NCBI GenBank assembly: GCA_951406725.2
Contig: OX597833.1
Span: 8,618,001 to 8,682,000 of the forward strand
DNA length: 64,000 bases
Origin: Octopus vulgaris
Lineage: Eukaryota
Direction: 5' to 3'
Under the pieces are notes generated by a model. It searched no databases, was not told the DNA's origin, and worked only from the letters and a program-made list of their open reading frames with translations. Of the stretch, positions 1 through 64,000 are shown piece by piece; the stretch's first letter is position 1, and every line of letters begins with the position of its first letter. The translations under genes were made by a program, and so were the position numbers.

Positions 1-222
1 ACAAACATGTATACATACGTACACATGCACATACATATATACACAAATATATGCATACATGCATGTGTGTGTGTGTGTGTATGTATTGAAACAGGAGATT
101 GGAAAAAATATTTATTATCTATTCACCATTACACATGTTTCATTTGGTAATAGGAATAACAAAACTGTACATGTTGGATAAACATGTAAGACATCTTTAG
201 AAATTCTTCAGATGGAAAATCA

Positions 223-271
<49 letters not shown>

Positions 272-312
272 TAGTATAATGTTGTGTGTGTCTATATATA
301 TATACGTATATA

Positions 313-716
313 TGTTGCCAGGGCCACAGATTGGCTCCCGTGTCGGTGACACATGAAAAGCACTATTTGAACATGATTGTTGCCAGCATCGCCTTACTGG
401 CACATGTGCTGGTGGCACGTGAAAGACAACATTCGAGTGTGGTCATTGCCAGTGCCGCCGGACTGGCTCCCGTGCAGATAGCACATAAAAGCACCTTTTG
501 AGCGTAGTCGTTGCCAGAACCGCCCGACAGGCCCTCGTGCCGGTGGCACATAAAAGCACCCACTACACTCTCAGAGTGGTGGGCGTTAGGAAGAGCATCC
601 AGCTGTAGAAACTTTGCCAGACCAGATTGAACCTGATGCAGCCTCTGGCTCACCAGTCTTCAGTCAAACCGTCCAACCCATGCCAGCATGAAAAGCAGAC
701 GTTAAATGACGATGAT
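313..716 (+). mobile_element. SINE-like retroposon family C (tandem ~65-bp head units, AGGAAGGGCATCC-type core, (GAT)n tail)
   Basis: Four head units (ttgccag at 315, 380, 446, 511), then the conserved core and the tail acgttaaa...gatgat. Flanked by (TA)n. Confidence 0.85.
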
Positions 717-2399
717 TATATATATATATATATATATATATATTCTTTTATGTGTTTCAGCCAGATGGCTGTGGTCATGCTGGAGCACCACAGATGTGCT
801 GAAGTTCACTACAACTGTTTCAGACATGTCTTTTATTGATGGACAAATCCATTACATTATGTAAAAACCCCGTTTTCTTCAGATGAATTGGAATTAAAAT
901 AAAATTTAATATTTAGGATTTTTCAGAGTATAGAATGAATGTGTGTGTAACGGGATTAACTAAACAAAATACAAACAGTTGTGTGTGTGTTTGAATTGGG
1001 ATGAAAAGGGATTAACAATAAAATATATTGAAAGGGATTAACTTGACACACGTGTTCTTCTCCATCATCTAATACAATAAAAAAAACCCACATACATTTT
1101 ATAGGCACTCAGATCAAATCATTTATAACATTTTTTGTACAGAAGAGAGAAGAAAATAGGAAAACGAAGAGAATCCTGAGAGTGAAAGTTCATTGATTCC
1201 TCATAGACGGCACACACACACACGTACACACACACACACATACATAGACACGCACACACACCACATGTGCGCGCGTCAATAACCTTGAGAAAAACCTGGC
1301 CCAATGTCTTCTCTTGAATTTATTACGTGACAGTTTGAGATAATGTAAGAAATACAATCCACACGTGAAACGAATATAGTTTAGAGTCTTTATCTTCCCG
1401 TCAACATTTTCTGACAAATCTCACAAGTGTTTTTCCTTTATATAAACATTAAAACTTGATTGTGGCTCCCTAGGAAATGCTTCTCAGTCAGTCGCAACGT
1501 CTGAGACGACGTCTGTTTAGCGAAGCAACTGTTTTAAAAGGTTTCCCAATGACGGCAACCTGTTAATTTAGTTCGCATTCATCACCAACCGCCGCATATT
1601 TCAGAGGTAAATACTTCTGACAAGAGAACTTTTCATAGTCAGTAGTCGAGTTTCTGGGCGGCCAGCCAGGCCAGCCAGCCAACCAGCCTGTCTATTTTAC
1701 TGACAGACTCAGGAATGTGGTGTAAATAAACTTCTAGATTTGCTTTACCTCTTTTCTTTTTTACGCAACTAATTACGACCGACCGCCGGATTCGAACCGC
1801 GGAACACCGCGTCGTAAAAGAGAGAAAGGGAGGAAACATTTGGATCTGAAGATAGAAGAAAAAAAAAAAAAAAAAACCCGGCACCTTACTGAGTGGGTCA
1901 CCTCCTGGGGTTTATTTTACCTAAATCTATCGAATTTGTATGTAATTAGTCGCTATTTTAAGAAGCAAGTAGTTTGCTGTTAATAACACACTACCCTCCT
2001 CATAGACGATGGCTTTTATTTCAGCTTCGTGTTTAACCTGTTGATGCATCTGAAAGAGAGAGAGAGAGAAATAAATGTTTGGCGAGTTTTATTAGTTGAT
2101 GATTGCCATTGCCTCACCCATCTGTTGAAAGTTGGAGCAGAAGGGAAAGATTTAAGTGTTCAGACGATGCGAAGAACAAAATGACTGACGCGAGGAGAAT
2201 TTTATTTTCTCTTTCTTGTTAAAACGAAAGGCAGAAAAATGTAGAGAATAATTTATGACAAAACACTTCTAACTATTGTAATAGGTTGGGATTTTTTTCC
2301 ATAACTTTTTAAACAAATGTCATAACTTCTCTTTCCTTGTCTGTCTTCGTTTTAATCTATCTACAAACATACAGCGACCACCTGTTTGTAAGGATATCT

Positions 2400-2575
2400 C
2401 ACAGGTAGCGGAATATATAACAGCTGCAGGGATATACCACAGGTAGAGGAAGAATAATATAACATACACCCCAGCGACAGTAATATAGAAGAGGTAGAGG
2501 AATGTACAACAGGTAGAAGGATATATTACAGGTGCAGAAGTCTATCACAGGTAGAAGAAGAATATATGACACAGC
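2400..2575 (+). repeat. Degenerate minisatellite with a recurring caggtagagga motif
   Basis: Repeated acaggtag(a/c)(g/a)gaa...ata units. Confidence 0.6.
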
Positions 2576-2689
2576 GACGGATGACAAGTTTATATTTTTT
2601 TTTAAATTACAAACAGTGAAAGAAAGTCAAGTTTTCTCTCCACCGAAAGAAAAGCAAAACTCTGGACAGACCTAAAAAAAAACAAAAAG

Positions 2690-3077
2690 ATAGCATCGCG
2701 GTTTAAAAAGCAACATCGCCGTCGAGGAGCGATTTATTTGCGCAGAGAAAGCGGTCGGTCGGACGGACGGACGGTTGGACGGTGGGTCGGTGGGTCGATT
2801 GAATCCATCGACGGCCGCCGCCGCTGCTGCTTCATTTCGTTGTCCCGAGACAAGATGAGCGGAATTTCTGTGTAGCTCTTGGCAAACGATGTAAACCGTT
2901 TAGTGAATCGGGGCCCGGGAAAAGCAAAGTTCCAGTAAAACTGTGTCCCCACATTGTCCAGTATGGTCATCCTATACACATCGAGAAGAATTATTTAACA
3001 GACACACGCACACACACACTGTCGATCATTCGAACAGAAAGGATTATTTATTTAATATTTATAGACATATTTCTATC
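2690..3077. promoter_or_regulatory. CpG-rich putative promoter/5' UTR of the receptor gene (possibly bidirectional)
   Basis: Dense CpGs and GC-rich tracts (ggtcggacggacgg, gccgccgccgc, cggggcccggg) in an otherwise CpG-poor window, immediately upstream of the ATG. Confidence 0.55.
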
Positions 3078-3165
3078 ATGGGATCTATTTTCCACGGATT
3101 TTTACGTTTGGTGGAGTTTACCTTCTTGGTCTACATGTTGATGTGGTCCTTCGCCCCTGTACAAG
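3078..3165 (+). CDS. Coding exon 1 of 7 of an uncharacterised type I membrane receptor (signal peptide)
   Basis: ATG at 3078 in a good context (atcATGG). Encodes MGSIFHGFLRLVEFTFLVYMLMWSFAPVQ+G, a hydrophobic core ending in V-Q-G (signal-peptidase -3/-1 pattern). Strong donor CAAG|gtaaga at 3165/3166, phase 1. Lies just downstream of a CpG-rich region. Confidence 0.8.
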
Positions 3166-4215
3166 GTAAGAAAAGATCCGGAGAACGACAGACGAGTTCG
3201 TTGTTTGGGGAGGATTAGGTTTTGCAGAGAAATTCATTTTCCTCAGCAACCATAAATAGGCATGTATGTATAGAAATTGTATGTGTGTATATTATGTACG
3301 TAAGAAAGAGATTGATGTTTTGCCCCAGGTCAGCCTTTATCAGGCAGTCCAAATCAGAACCTTTCCAACCATGCCATTCCCTCTTTTTTTCTCTCATCCA
3401 TTATTATATTTAACACTTCAAAATCTACAACATCCAATATATTCTTTACTCCGAAGACACTGGAGCAGTTGTTTTCAGATGGTGCACCACAAAGAAGTAC
3501 CAAGGTGTACCAGCACGGGGTGGATCGAGGTTTACTGTAAAGGGTACCTATGTGTGTGGTGTTAGGGTATCTGAATGTAAGTGGGGTATCTAGGCCTTCT
3601 GTAAAGAGTGTCGAGATGTTGCTGCAAGAGATATCTGGGTGTGCTTTAAGCGGGATCAAGGTGTTGCTGTAACAAGGGATAGCTGGCTCTGTTGTAAGGG
3701 ACATAGAAGTGTTACTCTAAGGGATGAGGTACCTATGTCTGTTTTAACCCTTTCGGCCTCGTTGGTACAAATAGTACAAGTCAAAAACTTTACAACCTAC
3801 GTGATGCAGTATAGTACCGCTCCGGTTTTTCTAGTATGTAGCGCCAGACGTATGATCGGAGGGTATGACACTTTAATGACAGCTCAAAAGGCTCGCATGT
3901 GGACAGACCCCCTGCCATTACCGATTTGAAAAAAAAACAAGGGTTAAAGGGCACTTGTGTGTGGGGGGGTTCTAAGAGATTTGAGGTGTTGCTGTCAGGA
4001 ATACCTATGTGTATAGTTACAAGAGGTTCATGGTTGCGAGGAAGAAACTACTTTAAGATATCAACACACATGAAATACCCGCGAATATCTTATCAAACAC
4101 GTTGTCGTTTTACTTCAGTTCAAATATAAAACAAACAATAGTTTCTCTATTCCATGATTTTATAAGAATTTTTTGATCTTTAAAATATTTGAGCCATGTT
4201 TGATTATATATATAT

Positions 4216-4421
4216 ACCGGAGTAAACACATAAATGTGAAACAAGGTGGAAAAAAGAATACTCAAATACCAGCAGTAGAGTAATATGCTTTATTTAAAAG
4301 CAGCAAAAAATTCAACAAAACCTGTTACTCTGAGTTTCCCGTTGCCGAGCTGTCCGACGAACGGGAACGTGAAACTCAGAGTAACAGGTTTTGTTGAATT
4401 TTCTGCTGCTTTTAAATAAAG
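4216..4421. mobile_element. Penelope-like element terminal-repeat (pLTR) remnant in inverted arrangement
   Basis: About 50-bp inverted arms (ctttatttaaaagcagc...ctgagtttc / gaaactcag...aaataaag) embedded in (TA)n. Carries a hammerhead motif. The same sequence recurs at 36703-36851. Confidence 0.7.
4350..4387 (+). ncRNA. Minimal type I hammerhead ribozyme motif (core mutated CUGA to CCGA)
   Basis: ctgt-CCGACGA-acg GGAA cgt-GAAA-ctc a gag-TA-acag, giving stem I, a GNRA-capped stem II and a palindromic stem III. Confidence 0.65.
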
Positions 4422-4505
4422 TATATATATATAGTGATAAAGTTTGTCTTGTTTTATTTTTTGTGTGAAATGTAACAGAAATATTTTAGTTTGGTCTAAA
4501 ATATT

Positions 4506-4716
4506 TGGCGGAATCGTTAGCGTGCTGGGCAAGATCGTCATTTCGCGGTATTTCGTCCCTCTTTAGGTTCTAAGTTCAAATTACGCTGAAGTCGACTTTG
4601 CCTTTCATCCTTTCGGGGTCCATAAAGAGAGTATCAGTTGAGCACTTGGGGTCGATGTAATCGACTTACCCTGCCCCGACCCCAAGGTGCTGGTCTTGTG
4701 CCAAAATTTGAAACCG
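4506..4716 (+). mobile_element. tRNA-derived SINE family B
   Basis: tggcggaatcgttagc head, B-box gttcaaatt and body gtcgactttgcctttcatcctttcggggtc. Copies also at about 15790-15990 (-), 47150-47280, 51971-52030, 61325-61533, 61647-61870 and 62225-62390. Confidence 0.8.
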
Positions 4717-5680
4717 ATATTTTAGTTTGGGCTTTTGTATAAAGACAACCACTGGACTGGGATGGGGTGGATTTGAGGGAGATTTGGCTGCTTTTTATAA
4801 CAGGTCGAGCGATTGCGTAGTAGAGTCTTTTGTTGTGTGTATGAAATAATTCTGATTAGGAAGAATTCGGTGTATTTATCAATAAAAGAGAAAACGTGGG
4901 TGTAAAGAATACATTAGTTTAATTATGGAAGAACAAAAACCATTTGTATACCATTTCTGTAAAACAGCAAAAAATGATAATGAAGGAATCAAAAACAGAA
5001 ATAATTAAATAAATAATAATAAATATGCAATTAGTAAATGAATGTAATTATACAAGTGATGTGTGTCAGTATGTATGCGAGCCCACCATGTTTTTCTTTT
5101 TCTTTTTTCATATTAAATTCTGATATAATAATCGTAATTTAGACCCACTGAAAGGGGTTCGTAGAAAGTTTCATCAAAAATCCCCGTTTTTCTGGAAGTT
5201 ATAAGGAAACAAAGCAAAGTTTTGTGAATTTTCCGAAACTCTTCTCGCCACTCCTCGGGAAAATTTGCTTTCACAACAAATCCTGATCTAACCAAAATTT
5301 ACACGATCTGAAGCGAATTTGTAGAACATTTTATATGAAAATATCCATTTTTCTGGAAGTTAGGAAAGAAACAAAATCAATGGGGCGTGGGGGGGGGGGG
5401 GGGTCTGGTGAGTTAATAAATAGTTTAACACCCGGCCACCAAAACAAAAGAAAAAAAAGTGTAATAGGTGGGGGGGGGGGGTGTAGTAAACGAATCTGAA
5501 AACCAAAATTTGCGCAAACAAACCGGGGGTGGGGGTGGGTGGGTGGAGAAGGACTTTCGGAAAATTCCCACGATCCGATTTTTTCCCTCATGACTTTCAG
5601 GAAAATGAACATCTTTTAATGAAATTTTATACAAATACATTTCAAGCGACACAGATTGTGATTATAAAGAAACACACAGA

Positions 5681-6437
5681 CAGGGTGCGATGGGTAATTT
5701 GTCACCATTTTATATTTTTAATTTCGTGCATGCACATTATTTTTGATTTTGTCGACTACACAGTTGAGTAGGGTCAGTTGGGCACTGTCTTTGAGTAAAA
5801 CAGCACCATGACGCAATTCACTCTGCTAGAGATTTATAGTGTTTGGGTGTCCATCTGAGGACATGTACTGAGAGTGATAAAAATCAAACATCCAGTCAAC
5901 ATAATGGTGTTTGGAGCGATCACTAATGATAGCAACATTGTGCCTCCATTCATCTTCCCACATGGCCTCAGGCTCAACATGGAGGCCTACATCAACTGCC
6001 CGGAGGATGTAGTGTTACTCTGGATTAAGAGGGTGGCAGCTGGAAAACCCTGTGTCTGATAACAGGACTCTGACCATGCTACACATGTAGGAGAACACAG
6101 TCATGGCTGTCAGAGAATTCCTGCAATCACATCACCACTAATATCTGGCCACTTAACTCCCCAGACTGCAACTCCCTTGATTATTATTTGTGGGGCGCAG
6201 TTGAGCAAGAGACCAACAAAACCAAAGATGAACTGAAGGCAAGGATTATGGCAGCATTGACCAACTTACACAAGGAGATCGTCCAGAAGAGTTACAGGAG
6301 ATTTTGATGTCGTTTGGAGGCCGTGCTTGAAGCCAATGGCGATTTTATTGAATGAATTTAATCTTTAGTCAAAATGAGATGTCAGTGTTATTTTCATATT
6401 TGTGTAATTTAGATGACAGTTTATTCCCCACACCCTC
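5681..6437 (+). mobile_element. Internally deleted maT (DD37D) Tc1/mariner transposon
   Basis: CAGGGTG...CACCCT(c) termini. Decayed transposase MVFGAIT...PPFIFPHGLRLN, homologous to 28115-29382. Confidence 0.85.
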
Positions 6438-6797
6438 TACATACACACTCCATTCCTCAGCAGCAGGGAAAAGACAATTTGCTGATGCCTCATAATCCTC
6501 TGCTCTCCCATGTGTCGTTTGTTCGCTTCAATTTCTGGGTCCCTTTCTGTAAATTCCTAGCTATCAAACACTTTTTTTCCTCCACAAGGTTCAGTAATTT
6601 TTGTTCAGTATCTCAATGGTGTGAAAAGCAAGGATTTGTTTATTTTATTGTCAGAATATGAAAGGCAAAGATCGTTTCTGTTTATAATCATTGCTATAAA
6701 ACAAGTTTAGATTACACATCTCTATTTACGCGTACCCACTGGTTTATTCATCTACACAGCACAACATATACTTTCTCAACTCATTCAAACATGATTT

Positions 6798-6867
<70 letters not shown>

Positions 6868-7606
6868 ATTAGGGAATAAATCCAAACTTACAGGGAAAAA
6901 TCAGATTTAGGATTAAATCCAATTTATACTATAAAATTGGATTTAATCCTAAATCTAAATATAAAATTATATATATATGTATGTACGTATATATATGTAT
7001 GTTGTGTGTGTGAATATCAGCTGGAAATAAGGTAAGACAACTGCTGTTCTGGTGACACTTACTGAGGTAGAAACGTAGGTACACAAATGTCCTTTTGTTT
7101 TCAAACAATCAGAGACTGTCTTTCACCTCAATGTCATATCTGTTCTGGAGAAGTCTTCAGTCTCAAAACTATCCACCTGTCTCATTTGGAATCAGAAGCA
7201 TTTACCTCCAACTGATTGTCCTACTCTTGCAATAAATTAAGAATTCTTATTGTACGGCATTTGATATACCTTTATTTAACTTCTTTGTTCAAATACCTGA
7301 CACTGGTCACTCTTATTCCTCTTAGTTTATATTTGTTGAATTCTTTAGTATTTGGATGTCAAGTTTAAAACATCAGCATCATCCTTCATTGTAGGGTGGG
7401 CAATAGGTGTTAATCATGTTTTGAACACTGTGACAATGGAATTATTTACTTACATAGCCCCCCCCTCCACACACACACACATTCAACTCATGCCAGCATG
7501 ATGGATGATACACACTCACACACACATACAAGAGCACTCACACACACTCCTGACACTAATACTCTATGATTTGAAAAGTAGAAATCTTTCTGCTTATATT
7601 ACACTA

Positions 7607-7990
7607 CTAGCAGTATCGCCCGGCGTTGCTCAGGTTTGTAAGGGAAATAACTATAAAGCATTTTTAGAGAGTTACAGCCAAAAAATAGCAAAAAAATGGG
7701 AAAAAAATGATGGTAAATTTTTTTTGAGAGTTAAAAAAGGTGGAGTTGCGTCCCCTAGACGGTCTGTGGTTTGGGTTTCTGATTCTCGACCCCATGTCGA
7801 ATTTATCGATTTTTTTCAGAACTGGGGGAACTTTTCAAAATTTTCGCTGCGTTAGTTTTGAATTATGACATTGGGCTATGTGTGTGTCAAGTTTCATCAG
7901 AATCGGTTGAAAGCCGTGATCAGAGTGAGGGTACGAGAAAACAGACACACAGAAAACGCACAGACAAACTGCCGTTTATATAGAGAGAGA
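7607..7990 (-). mobile_element. Non-autonomous Helitron
   Basis: Minus strand begins TC(tctctctatataaa) and ends ...gagcaacgccgggcgatactgCTAG with a subterminal GC hairpin. Inserted between A and T with no TSD. Confidence 0.8.
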
Positions 7991-9746
7991 TATTTAACAT
8001 ATATTTTTTTTTAAATGATAAAATAAGTCAAGGGAAATAACTCAAGTTGGCCAATGGTATGAAGAAGAGGGTGACATACTGGGCTGATGGGTGCAACACT
8101 CTTAATTGATTGACATTTTCCTGCTTGTTTGGAGCAAGAAAAAGAAAAACAAAGCAATTTAATATAATTTGGACTTCCACTTACAACCGAGGGTGTTAAT
8201 ATATATCGGCGGCGGCGGCGGTGGTGTTGGCGGCGGCGGTGGTGTTGGCGGCGGCGGTGGTGTTGGCGGCGGCGGTGGGGGTGGTTGGGGGGGTGAAAGG
8301 CAACAAGGAAATCATGTGTCGAATACTAAACCATTATTATTTAATTGGACAATGAATTGTGTGTGTGACACGATTGGCTCCAACCAGCTTCGTCTGGCAA
8401 GAGATGTCTGGTTATCAGTTTGTGCATGTAGGACATGGAGTAAGTCAGCGTTTGATAGTCTCAAAGAACTGAAGAAGAATTGTAACCAAGTTCCTTGGAA
8501 ATCATTGTTAAATACTAAAATTATGCAAAACAAATTTCAAAATGGAAAAGCAACGCTAATGATAGCGTTATCTTTGTCAGGCAACAATTATTTGAAGAAG
8601 CTTTGTAATAATGGTTAGTTCTTGCTGCTTCTAAATATACTTCATCAACTGATAACATTTCTATGGAATTTAATGGCCATTTATGACTCACAGAAGTCTC
8701 ATTCCATAACAACCTCCCAACACATTCTTGTTTTGTCAAAGACGATCCCTGTTTGAGACACCAGGGCCCACCTCTCCTCATCACTCACATTTAATCTTAC
8801 TTTCGCCAGTCGTGTCTTTTACCAACACAGCCACTCATTTCGCAAACTGTGGCACTTTCCTTTATTACAATGACTCACGAAACACAGTGAGATAAACTTT
8901 ACTTGATTTTTGTCATCTCTTCTGCCACACATGTGTGTGTGTGTGTATGCGTGTGTGTATGTGCGTGTGTGTGTGTGAGTATGTGTGTGTGTGTGCATGT
9001 CTGACTGTTGCAGCAAGTTTCTTCCTTTCAGAGTCATCAGGCTTCCCACTGTTTCCCAGCTAATATTTCTTGTGTGTCTCTGAAATATTTCTTCCCAATT
9101 CAGTTGGGTTCCATTTCACGACAAAGAAAACTGGGTGCAAAAAGGAAGCAAAGAGAAATAAGTGAGAGCAGCCACAGAATTATCCTCCATCGTTCCAACA
9201 ACAAGTTTGGCCACCATTTTAGACTCAACATCTCCATCATTCATGGACACGATTATGAAATAAGAAAATAAGAAAAATAAAGAAAAAGGCACACTACCCA
9301 GTTGTTAACTGTCAGGACACTGCATCCTTCAAAACTTCCATGCTTCACTGCCCCTGACATCCCTGTTGCCCCGTTTCCCCTTTCACTCATTTAACCCTTT
9401 AGAATCCAGACTTACTCTCCCATATGTAATTCTTATTTATTCACAATTTTTTTGAATTAATCATGCATCGTTTCATAGCTTTGATATTTCAATGATGTGA
9501 TGGTTTATAATTCGAATGACATTGTAGGGTAGGTGTGAGAGGCTGGATCTGGCCTGTTTGACCTTAAAGCAAGTCTGAAACGGCCAGTTTGTCTTTTATT
9601 GTGTGCTGCCCATAGACTTCTGGCTGCCACTGCTCTCTTTCTTTAACTTGACTTCTATCTTTGTTCCCTGTCCCTTATTTTAACTTATTCTGAGTCAGAG
9701 AGCACCTCAGCCCCGTTTATAACAAACACAATATTCTTTTCCTTTA

Positions 9747-10066
9747 CTGGCACTTGTGCCAGTGGCATGTGAAAAAACATTTGAGCGAGGTCATTGCCAG
9801 TGCTACTGGACTGGCTCCTGTGCAGGTGGCACATAAAAAACACCATTTGAGTGTGGCCGTTGCCAGTACCACCAGACTGGCCCTTGTGCCAGTGGAACGG
9901 AAAAGCACCCACTACCCTCTCGGAGTGGTTGGCATTAGGAAGGGCATCCAGCTGTAGAAACTCTGCCAGATCAAGATTCGAACCTGGTGCAGCCTTCTGG
10001 CTTGCTTGTCCTCAGTCAAATTGTCCAACCCATGCTAGAATGGAAAGCGGACATTAAACGATGATG

Positions 10067-10068
<2 letters not shown>
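9747..10068 (+). mobile_element. SINE-like family C copy
   Basis: Three head hairpin units plus core plus gatgat tail. Confidence 0.85.
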
Positions 10069-10113
<45 letters not shown>

Positions 10114-10331
10114 TGTGTGTGTGTTAGCCCTGTGATTCTCTCCTCCCTAAGATTCACAGAGCTGTATTAACATTGTGTTATGATATGTTAAAGTGTTCAG
10201 CTCATAACCATAATGATCTAAGTTCAATTCCAGAGTCAAGCACTGCCTTGGGTCCTTGAGCAAGGCACTTCATTATTTCATGTTGCTACTGTCTATTCAG
10301 CTACAAATAACAATCAATCAAAGACTGAGAT

Positions 10332-10382
<51 letters not shown>

Positions 10383-10739
10383 CTTCCTGTTGTCCCATCT
10401 CGGATGTGCCTCTGGGTCACAAAGTAGGAGATCTCAACCCCACAACTACATAGACCCTTAAAACAATTAGTAGAAGCATCATACAGGATATAAAACCAAA
10501 ACACATTTGTAGGTGGGAGGCTAGACTGGCTTGCCTTGTTTGTTTTTAGCCATAAAGAAAGAGTCTTGTCACCTGACATTATTAATAAATATATTTGTCA
10601 TTCTGTTTTTTAAAATGCCCCCCCCCCCCCCGCAACACTCTTGTTTTGAAGTGGAATAACAATGGGAAAAGAGAGAAAACAAAATTGAAGTTGAATATCT
10701 TTATTTTATTATTTTATTTGTCTGTGTATTGTGAAATAT

Positions 10740-10790
<51 letters not shown>

Positions 10791-11397
10791 GAAAGATAGA
10801 CTAGATTCTGCTGGTATGTTGTGAAAGCAGTTACACACACACACACACATTTGGAGAGAATGAATGAGGGAGAGAGAGGAGTAAATGAGAGTGTAATTAT
10901 GAGAGTGATTATACAAACAAGTAATTCTAGTTAAATTATTTTAAAGTAATAAATGTTTCTTTTTTGAAATTATTCTCCATTTCTTTGTTTTATATAAAAA
11001 CCAAGAAATTTGATAAAAGCTGGATTATAATCGTTGTATATACAATCACATACCCTCATATTACCCGAGGGTGGCAAAAATAGACTTCAAAGTTATCTGT
11101 TGTCATACGACAGGTCACACTCTAGTTATATAATATTGTTATTATTATTATTGTTATTGTTGTTGTTCAAACTAGGATGGCTACCATACCTATGTGTCTA
11201 CCTTTCCCAAAGTCACCACTGACTTCCATGATTCTATTGTGTGAGTGAGTGCAAATGCCTCTTGAAAGAGTAATGGAAGTGAGCTAGAATGTTAGAACTT
11301 AGTGCACATGCACAGCAGAGGGTTAGGGTCAAGTTTTGCCAAACGGCTTCACTCTGTGTGTTTTAGCTTCATTACTATGACAACAGTCCAGATATTT

Positions 11398-11632
11398 ATG
11401 GCACGTAAAAAGCACCATCCGACCGTGGCCGTTTGCCAGCCTCGCCTGGCCTCCATGCCGGTGGTACGTAAAAAGCACCCACTACACTCATTGAGTGGTT
11501 GGCGTCAGGAAGGGCATCCAGCCGTAGAAACATTACCAGATCAGACTGGGCCTGGTTGCAGGGTTTTGGCTTCCCAGACCAACCCATGCCAGCATGGAAA
11601 GCGGACGCTAAACGATGATGATGATGATGATA
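11398..11632 (+). mobile_element. SINE-like family C copy (5' truncated)
   Basis: Core ggaagggcatccagccgtagaaa and (GAT)n tail. Confidence 0.85.
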
Positions 11633-11640
11633 TATATATG

Positions 11641-12410
11641 TGAGGTGTAGTCAAAATGTATCCAACCTTTGGCCAAAAAACAAGTAATATTAAAATACTA
11701 AACCATTTTGACTTAGTTTCCTTCAAAGTATTCGCCTTGGGCATCTACACTCTTCTGCCAGTGTTCCTTCCGCTGCTGGAAGCATGTCTGGAAATCCCTT
11801 TTTGGGATGCTGTAGAGTCGTGCCATTGAATTTTGCTTAATGTCCTCTCTTGACTCAACTCTTCTCCTTTTGAGTCTTTTTCTGAGCTTTGAGGATGGCC
11901 AAAAGTTACACGGAGCCAAGTCTGGAGAGTAGGAAGCCTGATGAACAAGTGTGTTTTGCCTGATAAGGAAGGCTTGGATGGCATGGACGGAATAAGTGGG
12001 TGCATTGTCATGGAGTCTCCAGTTCTTTGCTGCCCACAGACAATTCCTTGAACTTTTGCAATCATTTCATCCTTTTCTGCTGGTCAATTGTCCGGCCACA
12101 ACATGGCTCTCTGTCCACTGAGGTGCAGCCATCTTTGAGCCGGTTGTACCACTCTTTTATTTGTGTTTTTCCCACAGCATCATCTCCAGAGGCCTTCTGC
12201 ATCTTCTCGATAGTCGAGGTTTGTGCATCACCAAGTTTTGGAGAAGAATTTGATACATCGGACTCAGTCATCTTGACTCCAAAAGAAAAATTGTACAGCA
12301 CACTCTTCATGTCTGCACTGACTGTGGGCAAAGGGTGCAACCTACACACAATAATTTTTGCACATGCACAGGAAGGATGCAGCCACCTAATACTCGTGCG
12401 GATTTTGTGC
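11641..12410 (-). mobile_element. Decayed, internally deleted mariner transposon
   Basis: HTH remnant KLGDAQTSTIEKMQKASGDDAVGKTQIKEWYNRLKDG, motifs HDNAP and YSPDLAPC, and C-terminus AQGEYFEGN. Confidence 0.85.
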
Positions 12411-14117
12411 TAAAATATATTAGAGAATACGCAGCAGATATTGAAGCAACATAGTCTCTAACCAGACATCTTTTGTAAAAATATTTCTAGGAAAATCTGT
12501 TTTTGGTATTTGCTTTCATAACTGTATTGATATAAACACACACACACACACACGTGTGATTCCTGCAAGTCTTGCATTCCTGCAGTAAATGCCATCTCTG
12601 AATTATTGCCATTCCATAAACACCTGATCCTTACTTTACAAATCACTAATTTGTCTGTCTGCCTGTCTGTCTGTCTCTCTATCTAACTCTGTCTTCATAT
12701 TTATTTCTCTATCTCTCCCTCCCTCCCCATCTCTCCATCCCTCCCTCCCCATCTCTCTCTCTCCCTCTCTGTTTCATCTCTCCCTCCCACAACTTCCCCC
12801 CACCCCACCCCTGTGAAGTCAGAAAACAGATGTTGTTGACAATTGTGACAAAAGTAAACTTCAATATCAGATTTATAAAATAAATGTCATATCTTTACAT
12901 GACACTGTGTGTGTGTGTGTGTGTACGTGTGTCTGTGTGAGAGAGAGAGAGATGAGACAGACCTGGAACAGATGTTTAACTGATTTGGAAAACAAAACAA
13001 AACAAAACAAATGTCCAATACTAAACCCTAAACCAACCAACAACAACCAGCTCCAGGACATCCCTGTCTTTCTGTCCAGTGCCTCCATTTTCTCTTTATA
13101 TCATCTGGGGGTGCTTGTATGTATGGTTTGTATTTCCAACCTTTTCTACGTCCTGCTGTCATTTGATCTCAGTATGCCAGCTTCAAGTGCTGCTTTACAA
13201 CCTCTCCACATCATGTCAGATTGAGATATAAGCTGTCAGGGCAATATGCTGTACTATCTTAAGGTATGAACACACCAAAGAGTTGCCTAGGAAGCTCCCC
13301 AAGTTTAGGGGACCACTGGTAATTTCTATATGCTGTGGTTGCTGTCAATAAAGAAATTTAAGGAAATCAGGGCATTGGTTTATCTTGGGACCTAGAAAAC
13401 TGTTAAGAGAGCCCTGCTCCTATTTTTGTTGCAGAGTTTTACTTAGATTTATCGTACGCCCATCTGATGGTTATGAAAATGTTGGTCTCACATGAAAATC
13501 TGAGTCATAGCAATCATCCGTTAGTATAACTGGTATTAAACTATACACACACACACATATGGCTACACAGGTTCAGTCTTGCTGAATGGCACCTTGGGCA
13601 AGCATCTTCTGCTATGGGGCTGGATTGACCAAAGCTTTGGAAGTGGATTTGGATGATGCAAAATGAAAAAAGCCCCTCGTACATATGTGTAAATATAATT
13701 TGACAATAATTATAACGACATAGAATATGGAGAATTGTTTGTTGTCAAAATTGATTTCCTCTTATTTTACAGTTTTTATACAGCATATTTTTTATGGTCT
13801 TCATGACCGACACACGTTTCCACTGCACAAATTATATGCATGTGCAGATGCAACCTGGCACGATTCTCTGTGCAGCTTCTTAAGGGTCCATCTCTTTGAC
13901 CAGTGTCAATGTTTCTATGTAGATATATTCCTTTACTTGTTTCAGTCATTTCACTGCAGCCATGCTGGAGCACCACCTTTAGTCAAACAAATTTCCCCCA
14001 AGACTTATTCTTTGTAAGTCTAGTATTTATTCTATCGGTCTCTTACGCCGAACCGCCAGGTTTTGGGGACATAAACACACCCTCATCAATTATCACGTGA
14101 TGATGAGGGCGACATAC

Positions 14118-14176
<59 letters not shown>

Positions 14177-14217
14177 CGTTAAACGATGATGATATATATA
14201 TATATATATACACACAC

Positions 14218-14263
<46 letters not shown>

Positions 14264-14265
<2 letters not shown>

Positions 14266-14463
14266 TTTATCTTTTACTTGTTTCAGTCATTTGACTGTGG
14301 CCATGCTGGAGCACCGCCTTTAATTGAGCAACTCGACCCCAGGACTTATTCTTTTGTAAGCCCAGTACTTATTCTATCGGACTCTTTTGCCGAACTGCTA
14401 AGTAACGGGGACATAAACACACCAGCATCGGTTGTCAAGCAATGCTAGGGGGACAAACACAGA

Positions 14464-14466
<3 letters not shown>
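14264..14466 (-). mobile_element. tRNA-derived SINE family A, 3' half
   Basis: Reverse complement of the 3' half of 50031-50433. A second, more decayed copy lies at about 13930-14110. Confidence 0.8.
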
Positions 14467-14506
<40 letters not shown>

Positions 14507-14859
14507 GATGGTGCAAACAGGAAAAATAGAAGTCAAAATATGAGTCTACATATATTTTTATTAATATTTAGCAGAAGCAAGAAGAGAGTCTGCGAGTTTC
14601 TTGCACTTAAGAGCCAATGTATATATATATACACACACATATATATATATATTTATATATATATAGTGTATGTGTGATGTTTTTCTTATTTTGAACTTGC
14701 TTAAAATTAGAAAATTGCAATAAGGACTGAGTATGGTACTTACCCAGTTTTGGTAAGTAGCATGCTTAGAACTTTTGTAACTTTCTGTAAATTAAAAATT
14801 ATAAAGTATGTCTATTCATGTATTGCCTTCTCTCTTTCTCTCCTCTTTGTCCTACCAAG

Positions 14860-15125
14860 CCTAAATACACACACACACACACACATACAAACATACACAC
14901 ACACACATACAAACATACACACACACACATACAAACCTAAATACACACACACACACATACAAACATACACACACACACATACAAACATACACACACACAC
15001 ATACAAACCTAAATACACACACACACACATACAAACATACACACACACACATACAAACATACACACACACACATACAAACCTAAATACACACACATACAT
15101 ACAAGCATACACACACACACACACA
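14860..15125. repeat. ~72-bp tandem repeat built from (CA)n sub-repeats, ~4 copies
   Basis: cctaaatacac recurs at about 14860, 14936, 15008 and 15080. Confidence 0.85.
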
Positions 15126-17127
15126 TACATACATGCAGAGCTGCAACAAGTTAGCCTGGCTGTGAACTTATGTTGAAAGTAACGGTCATGTTTGACGAAT
15201 TGTGATTGGTCATTGCAAGGTGGTCAGTCGGCACCAGAACCGTCTGAGAGTCAGGCAAGTTAGTTGTGGTAATTGTTCCAACTTTCCTTGTTTTGAGTTC
15301 AAATTCTTCCAAGGTTATCTTTGTCTTTTGTTTTTCCTGGGTCCTAAACACATCAACCAGTCCAGTATCGGGGTTGTTTCTTCTCTCTCACCCCCAACTC
15401 TTTTAGACTGGCTATACTGTGAGGGGCAGGGGTCTTCAGGTAGTACTTATAAAAAAGAGATGGGGGTTAAACAAGGGGTTAACCTCTTTTCTGTTAATTC
15501 TTCTGCAAAAATTATTGAACCATATGAGAGAACCAGACAGATTTGGAGGGACTAAGGTGCTGTTTCGCATGGAATGGTTGGATGATGATGATGATTTCAG
15601 ATTTTTGACGCAGGGTCAGCAGTTTTTGAGGGGAGGGGCAAGTTAATCTACATCAATCCCAGTTCTCTGTAAGAATGAAAGACAATGTTGGTCTCGGTTT
15701 GTAAAGCCAGATGAAATGCCATTAAGCATTTCGCCGGATGTGCTAACGATTCTGCTAGTCTTGCCATCTTGATGATGATGATGATAGTAATAATACATTC
15801 CTGCTTTAGGCACAAAGCCTGAAATTTTGGTGGAGAGAGGACTAAGTCATTTATGTGGACCCTAGTGTTTGGCTGGGGCACAGTTTATCAACCCCTGCAA
15901 AAGGACGAAAGGCCAAGTCAACCTTGGTGGAATTTGAACTGGGAGCATAAAGATGGGTGAAATACTGCAACAGATTCTGCCAGCTCACCACCACCACAAT
16001 AATAATAATACGGTTTATTTTCTTTAAACTTTCACAATAACAATATATAACGTTAGATTTGTTTTCCATTGAGGGTTGGAAGGGAGTGTGATGATTGTTT
16101 TTTCCAGATGGGACAGATTAGGGGAGAGGTGATGATGCTTTTCTTGCATAAATTAAAATAGGTTAAATCATCCGTTCTCCTCTCCCTCATTAAAATGCAG
16201 CCATTAATGAGACAATCCAAATCTATGACCAATTTCTCAATGACATAAATTTTCTTGATTTGCTTTCTGAAGGCTCAGATGATACTCAGTCCTCAACAGG
16301 CACCCGGTACTAAGCAGGAGCTCAGTGTTCAAACTGATTTTCACTAGTTTGGTATCGGAGCCTACCAAAATTCTTTGGTAGGCTCAGTTCCAATTATCTC
16401 CTCCAAAAGTATATAAAACTGTTTTAGTTACAGAAACGTTTTACACACGACATCCACCATTTTGTTTGTCTTTCCTTTTGCGATGCATCAGAAACTATTT
16501 CCCTCCCATCCGGATACGTTGGACCTCCATTCCATTCCAGTGGAGTTCGACAGACTCACCAACGTTGAAATATGCAAACAAAACCATTTAATCCTCTGCA
16601 AGACATTAATCAATGGTTGTTCATTTTCTTCACAACTGCTTGCTCATTATGTCTTCCTCTAATTAGTTATTTAATCAGGGCTTAAAAGATTAATCCGTCT
16701 CATCAGCTGCAGTTAACTTCTGATGTTCACAGTAAATGGCCAAACACGGAAAGCTTCTCTTCCTCCCTATCTTATCACTCTCTTTCTCTTTCTCTGTCTC
16801 TCTCTGTCTCTCTCTCTCTTTCTCTCCTCAAAACCCAAAGCTACTGTTGTTGCATCAGAGTATTTGCCTCAAGGTGGGGGGGGAAGAACATCCTTTCGGG
16901 TGGGGCAGGCAATATTTGGGTGGGACAAGGCAGTGAGCAGGAATTGAATTGCTCCTGGTACTGGAATACACCTCAGGAATTCTATTTGACACATTGGATA
17001 CCTGTTGATTACACAACATTCACCAATCAATGGTACTACAGGTGTAAAAAATGTGTTGAGACAATAGTATTGATTTTAAATAAAGAATATCATTCATTCA
17101 TTTCATTTTCTCTCTGTTTATCTATAC

Positions 17128-17187
<60 letters not shown>

Positions 17188-17407
17188 AGATAAGGATGGG
17201 ATTCATAAATTTTCAAAGCCTTTTGTTCATAAAAAGCTTCCCCCAATCATTTGCAAGAATGTGATGAAAAACAAATTTGAAAAATGTGCACCAAAACAGA
17301 GAAAATCCAACTTGTGTGGGTCTACTGTTCCAAAAGTCTTCCGTGGAAATTACCCAGCAATTGACAGGATATTCGGTTAGTGTCTGTGCGTACGCAAAGG
17401 TGGGGGA

Positions 17408-17745
17408 GGTATGCAGTAATATACATCTGGAAGATCCTAGAAGGAATTGTGCCAAATTTTGGCATTGTAAGCTACACTAATGCCAGAACATAGTGCCAAA
17501 GATCCCAGCAATGCCATTGTGCTTCAGGACCAGTTACTGCAACAGCCTGGGTTTCAAGGGCCCACAGCTTTTTAATATTCTCCCAAAGAGCTTGAGGAAC
17601 CTGCACAAAGTAGATGTAGGTGATTTTAAATCAAGGCTGGACCTCTTCCTGTTGAGAGTCCCAGATGAACCTACCTCACGGCAAGAGGTGCAAATGAGAG
17701 TAGCTATATCAAACTCCATTCTTCACCAAATACCACATATTAGAG
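17408..17745 (+). mobile_element. CR1-group LINE ORF2 3' fragment
   Basis: YAVIYIWKILEGIVPN ... FKGPQLFNILPKSLRNL...FKSRLDLFL.RVPDEP, a typical C-terminus of CR1-group ORF2. Confidence 0.7.
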
Positions 17746-17781
17746 GTGCATCAGCATGGCCACAGCTATGAGCTGAAACTA

Positions 17782-18181
17782 CAGGAGTGGCTGTGAGGTA
17801 AGTAGCTTGTTTACCAACCACATGGTTCCGGGTTCAGTCCCACTGCGTGGCACCTTGGGCGAGTGTCTTCTACTATAGCCCCGGGCTGACCAAAGCCTTG
17901 TGAGTGGTTTTGGTAGACGGAAACTGAAAGAACTCTGTCGCATATATGTATATATATATATGTATGTGTGTGTGTGTTTGTGTGTCTGTGTTTGTCCCCC
18001 TAGCATTGCTTGACAACCGATGCTGGTGTGTTTATGTCCCCGTTACTTAGCGGTTCGGCAAAAGAGACCGATAGAATAAGTACTGGGCTTACAAAAAAGA
18101 ATAAGTTCCGGGGTCGAGTTGCTCGATTAAAGGCGGTGCTCCAGCATGGCCGCAGTCAAATGACTGAAACAAGTAAGAGTA
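17782..18181 (+). mobile_element. tRNA-derived SINE family A (near full length)
   Basis: A-box-like tggctgtgagg, B-box ggttcagtccc, internal (TA)/(TG) microsatellite and tail aaacaagtaagagt. Confidence 0.9.
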
Positions 18182-18950
18182 AATATGCACACATGTACTA
18201 AAGCTATCTGTTGGGGGTGGGGCTGCATTTTTGTTTTAATCATAAGGTATGAGACAGAAAAAAAAAAGCAAAAAAAAAAAGCAAACAGATCAAGACCCAA
18301 ATGTTTTCTCTTGATTCTAATTTGCTGGAGAGTTGCCATTTTGGAGACAGGAAACAAATTGTATATCAATCCATGAACAGACAAAATCGAGAACAAAGAA
18401 TCAAATTAAAAGCAATGTGACCCAGCTAAAAATTCCTTCATACTTTTTGCTATTGTTCCCCTTTTTTTAAAACTGAATCACAATAAAATGAATGTCGTCC
18501 CCTACAACCCCCAACTCTAGCATTTCTGCCTGACAAAACCTGCTCCTCTTTGACCTGCCAAGGTCAGCCATGAACCAGCTGGAACTGTTGACATGCTTTC
18601 CTTATATGGTATGGCATTGTAATAGTAGTAGTAGTATTATTATATAGTCTCTAATTCTTGCCTTTTGTCTTTCCCCACCTCCACCCTACACACACATTCA
18701 CTCTCCTCCCACCCCTCTCTCTTTCTTCTCATGGACCACCTTTTCCCTTAACCTGACAATCTCCTCTCATCTCTCTCCTCCTCCTCCTCTTTCTTTTCCA
18801 GCCATTTAGTTTTGTCTGTATTTTCACTCAATCAGACAGTTTCTCTCTCTCTCTCCCTCCCTCACACACACAAATCCATGCTTACACATGGAGAAAGAAA
18901 ATCGCCAACGATACACACGCGGTCACATATTAAAAATATATATATATATA

Positions 18951-19096
18951 ACTACACTCGCGGAGTGGTTGGCGTTAGGAAGGGCATCCAGCTGTAGAAA
19001 CACTGCTAGATCAGACTGGAGCCTGGTGCAGACCCTGGTCGAACCGTCCAACCCATGCTAGCATGGGAAACGGACGTTAAATGATGATGATGATGA
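18951..19096 (+). mobile_element. SINE-like family C, core plus tail only
   Basis: 5' truncated copy inside (TA)n. Confidence 0.8.
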
Positions 19097-19805
19097 TATA
19101 TATATATATATATATATATATAGAAAGATTGAGAAGTAGATAGATGTATAGATAGATATACATGCATACACATAACTAGAGAGAGTGTGTTCCATTTTGG
19201 TGTGTGATAGGTAGTTGTCATACTGTTTGGTATTAACTGTTATTAATAGCCAAAATGTGGTACTAATTCTGATTGTTAAAATTGTGAATGCTAACGAGGT
19301 GTGATCCTGAGTGTGGGTTGGTGAGTAACTTTTGTCAGTAGAGAGGATGGGAGTAGTTCTGGACAACTGCTGAGCCCTGATTCCATTTTGAAAAACTTCA
19401 CTAATGAATATACGTAATTAGCTAAATTATTGAAATGACAACAACAATTAGAATTGAAAGATGGAGATAAGCAATAATAAAAACTAGGGAGGTTTGTGTT
19501 TGGGTGGGGGGAAGGTTGTCTCTTCTTTGTTTGCTGAAGAATAAGTGTGTGTGTGTGTGTGTGTGTGTACGTGTGTAGCAGGAATATTTGGGGGTCTGAA
19601 AACACTTAGAAATGAAGTCACTGAATCTGATGCAAAAACAAAACACGGACATGATTTTCTCAAATATCGACAGTCATTGAAGAAAGCAACCTCTCATATT
19701 TCATGTGAAACAGGATCTAATTAAACAATTTCATCTTTGGCACACTTCCTCCGATTACAACATCAGATATGATTATATATATATATACACACACACACAC
19801 ATGCA

Positions 19806-20310
19806 TACACAAAGTGCATTCCAGAAGCTTTGGAACTTTTTCAAGAGAGACATTTCCTAATTTCCAAGAAGTACAACCTCTAATCCCCTCCAGAGTAGTT
19901 TCATCTGACCTCAATACACTTGGTGTGCTGCTCCAGCCACTTCATGGAGGCCCCATAGAAGTCTTCTAAAGTGAAAGTGTCCAAGACCCCTGTCACAGCC
20001 TTCTTTATCTTCAAAACGACTGCTCCTCCTTCAGATTGGGGACACAACCAAGAGCAAGGTTTAGACTGTAGGGAGAGCAAGGGAGAATGTTGATACTCTT
20101 TTCTGCCAAATAGTTGGTTACCTGGATGGAATTGTGGACAGGTGCATTGTCCCGGTGCAGGTGCTCTGGTCTTTTGTGATGAATTCTCTTCCTAAACTCC
20201 CTCAAAACTTTCACAAAGTACTCTTTGTTGACCATCTGACCAAAGGGAACCCAGTAGATGCAGATGATCCCCTTGCTGTCAAAAAAAGGGGATCATCATG
20301 ATTTGCCTGG
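19806..20310 (-). mobile_element. Mariner transposon 3' fragment
   Basis: VNKEYFVKVLREFRKRIHHKRPE.LHRDNAPVHNS...PCSPYSLNLA. Confidence 0.8.
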
Positions 20311-20448
20311 CCCCTTGTCTCAGCTCAAACAAGTTAATCCACAAATAATTTAGAGCATTTATTTGTTTCTGCTGTGTTTTTGCTGAGTTCATTGAGTAGT
20401 GAGCTTCCGAGTTGTCTTCATGTCCCAACAGCATTCTGCAAACTAGTC

Positions 20449-20830
20449 ATCCTGATTGAGAAATTTGATGAGAGGCAGGAGGGGGAGCTACAAACTTGTG
20501 ACATAGAGGGCAACTGGGAATTCAAGTGGGACAGTTTGCTGAGCACCACAGACCAAATCTGTGGCTGATGCAAAGTCCCTTCCAGACCTAGGGCAACGTG
20601 GTGGTGGAACAATACTGTAGACAAGGCCATTACAGCAAAGAAACAAGCCTGGAAGACTGGGGGCAGCAGGAAACTGTATCAGATAGCCAGAAGGGAAGCT
20701 AGGGGACAGGTGTATCTAGCCATGGGAGAAGCAAAAAAGAAGTTTGCCTGTGTTCAGCGTCATGAGGACCAAAGAACTGAAGTATTTTGGATTGCATGAC
20801 AGTGTGTGACAGATGTCATAGGAGAGAACT
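20449..20830 (+). mobile_element. RTE-clade LINE fragment
   Basis: TTDQICG*CKVPSRPRATWWWNNTVDKAITAKKQAWK, containing the RTE-type TWWWN motif. Confidence 0.75.
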
Positions 20831-20912
20831 CCCATTGCAACTGATCTTTGTCTATAAAGACATAGTCTCCCTCTCTCTCTCTCTCTCCCTTTCTCTCTCC
20901 ATCTCTCTCTCT

Positions 20913-20967
<55 letters not shown>

Positions 20968-21752
20968 TCTGCCTTTTGATTAAGATCATAAAGATTAATA
21001 TTTTATTTTAAATAAAATAGTAATTTTTCCCTTTAAGAAAAAAAAAAAGAAAAAGAAATATTCAAGTACCAATGATTCAAAAATATCTCATAAAAATATA
21101 GGGAGAATTTCTATCTTTCAATTCCATGGCACTCTGAAAGTTGTTTAAATGATTAAGGGAGGAAAAAAGCAAAGGACGGAGAGCCGTAGCTATGGCAACT
21201 CTTTGAAGTGTCAACATTTTCAACTTGACTTTTTTTTTTTAAAAGGGGGAAATGACTATTTTATTTGTAATCTTTATCATCTTAATCAAATGCCAGGAAA
21301 ACAGACTAACTTTCAGTTTTAGTATACTATACACACACACACACACACATACATATTTACCATTCCTCATCCCTCCACCTGGAATCATCTCTCACTCCTC
21401 TCTCTTCTGCTTTCCTTCAGTAAAAGGGGCCACTTTAGCCCTTAACCTAGCAAGTTACATACAAGGTAATAATTATCACTAGTGCTGGCACCACAGAAAA
21501 AAGAACCCAGAACCCTCTGGAAAATGGTTGGTATTGGGGAAGGGAATCCAGAAACCATGTTGCACACAAGGTGATCGACCCTTTTTTTGGTGCCACAGAA
21601 ACGTGTTTCGTTTCTATCATTTGCAACCTCATGTGTGTGTGTGTGTGTGTGTTTATATCATCACCATTGGCAGTCAATGCCATCCAGTGACATTGGACCA
21701 TTCCTCAAATCATCCAACCCACACAAACGTGGATGTCAGAAGTTAAATGATG

Positions 21753-21804
<52 letters not shown>

Positions 21805-23602
21805 CCACACACACACACATTGATATAAATAAACTCGTTAAAAGAGGAAGCTGCAAATTATAAAACGAGACAATTTCAGACCTGTTGGCTTTGACGACAA
21901 ACTTAAAATACAGTTGCAAGTGTATATATAACAACATAAAAGTGAAGGGGAATGTGTGGTGTTCATCCTATGGCAATGTAGTTGATGATGATGGTGATGA
22001 TGATAATGGTGGTGGCAGTGGTCATAAGGATGAACTTGGTGGAGGTGTTGGTATTGGGTTCAAATCCATCCTGATCCAACCCTAACCCCTACAATCAAAA
22101 ATTCTTCCAGCCATGACTGTTCAGTCTTTTATTATGTCTGCCTAGGTTCACCTAGGACTATATTATCCAGTGTCTAAGAAAACTGTATAATTTAAGTACG
22201 TCCAGTGAACATGGTAGGCTCCCCTCATTGGATCAAGAAGTACCAGTAATACAAGGGGTGTTACTTTAGTATGCAGTCTACCACAGTATCTATAGTTGTT
22301 TACGTTAAGGGTTATGGTTAGGGGAATTAGGATTAAGGTTAGCTAAAGTGTAAATGACCATGTGGAGCACACACTAAAGTGACCCTTCTCTTTCTTTTGC
22401 AGCAGTTGGTCCTTTCTATTGACATTAAGAGTGAAATTTAGTCATTGATTAAACATTACTCATCTCTTCTCCTTCTCAAGTCTACCTTCTGATTTCTGTT
22501 GCGACAAGGTGTACATAAGCAGTTGTGACATTCATGCCTCTCCCAAAACAATTATCTGTCGGTGAATGGAATAGTTACAAGGAAGAGCTGAAATCCAATC
22601 TTGACATCAACAACTCTTTTACTTCTTGCATATATTAATACATAACCATAGATTATATAAAAACCAAAAGTCTTGCTCAAGATCTCAGTGTCAAAACAGA
22701 AAGATTTCCTTTATTCTAAAAGCCATTTTTGTCTTTTAACTTATTTACAGAGTCAACCAGCCCAGTTTACTTAGCTGTAAGTAGGTACCACAGTGTGCAC
22801 ACAGTTCACAGTACCCTATCAAGGTACTGTCTGTCATATAACCAAAGTACCACAACTTCACTGTAGCCACGACAGCCAGCTTGTCTGACGCTTTTATGTC
22901 AGGCGTCCAATTGACTTTCTTTCAGAAAATAATGTCACCAGTCACTCCATTATTTCTTCATTGGGACACCTCCTCCTCCTTCTCCTCCTTTTCTCTCTCT
23001 ATTCTCTGTCCTGCTGCCTGTTTGTTGCTCTGTGTGCGTGCGTATTATATATATATATATATATATATTGGCAATGACCTTTTCTCAGCAGACCCCAAAT
23101 CTGTCGGTGATTGCGACAGAACAAGTTATGGAAGTGTAGAAACGGAGGAGAGGGTGGGAAGAGAAGCAGGATATGGCGTCATGAGAGGGTTTCAAGAGAG
23201 GGAGAGGAATGAAGGGGGGAGGTGGCGGAGAGGAAAATGCATTAAATAATAGTGCGAGTGGGGGGGGGAGAAGAAGAGAGAACTGCGTAACTGTAGAGCT
23301 GAACAATTAAAAACAATAAGAAAAACAACAAGAGAAGTACTAACAGCAACAAGAACAATATTTGTTTCTAATTTAGGCAGCGATTTTGAGGGGAGGGGGA
23401 GTCAGTCGATTACACTGACACGCCTCCACACACACACACACACCTGGTCCTTTATTTTGTTGGCCCTGGAAGAATTTTGTGGTTGACTCTCTTCATCGAT
23501 TCTACCTCATTTAAGGCCTTGAGTACAACAACAACAACAGCAACAACAAATTGGAAGCAGAAGGATGCCGAGACAGTTGCTGCAATTATAAAGCTGTCAA
23601 AA

Positions 23603-23643
<41 letters not shown>

Positions 23644-25142
23644 CCTGTGTCTATGTGTGTGTGCGTGTGTGTGTGAAAATATATATTTAGTTAAGTAGCA
23701 GAATATTTTACAGAATGAAATAGAATCAGATAAGGTCACAGTGTTGTGTGGGTGGCAGTGGTGGTGGTGGTGGCCTTGTTTCTGGTTGTAATGTTGACTG
23801 GTGGTGATGGTAGTGATGATGGTGATGATGACAATAGCGGTGGTGGAGCTGACGTCACTCGCAAGTGGTGCTATCACCGCCCCCACCCACCCACCCACCC
23901 CTATCCTCCTCTTTCTCAGTTACAGAAATGTGTTGTGAAAAGACTGTTTTGTTGGCAAAGGTATTTTTCTGTTGAAGAAGAAACAATGGAAGTTTTGTAT
24001 GAAATAGCAACAAAGGGAAGATGTCTTACATGAAGGGTAAACAGCTGTACTTTATTGACTGATGAGTGGTTGACTAATGACTGGTGACTGACTGATAAAT
24101 TGACAGTGGATTGGCTGATGCTAGGTGATTTATGACTGACTGATTCATTAACAATTAGCTAACTGATGATTAATTAATTCATGATTTATAGCTGATTGTT
24201 GATTTATGACTGGTTAATGGATTGAGTGGTGATTGGTTGAGTAATTGATAACTGATTGAAGATTGATCAGTCTGATTTACTAACTGTACTGATTGTGTTG
24301 TTATTTAGTCCCTGATCAATGTTAATCCAACAGATCTATGATTAAAAATGGTCCACACATGACCATCCTGTCTTTGATTCAGACATGTTGTTTAGCCCTA
24401 AGTCAGCCTTGATACAACTGTGACCATCTCCTCCCCAATTCAGGTGTTGTTTATCTTGGACTACAAGAAATGAGAGTTGAGAAGGTATCAGATGTGCATG
24501 GCGTTAGGAAACAGAAAGTAAATGTTTCTAATCAAACTGGACAGTGACTTGTACAAGAACCTTGGACCCCAAATCTGAAATGAAGCCACTTGTAAGAAAG
24601 AAATGAAGACCTGGTCAATCATGGCAAGAACATCCATGGAAAAGCTTAATAACATGTGGACCTGCAAAAAGTGTCCCATGTGGTGGATCCAGTGATGACA
24701 TCAGGTAGCCACAGACGGTGAAAGTGCTTTGTCGGCTTACTACTTGGAACAGACCTAACACAGATGTGTATGTGTGTATATAACATACATGCATATACTA
24801 ATACCCCCTTCCCACCCCTAACAGTTGAGTGTCCCCCAACTTAGGATTCCACCCCCCACGCCCCCTCAACCATTTGCTTTACTCAAACATTTTGACAATA
24901 ATAACTATGATTTTTAATTGAATTTAAAATACCTTGGGATCCAATAATCTACATAACAATGGCCATCTGATGACATTATCTGCTACTGAGTTAACATGAT
25001 AGTGGTTGAGTATTCCAGAGACATGCAGGGTTCTGACGTAGAATCAGTAACACAAACACAGTGAATGGGATGAGGTTTGTGAATTACCAGAATCTATCAA
25101 ACAAGCTTCTGCAATCTCTCTCTGATTTTATTTATAAGATGT

Positions 25143-25187
<45 letters not shown>

Positions 25188-25415
25188 TGGGGCCATGCAC
25201 TGTAACAGATGTGTCACTGCATCCCCCCCATCGTTAGTTTTTCCTTACAAACAATTCCTGACGGATGACCCCTTCGCACCACTCTGGCGACAACCTTCCA
25301 ACCCATGGGTCTGTTTTTGTGGAGTTCTTGCTGGTGAGGGTTTTATGAGGTTGGGGTTTGAATCCTACCTCTTCTAGTCTCCTTCTTATGGCACGTAGAG
25401 GAAACAGTGGGAAAC

Positions 25416-25720
25416 CTGACTCACCCTGATACATGGTACACAGTCTCTGCACTTCCTCTTGTTCCCACAAATCCCCCACCAAAACAAACACTCATATCAA
25501 CGCCTTCTTAGGTGCTCCATTCATTAATTTGGCAACTATTTTAAGTTGTAAATATCTTTGTTGTCTGGAAGTGCTTTGTGTAGTCATTCGGGTCAAGTTG
25601 CCATATTACTGAGTGGAGCACCTACGCAGAAGTTGGTGTGAATGTTTGTTTTCGTGGTGGATTTGTGGGAACAAGAGGAAGCATAGAAGAGACTGTGTAC
25701 CATTTATCAGGATGAGTCAG
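25416..25720. repeat. Fold-back element with ~105-bp imperfect inverted arms (MITE-like)
   Basis: 25416-25522 is an imperfect reverse complement of 25611-25720. Confidence 0.75.
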
Positions 25721-26146
25721 ATTTCTTGTAATTTCATTGTTGTCTTTTGTGAAAACCAGCCAAGTTCACAGCTCAATTAACTCGGCTCTTAATTAGAAAA
25801 CAACCTGTCCAACCCAAGCCAACATGTAGGAGTGGATGTGGAATGAGGACAAGCAGGATCTTTCATTCATGGTTTATCTTAGGAAGGGGAGAGGGTTGAG
25901 TAACAGCTGGAGCATTTTGATCATCGGTGTGCCACATGATGGCACACCCAGGGTTAAGCTACAACAACAACAAACTACTTCACTTAACGTGCTAGAAATA
26001 GCAACTGAATCACACTCAAATCAACTATACTACATTCAGAAAGAAGCAACACATTGGTTGATCATGTAATCCTAGATGCACTTTGCTGGACCGAAACCAG
26101 TGTGAAAAATGGGTGTAAAATAACAATGTGTGTGTGTGTATATCAT

Positions 26147-26201
<55 letters not shown>

Positions 26202-27906
26202 TACATACACACACATGCACCTATATATTTATGTGTGCATATGTGTATATATGTGTGCATTTTCAGCTGCCTGGTGTAGATAAGTGAGTCTATTTGTTGT
26301 AAATTCAGTTAATCTTTCACAATAAACAAGTTATCTACCACCCACCACCCACCCACCCACACACACCAGCTCCATAAATAAACTATTGTCTCAACAAACT
26401 CCAAGATATATATTTCGTTTAAAACCTAACGAGTGTTCTCTTAATTACTGTGGGTTTCTTAACTTGAAGCTTGTTCCACTGTCACAACAAACTCACTTCT
26501 CTTTCATTTTCATTAAGATCTGTCTTAATATTAAATGCTAGCCACGATGTTATTTGAAGTCAAGTGTTCTAATTAGGTGTGTTTTAAATAGTCTTAATGA
26601 GTATGTCTTAACCCAAGTGTGTTATTAATGTATGAGGGGACATGGTCCAGTGATGAGACTGTTTTTGGTTCCTGAACTGGGCTGCGTGTTGTGTTTTTGA
26701 GCAAGAAACTTCACCCTGTGTGGGTCACCTGTACAGCAATGTCAATTTAATGAAAGGAGGTGAGTTAATGTGTAACACAAACATTTGATAAACAATTCAT
26801 CTGTATAAATTGTTCAGCACGAAATTATAGAACTCTCGTTTGTAAACAACAGGAAAGTCCATGATTAATTACTGCATTTTAAGAGAATGTCTTAACGGTG
26901 TCTCATCTAGAGTATCTTAAAATGTTGGTTTAACGTCCACTTTTCTGTGCTTGCATGGGTTAGGTGGGTTCTCTGCAGCTAGATGTTCTGCCTGGTGCCA
27001 ACTCTCACTTGTCTCCGAGCAAGCTAATATTTCCCCATGGCTGGGCGTATTTACGACAAAGACTTGAAACAGAGCCACCACTTGTATGAGAGTGAAGCTC
27101 ATTTATAACAACCGTGTGATGTCAACTCAGGGAGATAAACATGTACACACGTATGTGGTCCAGAGTTCAAATCCTATCAAGTTCAAATTTGGTTGTTATT
27201 CTTCCAGGGTCTATAAAATAGAGTTGCTGTCAAGAAGCGATGGTGATTTACCATTCCTTTAGAGCATCTGAGATCATCTTCATCATCATAATTATCAGCA
27301 CCATCCCCCCCAACAACAACAACACACCCATCCTCATCATCCTCATCATTTACTGTGCATCTTCCATACTGACCTGGGTTGGATGGTTTAACAGGATCCA
27401 AGGGGTCTGGGGACCACATATTGCTCCAATATCTGTCCTGGCACTTCAGAGTTTCCAGCTGTTTTCATAAGGGTCAAGTCACATTACTTTTGTGATTGCC
27501 TTGAATTGGGGACGGCAACTAAAGGTAACTGGGTTACATTTGTGTGACTAGGGGTTAGTTTTACTTGGTGGTGATGGTGGGGGGTGTCTACCTTTCAGTA
27601 ACATCATGCATGATTGGGTTGGTACTGTACATTAAGGATCATATGTTTAGGACAGTGTTGTTGATTAGGGGTCAGTTTTATTGATTGTGGTGTGTGTGTA
27701 TGTGGGTGGGTGGGGGACATGTTCGGGACTCTGCTATTGTTTAGTGACCTCAGTTAATACTTGAGCCCCATACAGAAAATAAAATGTGGTGGGTTAATTG
27801 ATAATTTCCCTGACATCTACCTCCCCACAACTCTCTCTCCCAGGAAAGAGAATGGAGGAGGAAGGTTATGTGTGTGTGTGTGTGTGTCTGTGTGTGCATG
27901 TGTGTG

Positions 27907-27941
<35 letters not shown>

Positions 27942-28114
27942 AACCATGTGGGCTGTTGGCAATTTTTTTCCTCCGTCTTCCTTTTCTCTTGGACTTTCTT
28001 CGGACTCCTGTTTCGGAAGAAGAACTTTCCTCAAAACAACACCCTTTCTTTCTTTCTCTGAACATCTTATTAATGCTTTGCATGTACCATGTCCTCCCAT
28101 TGTTGTTTTTTCCC

Positions 28115-29382
28115 TGTCGCCATTTTATATTTTTACTTTCACGGATTGTTTGTTTTTGATTTTGTTAACTGCACAGTATAGTAGGGTCAGTTGGGCACCA
28201 TCTGTGAGAAAAACAGCACCATGACGCAATTCACTCTGCCAGGAATTTGGAAATGACCATGCTATACTGTTTGACATTCATGCTGGAAGCTTCAATACAA
28301 ACATTTCAGAGTGTTTGGGTGTCAATCTGGGGACAGTGCAAAGGATTCAGAAAGAGTTGGTCATTATGAAGGTATGGCAGCTCAGAAAACTCACTCTGGT
28401 TGTTCTGATAAGAAAAGGACTCCTGAATTTGTTGGTGAGATCCAGGCCATGATTGACAATAGTCCCTCCAAGTCAAACAGGTCCATTGTCAGGGACATGG
28501 GGGTGTCTGAGTTTCTTATCAGGTTGGTAGTGCATGAAGACATTCAGTATTCCTTATGAAAGATGAGAAAAGGTCAATTTTTATCCCTAGGCATCAAGGA
28601 CAAGAGGAAAGACCATACTACGAGGCTTTTGAACAAACTCAAGCAACCCCTCCAACCAAACATGCTTTGGCTTTTCTCAGATGAGAAGAATCTCTGCCAG
28701 GATCAGATGGTGAACACAGAGAACAACCGTTGGCTTGCTGTGTCCCCCAAAACATGTGCCGAGAGTGATAAACATCAAACATCCAGTCAACAGCATGGTG
28801 TTTGGAATGATTACAAGTGATGGCAATGTTATGCCTCCATTCATATTTCCACACGACCTCAGACACAACACGGAGGCCTACATCAAGTGCCTGGAGGAGG
28901 TAGTGCTGCCCTGGATCAAGAGGGTGGCTGCTGGAAGACCCTACGTCTGGCAACAGGATTCTGCAACATGCCAAACAAGCAGGAGAGCCCAGTCATGGCT
29001 GTCAGACAATTGCTGTGACCACATCATCCCTAACATCTGGCCACATAACTCCCCAGACTGCAACCCCCTTGATTATTATGTGTGGGACGCAGTTGAGCAA
29101 GAGACCAGCAAAACTCCTTGTAACACCAAAGATGAAGTGAATACAAGGATTGTGGCAGCATTCACCAATTTAATTAAGGAGACCGTCCAGAAGACTTGCA
29201 GAAGACTCCGAAGTCTTCTGGAGGTCGTGGTTGAAGCCAATGTCGATTTTATTGAATAAATTTACTCTTTAGTATTTCAAGGTATTTTTTTGTAATTTTG
29301 GTAAATATATCTGTTAAAATGAGATGTCAGTGCTATTTTCATTTCTGCATAATTTAGATAGCAATTTATTCACCACACCCTG
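28115..29382 (+). mobile_element. maT (DD37D) Tc1/mariner transposon, near-complete but frameshifted
   Basis: FSDEK (D1), QQDSA (D2) and SPDCNPLD (D3), with exactly 37 residues between D2 and D3. The 3' TIR ...cacaccctg is followed by TA. ORF pieces at 28311-28559, 28563-28820 and 28735-29259. Confidence 0.9.
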
Positions 29383-29702
29383 TATATATATATACATACA
29401 CACACATTAGATAGATAATGTGTGTTGATAAAGTAAAAATGTTATCAGCTTTTTGTCTAATTTTATTATCTTGAGAGGGTCATTAAGCCAATGATACACA
29501 CACACAAATTGAGTCTATTTCATTTGTTTATTTTGTTAGTTAATTAACTAATTGTCTCTAATTCAACCAATTATTATTTAATAAGATTTAAAAAGAAACA
29601 TCTGGGTTTTCGAAAGAAACCGTTAAAACTGTTTCAGCATTTCTCGGAAGTTACCACCATTGGCTGATTTAATCTCTGTAGCACTTTCAAGAGCTTACTG
29701 TC

Positions 29703-29811
<109 letters not shown>

Positions 29812-30652
29812 CAATCTTTTTCTATTGTAACATGTTGAGGGTTTGCTTTTTGTTTAAGCATTTCACTTCAATCTCCTTTGTTTTCTCCGATTTGGTCTTA
29901 TCATTGTTGTTGTTGTTGTGATGGTGGTGGTGGTGGTTTACTGTGTTCTTTTGTCACAAGTATTGAATTCAGTGGTGGGGGTTGTTATTGTCACTTCGCA
30001 CCACATCCCCCCACTTCTGTTTTAGTGTTTTTGTGAGGAGCCAGTGACTTTCTGTCAGTGCAAGGGTTAAAGGTGGTGGTGGTGGTGGTGGTGGCTGGGG
30101 CAGTTGATTAAAGGTGTAAAACAGAGTCGGGGCACCGAGGAGCCAACACCAATATGGAAGCTAACAATAAGCAAATCAGTTTGATTGGAAAATTAAGTGA
30201 CAGTGCAATGGTGCGGGCAACAAAAATGGGTCACATTTCCCACAGACCCTGTTTTCAGGTATGTGTGTGGAGATAACTAGACAGAAATGCAGGTGTGTAC
30301 ATGAATGTACACACACATGCTTGTTTGTGCACACGATGTGTATATATGTGCACACGTGTGTGATAATATGCTTGTGTTGGTCTTTCTCTCTCTCTCTCTC
30401 TCACACTAATAATCATGCCAAGGACCTATAACCCTTTAAGGGATGTTTGCATTTCCATACCCAATTAGTTCAATTAGAGAAATTAAATTAAATTGAATTA
30501 ATTTTAAATTTTAAAACTGAAACTGGTTATTTGGGTATTTCATTTGGGTATTCATCCAGAAGGGAGTTACATTCCAACATGTTTTTTGAGCTCACCACAG
30601 ACTCAGAGATGTGCATTTTGGTAATGTATGTATTTTAAAAAAGCGTTATGAG

Positions 30653-30683
<31 letters not shown>

Positions 30684-30684
<1 letters not shown>

Positions 30685-30838
30685 GGGAGAGTTTACAAAA
30701 AAAACAAAAGACGAAGACAGGTGGTGTACAAAACAAACAGATGTATTAGTATAACGCTCAGGAATAGAAAAAGTCTTTTACGTTTCGAGCCTACGCTCTT
30801 CTACAGAAAGGGACACAGAAAAAACAAGGAGAGAAAAA
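30684..30838 (-). mobile_element. Penelope-like pLTR remnant (second family) with variant hammerhead motif
   Basis: Abuts (TA)n. Minus strand reads cttt-CTGTAGA-a-gagc gtag gctc-GAAAC-GTA-aaag at 30775-30810. Confidence 0.55.
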
Positions 30839-31911
30839 ATTTAATGCTTTATGCTAAAGTGTGAATATATTGAGCCCTAATGACTGGTGATTAGCACTGC
30901 TATTCCTTAGTCGAATCATAATGTGTGTGTGTAGATTGGAAGTAGGGGGGAAAAAAACCAGGAGCAATTTTAGGTTATGTAGAAGCATGACTTGACCTTT
31001 GGAGACATATTGAATGACCTCCATTCTGCTGATCTCCATAAAACTCAAGTTTCACTGAAAAATGTGAACCACATCTAGCTGTGTTTAATTAAGATGTGAT
31101 GATGAATACAAGATGAGAGAGAGAGAGAGAGATTGTGTGAGAGAAACAAAGAAAGAGTGGGGGGGTAGAGAGATGTGGATTATCTTAAGTTTATTCTCAG
31201 TCATGGACCCTCCAAGAGCCCTTTATCTTAAGGTGACCACTGACATGAAATATACTTAAAACTACATTTTTTTCCTTTTTTTTTCTTTGACTTGTGTCAG
31301 TGGAACGGAGACAAACTGTTTTCAAATACATGAAACACCAAAATCTGTATTGAGTGCTACTTTCTTGTGTTTGTTCATTCACTTGTGGCCATGCTGGGGT
31401 ACTGCTTTGCAAGTTTTAGTTGAAAAAATTGTCCCCCAGCACTTGTTTTAAGTGTGCTACTTTTCTGAACAGCTAAGCTACGAGGACAAAAACAAACCAA
31501 CACCAGTTGTCAAATGTTATGGAGATAGACACACACACATGCACACACACACACACATGTATGAGTTTCCATATAATTTCTGTTTAACAATTCTACTCAC
31601 AAGGTATTGATTGGCTGAGGGCTGTCGTAGAAGACACTGGCCCAAGGGGGCACATACTGGAACTGAACCCCAAACAATACGGTCGTGAAGTGATCTCCGC
31701 ACATTTCCATAACTTTTCCAAGTTAGAAGGACAGAACTTTGCTCATTTAATTCCCAGGGTCTCCGAATATCTGTGGTTGGTACCGAGGTAGTTGATCAGG
31801 GATGTATTTGGAATTATGACTAGCCAAGGGTCAGACTGAGTGGACACAGAACAACAGCACAACCTCAACTACTACTGTTTACCTGAGATTACATAATAAT
31901 AATAATAATAA

Positions 31912-32190
31912 TCGTCGTCATTTAACGTCTGCTTTCCATGCTAGCATGGGTTGGACAGTTGACTTGAGGGCTGGCAAGCCAGGAAGTTGCACCAGTCTCC
32001 AATCTGATCTGACAAGGTTTCTACAGCTGGATGCTCTTCCAAATGCCAACCACTCCGAGAGTGTAGTGGGTGCTTTTTACGTGCCACCAGCACGGGTGCC
32101 AGTCAGGCGGCACTGGCATCGACCCATGCTTGAATGGTGCTTTTCAGGTGCCACCAACACAGGTGCCAGTCAGGCGGCACTGGGATCAGC
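31912..32190 (-). mobile_element. SINE-like family C copy
   Basis: Reverse-complement core plus head units. Confidence 0.8.
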
Positions 32191-32895
32191 CGCAACAACA
32201 ATAATAATAATAATGATAATCCTTTCTATTGTAGGCACAATGCCTGAAATTTTGGTGGAGGAGACAATTAAATTGACCCCCAGTGCTTAATTAGTAACAA
32301 TTTCATTAAGGATGAGAGGCAAAGCCAACCTTTTTGGGGGATTTGAACCCAAAATGCAAGGCCTGAAGAAATGCCACTAAGCATTTTGTCTGGCACCGAG
32401 ACAGTTTTGTCTGCTTGCTGATGATGATGATGATGATGATTTAGGCACAAGGCCAGCATGTTTTTTTTTTCTTTTAAATAGGGGATTAGTCAGTACAATT
32501 GATCCCAGTAATTGACTGGTAGTATATGTTATTGACCCAAGGTGGACAAAGTTGATCTCAGCAGAATTTGAATTCAGAAACATAAAGAATAGAAATTTAA
32601 ATAATAATAACTTAATACCCATTTTCCATGCTGGCATGGGTTAGATGGCTTGATAGGGGCTGCACGACCATTTTGGCTGGATGTCCTTCCTAATGCCAAC
32701 TACTTTACAGAATGTACTGGGTGCCTTTTACGAGTCACCAGCACTCACACCAATACTTTTCAAGTGGCACCTTGGTTTTAGGATCTCCACTCTGTTGTGG
32801 TGGGCAGGTCTTCTTGCACCATTCCCTTCCATTAGAGACACAACAATGCCTTTGTCAGTTTTAATGACTTGTGTACTCCACTGATTATCTTTGAT

Positions 32896-33256
32896 ATTTT
32901 ACTTGTCTCCATCATTAGACTGTGGCCATGCTGGGGCACTGCCTTGAAGAGTTTTTAGTCAAATGTATCAACACCAGGACTTATTATGTCCCGGAACTTT
33001 TCAGTTTGGCAAACTGCAAAGTTATGGGACATAAACACACCGAAACCTTTCGTTAAGCAGTGGTGGGAGGATAATCACAGACACACAGACACACACACAC
33101 ATAAATATACACATACATATATACAACAGGATTCTTTCAGTTTCCGTCAGCCACATCCACTCATAAAGCTTTGGTCAGCCCAAGGTGCCACACAGTGGGT
33201 CTGAACCCTGAACTTTGTGGTTGGGAAGCAAGCTTCTTACCACACAGCCATGCCTG
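32896..33256 (-). mobile_element. SINE family A, decayed copy
   Basis: Reverse complement of family A. Another decayed copy lies at about 31345-31700. Confidence 0.7.
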
Positions 33257-33484
33257 TGCGTGTGTGTGTGTATTCTGCCATTTGGCAATGGTTGTTGGTT
33301 TGTTTACATTCCTGCACTCTTGTGGTTCAGTGGAAAGAAACCAAGGCTAGAAAATATGAACTTTTGATTTTATTCAATAAACTCCTTCGAGGGAATGCTC
33401 CAGTATGGCCACAGCCTAATACTGAAGCAGGTAAAAGAATACACACACTTCCTCTCTCCCTCCCTCTCTCTTTCTCTCAGTTTG

Positions 33485-33525
<41 letters not shown>

Positions 33526-33603
33526 GCACTGTCATATGTCAACTTGTTAGCTGACAATATCTCCAGTCTTATCAGTTTCTAGGACAACTATTTTTTTTCA
33601 AAT

Positions 33604-33906
33604 CCACCACCACCACCACTCCAACCACTGCATCACCACCACCACCACCACCACTACTCCAACCACTGCATCACCACCACCACCACCACCACTACTCCAA
33701 CCACTGCATCACCACCACCACCACCACCACCACTCCAACCACTGCATCACCACCACCACCACCACCACTACTCCAACCACTGCATCACCACCACCACCAC
33801 CACCACTACTCCAACCACTGCATCACCACCACCACCACTACTCCAACCACTGCATCACCACCACCACCACCACCACTACTCCAACCACTGCATCACCACC
33901 ACCACC
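33604..33906. repeat. ~38-bp minisatellite (ctccaaccactgcatca+(cca)n), 8 copies
   Basis: Eight near-identical units seen directly. Confidence 0.9.
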
Positions 33907-35921
33907 GCTACAATCAACACAACCACCCCCCCACCGCCACACTATTGTGTGTCCTGGAAGTTTAAGCAATAAATGTTTGTTCCCACAGAACTCAATGGAG
34001 TTGCTGTAATTTACCCCCCCCCCCACTCTCTCTCTCTCTCTCTCTCTGTCTCTCACACACACACACAATGCCACACATACACATACACAACCCTGTACAT
34101 CTGCTTTCACATTTGCCACCAATCAATCCCCCCCCTTTAAACACACACTTATAATGTTAAAAAGACTTAACCAACAGTATCACTAGCGTTATGTGATGTT
34201 GTGACATTCATCTTCTTTCCATTACTGTTCAAATCACATTATTTCCTCTTGACCCAAATGCTACAACTTGCACTGGTGATTAACCCCTAAATCTCCCCCA
34301 TAAATAACTCTTCACCCAGTCCTTTGTTAACCCTGTAACCCCAGAAATGGTTGTAAAAATACCTTTGAAGCCCCATGTTTGCTTCATGGCTACATGTGGA
34401 TATCTAATGAAAGATGTTGGATTTAAAAGCTAAAGCTGAATTGTGTGTGTGTGGCAGGGGCGGATTGTCAATTGGATGAGTGGAGATAGAATTTAAGAAG
34501 GACAGAACAATGGATCTTTAATGACAAGAATACAGTTTTGGTGTCAAGTAATGGGCTTTTGTAATGAATGGTCTAACAGGAAGTTTTAAGAGAATCTTGG
34601 TCGGAAACTGAGATTGTTGTATCTCGTGAAAAACTTTCAAATCTTGGATAATTAATAACATCCAAGAACTGAAAGTCCAATCTCTATAAAACTAATTAGA
34701 TTAGATCAATATTGATTTCTATAAAAGCCCCCTTCCTGCTATGAAACACTGTCAAAGACTTTGGTGATATTAGAGTTGTTGTGGAGTGTGACCCCCAGGG
34801 ATTGATGTATTGCCGTTGTTTGTAAAGGTGGCAAAGCATTTGTTAGTGAAAGAATATTTTGAAAATATGGACAGCAGCAAATTTGCTGATTGAAAAGATT
34901 CAATGAAGCGTGAATGTCTGCATGCGTGTGCACACATGTGCGTATGCAAGTATTTTGAGTTATTGTTGAGTGTCAGGATTAAAGAAAATTGAGGGGTCAG
35001 GTGATAGTGGTGGTGAGGTGACGGGGGGGGGGGGGGTGACCAGGTAGGAAAAAAATAGACAAACCAGCTGTGGAAGGGGACTGGAGCTGGTGTAGGAAGA
35101 ATATGGGGTAAGCAAATATAGGGAGATAGAGAGAGAGGAGAGAGAGAGAGAGAGAGCATAAGAAAAGGAGAAACCGGCAGATAGAAAAGGATACAACAGG
35201 GTGCGGGGGGTGGGTGAATAAACCAGTTTCTTTTCATGGAGTTGTGTTATTCTCTTAAATCAAAAGATATCATGTGTGTCTACCCCCTTCCACACCACCA
35301 TAGCAAACTTTATGTGAGATTAACTATAAAAAGGGAAACACAAACGCACATACATACACACACCCGAATACAATGACAACAGTTGTCTATAGAAATTGTA
35401 GTAAATCCAGATTTGTTGGTTTTATGGAAGAATAGAAAGCATTGGAAACTAATACAGATTTAGTGATCCGCTTGAATGATTTTGTGTGTCTGCATATGAA
35501 AGGGAACAAGAATCAATAAATGAACCGTTTCATGATTTCTGAGGTGACTGCATTAAATGAACGCCACTGACTTGATTCCCTCCACTGCTCGTTCAACCAT
35601 GACCCACACCAATGAACAAACACTGGGAAAATATCGACATTGATCATGGTCGTCGTTAACGTGATTAATATAAGGAGCAGTAAACCTTTTGATGTCAACC
35701 TGGCTGAGATTGACCCTGCCTCTGTGTTTGAAAGTGAGCGAGAAAGAAAACCCTCGCCATCAGAACTTCATTTATGTTTCTCCAGCTGAATTGGGAAGGT
35801 TTTACTAAACCCTTCAATATTTCCAAAATTAATCGAAACCAAGACAATGTATTTCAACAGAAATAGGGCAACAAAAGGGTTAAAACTTGTTCTTGCCCCT
35901 TTTAAACCCCTTTAATAGTAA

Positions 35922-36116
35922 CCCTTTCAGATTGCCTTTGCTCTGATGTAAATTTCCTACATTCAAGTCTAATAAATTAAAACATTCACTAAAATTTCAC
36001 TTATATTCCACAAACCAGCTTAATAACATTAAAGCAATTATTACTAAATTAGTGATTATTTTCAAATTTACTTGAAAGAAAGGCAATCTTTCATTAGAAA
36101 TGGGGAAATGAAAGGG
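35922..36116. mobile_element. piggyBac-type MITE (decayed)
   Basis: CCCTTTC...GAAAGGG|TTAA termini, related to 58606-58825. A partial copy ends at about 35883. Confidence 0.6.
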
Positions 36117-36665
36117 TTAAACGGTTGGGTAGAAGATATATGGATAGGATTAACATAGGTTACATAAAGCATTAAGTAGTTAACTAGTTCTAAGAGTTAA
36201 TATATTTGATGTAGAGAGTGAAATGGTAAAACCATTTCAGCATCAGAAAGTAAGAATGACTTACAATGTTTATTCTGGATCTTGATGTTCTAAGTTCAAA
36301 TTCTACCAAAGTTTAAGTTTTTGTCATTCACCCTTTTGGAATCAATAACAGGACAGGGTTGATTCTGTCTCCTTATCTCTGGCCCCACCTTATCCTCCTC
36401 TCTCTGTCACTGGATAAATTGGCTGAGTTAAAGGACTTTTCTTCTCAACCATGTGGCTTCAGGTTCAGTTCCACTGGGCTCACTATCAGCACACACACAC
36501 ACAATTGGTGTGGTTGTATAGTTAAGAACTTTGCCTTGCAACCCTGTGGTTTTGTTATCGGTCCCACTGCATGGCACTTTGGGTAAGTATCTTCTCCTAC
36601 AGCTCCAGGCCAACTGAAACCTTAGGACTGGATTTGGCAAGTGGGAACTAAAAAAGCCATATATT

Positions 36666-36702
<37 letters not shown>

Positions 36703-36704
<2 letters not shown>

Positions 36705-36851
36705 TTTATTTAAAGCAGCAGAAAATTCAACAAAACCTGTTACTCTGAGTTTCCCGTTGCCGTTCATCAGACAGTTTTTGCATATTACTCTACAACTGGT
36801 ATTTGAGTACTCTTTTTTCCACCTTGTTTCACATTATGTGTTTACTCCAGT
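36703..36851. mobile_element. Penelope-like pLTR remnant with internal inversion
   Basis: Same family as 4216-4421. The two halves are in opposite orientations and flanked by (TA)n. Confidence 0.7.
36732..36778 (-). ncRNA. Minimal type I hammerhead ribozyme with intact core
   Basis: Minus strand reads aaaactgt-CTGATGA-acg GCAA cgg-GAAA-ctc a gag-TA-acaggtttt, with a GUA cleavage triplet. Confidence 0.75.
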
Positions 36852-36863
36852 ATATATATATAT

Positions 36864-37240
36864 ATCATCATCATCATCATCATCGTTTAACGTCCGTTTT
36901 CCGCGCTAGCACGGGTTGGACGGTTCGACCGGGGTCTGGGAAGCCAGGGGCCGCTCCAGGCTCCAGTCTGATCTGGCAGAGTTTCTACGGCTGGATGCCC
37001 TTCCTAACGCCAACCACTCCGCGAGTGGAGTGGGTGCTTTTTACGTGCCACCTGCACAGGGGCCGGGGGGTCCGGCATCGGTCACGATCGGTTCGAGCTT
37101 TTAACGTGCCAGCGGCACGGGAGCCAGCCAAGGCGGCGCTGGCAACGTTCGGATGGTCTTACTGGCACAGAGGCCAGTCGGGGCAGCGCTGGCATCGGCC
37201 ACGTTCGGATAGTACTTTTTATGTGCCACCGGCACAGGCA
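36864..37240 (-). mobile_element. SINE-like family C copy
   Basis: (CAT)n tail, core and rearranged head units. Confidence 0.85.
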
Positions 37241-38393
37241 TCATAACTTTGATATTGATATTTATTTCGACATATATATATATATATATATATATGGGGG
37301 GGTGGAGGGGGTCTTGCTGGATGTTCAGAATCAGTGATGTCACACAAAAGGCCTTGCTTGAAGGACAGGAGCTAGGGAGGTCATGTGAGCAGAAGACTGA
37401 TTAGTGTGGGTCTCTTTTGCTTTTGGACTGTCATTCAGGACAAACATGTTGGCCACATGAGTTGAAAGGACTGGCCAGAGGTTAGGTAGGTGGGGGCACT
37501 CACAGATAAACCCTGTCTGGAAAGGATCAGTGTTACGAGAGGACCCGCAAGATAGGTGAGCTACATTGTCTCCCTATATAACACAGTATATAAGTGTGTG
37601 TGTGTTTGTTTGTGTCCCTTTGTCTTGTTGTTCTGCACTCAGTCAAATTAGACATCAATGATTGTTTGTTTGCTAGCTGCTGTGGGGAAACATGTTCACC
37701 CATGCCATTGTGCTGTTTGTGCTCAAAGGATTAGGGGAAATATTACCTTACTTGGAAACAGGCATGGATGAGCGACAGGAAGAGCATCCAGTCGTAGAAA
37801 ATTTACCTCAACCAATTATGACTGACCCATGCAAGCATGGAAAAGTGGACGTGAAAACAACGATTATGTATGTACATATGTATATTCATGTGTGTAAATA
37901 TTTATGTGTGTGTGTGTATATATATTTATGTATTGGAAGGTTTGGAGATGATGTACAGGTATTTTGTATTAGAAGAAATGAGGTACTCGGAAAATCGGAT
38001 GGTTTATATTTACAGATATTTATTTGTATATTACATGTTTTTATACATCATATAACTTAGATCATGTATGTATGTATGTATGTATGTATGTATGTATGTA
38101 TGTATGTGTGTGTGTGTGTGTGTGTGTGCGTGCGTGTGTGTGTTTAGTAGCTTCCTCTGTCTCGTAATTTTCACTGCTAAATCATTGGCTGACCTGGCAA
38201 TATGGTAGAAAATATTGGTTCAAGGTTGTTATTACGATGATAATGGTGATGATGATTATGGTGATGTTGGGTTAAGAGAATCATTTCAAAGACATCTTGT
38301 TTATTTCTGTTAATAAAGAATTTTTTTTTTCCTGCCAGCCACAGTAACTGAGGTTCTTGTTTCAATATTATCATCTCTAAAGAAAACCTACAT

Positions 38394-38424
<31 letters not shown>

Positions 38425-39199
38425 TAAAAACCATCCTTGTCTGTCTGTCCGGCTGTTTGGTTATTTATTTATTTATTTATTTACTGCTTTTTAAAACTGA
38501 TCTTCTCTTCTTTACTGTGTTATCAAGATAAAGGGAGCCCCACCACCACCACCGCTCTCTTGCAACATTTCCACTACTACTACTACTACTACACACAGGA
38601 CCAACCTTGTCTGTCTGTGTGTCTCTCTGTTTGACTTGAGCCAGTTAACATCATTACTATAGACAACATCTTCCATCACCACCACCACCACCACTACCAA
38701 CACCATCTCCTCTGTGAAATATATAAAGATATTTTTATTGTACACACACACACACACCAGCTCCCTCACTCATTTGACCCCTATTCTCAGTGTGAATTAA
38801 GGAGGTCAAACTTGTTACTGCAGGTATTTAGGCTAGCCACAGAGTTGTATACATACTGGTTATTGTATACACACACTAGTTGTATATGTAATAGTTATAT
38901 ACACAGAAGTTATTATATACACACACTAATAATTATATACACAAAAGTAATTATATACATGAAAGTAATTATATACATATTAATTATATACGTTGTAGAG
39001 TTATTATATAGACAGTAGTTATTTAACACACTCTGGCTTACTGTGTTTAACTGCCTCACTGACAAATTATATACACTTGCACACACATGCATGCACACAA
39101 TGTATGTTTAATATCTGCAATGACCCCACCACCAAGTTTTATCAGTCCCCTGATTTGGTGTTTAATCCTTGGTCAGCATGAAGGATGGAGCGGGAGAAA

Positions 39200-39850
39200 G
39201 AAAGGGTTGCCAATAGGGAGTCATTGTCAATCTTCCTTCTTGAACTCTCTCCATCCGGCCATCTTCTCTCCCCCCCACCGCCAACCAGAAAGGTCACGGG
39301 GGTGGGGGGTAGAACCCTTAGGCATCTCCTCCTCCTCCTCCATAGGATCCTATCAGAAGCAACTGTCATTAGACTCTCCGGTTGGATTCCCAGGCACGAC
39401 CGAGACTCTCTGAGGACCAAGTGCTTGAGATGCTGCCTTACCGTGCCAGTACCTGCAATTCTCGCATCCAGTTCATCCTCCTGCACTCTACCATCGCTTG
39501 TGAGTACAGCTCCAACACATACCTCCACTTGTTTCAGTGATGTCTCCTTAACATCCAGAATTAGAAAAACACAAAATATTTCGTTGCTGGCCTTGCGATA
39601 GAAAATTGGTTTTGGCGACATTCATGGCTGTTGCCTTTTTTTCAGACAAGAGAAAGGAGGACAACAAACCCATGGCCGTCCCCTTTCAGCCACAACTGAC
39701 ATCATTTCATGAGAGACAATTCTTCTTTTCTTCCAGATTTAACTTCTTGTTACACTTCCCCTTCTGCCATTTATCATCAGTGAGCAAACCAGGGTCCGTA
39801 GATTTACCTCCAGCAGGGGACAGGCGATGTGCTTCCTGCCTGCATCTCTA
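39200..39850 (-). mobile_element. RTE-clade LINE reverse-transcriptase remnant
   Basis: SLKQVEV..GAVLTSDGRVQEDELDARIAG resembles the RTE region following YADD. Heavily decayed. Confidence 0.6.
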
Positions 39851-40228
39851 AAGATATTTCAGTAACATTCTGATCAGTTTTTTTTGGCTTTTACCAGGAA
39901 TATTTTGCTCAACAATATCAAAATATCATCATTGGTTTAAAGACCTTATTTTCGCAGAAGATTGAAATTAAAGAACACTGCTTAGATAACAGTCACACTC
40001 GTTTACAACTATCATGCGATGTCAAGATAAGGACACACACACATGCATGATGGGCTTCTTTCAGTTTCCATCTACCAAATCCACTTTCAAGGTTTTGGTC
40101 AGCCCAAGGCTACAGTAGAAAACACTTGCCCAAGGGTTGCTGCTCAGTGGGACTGAATTCAGAAACATTTGATTGAGAAAAATGCTTCTTACCACAAAAC
40201 CATGCTTATATATATATATATATATATA

Positions 40229-40403
40229 TAGGAGGGGGTACCCAAAAGATGCTGGAGTTTTGCAATATTGTTTCATTCACTTAGTTTTAGATGTTTACAC
40301 TTTTATTGCCTTCAAAATATTCTTTGTTTTGAAGCAATGCATCGGCCCAGACACGTTTTCCATTGTCGGAAGCAATGCTGGAACTCTGGTGAAGTGATGC
40401 CAT
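40229..40403 (-). mobile_element. Mariner 3' end fragment
   Basis: FQHCFRQWKTCLGRCIAS / EYFEGNK, then a TIR-like gagggggtacccaaaa next to TA. Confidence 0.65.
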
Positions 40404-40445
40404 TTAACACCTACACATGTATACTTTACACACATATATGTTGCA

Positions 40446-41165
40446 CTGGAGTGGCTGTGTGGTAAGTAGCTTGCTAACCAACCACATGGTTCCGGGTTCA
40501 GTCCCACTGCGTGGCATCTTGGGCAAGTGTCTTCTGCTATAGCCCCAGGCCGACCAATGCCTTGTGAGTGGATTTGGTAGACGGAAACTGAAAGAAGCCT
40601 GTCGTATCATCATCATCATCATCATCATTTAACGTCCGCTTTCCATGCTAACATGGGTTGGACGGTTCAACTGGGGTCTGGGGAGCCCGAAGGCTGCACC
40701 AGGCCAGTCAGATCTGGCAGTGTTTCTACAGCTGGATGCCCTTCCTAATGCCAACCACTCCGAGAGTGTAGTGGGTGATTTTATGTGCCACCGACACAGG
40801 TGCCAGACGAGGCTGGCGAACGGCCACGCTCGGATGGTGTTTTTATGTGCCACCGACACAGGTGCCAGACAAGACTAGCAGACGACCACAGGTGCCAGAC
40901 AAGGCTAGCAGACGACCATATATGTATATATATATATGTATGTGTGTGTGTGTTTGTGTGTCTGTGTTTGTCTCCCTAGCATTGCTTGACAACCAATGCT
41001 GGTGTGTTTACGTCCCCGTAACTTAGTGGTTCAGCAAAAGAGACCGATAGAATAAGTACTGGGCTTACAAAGAATAAGTCCCGAGGTCGATTTGCGCGAT
41101 TAAAGGTGGTGCTCCAGCATGGCCGCAGTCAAATGACTGAAACAAGTAAAAGAGTAAAGAGAGTA
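40446..41165 (+). mobile_element. SINE family A interrupted by an antisense family C copy (40606-40918)
   Basis: A 5' half at 40446-40605, a C copy on the minus strand, then the A 3' half at 40920-41165. Confidence 0.85.
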
Positions 41166-41339
41166 ATATATAAATGAGCGCAAATAGTAACTAAATAAAG
41201 CCCAATCCACAGAGTCTGCACTTCCTCAACAGGAAGTAGAAGGGACATAACCTAAATACTTAAACATTCATTAACTTCCTGTTTTATTTCTTATCAACAT
41301 TTTCAATGACTTTCACCTGAATCCTCTTTATTTGAAAAA

Positions 41340-41757
41340 TAAATATGTTGTTGGTGCTGTTGTGCAAATACATAGAATCTTTCACCTCGCTTCTTAGTGG
41401 AATGATAACTTCTTCGCTCCTTGAATCTCGTGAACCATCCTTGACTTGCCTTCAACTCTACATCTTTTTCATTTGGATGTTTTTTCTTCAAGTTCTCAAA
41501 CAAAGACAATGCTTTCTCTTGAATGATTTCTTGACTAATAGTAGCAAGCTGACGATTCAACCTAACAATCCAAAGAGAAAGAAAACTTTCCATTCCTTCA
41601 AAGATTTTGCCTCTTGTTGATGACAGTGATCTTCATCCTTGGGGCTTCAGATTTGATTTGTGCTAAAATCTTGTCCTTATTATGTACAATCATCGATACA
41701 GTTGTCCGACTCACCCCAAAAGATTGTGCAATTGCTACCACCTTTTCACCTTTTCAT
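41340..41757 (-). mobile_element. pogo/Tigger transposase N-terminal fragment (HTH-psq plus CENP-B-type HTH)
   Basis: IAQSFGVSRTTVSMIVHNKDKI ... ESFLSLWI...ISQEIIQEKALSLFENLK...KASQGWFTRFKER. Confidence 0.8.
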
Positions 41758-43239
41758 TGGCACTGGCAATTACCTCACTCGAATGTTTTTCACGTGCCAC
41801 CAGCGCAAGTGGCAATAAGGTGAAGCAGGTAATGATCACGCTCGAATGGTGCTTTTTATACTAACTATAGTGAAAAATGTTGAGGAATTCAGACCTGAAG
41901 ATTGGGAGTATGTCGACCTGATTAAGTATTGAAACTAGATACCTCATATCTAATCATTACTGATGTACTTTCATGAAACACGTGTAGTCTTATAAATGGA
42001 AAATACGGGATTCAGAATAGATATAGTTAGTATAAGATTTAATATTTAACATTTTATAGATTGGTCGGGTATAAAATCTTTCAGTGTTGATTGAGTTGAA
42101 GGTGGTTTTGTCTAAGAAACTACTTATATATATATATATATATATATGGGTGGAAGGGCATTCAGCTGTAAAAACCTTGCCAAAAACTGACCTCACCTGT
42201 GCTTCTGCCATGTAAAAAGCACTAGTCCACTCTGCTGAGTGGTTGGTGTTAGGAAGGGCATCCAGCTGTAAAAATCCTGCCAAAACAGTCACAGAAGTCT
42301 GGTGCAGGTTTCTGCCTGGCTGGCCTTTGTGAAACCTTCCCACCCATGCCAGCATGGAAGGCAGACATTAAACGATGATGATGATATGCATGTATACACA
42401 CACGCATTACATGACAGCAGCTTGACTACTATATAGAAGAAAGGAACTTTTGGCCTGTTGCACCCTTCTTGAATCCTATATGTATCCCATCAGGCCATTG
42501 TTCAACACTTGGTGAGGGTGAGGGAGGGAGGGAAGGTCCATGGTCTTTGCAGTTCATTCACCCAAACCTGTCATTAAACAGCAAGGAAGGAAGGACACAT
42601 TGCCTAGTTTAGTCCAAGATACACTATATCTGAATAGAATGGACACAGGTGGAGCATCTTTGATTGACCTGAGACTAAACAACAGTAGGGACTAGTGTGA
42701 AGGGTGGGGGTGATCCTTAAATGCCAGTCTTCCCCTACAGAAGGTGGCCTCCACTCTGACATTTTATCAAAGTTGTTCCAGAAGCTTTTGTAATTAGTGA
42801 GAAATGTCAATAAATCACTGACACACACACTTGCATACACTAACACATATATACACACATGCTAACACACACACACACACACTATTACATACACAGACGC
42901 TAGCACATACACACATTAACACTAACATGCTCACGGTTTACTGTTTGCTTTTTTCACTCACGCATCTACATTAGACCGCATTGCTGATGATGGTGGTGGT
43001 GGTCACACGTCACTAATGACAAATATTTTCTAAATGTTTAATAATAATGTGTATTGTGTCTTAATTTATGCAGTGAGGAATTATCATTATTATTATTATT
43101 ATTATTATTATATGAAAACTCTCAGCTTGTTTTGTTGGGTATGATGGAAAGTGTCATCTGCCCACGGCCAGCAGACTAAGGTGACACTTGTTTACTGGTC
43201 TTGCTTCAAGAACCCTGCAAATAATTCTTGCAGTTCTAA

Positions 43240-43508
43240 GCATCGTTTAACGTCTGTTCTCCATGCTAGCACGGGTTGGACGGTTTGACCGGAGTCTGGA
43301 AAGCCAGGAGGCTGCACCAGTGTTTCTACAGCTGGATGCCCTTCCTTACGCCAACCACTCCGCGAGTGTAGTGGGTGCTTTTTACGTGCCACCGGCACAG
43401 GTGCCAGGGGAGTCTGGCAGTGGCCACGATCGGTTGGTGCTTTTAATGTGCCACCGGCACGGAAGCCAGTCGAGGCGGTGCTGGCATCGGTCAAGCTCGG
43501 ATGGTGCT
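43240..43508 (-). mobile_element. SINE-like family C copy
   Basis: Core plus two head units. Another copy lies at 42147-42385 (+). Confidence 0.85.
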
Positions 43509-44258
43509 TAAAAAAAAAAAACGTAACAAAATAATAGAGACGAGTGTTTTAGTGCTGGTTGTTAGTCACAAGATTTTGGTTTGAAGAAAACTGGAAGATG
43601 GAATCACTGAAATATTATGAGTCTAACAACCACGAGGAAGATACCTAATCTTGATATATCAGAGTATGATAATGACTATGATGATGATGATGATGATGTG
43701 TAAAAAGGTATGTGAAAAAGATCAAAGAGATTATAAGGAGAAGTGGTGAGGTTTATGACAGACAACTTACAGGAGAGACACAATAGAGAGATGGACTCGA
43801 TTTTGCAGCTCACTGAAGCTTGGCACGCCATTAAATTATTATTATTATTATTATTGAATCAGTCATTTATAAAAATGCTCCACAATATATTTGAGCTTGG
43901 GTAGGGATGTGTGTGTGTGTGTTGGAGGGGGTTTCTTTTCATGTGTGTTGGTACGTAGAAAGGCAGGTGTGCTCATGTGTGTGTGTGTACATGTGTGTTT
44001 AATGTGTGTAAGAGGAAGTTATCTACGTGAGAACCTGAAGGAAGGTGTATCCATGCATGAATGTCTGTAGGGAGGAGGGGGATGTGTGTGTGTGAGAGGA
44101 GGGAGAGCAAGTGTGTAGTTATGTGTCAGCTTCTATAAAAACAGGGAAATATGTAAATACACACATACACACACTGACAAACACACACATGCATAAATTA
44201 TACTCAGACACACAAACATACCAAGGTAGAACAGGTAGCTATGGACAGTTTGGTATGA

Positions 44259-44295
<37 letters not shown>

Positions 44296-45262
44296 TGGCT
44301 TGGTTTATATGAAATAGTCACATATTTATACACACACACACACACACACACACTTGTCTCTCATCACGGGGTTTCTGAAAGTTGATGTAAATTATATTTC
44401 TGTTGTTCACTCATTCCAGCCAATGTCAAGTCCCTAATTCCCTGTGTCCCCTAACAGGACACTGCCTCTTCCCTTTCCCCCAACTGTTGTGTTGAAGACT
44501 TAGCAGAAACAGAAGATATTTGGGCTCTAAACAATTACTAAACCCCTGTTTAAGGCTACCCTAACTCCACCTAGTTTACACCCTCCACACACGCATTATC
44601 AAATCCTTCCATCTTAAGAATAACGAAAGTCACTTTGGTTCGTGTAGTCCTAGATATACTTGTCTCCTGTTAAGCTGTGTCCTCTCTTTGTGTTGTCTAA
44701 CCACTACTACAATGGTCTCTGCTCTTCTGAATCTGTTGCCTGTTGACCTAAGAGGAGGGACATTGCCCATAACAATTGAAGATATTCCTAGATTGGTGTG
44801 GTGGTGTTCAGCTTGGCCAGCAGTTAAGATATGGTCAGCGAAGGTAGTGGTCAGTGGCTGTGGCTTTTGTTATTTAACCCAAGGTCAGTCCTGATCCAAC
44901 ACACCTTACAATCAAAGCTGTTCCAGCTATGACCTCCTCTTTATTTGGGCTAAGTCTACCTAGGACTACATTATCTGATGTGTTTTTCTTGCTGTTTAGC
45001 CTCAGCTCAATCCTGATCTCACAGACTTATGATCTAAGATGTTCCAGCCTATCTTTTATCTAAGCACAGTGTACCTAGGACTACATTATGTAATGTGTCT
45101 TTCTTTTCCAGTGATGGCAGTTTATAATTCATAGGGGCCTAAGAATCCACATAACAGTTCCCTTGATGGGTTGTTGTTGGTGCTGGGGCGATGGTAATAC
45201 TGTGATCATCATAATAAGATTAAGGGGATGACTAATTGTGTGTGTGTGTATACATGTGTGTC

Positions 45263-45304
<42 letters not shown>

Positions 45305-45577
45305 CTGTGAGCCTAATGTGTCTCCGCTCCTCCCTGCTACCAAGTCCTGTCTTTCACAGCACTTCAGCTGGTCAACCAGCTGTGATGACCCCATTTCAAC
45401 AGACTTTACACTTCTTAAGAACAGCAACAACAACAACAATAATAGTAATAATAAAATTAATTATAGCAAGAGTTGTAATAATAATAACGACATCCTTATG
45501 TTTTACAATTGGCTCTCATCAACCTGCTGCTGTACACACACACCCACAAACACAATCACATCACGGGTGTGTGTGTG

Positions 45578-45923
45578 TGTGGCCGTTGCCAGCACCGCCC
45601 CGACTACGTGGCCGTTGCCAGCGCTGCCCCGGCTACGTGGCTGTTGCCAGTGCCACCCCAACTGGCCTCCGTGCAGGTGGCACATAAAAAGCACCATCCG
45701 TCTGTGGCCGTTGCCAGCCTCGCCTGGCCCCCGTGCCGGTGGCACATAAAAAGCACCCACTACACTCACGGAGTGATTGGCGTTAGGAAGGGCATCCAAC
45801 CGTAGAAACATTGCCAGATCAGACTGGAGCCTGGTGCAGCCTTCTGGCTTCCCAGACCCCAGTTGAACCGTCCAACCCCTGCCAGCTGGGAAAGCGGACG
45901 CTAAACGATGATGATGATGATGA
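45578..45923 (+). mobile_element. SINE-like family C copy with extra ~30-bp sub-repeats in the head
   Basis: gtggccgttgccag-type motif three times, then two hairpin units, core and (GAT)n. Confidence 0.85.
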
Positions 45924-48030
45924 TATATATATATATATATATATATGCATGTATGTATGTATATATATATATATATACTTAGTTTTTTAAGCCTCATTCT
46001 TGTTCTATCAGTCACTTTTGCTGAACTGCTGGAATACAGGGATGTAAACATACCAACACCAGGCTAAGCAATGGTAACAAACTCAAAGACACACACACGT
46101 GTTGACCTTTTTTGTATATTTGTGTGTGTTTTTGTGTCTGTGTTTGCCCCCCTCCCCACCATCACGTGACAACCTATGTTGGTGTGTTTATGTCCCTGTA
46201 ACTTAGCAGTTCACCAAAAGTGAACAATAGAACAAGTACTAGGCTTACAAAGAATAAGTCTTGAGGTAGATTTCTTTGACTGAAATCCTTTTAGGACAGT
46301 GTGCTCCAGCATGGCCACACACAAATGACTGAAACGTGTAAAAGAGTTAAAGAATAGATTATACACAAACACAATCACACAAACAGGTTTCTTTTAGTTT
46401 CCATCTACGACATCCATTCAAAAGGTCAGAATGAGGCTAAAATAGAAGACACCTTACTCACGGTGCCACGCAGTGGGAATGAACCCAGAATTATGTGGTT
46501 GGGAAGCAAACTTCTTACCACACAGCCACACATGTATGGTGTGTGTGTGTGTGTGTGTGTGAGATGTTGGTTTGGAGGTGAGGAAGTGTTCAAGGGGGTT
46601 TGGGGTGTGTCAGTCAGGAATGTGGAAGTTGTTGATGTAGGGTTCATGAACAGCAAATGGTTTGGTTTCTGTATTGGCAGCATCAGCACAGGGATGGAGG
46701 GGGGGGGGTCAAATGCATCGGAACCAAGAAATGTTGTGTCTTGAAAGATGATTTTGGAGGAGGGCAAAGTGAGGTGAGTGTCATTGGGTGGAGGCAGAAG
46801 AAATCTGGTCAGAATTATTGGTGATGGTGGGAGGGATTCAGAGGGAGCCAAAATCACCAAATGTGATGAAACGGGTGAATAAGAAGGGGGTGAGTGGAGT
46901 TTGAGCTGAGAAAGGGTCAATAGAGTTGTGGCTCAGGGAGGAATCAGATGTCAGGTTTGTGTGCTAGTATGATGTGTAAGGTTTCAGTTTAGAGAAACCA
47001 GTATGGCTGAGTGCTTAAGAAATTCAATCTGCAACCACAAGGACCCAGGTTCAATCTTACTACATTGCATCTTGGATGAGATTCATTTACCATTGTTGCA
47101 AATTGACCCAAAACTTGAGAGTGAAATTTGATAAAAACTGCATAGAAACGCTTCTGGTTTCAAATCCTGCTGAGGTCAACTTTGCCTTTTGCTCTTTCTG
47201 GGTCAATTAAATAAAGTACCAGTCAAGTCCTGAGTTCAATGGAATTGACTAACCCCCACCCTCTTCAAATTTCAGGCCATCCTACACACAATCATTAAAG
47301 CGTGTATGTGTGTGTGTGTTTACATACACATATTTAACTGTAAAGCTGCATAAGTGGCTCAAGGTCAGAGAGTTTCTTGTGTTGCATTTAGCAAAAAGAG
47401 AGACAGACGGACAGACACTGGGAATGTGAGGTTATGCTAGTATTTCGTCCTGGGTCGTCGTGCTGTGATGTGGGCTGCAAGTCCATTAAAATATTTTTAA
47501 AAAATCTATCTAGTAGCATATTGGCCTTCATGAAGATCTCCCCACAATGATAAAGAAAAGAAAGCTAAGCCAGAATGGCATTTAACAATATCCAGTGGCA
47601 TTGCCAAGACCCTCTTGGAAGGAACTTGGGTAGGGAGAAGAGGGGGGGGGCGAGGAAGAGATGGATGAATTCGTTTGCAGAGATCTGAGACCTGGTACGC
47701 ACCACGGCTGGGACTCATTGAAGTGATTTGTGTACAGTGAGGCACAGTGACACTCCTGTGACTCCATTCGTCGATGGTTCAAGCAGAGGAGTGTGTGTGT
47801 GTGTGTGTGTATCAGCAGCAGTGACCCTGATATGTGGGCAGGAATGTGGTTTGAGATATCTAAAAAAGGGAGGCCTTTGAAAAAAGAAACAGAGATAGGG
47901 ATGTGAGTCCTCCTCACTGGGTTAAGGACACAGTCTCAGCAAGGTGAGGGATGTTCCTTTCACAGAGGATGGAAAAACAAATAAACTCCAAAAACAATTC
48001 CACCAAATTGCAGCCTCACAAGCCTCAATT

Positions 48031-48128
48031 ATGACCCTGGCATTTACAGAATGACCCTGGCATTTACAGAATGACCCTGGCATTTACAGAATGACCCTGG
48101 CATAAAATGACCCTGGCATTTACAGAAT
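48031..48128. repeat. 20-bp tandem repeat (atgaccctggcatttacaga), ~5 copies
   Basis: Directly visible. Confidence 0.9.
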
Positions 48129-48200
48129 GCGAATAAATGACAGAGGAAGAGATTAAAGTTATCTCCTTTACTAGAGAGTTCATAACTTCCTTTAAAACAA

Positions 48201-48585
48201 GGCTGTGTGGTAAGTAGCTTGCTAACCAACCACATGGTTCCGGGTTCAGTCCCACTGCGTGGCACCTTGGGCAAGTGTCTTCTGCTATAGCCCCGGGCCG
48301 ACCAATACCTTGTGAGTGGATTTGGTAGACGGAAAGTGAAAGAAGCCTGTCGTATATATGTATATATATATATGTGTGTGTTTGTCCCCCTAGCATTGCT
48401 TGACAACCGATGCTGGTGTGTTTACGTCCCCGTCACTTAGCTGTTCGGCAAAAGAGAACAATAGAATAAGTACTGGGCTTACAAAGAATAAGTCCTGGGG
48501 TCGATTTGCTCGACTAAAGGCGGCGCTCCAGCATGGCCACAGTCAAAGGACTGAAACAAGTAAAAGAGTAAAAGAGTAAAGAGAG
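48201..48585 (+). mobile_element. SINE family A copy
   Basis: Near-identical to 50031-50433, with (agtaaaag)n tail. Confidence 0.9.
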
Positions 48586-48779
48586 ATGAGTGATTTCATA
48601 TGGGTGGTTTTAGGCAAAATCAACATCTTGGGTGTTGGGTGGATTCATGGCATACAACGTGTTAAGAATCAAACTGAGAAACTTGAAGAACCAAATCAGC
48701 CATTGTAGCCTCCACCCATTGGCCCCCAATTCTACTAAATTTAACCCCTGTTTTCTAAGAACATCATTATTGGGAGCAC

Positions 48780-49095
48780 CCATGGTTAATTGTTTGAATA
48801 TTCACCTCATGATTGCAAGGTCACGAGTTTCATACCCTGGGACACACTGTGTCCTTTAGCAAGACACTTTATTTCATGTTGCTTCCATCCACTCACCTGG
48901 CAAAAATTAGCTGTACCTGTAATTCACAAGGGGCCAGCCTTGTCACATTCTGTGTCACACTGAATCTCCCCAAGAATTACATTAAAGGTATGCATGTCTG
49001 TGGGGTATTCAACCACTTATAAGTTGATTTCATAAGCAGGCTGTTCCACTATTGGATCAACTGGAATCCTCATTATTAGAACCAACAGAATGCCA
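48780..49095 (+). mobile_element. Older SINE family D (tgtgtcctt.agcaagacact motif)
   Basis: Motif shared with about 10190-10310, 26640-26860 and 55820-56060 (-). Confidence 0.55.
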
Positions 49096-49194
49096 GTTGC
49101 ATAATCCATAAACTTCTCCTGGGTCTCTCCCTATCTTCAGACATTTTCACAAAAAAAAATATATATTTTGTATAAATTTTTCTCTCCTCCTCAG

Positions 49195-49410
49195 GAACTG
49201 AATTTTGCTCCACCCACATCAGGGCCCAGACATTTGCCTGCAATAATGGGAGTGTGATGTTCATTGAAAAGTTAAATGCCTTGATGGACAGTGATTGGAA
49301 ATGTCTTCAAGATCTCAAGTTTTATTGCAACAGATACCGAAAGTGCAACATGCCACATTCTTGTCAGAATGCCTCAATAGATGCCAGAATACTTTATGGC
49401 TGCATCCCAG
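49195..49410 (+). CDS. Coding exon 2: Cys-rich, degenerate SUEL/galactose-lectin-like domain
   Basis: Acceptor tttttctctcctcctcag| and donor CAG|gtatgt. 216 nt, phase 1-1, open frame GTEFCSTHIRAQTFACNNGSVMFIEKLNALMDSDWKCLQDLKFYCNRYRKCNMPHSCQNASIDARILYGCIP. Seven Cys with CxxxxxC and a terminal YxC spacing like SUEL. Sequons NGS and NAS. Confidence 0.85.
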
Positions 49411-49491
49411 GTATGTCTCTCTCTCTCTCTCTCTCTCTCTCACTTGTTCCATGTCACTGTCTCTTTATTTTTCTTTCCCTCTCTTTGTCTA

Positions 49492-49533
<42 letters not shown>

Positions 49534-50030
49534 TGCTGTCTCTTTCTCTCACACATTCACTTGTATATCAACACACACACACACACATTCCTCTGAATTC
49601 GAAGACTGTTGTACATCCTGTAGTTTTGAAAACTGTGGATGTCAAGAATACAACAATTTCTAAGTGCCATATGCTTGGCAGGTTAGGCACAGGATTCTTT
49701 AATATTCATGACATTTAAATCCCAATGAAATCAGCTCTGATCTTCACCATTCCAGGTTCAAACCCACTGCACAATGCCTTTAGCTAATGTCTTCTGCAGC
49801 CATAGGTTGACTCTCATCGTTGGAATTGGTAGACGGAAACCATTGCATGCAGACGTGTGTGTGTGTATGTGTGTGCGTGGGAAACGTTTCTGAGGATGCA
49901 CTTAACAGCTCCTCTGTTATTTATGTTGGCTGCAGGCTAATGATTCCAATTTGCAACAGCAGGTTTATGGCATTGTTCCGATCTGTGCCAATTTAATGCA
50001 AGATAAATATAGTAATAACAAGCAGAGATA

Positions 50031-50433
50031 GGCGCAGGAGTGGCTGTGTGGTAAGTAGCTTGCTAACCAACCACATGGTTCCGGGTTCAGTCCCACTGCG
50101 TGGCACCTTGGGCAAGTGTCTTCTACTATAGCCTCGGGCCGACCAATGCCTTGTGAGTGGATTTGGTAGACGGAAACTGAAAGAAGCCCGTCGTATATAT
50201 GTATATATATATATGTGCGTGTATGTTTGTGTCTGTGTTTGTCCCCCTAGCATTGCTTGACAACCGATGCTGGTGTGTTTACGTCCCCGTTACTTAGCGG
50301 TTCAGCAAAAAGAGACCGATAGAATAAGTACTGGGCTTACAAAGAATAAGTCCCGGGGTCGAATTGCTCGATTAAAGGCGGTGCTCCAGCATGGCCGCAG
50401 TCAAAATGACTGAAACAAGAAAAAAAAAAAAAA
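50031..50433 (+). mobile_element. SINE family A, full-length young copy
   Basis: ggcgcaggagtggctgtgtggtaag head with A-box and B-box (ggttcagtccc), ccttgggcaagtg motif and A-rich end. Resembles described octopus tRNA-SINEs (family name not confirmed). Confidence 0.9.
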
Positions 50434-50475
50434 TACCCAGCATTTCTCAGGGTTAAAATGGCAGTTGTTTTGTTG

Positions 50476-50725
50476 TTTTACTTGTTTCAGTCATGTGACT
50501 GCAACCACGCTGGAGCACCATCTTTAGTCAAACAAATCGACCCCCGGGATTCATTCTTTGTAAGCCTAGTAATGAACCGTTAAATTATGGGGATGTAAAC
50601 ACACCAACATCGGTTGTCAAGCGATAGTGCGGGTACAAACACACACACATAAATCTACACATATATACAACAGTTTTCTTTCAGTTTCTGTGTACGAAAT
50701 CCACTCACAAGGCTTTGGTCAGCCT
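50476..50725 (-). mobile_element. SINE family A, antisense partial copy
   Basis: Tail-to-tail with 50031-50433. Confidence 0.8.
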
Positions 50726-50727
50726 GT

Positions 50728-51131
50728 ATCATCATCATCATCATCGTTAAACGTCCGTTTTCCATGCTAGCATGGGTTGGACGGTTTTGACTGAGGGCTG
50801 GCAACCAGATGGCTGCACCAGGCTCCTGTCTTGATCTGGCATAGTTTCTACAGCTGGATGCACTTCCTAACGCCAACCACTCCGAGAGTGTAGTGCGTGC
50901 TTTTTACATGCCCAGTCAGGCAGTACTGGCAATGACCTCGCTCGAATCTTTTTACACGTGCCATCAACACAGGTGCCAGTGAAGCAACGTTGGTAACGAT
51001 CACGCTCGAATGGTGCCCTTTTACGGGTATGGAAGCCATTTGGCTGCTCCGGCAACGATCACAACGATCACGCTCGGATGGTGTTCTTGGCACCCTACTA
51101 GTACAGGCATAAGTGCCAGTAAGGCGACGCT
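50728..51131 (-). mobile_element. SINE-like family C copy
   Basis: (CAT)n tail, core and multiple head units. Another copy lies at 56557-56766 (-). Confidence 0.85.
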
Positions 51132-51134
51132 GAT

Positions 51135-51176
<42 letters not shown>

Positions 51177-51594
51177 TATATATATACATATACATATATA
51201 TACGTACATATACATACGTATATACATATATATACATACAATATATATATTGGCCTGCTCTCTTAGCCAGCGGAGTGGCGTCATTTGAAAGGCTAAAAAA
51301 CAATGCGAAACGCATTGTGACCGGCGATGTGTAGCAACATCTGATGGTCTGGTCGGTCACGGTGATAATATATATACATATATATACATACATATATATA
51401 CACATACATATACACATATATACATATACATACATATATATACATACACACAAAAAGGCTAAATGTGTGTTCATTCAGTGTTACTTCAGCCTGTTAGTTC
51501 AGTGGTCACTCACTCTCTCTCTCTCTCTCTCGTTATTACTCCCACTGCCACCATCAACACTATTAATCGTTTGGGTAGTTCTTGAGTTTTAATG

Positions 51595-51636
<42 letters not shown>

Positions 51637-51931
51637 ATTCTCAGTTTTTTATCTACAGATGATAATAATCCATGGATGGAATTTACAACTATTTTAAGGC
51701 TTTGCTATGCATCTTTCCACAATCACATGTTTTTTGTGACCATCACCTGCATTCTTGGGCTGATTACAATACAGTTTGTAATATCCATAGGCATCAGGTG
51801 GGTCTTTGTTCATGGACAGTACAAACTGTACTGTAGCCATCCGAGGAATATGGATTATGGTTGGAAGAAACATGAGGTTTGTGGAAACTCCCATAGCGAC
51901 ACATTGGAATATTTATAAATTCAATTTGTAG

Positions 51932-51969
<38 letters not shown>

Positions 51970-52151
51970 TAAGGTGCTGAGCTGGCAGAATTGTTAGCAA
52001 ACCAGGCGAAATGCTAAGCGGTATTTTCATGTGTTACTTGTCACAATTAACAGAGAGTCAGTGATTTGTTTTAAAATGATGTCATTTTATTTGTTTCTTT
52101 CTATAATTTCCTTTCTTCTTTTAATTTTTTGCTTTTGTTTTCCTTTGGTAG

Positions 52152-52463
52152 ATGTTAAGAATGAAAAAGAACATGAGTGTTCAGACAAGACAAATTCCAG
52201 AGATTTAGAAGACCAAATCTTCCTTGTTACACCACATAATATGGAAACTATTACAAGATGTAATTGGAGGCTGAAGACTCTCACCAATGGAATGTTGATA
52301 CTTTACGTCCTCAATGCCTCTGACGCCAGCCTCTTGGCAATGCATCATCGTAATCATCATGAACAGAAACCGTTATATCGAGCTTTAGTTATCAATGTCA
52401 CAGCAAATGAAGCAATAGACCTAACTATTGATCCTAAGTCACCGACTTGGTTGGTAGCAAAAT
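52152..52463 (+). CDS. Coding exon 3: CUB-like domain
   Basis: Long polypyrimidine tract ending ttggtag| and donor AAAT|gtaagt. 312 nt, phase 1-1. DVKNEKEHECSD...IFLVTPHNMETITRCNWRLKT...LVAK shows the CUB N-terminal C...(S/T)P...CxW pattern followed by beta-strand-like segments. Sequons NAS and NVT. Confidence 0.85.
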
Positions 52464-53312
52464 GTAAGTACCCGGGTACGGTTACTTTGTCCTAATATTT
52501 TGGAAACTGATCGAGTCACTGTTTGCTTCCATAATTAGTCCAATTGAGCAGACATGATGAAGCAGTGACCATCCCCTCTTTCAAGGACTAGTCCATATAG
52601 GAATACATTATCTAATGTAACCTAGGTGGTGGGTGCTCATCGGGAACATTGTCTGCTTATATCAAGGGTCCCTCACTGCATGTTTAGAGGTGTTGGGACT
52701 TCTTAGAAATGAAATATTTGAACCAGTTGTGACTTTTATAGTTGAAACCTGTTTTCAAAAGAAATCTTTGTTGGGATTACAATGTAAGAAAGGAGGACAT
52801 TCTGTTATCAGTGAATAGAAGCAGGACTGATGATGTAGCAAGGTCCAATAGAATTCCATTCTAGAAGCCCTCACCTTCTTTAGTAATTTAATGTAGAGAG
52901 CCACAAGTCAACACAAATGTTTATATATAGGAGGACATTGTCCTATGAGGTGGACCCTATTTGAGCTGGAACAGACCAAACATGTTCCAGCCATGACTAT
53001 TTAATTTTTTCCCCTTTTTGTACATCAAGAACAACATTGTCTCAAGTCCTTCTTGTTTTCAGACAGTAAGAGAATTTAGTTGTTATCTCTAGCAAATCAA
53101 ATGACAGCATAGAGACTTACTTGTTTAAGATGCAGGGAAGTCAGAGAGTGATGTTAGGGTTAGGGTTATACAGAAGGTGGGATGGAGTGGCTTTAGGTGG
53201 CTGTGGAGTACCAACAGAGGGGGTTGTGTTGGTTGAATTGCTGACTGTTCAGCCCTAGGTCATTTCTTATCCAGCAGAAACAAGATCAAAAATGTAGATT
53301 CTCAATTTCATG

Positions 53313-53346
<34 letters not shown>

Positions 53347-54262
53347 ACAACATCAAAGTGGCTGAGTGGTGTTCATCCTCTACTGGGGAATGGAAGTCTC
53401 TAAAATATAACATCTGACTAATATGGCCTTGTTGTTCAGCAAAATAGCAGGGGTCAGAAAACTCAACCCTGTTTTGACCAATTATTACAGACATAGGCAG
53501 AATGTTTCTGTAAATCTCTTAATTCTTGCGTTCATGCTATGTTCTGAACACTTCTGAGATACATGTCATGAAAGGGATCTTGTAGTTCTTTCTTCGTAGT
53601 CCAGGCATTGACCCCATGAGAGGAATGTTCTCTACACATGCCTTCAGGAAAGCCAGCCTTGTTGACCTTTAAACTGCATCAAGCGCTAAGGGTCTTTGAT
53701 CTTGTTCTTGTTGTTGTTTAACCCCGATTCCCTGATCAAGCAACCAGGATCAGAGGTTTTCTGTATTGATATTGCTGTGAAAATTGTTGAATAAATAATG
53801 AGAAATTTGAATTTGAAAAATTGAAATTGTGGGAAAAGACCTGAAGGTTAACATTGCAAAGATCAAGATACCAGTAATTGGTTGAGATCCTCTTGACCCA
53901 GAGCTTCTAGCATTAAGAAAGTGCTGTCACTGTTCACACAGTTGGCAGCATGTCAGGGGTAGTGTGACTGAGGGTAGACAGGGGTCAGTGTAATAAGAGG
54001 GGTTGACAGACAAGATGCAGTCCAGCAATAGGTGTCTCCTGATAAGAGGCACAAAGCTGTCTTGGTAACATTGGTTTGCACAACAACTTGTACAACCATA
54101 AATTGGTGCCTATCAGAATTATTTGCAGTCTTTTATCCCCTGCAACTATTCAGCCTCCATATATAAAACCAAAGTCCCATACCAACAACTGTTAAACTCT
54201 ACCAACTTGCAGACTGTCGTTGGTTCTGGTTTCTTTAAACTTCATTTTTCTTCTGATTTCAG

Positions 54263-54376
54263 TGATTCATCAGACTGTGAAGGATGTCAGCCTCCAAGAT
54301 TTTATTTCCTGTCCAGTTTCTGACAAACCTAAAAAAGGCAGAAGCCTTGCAGAAATTTGCCTCGCAACTTTAGCAG
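54263..54376 (+). CDS. Coding exon 4: membrane-proximal stalk
   Basis: Acceptor ttcatttttcttctgatttcag| and donor GCAG|gtatga. 114 nt, phase 1-1. Encodes LIHQTVKDVSLQDFISCPVSDKPKKGRSLAEICLATLA (2 Cys). Confidence 0.75.
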
Positions 54377-55575
54377 GTATGATGACCAATTTCTTGGCAA
54401 ATGCAGCACTCAATACCTCCACAACAGATATCAAAAACTTTTTAAATGGATTCTCCTGTTTATATTCGTTCCTATTTTGAATCTTCCGTCAGTCCATTCT
54501 ATCGTAGAATTGTAGAATTCTTCATGATATGATGTAATGGTACCACAGAAAAAGCACTTGTGGTTGACTTGTAAGGGGATTGGCAGTTGGAAGGTCATCT
54601 GGCGGTAGAAAACCATGCCAAAACAGATAATTGGGACCTGGTGCAGCTCTCTGGCCATGCCAGCTCCTGTCGAACCATTCAACCCGTGCCAGCATCGAAA
54701 ATGGATGCTAAATGATGAGGATGATGTGAAATAGAATGGTAGAATGGCAATGTAGCCAGGAGAGAATAGAGAGAAGATGTGAAAAACTGGGGAAAAGTTG
54801 AATGGTAGTGGAGTGTGGTGGGGATGGGTGGGAAGGGCATTGAAGGAGGGGAGCATGTGGTACTGGAGGGATTGTGAATTGTGGAGGGAATGAAGACAGA
54901 AAGTGAGCTCACTTAAAATGAAGCACCTTGCTCAAGGACACAGTGCACTTCTCAGCTGAAGAAATGACCCCACAACCATCTGAGCCTCTGGTGGCAATGG
55001 TAAGGCTTGAACTTAGCACCATAGAAAAACATTAACATGTGTGGACTACATCTGCCTGGGGTACCTATTTACAGCCAGGTGGACTGGGAAAGATATGAGA
55101 TCACTGAGGTGACCAGTTGATTGTCTACTTCTCTACTGACCTGGTCAGCTGGAGCTTTCTCTGTGTGTGTGTTGCTAATAATTACTTGTGTATCAAGCTT
55201 ATCATCATCATCATCATAACCATCTTTGCTGTATTGAGATATTTGTTAACATTCAACCCCCCCTCCACCATCACCACTACCCCTGCTACTTCAAACTGAA
55301 CCGTGCTGAAGTACCAATTTGACATATTTTCTATAATTAGCCCTAATTAATAATCTAGAACCAGCTAGTTAATTGCCGGCGCTAATGCGCATTTCCTGGG
55401 GTTTTTGTTTATAGTTTATTGATAATCGTTGCTGGTTGTCATTTCTCTTGGAAGTAATATGAAGGAATAGGATGGGGCATGCCTGTGCACACACTATTAT
55501 AGCCCCATGGTGGGACTGGTGTGATGACAAAAGCATCCAGTTATGATATATATAAAGGACTGGGATGGCAGGGGG

Positions 55576-55612
<37 letters not shown>

Positions 55613-57084
55613 ATAGAGGTTCAAAGAATCAAACAGATCTCACTTTCAGCTCTTCATTAAGCACATGGCTAACAAAAATCTCTATAAATAGAACAGAGAA
55701 AAGAAGACCGGTGAGAGAATATATGTTTGTTCCATTTGTTTACAAGTGTTTCATCATCTTATTAGTTATAGAGTAGATGTTACATCAACATTTACAGACA
55801 TAAAATATCCATATAACCATATATGCCTGTGTACACCCTTATGATGGACTCTCCCGTTCTTAGACAATGTATGAGGGTTCAACCATTTCTTATCGATCAC
55901 ACACATCATTTGTTTATAGTGATCGAATGTTTGTGTAGATATAAGCTCACTCCGTCCATCAGAGCAACGTGAAATGAAGTACTTTGCTCAAGAACACAAT
56001 GCAATGCCCGGTCTGGGGATTGAACCCATGGTCTTGCATTTGTGACCACTAAGCCATGCACCTGTGTACACACATATATATATATGTAATAAAAAGTACC
56101 CAAAAAAGAATGAGACCTCAATATTAGATAAATAGAGGATATTTATATACGTTTCAATTTAGAATAAACAGTAAAAAGTTGTCGTTATAGCACTCGGAGT
56201 TCCAAATGTTGGAGCAAAGAGTTACAATGCATTCTCATCGGTTATTAATGGCAAGAGACGCTATGAAATAACCGTTGAATAAAAAGGGAAGTTACTCTAA
56301 TAGGTGGGAAAAGTGAAAAAAGAAAAACAATAAAAATTACATGCAACCATATCCTCACAATACATAGACATAAACCTCCTGCGTTCACATCTACATATGT
56401 ACATGCACATACACACACACAAATGTGTATGTACGTACTCATACATACACATATCTATACACATGCACACATGTATATGTGTACGTAACCTCATCCTCAT
56501 ATACACATAGGTGTTTACAGGCATACACGTAAAATAATACACATATATTTAGACATTTATCATCATCATCATCATCATCATCATCATCGTCCGTTTTCCA
56601 TGCTAGCATGGGTTGGACGGTTCTACTGGGGTCTGTGAAGCCAGAAGGCTTCATCAGGCCCAGTCAAATCTGGCAGTGTTTCTACGGCTGGATGCCCTTC
56701 CTAACACCAATCACTCCGTGAGTGTAGTGGGTGCTTTTTACGTGCCACCCGCACAGGTGCCAGACAGAGCTATACATATATATATATTCAGACATGCATT
56801 CACACTCCTGCATTATATATTATATATATATAAATATATATACACCCTCCTATTACACACCTACATCTGCACATATATAAACATATGCATATCTGTATAA
56901 ATGAAGAGGACATGTGTATGAAAGTCACACTTATGCACCGGACACAGTTTTACACTCATATACATACATATACACATGCACACGCATATACATATAAAAT
57001 ATATACATACATGTACATATACTCACACACGTACACATTCACACAATTAAAAAAGAAACAATTAAAAGAAGTTAAGACATATAG

Positions 57085-57680
57085 TTAGCTTATACAGGAA
57101 CATAGTAAAAATGTGGATTGTAGCCGTGATCTGGGGCAAAACCGTAACAAGTATTTTGTCAGATGTGGACGTGATCCAAAAATTTCAGTCCTTGAATTCA
57201 GACATGTAGTGGGGTCCAAGGAACATTTCCAGATGAGCCATCTTTCCATATCACAAAGACCACACTTGCCACTACTTTTGCTATAAGGTTTACACTTGGC
57301 CAAGGTCTTCCAGTAAATCTTATAGATGACACTTTGTTCTTTTAAGAACCATATTTTACTGGATAATTTGGTATTTCTTCATTCATTCCAGTGTCTGAAG
57401 CTTAAGGTGTGATTGTTGAACCTTGCTTTGAAATTTCCCTCTGTGAGACCCACATATCTCTTGGATGAAACTGTGTTATTAGTATTTGTAGAATTTATGG
57501 TGGCTTCATAAATAATGGCCTCGGTCATACAGGCTCCATTTAGCGGGCACAAGTCTTTATCCCTGCAGGAACAGACGGCTTCGTGTTGTTGTGTTGCATT
57601 GTGTGTAATTATGTTTTTAAAGTTTAGGGTTGAACTAAAACTAATTTTTAGGTTTTGCCTATTGAAGAGATTCCTATACA
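57085..57680 (-). mobile_element. Penelope-like retroelement 3' fragment encoding a GIY-YIG endonuclease
   Basis: FNRQNLKISFS...CSCRDKDLCPLNGACMTEAIIYEAT...RYVGLTEGNFKARFNNHTLSF...*RNTKLSSKIWFLK...PYSKSSGKCGLCDMER...LNSRTEI. One frame with a single TGA at 57379-57381. The 5' end abuts (TA)n. Confidence 0.85.
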
Positions 57681-58434
57681 TCATATATATATATATATAT
57701 ATATATACTAAAGAGTGCTGAGAAGTAAGCTAACAGTCTCAACCAAAGACTGGCCTTGAGTTGATACTTTTGACTACCATGAATCAATGGTGAGGGTTCT
57801 CGGTACCCATCTATATCTGCACTGGACCAGTGTCCCACCCAGGTGGGGAGTATAGATGCCATGAACCCAGGAAGCCATACCTTCTCGGTATGACTTGGGA
57901 AAGTAACTTTACTTTTTTTACTTTACCCTTCTATATATGGGTGTACAAATGCATAGATATTTATTTATAAGTATATTTAATGTGTGTGTGAGTTTGTGTA
58001 ACATCTGTTATTTAAATAATATTATGAAACAGCTGTAAACGAATAAACATTTATTCTCCTCATTTCATTTCTCTTATGCAAACAAATAATGTGTGTGTGT
58101 GTAAACCATCTAAGAATCCATGTCAGGCAGCAGCTCTATATCATAAATGTTACCAATATCACTTTATGTACATTTGTTGTTTAAACAGCAGAGGCTGCAG
58201 TTTTTTGCCCAGAGACAATTCCTTTAGAGACGTTCAGTGTTAGAAAACACGTCTTTAAAGGAAATTTTCTTGGATGAAAATCTGCAGTTTTACATTAATC
58301 TATTCTCTCTTATTTCAACCCCTTAATCCCCTTATCCGATCCATGCCAGTATGGACATACATGCCTCTACACACACACATGGATGCAGCATGTATATTTT
58401 GAGTGACCTTTGCCGTCAATTTTTCTATTTTCAG

Positions 58435-58510
58435 GCTATAAAATCGCTGTAATTGTGTTATGTTGTGCTGTCCTCATCTTGGTGGCCATCTTGTCAATAA
58501 TAATCCATTG
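58435..58510 (+). CDS. Coding exon 5: transmembrane helix
   Basis: Acceptor tttttctattttcag| and donor TTG|gtgagt. 76 nt, phase 1 to 2. Encodes GYKIAVIVLCCAVLILVAILSIIIH, with about 21 consecutive apolar residues. Confidence 0.85.
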
Positions 58511-58605
58511 GTGAGTCCCATTTTTTTTGTATCCCATGGCTACCACCCTGAAATCTATCCTAGCAAAGGTCATCTTTGATACAGACAATTGTGAAACCTC
58601 ATTAA

Positions 58606-58825
58606 CCCTTTCGTTACTAACCCGGCTGAAACCGGCTCTTGTTTTCATAAGCTTTGTCTTGTTTTCATAAGCTTTGAATTAAAATCTTCCACCAAACCTT
58701 AGTCACAATTAATGTTCCTAACATTAGATTAATGATAACTAAGTTATTTTACTAAATTCTTTGTTATATTTAAAATAATTGAGAGAAGAACAGAGAATCT
58801 CAAAATAAATACAGTAATGAAAGGG
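58606..58825. mobile_element. piggyBac-type MITE with TTAA target-site duplication
   Basis: TTAA|CCCTTTCGTTACT ... AGTAATGAAAGGG|TTAA. Confidence 0.85.
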
Positions 58826-60217
58826 TTAAACCAGTTTTTCTACCCACCCTTGGAGATATGGGTGACAAGTGTTGGGGAGTCTTAGAATATGATGGGAGAG
58901 CAAATACCTTGATCATACTTTCATCATAGAAATAGGAGGAGGATCATATTTATGACTTTACAACTATGAAGTGTCATATTTATGTCTTAGCAATGACAAA
59001 GGTCCTACTTATGACTATGAGGTGTCAAACCATAGAACTATGGGGTGGGTGTCTTTTATGAGTTAAGAAGTATTCAGAAGGTGGGAATCATGGTAGAACT
59101 GACAAGGGATTTATTCTATGGCATGAAACTCTAGAAAAAGTCCAGGTTAAGGTCTCTGACCTCTGCTGGTCAACTTTTGTGGATTTCAGACTGCTGAAGC
59201 AGGAAGTCAGTTATTCTTTAATTATTGAATTAAATGTAATTATCAATTAATTGCTTCTCTTCTGTAGTAAGTCATCAACTGTGTTTAGATCTGCAGAGAG
59301 AGGGGCTTCACCGAAATGGCCCCAAGGTCCACTCTGTACCAATAATGTAACTCTTCCAACCCTGTCAGGAGTTGAGGGTCCCTGGCCTGGCAACATTAGT
59401 TCTATCTGCTCAGTCCACATTACATAAGCAATCCAGTGCCACACACTCCTCATCGTTCACCCAATTCCTTCAGTGTACGACTGACACGGGTGCTGGAGGA
59501 AGGAGCACAACAAACTCACTGCTCAATAAATTTGTTGCCAAACACACTCGTTACTCAACATATTCACTGCTCAAGGCAACTACCACTCAAACATGGCTCA
59601 ATACATTCACCCATAGCTCACCACAGTCAATGGACTTGCTGCACAATGCATTTGTTACTCTTACACCATAAGTGGTCAACACCTACTCAATATACCTCTT
59701 ACTCAACACTTGAGCTCTAATGCATTTGCTGCTCAAAACAGCCACCGCTTGCTCAGTGCACTCACTGCTCAACATTCTCAAGTGTTCAGTACTTACTAAT
59801 CATGTTCCCACTTCGTCTACTATTCAGCACATTCAATAATGTATTCCTAGATATACTAGAACTACATTATGCAGTGTGTCCTTTCCTTTTCTAAAACCTT
59901 CCCATGTAATCTGAGGGAAATTTGGTTGCAATTTCTTGCAGGTCTAGGCGCTGCTTAGAAGCTCCGTCTTTGGTTGGCAGTGGCTGGTTGTATGGAATAA
60001 TGTTACACAGCACACTTAGTGGTGATTGTTGTAGAGGCTGTTGTAAGTTGGTGGTAGTTGTGACATCAGTGGTGGTGATTGCAGAGTTGGTGTAAAGAGG
60101 ACGACGCTGGGACAGCTGGGATGTTGCTACCCCTAATGCCACCCCCCACCCTGCAGCACTAAAATATCCTGCTTCCCCCACACCATCATCTGGTTTCTTC
60201 TTCTTCTCTTCCTCTAG

Positions 60218-60331
60218 TTACTGTAAGAAAATCAAGTCTACACAAAGATCTCGAGACACGTCAGGGAATCGGCCGACATCAACTGTGATTCCATATCAGA
60301 CGACCCTGATCAATGGCTCCAAGAAGAACAA
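60218..60331 (+). CDS. Coding exon 6: juxtamembrane cytoplasmic segment
   Basis: Acceptor ttcttcttcttctcttcctctag| and donor CAA|gtaagt. 114 nt, phase 2-2. Encodes CYCKKIKSTQRSRDTSGNRPTSTVIPYQTTLINGSKKN, with a Cys plus basic stop-transfer cluster right after the TM. Confidence 0.8.
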
Positions 60332-60905
60332 GTAAGTGGAGGTTGACATTGTTGCAAGTAGTTCCTGGCAGTTGGGGGCAGTCCTTCTTGAAACTACCTT
60401 ATTGTGTAGATTGGTACTTAATGGGGACATTAACAAACAGATATTTGTGTGTGTGTGTGTGTGTATTTACATGCAGAGAGGGACCGGCAAAGCTGTGGGT
60501 TCAAGAAGTTCACTTGATAGCCATGTGGCTTTTGATGGAGTTCTAGTGCTTGGCCCTTCGGGGCAAGTCTTCTACTACATGTATCTCCTGAATGAATTCA
60601 GCAGGTTTGTCAGGTGTGTGTGTGTTTGGAGTCCCTTGTTATGATTTCATTCAATGATTATCAATGATTGTCAACATCACTTAAGCAATGTTCTTCATTT
60701 TCAATCTTCCATGGAAACCTGTTTGGCCATGAAGGAAATATCACGTTGCTTGGAAACAAGGGAAGGTTAGGGGACAAGAACAGCATCAGTGAATTCTGTT
60801 TGACCCATGGGAAAGTGGACATCAAAATGATGGTGAATTATCTATTTCATTAGCTAATTATTTATTTCTTTGTCTAATTATATATATTTTTGCTTTGCTT
60901 TCTAG

Positions 60906-61101
60906 GTTAAATCAATTAAACCACAACCTGTCATCACCCAATCATTTGAGAAAAGACAAACACCTGTACGACCACTTAAGCCGTTATGACTCATCCTATG
61001 CTGTGCGATTTGACCCCAACACGTCCAAGAATAACTGGAAAAGATCTTATGATGATTCCGACTCAGATTCTACCTATGCTACTGTTGGCGAGAACTCGTA
61101 G
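60906..61101 (+). CDS. Coding exon 7 (terminal): Tyr-motif cytoplasmic tail
   Basis: Acceptor ttttgctttgctttctag|, phase 2. Encodes KLNQLNHNLSSPNHLRKDKHLYDHLSRYDSSYAVRFDPNTSKNNWKRSYDDSDSDSTYATVGENS*, with stop TAG at 61099-61101. Confidence 0.85.
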
Positions 61102-61324
61102 AAACTGTCAAAGACAAATTCTTTAAGACTTGCTTTGCTGCATTATGTTCGTTAATCAGGATTCACGTGTCTTGTCAGTGGAGTTTTATATTTATTCGGT
61201 CTCTGCTCCTCACCAAACTCTGCCATCATTCTGTGATTAATAATAATGTTCCAGAATTCCATTTAAATATCTCTCTGACACACCTTTCAAATGGCCATTA
61301 TTATTATTGTTGTTGTTGTTGTTA

Positions 61325-61870
61325 AGCAAACTGGCAGAATCGTTAGCATGCTGGGTGAAATGCATAGCAGTATTTTGTCTGCCACTACGATCTGAGTTCA
61401 ATTTCCACCAAGGTCGACTTTGCCTTTCATCCCCACGGGGTCGATGAAATAAGTCCCAGTTACGCACTGGGGTCGATGTAATTGACTTATCCCTTCTCCT
61501 GATATTTTTGGCCTCGTGCCAAAATTTGAAATCATTATTATTATTACTATTATTATTATTATTATTACTATTATTATTATTACTATTATTATTACTATTA
61601 CTATTATTATTATTATTATTATTACTATTATTATTATTATTATTAAGGTGGTGAGCTGACAGAATCGTTAGCACACTGGACAAAATGCTTTGCAGTATTT
61701 CACCTGTCGCTACGTTCTGAGTTCAAATCCCGATGAGGTTGACTTTGCCTTTCATCCTTTTCGAGGTCGAAGAAATAAGTACCAGTTACACACTGGGGTC
61801 GACGTAATTGACTGGCCCCCTTGCCCCCCTTTCCCCCAAACTTCAGGTCTTGTGCCTAGAGTAGAAAAGA
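61325..61870 (+). mobile_element. Two tandem SINE family B copies separated by (ATT)n, in the likely 3' UTR/downstream region
   Basis: Copies at 61325-61533 and 61647-61870. Confidence 0.85.
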
Positions 61871-64000
61871 CTATCATTATTATCTTTGAAAGCCCTGCAC
61901 TGATTGCGTTGGTGCAGGAACCTCACCAAGGTCTCATGAAGGTTGTGCAGTGTCAGAGAAACTGTTGTTTGTCCCACGAAGACTTTAATGGATTCAGTGA
62001 AAGTTGTCAACTTTGGCACTTCTCCCAGAATCTTGGAACATTTTTACATTTATTTGTTTTTTGTTGGGTTTTTTTTCTCTCTTTAAACATTCCTTTTTAA
62101 TTTCCAGAAGGCCAATGAAAGCCAACTCCCATGATGGAGTGTTTATACCCCAGATAGGGAACTGTATCAAACTCATTAGTTTTAATCCCTTTTTTGTTAT
62201 TGTTGTTGTTGTTATTACTATTAGGGCAGTGGATTGGCAGAATCAGTGAAGCATCAGGAAAAATTCTTTGTGCTATTTCTTCCGATTCCTCACATTCTGA
62301 GTTCAAAACCCACCAATATCAATTCTGCTTATCATCCTCCCACGTGTCAATAGAGTAAGGTACCAGTCACATACTAGGGTCAGTATAATGTAATCCTAGA
62401 TACACTATACCTGAAACTGCATTCAGTTTTGCCGTTCATCCTTCCAGAAGTGTGTGTGTGTGTGTGTGTGTAAGGGGAAAGAGTTTATTAAGATATACCA
62501 GTCATATATGGGGGAGAGGGGTCAATATAATTGACTAACAGTTCTTTACCTCTCTTGGTACAATTAAAAATTGGTTTCATCAATATTCTGGTGTAGGAAA
62601 CCAACAACTCAGCCTTTAGCTGGTTGATCAAATTGCTAAAGAGAGCAGCCAAACACCCTATCATCAAAAAGAAAAAGGAGAAAAAAGAATAAGTCTGAGG
62701 ATACACGGCATTTGTGAAATGAAAGATGGGATAGTCATAGTTGGAATGTCTTTGATCATATGCTTTACTTGGGAAAGGAATGACCTATAGCAAATAATCA
62801 TGCAAAGGTCTTGAGAGAAATGACCAACCCAGTCTGGAGCAGAACCATGGAAACACTTCTTACAAAAGCTGCTCATCTCATTCATCCTCATCTTCATCTT
62901 CTCTACTTGTTCTTCTCTTCCTCTTTATCCTTTCATAGTTCTTTCTTACCCCCTCCTCCTCCTCCTTCATCAGTTACATTGCTTCTCTCTCTCTTTCTCT
63001 CTACAAAAAAAAACCATTTAACATTCAGAGACTGGTGCTGCCATCTGCCCTATCTCCCTTAAAGAAAGGCATGACCACCACAACTCCCACTTGCACATCT
63101 AATTAACAAGTAATATAATTGCCCCCGCCCCACCCCAATTAGCTGCTAACCCAATAAGCGAATGGCTGCTATCAGGTTCCCTGCCCCACAGACACGGTTC
63201 TGTCACTCACACATTCATCACTTGTTTGTGAGAACCGTTTCTAGTTTTAGACAGATACAACAACACCATATGTTTGTATTCCTCGTGATGTCTGGCACGG
63301 CGCCAGTTTCTGTAGCAATGATTGCAGTGACGTGTTTAGTGAGTTGCAGAGATCCTAAATTATTACTGGTACATATTTTTATTGCCCTCACCCCCCCACC
63401 CACCCCCCAGACATTAGAAGTGAAGCAGATGTTGGTGTGGTTTGAACTCAGAAACAAAAATAAAGCAGTGACCCAGATATTGTATGAAACATTGGGGTCA
63501 GCCCATTATCATATTCATCTTGATACAATATGAAGTTTAAGGGCCACTACACACATACACACACACACACACAATGACTGTTGCTGCTTTAAGAGCAAAG
63601 ATGCACAAAAGAGGACCGTCCCTGTTGGTTTCATGTTAACAGGGTCTGACTTGGTCAATGCAAGACAAACAGAAATGGCCGTAAGCTTAATTCTGTTTAG
63701 GGTTTGGTGCTGCCATGCCACAGTTCTTCCTTATGGTTTTCTCCTCAAAGACAGCCCCGTGTGATGCACTTTTGAAGCCGGAGACAGACTGATGAATGGT
63801 CTGGTGCCAAACTTCATAATTGGCAGCTTCAGCAGAGCACTGGCAACCATTATATACACACACACACACACACACACACATACCTACGCATATATATGAG
63901 GTGAGGGAAAACAGTAAAAGGAATCAGTTGTTGTGAACAAGGGAGGAGACTTTGTTGCTATGGCGATGTAATACTGTCAACGGATGATGACCGTTGGATA

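Follow-up and report, generated by a model that had tools for sequence, protein, structure and literature searches.

The last coding exon of an uncharacterised Octopus vulgaris gene encodes a cluster of tyrosines. Do these form the inhibitory tail of a cell-surface receptor, and which effector would they bind? An earlier note on this DNA, a contiguous stretch of 64,000 nucleotides (the window, to which all positions refer), proposed an ITIM-type tail behind a lectin-like ectodomain.

Gene structure and transcription

The segment 60906–61101 (+ strand) is the terminal coding exon (exon 7, 64 codons) of a seven-exon gene. The gene was found by searching with exon 52154–52462, and the homologous proteins were then mapped back onto the window by tblastn. 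The mapped homologues give seven coding exons and one open frame of 371 codons; the introns are all of the GT-AG type. The coding sequence of 1,116 bases is spread over 58 kb, with 46 kb taken up by intron 1 (3166–49194). The gene is real and spliced, and its predicted product is a receptor at the cell surface; its features are as follows.

3078–3165 (+): exon 1; start codon and putative signal peptide (residues 1–30); placed by tblastn with the O. sinensis and O. bimaculoides proteins, GT donor
49195–49410 (+): exon 2, phase-1 symmetric; 71-residue domain with seven invariant cysteines, predicted from the fold model and fold searches to be a shortened SUEL/rhamnose-binding-lectin fold
52152–52463 (+): exon 3; predicted CUB-like β-sandwich (residues 102–206; VIA, Foldseek) with invariant C111 and C138-x-W140
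54263–54376 (+): exon 4; extracellular stalk; tblastn, AG/GT borders and a contig of run X1
58435–58510 (+): exon 5; one transmembrane helix, spanning roughly residues 246–268; hydropathy peak of 3.5, helix in the model, splicing in four of four runs
60218–60331 (+): exon 6; juxtamembrane C-x-C-K (C269, C271 and K272 invariant in the alignment) and VxPYxTTL; splicing in four of four runs
60285–60308 (+): VxPYxTTL motif around Y295 in exon 6 (VIPYQTTL in the window); invariant in six of six homologues
60906–61101 (+): coding part of exon 7; tail predicted to be disordered (model pLDDT), five tyrosines and stop; splicing in four of four runs
60961–60978 (+): HxYDHL motif around Y328; invariant in six of six homologues
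61069–61089 (+): terminal (S/P)TYAxVG motif around Y364, behind an acidic run and four residues before the C-terminus; T-Y-A-x-V-G in six of six homologues
61102–61432 (+): 3′ untranslated region, reaching at least this far; spliced contigs of runs X1 and X2

The product of 371 residues consists of the signal peptide (residues 1–30, assigned by position alone and hence putative), a cysteine-rich domain of 71 residues, a second domain of 105 residues, a stalk, the membrane helix and a tail of 103 residues. The ectodomain comprises about 215 residues. Exon 7 is preceded by a pyrimidine-rich acceptor with AG at 60904–60905 and closes with the stop codon at 61099–61101.

Contigs of four public runs were compared over 58300–61450, the part of the gene that holds exons 5–7. 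In all four runs, contigs connect 58510 with 60218 and 60331 with 60906, skipping GT..AG introns, and most of the intron sequence in this interval is not covered. These joints show exon 7 to be transcribed and spliced; the runs have no RNA label on record. A loose contig end in front of exon 5 in run X1 reads the end of exon 4. Sequence words of the transcript are present in 19 runs of 8 studies, in which the tissues are coded. The exon model agrees with the earlier note on five tyrosines in the last exon and on STYATV near its end: the hexapeptide is encoded by 61069–61086, which leaves four residues before the stop codon.

The protein of the window differs from that of O. sinensis at two positions and, after removal of exon 2, is exactly the O. 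vulgaris model CAI9737282.1. Exon 2 (216 bases) may be a cassette exon that gives rise to a receptor without the SUEL-like domain, or may have been missed in modelling. The RefSeq isoforms of O. bimaculoides differ at the N-terminus only. There are no coding differences in exons 5–7 among the four runs.

The introns contain repeats. Pfam matched three of 13 candidate frames, all three being remnants of DNA transposons on the minus strand of intron 1: a Mos1-type HTH (12065–12409, E 0.0014), a mariner Transposase_1 (20014–20292, E 2.9e-5) and a Tc5 DNA-binding domain (41306–41632, E 2.2e-11). The frames 28560–29256 (+), 5859–6304 (+) and 57085–57729 (−) have no Pfam match at E 0.01 and are presumably remnants resembling Tc1-type transposase and retroelement endonuclease. 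A 21-base unit forms a short tandem array of about four copies at 48043–48135 (intron 1). In intron 5, a dispersed and highly transcribed repeat is located at 58601–58830, where contigs of all four runs have very high depth and loose ends.

A coleoid family with a predicted two-domain ectodomain

The search with exon 52154–52462 returned the uncharacterised proteins XP_014785088.1 (Octopus bimaculoides) and GAB1602041.1 (Argonauta hians), and their clusters contributed XP_029647326.1 (O. sinensis) and CAI9737282.1 (O. vulgaris). Full-length and profile searches added members with 36–40% identity, namely P0009/P0010, P0011/P0014, the fragment P0013 and the Sepia pharaonis model P0012. Run against 1.84 billion representatives, the family profile returned four matches at E up to 0.001, all of them family members, and a search with the tail alone scored seven candidates, three of which belong to the family. 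Within the reach of these HMMER searches, the family is confined to coleoid cephalopods. One member per species was found, and within the same reach of the sequence searches no paralogue was detected. The gene looks single-copy and near-invariant, as judged for polymorphism from exons 5–7 and the comparison with O. sinensis.

Conservation was counted over six full-length homologues, which correspond to roughly four independent lineages. The isoform models P0006, P0007 and P0008, whose tails are the same as those of P0005/P0003, were left out of these counts, as were P0011, which is part of P0014, P0013, which covers domain 2 alone, and P0012. The tail of P0012 (CAE1267594.1) is 99% identical to that of P0009 and keeps VTPYHTTL and HTYDHL. 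Exactly where the terminal tyrosine motif is expected, this model turns into a low-complexity F/S run; near-identical proteins keep the motif. Its loss in P0012 is probably an assembly or annotation fault.

Domain 1, encoded by exon 2, was folded alone with a pLDDT of 81. In VIA the top eight of 48,161 chains are all of the SUEL type, with middling Z-scores of 5.0–5.9 (the next chain has 3.9) and an r.m.s.d. of 2.8–3.0 over 66–68 of the 71 residues. These chains are latrophilin lectin domains, P113, RIPR, SUL-I, CSL3 and the C-terminal domain of a plant galactosidase. Foldseek also places latrophilin lectin domains first, with a best E of just 0.018, and the lead of the Atlas search is PF02140 (0.89). 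Three methods thus agree, despite the middling Z-scores, and the model predicts a shortened SUEL fold. Domain 1 is about 25 residues shorter than the aligned spans of 93–99 residues. According to PMC10817417, rhamnose-binding lectin domains are characterised by eight cysteines and the motifs YGR, DPC and KYL. Domain 1 has seven invariant cysteines instead of eight, and YGR, DPC and KYL are absent from all five aligned copies. The lectin-like ectodomain of the earlier note is borne out as a fold, but with these motifs missing sugar binding is doubtful; because they have been lost, the ectodomain would rather bind protein. No match to domain 1 was obtained in Pfam (five copies) or by sequence search of the PDB.

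For domain 2 (exon 3), VIA gives Z-scores of 9.4 for the CUB domains of spermadhesin and meteorin and 9.2 for that of Kremen, although non-CUB sandwiches tie with them at 9.1–10.2, among them bacterial collagenase or collagen-binding domains at 9.4–10.2. The CUB domains of Kremen, neuropilin and Neto are among the closest folds (VIA, Foldseek). C111, C138 and W140 are invariant. In Pfam, two of six members match a CUB variant at only E 0.065. An Atlas search of both ectodomains returned, below 0.9, only CUB-type leads. The prediction for domain 2 is a CUB-like jelly roll. Pfam returned nothing above its cut-off for five proteins or pieces, the six full-length members and the five copies of domain 1, and nothing meaningful was found by PDB sequence searches. 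The Pfam matches to DUF3481, SIT and ECSCR span the membrane region only and were rejected.

In the stretch of residues 34–238, the seven cysteines of domain 1 leave one unpaired. The stalk (C222) and the membrane helix (C254) each hold a further invariant cysteine. This may allow a disulfide between domains or between chains.

Conserved tyrosine motifs of the tail

Exon 7 encodes Y328 (60967), Y334 (60985), Y338 (60997), Y355 (61048) and Y364 (61075), and the complete tail contains seven tyrosines. Three of the seven, Y295, Y328 and Y364, are invariant in the six full-length homologues. Y270 is present in five of the six, Y334 and Y338 in three (octopods only) and Y355 in two. Conservation of YDHL and TYATV across orthologues had been proposed as a check on the earlier note; YDHL and TYAxV are retained in all six homologues, and the refuting condition named there, missing conservation of the tyrosine motifs, does not hold. 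The third invariant motif, VIPYQTTL in exon 6, lies outside the five tyrosines of that note. VxPYxTTL fits none of the ITIM, ITAM, ITSM and Csk patterns that were tested.

Blocks of seven residues with at least five invariant positions occur in the tail only three times, on VxPYxTTL, HxYDHL and TYAxVG (P = 0.005, column shuffle). No other stretch of the tail is conserved to this degree, so selection acts on the three tyrosine motifs. Against the decapodiform-type homologues the identity of the tail is 44–48% and that of the ectodomains 31–40%; against Argonauta the values are 53% for the tail and 58–60% for the ectodomains. Residues 273–371 have a pLDDT below 50, and the tail is predicted to be disordered.

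The invariant part of the terminal motif in the six homologues is T-Y-A-x-V-G and excludes the residue at Y-2, which is Ser in five sequences and Pro in Argonauta. Four to five acidic residues precede Y364 in all six, in line with the acidic stretch upstream of the terminal tyrosine that had been noted before. The distance between YDHL and the terminal motif varies from 33 to 43 residues. By the PDZ class rules, a PDZ-binding C-terminus is unlikely for this family, the last residue being Ser or Thr in six of six homologues.

An ITIM is defined by the residues at Y-2 and Y+3. The loose ITIM, given in bioRxiv 2022.03.04.482883 as [I/L/V/S]xYxx[I/V/L] in a cytoplasmic tail, is present as STYATV in the window and in five of six homologues; it is absent in Argonauta. 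In shuffled sequences [SIVL]xYxx[IVL] arises in 21% of 20,000 shuffles of the Ser-rich tail of the window and in 14–22% across four tails (shuffle figures computed on database proteins). Taken alone, the loose match is thus no more than chance would give; what exceeds chance is its conservation. The canonical ITIM (I/L/VxYxxI/L/V in PMC12582321), searched in its strict form [IVL]xYxx[IVL], is found in none of the six homologues. The ITIM match of the earlier note consequently holds for the loose consensus in five of six homologues, with Ser, the weakest residue allowed, at Y-2 (Pro in Argonauta, the sixth), and does not extend to the strict one. The ITAM pattern Yxx[IL]x6-12Yxx[IL] and the hemITAM pattern [DE]3xYxxL are likewise found in none of the six, and the ITSM pattern is absent from the tails. 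The Csk-type site Y-[T/A/S]-x-[V/I/M], judged against Table I of PMC2194115, is present in six of six. Y[AST]x[VI] arises by chance in 11–15% of shuffled tails and a pair of Yxx-hydrophobic matches in 24–30%.

Candidate partners and rival explanations

Assigned from short motifs and mammalian SH2 preferences, the best explanation is a receptor that has no catalytic activity and docks partners through phosphotyrosine. Its terminal Y-A-x-V would bring in Csk, the kinase that dampens Src, either alone or together with SHP2. This reading is held tentatively, at somewhat below an even chance. The ectodomain would engage a protein ligand rather than a sugar. Palmitoylation of the juxtamembrane cysteines may place the receptor near Src-family kinases, and clustering by the ligand would allow these kinases to phosphorylate Y364 with its acidic flank and perhaps Y328 and Y295. 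Phosphorylated Y364 would then bind a Csk-type SH2 domain and exert negative feedback on Src signalling, while Y328 may be a second SH2 site or an internalisation signal.

The models for this reading are the adaptors PAG/Cbp, LIME and SIT. They share with the octopus protein a single membrane pass, a juxtamembrane cysteine pair with basic residues, a disordered tail with several tyrosines and Y-[A/S/T]-x-V (PMC2194115). Their ectodomain, in contrast, is minimal. Raft adaptors carry palmitoylated juxtamembrane cysteine pairs, spaced as CxxC in PAG/LIME/LAT. The very short ectodomain and the CxxC of this type are not found in the octopus protein, which has CxC and two folded domains within about 215 residues. 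By sequence, the Y-A-x-V core, the acidic flank and the CxC-basic motif suit PAG, LIME and SIT at least as well as an ITIM. CDCP1, which combines a CUB ectodomain with two juxtamembrane cysteines plus Lys and a Src-phosphorylated tail (PMC3534080), is built alike and also favours this reading. In Table I of PMC2194115, Csk sites are mostly Y-[A/S/T]-x-V with a varied residue, in some cases Pro, at Y-2. The same source reports that LIME contains two putative ITIMs, yet bound Csk and Lck and no SHP-1, SHP-2 or SHIP. Against Csk, the residue at +2 of the terminal site (T/I) falls outside the peptide-library consensus K/R/Q/N given in that paper. Furthermore, Y-A-x-V also suits SHP2 at +1 and +3, so the motif cannot separate Csk from SHP2; EPIYA-type motifs divide likewise between the two (PMC13457649). 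Homology to SIT was considered and rejected: a sub-threshold Pfam match (E 0.036) covers the membrane region of one of six members, and the likeness is functional at most.

The proposal of the earlier note, an inhibitory immune receptor of haemocytes in which recognition of a self glycan by the lectin-like domain leads YDHL and STYATV to engage SHP2/Corkscrew through its tandem SH2 domains (or SHIP), appears rather unlikely. The loose ITIM is common to octopods and cuttlefish-type sequences, both motifs are conserved, and the oyster receptor CgNCAM1, which carries two ITIMs, dampens inflammatory signalling and has SHIP2 as an interaction partner (PMC11841013). Human SHP2 N-SH2 prefers I/L/V at −2 and hydrophobic residues at +3; at +1 it favours Ala, Thr or hydrophobic residues (PMC10369915). 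Measured by this human preference, the terminal site has an acceptable Ala at +1 and Val at +3 and fits at these two positions only; YDHL fits at +3 only, with His at −2 and Asp at +1. The pairing of YDHL and YxxV for SHP phosphatases is thus supported in that both motifs are conserved, but not by the poor fit of YDHL or the variable spacing. Against this proposal also stand the missing strict ITIM, the Pro of Argonauta, the frequency of the loose match in shuffled tails and the absence of the sugar-binding motifs from domain 1. One member found per species, two differences to O. sinensis and exons 5–7 without coding differences in four runs contrast with Botryllus and Hydractinia, in which the receptors are polymorphic and multigene.

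CgNCAM1, Alr of Hydractinia, FcoR of Botryllus and the Siglecs and LILRBs share a single pass, a loose ITIM close to the C-terminus and, in addition, another YxxL. They belong to the Ig superfamily, however, and several are polymorphic and multigene (PMC11999971 for LILRB). The octopus protein lacks both an Ig domain and a strict ITIM, and the search found a single, near-invariant gene in each species. Invertebrate receptors with ITIMs are in print (PMC11841013, bioRxiv 2022.03.04.482883 and PMC12582321), which counts against the suggestion of an undescribed inhibitory immune receptor. The resemblance to Siglecs was also put forward; with domains that model as SUEL-type and CUB-type and no Ig domain, it is reduced to an analogy. 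Siglecs bind sialic acid with a V-set Ig ectodomain.

The same tyrosines could instead serve a positive scaffold in adhesion, growth or neural wiring, with SHP2 or a Src-family kinase as the recruited partner, like CDCP1 or PZR, with the SUEL-like domain binding protein in the manner of the latrophilin lectin domain. The nearest folds, the latrophilin lectin domains, include several solved bound to teneurin, in FLRT/Unc5 complexes and with TOL-1; the CUB domains of Kremen, neuropilin and Neto are also near, and the transcript occurs across the 19 coded runs. CDCP1 has a CUB-type ectodomain, as predicted here, two juxtamembrane cysteines followed by Lys and tail tyrosines phosphorylated by Src, and its tail binds the Src SH2 domain and promotes signalling (PMC3534080). 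Fold likeness to adhesion and guidance receptors shows no function, however, and a sequence relation to latrophilin, CUB proteins or CDCP1 was not found in the full-length, profile and PDB searches; the octopus protein has one CUB-like and one SUEL-like domain and less than half the length of CDCP1. This scaffold is considered quite unlikely. Alternatively, the tyrosines may stay unphosphorylated and act as sorting signals of a cargo or clearance receptor that does not signal. Yxx-hydrophobic sorting signals bind the mu subunits of AP complexes. YDHL and YAxV both fit this pattern, the tail is predicted to be disordered and endocytic receptors such as cubilin carry CUB domains. On the other hand, the unchanging Ala (+1), Thr (−1) and Gly (+4), together with the acidic run in all six homologues, would exceed the needs of a sorting signal, and two such matches are frequent in shuffled tails; this explanation is regarded as improbable.

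The Csk-docking receptor is preferred to these alternatives. Since recruitment of Csk is inhibitory too, the earlier note may have been right on the sign of the signal and wrong on the effector.

Extracellularly, the SUEL fold is shared with SUEL/RBL-domain receptors, through the latrophilin lectin domain. EVA-1 is another receptor of this kind. The octopus domain differs from them in its shorter length, seven cysteines and lack of YGR/DPC/KYL, and leads into a CUB-like domain and a single membrane helix. The annotation of the gene is automatic only. In full-text searches of mostly non-subscription journals, no paper on LOC115221306 or five other accessions was found; supplementary expression tables may list the gene. 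Full-text searches of the same scope gave no paper for 'immunoreceptor tyrosine-based' with octopus and cephalopod or for the combination of SUEL and CUB domains, transmembrane and mollusc, and one unrelated paper for ITIM, mollusc, receptor and SHP2. Neither the family nor its combination of domains appears to have been described; the class, non-catalytic receptors with phosphotyrosine docking motifs, is known.

A wider interpretation, unlikely as it stands, is that an inhibitory receptor peculiar to coleoids was assembled from a SUEL fold that no longer binds sugar, a domain of CUB type and a tail resembling that of PAG/LIME. Such a ligand-gated recruiter of Csk (and SHP2) would silence Src in haemocytes or neurons and would have an origin separate from that of the Ig and C-type-lectin inhibitory receptors of other animals. 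If ligand binding does recruit Csk, invertebrates would have in this protein a counterpart of PAG/LIME in the form of a receptor. As an ITIM receptor, it would instead add a new type of ectodomain to a class known in molluscs, cnidarians and tunicates. Neither outcome would overturn current views. Little has been published on inhibitory signalling in cephalopod cells, and the three conserved tyrosine motifs, carried behind a fast-diverging and apparently coleoid-restricted ectodomain, provide a testable entry to it.
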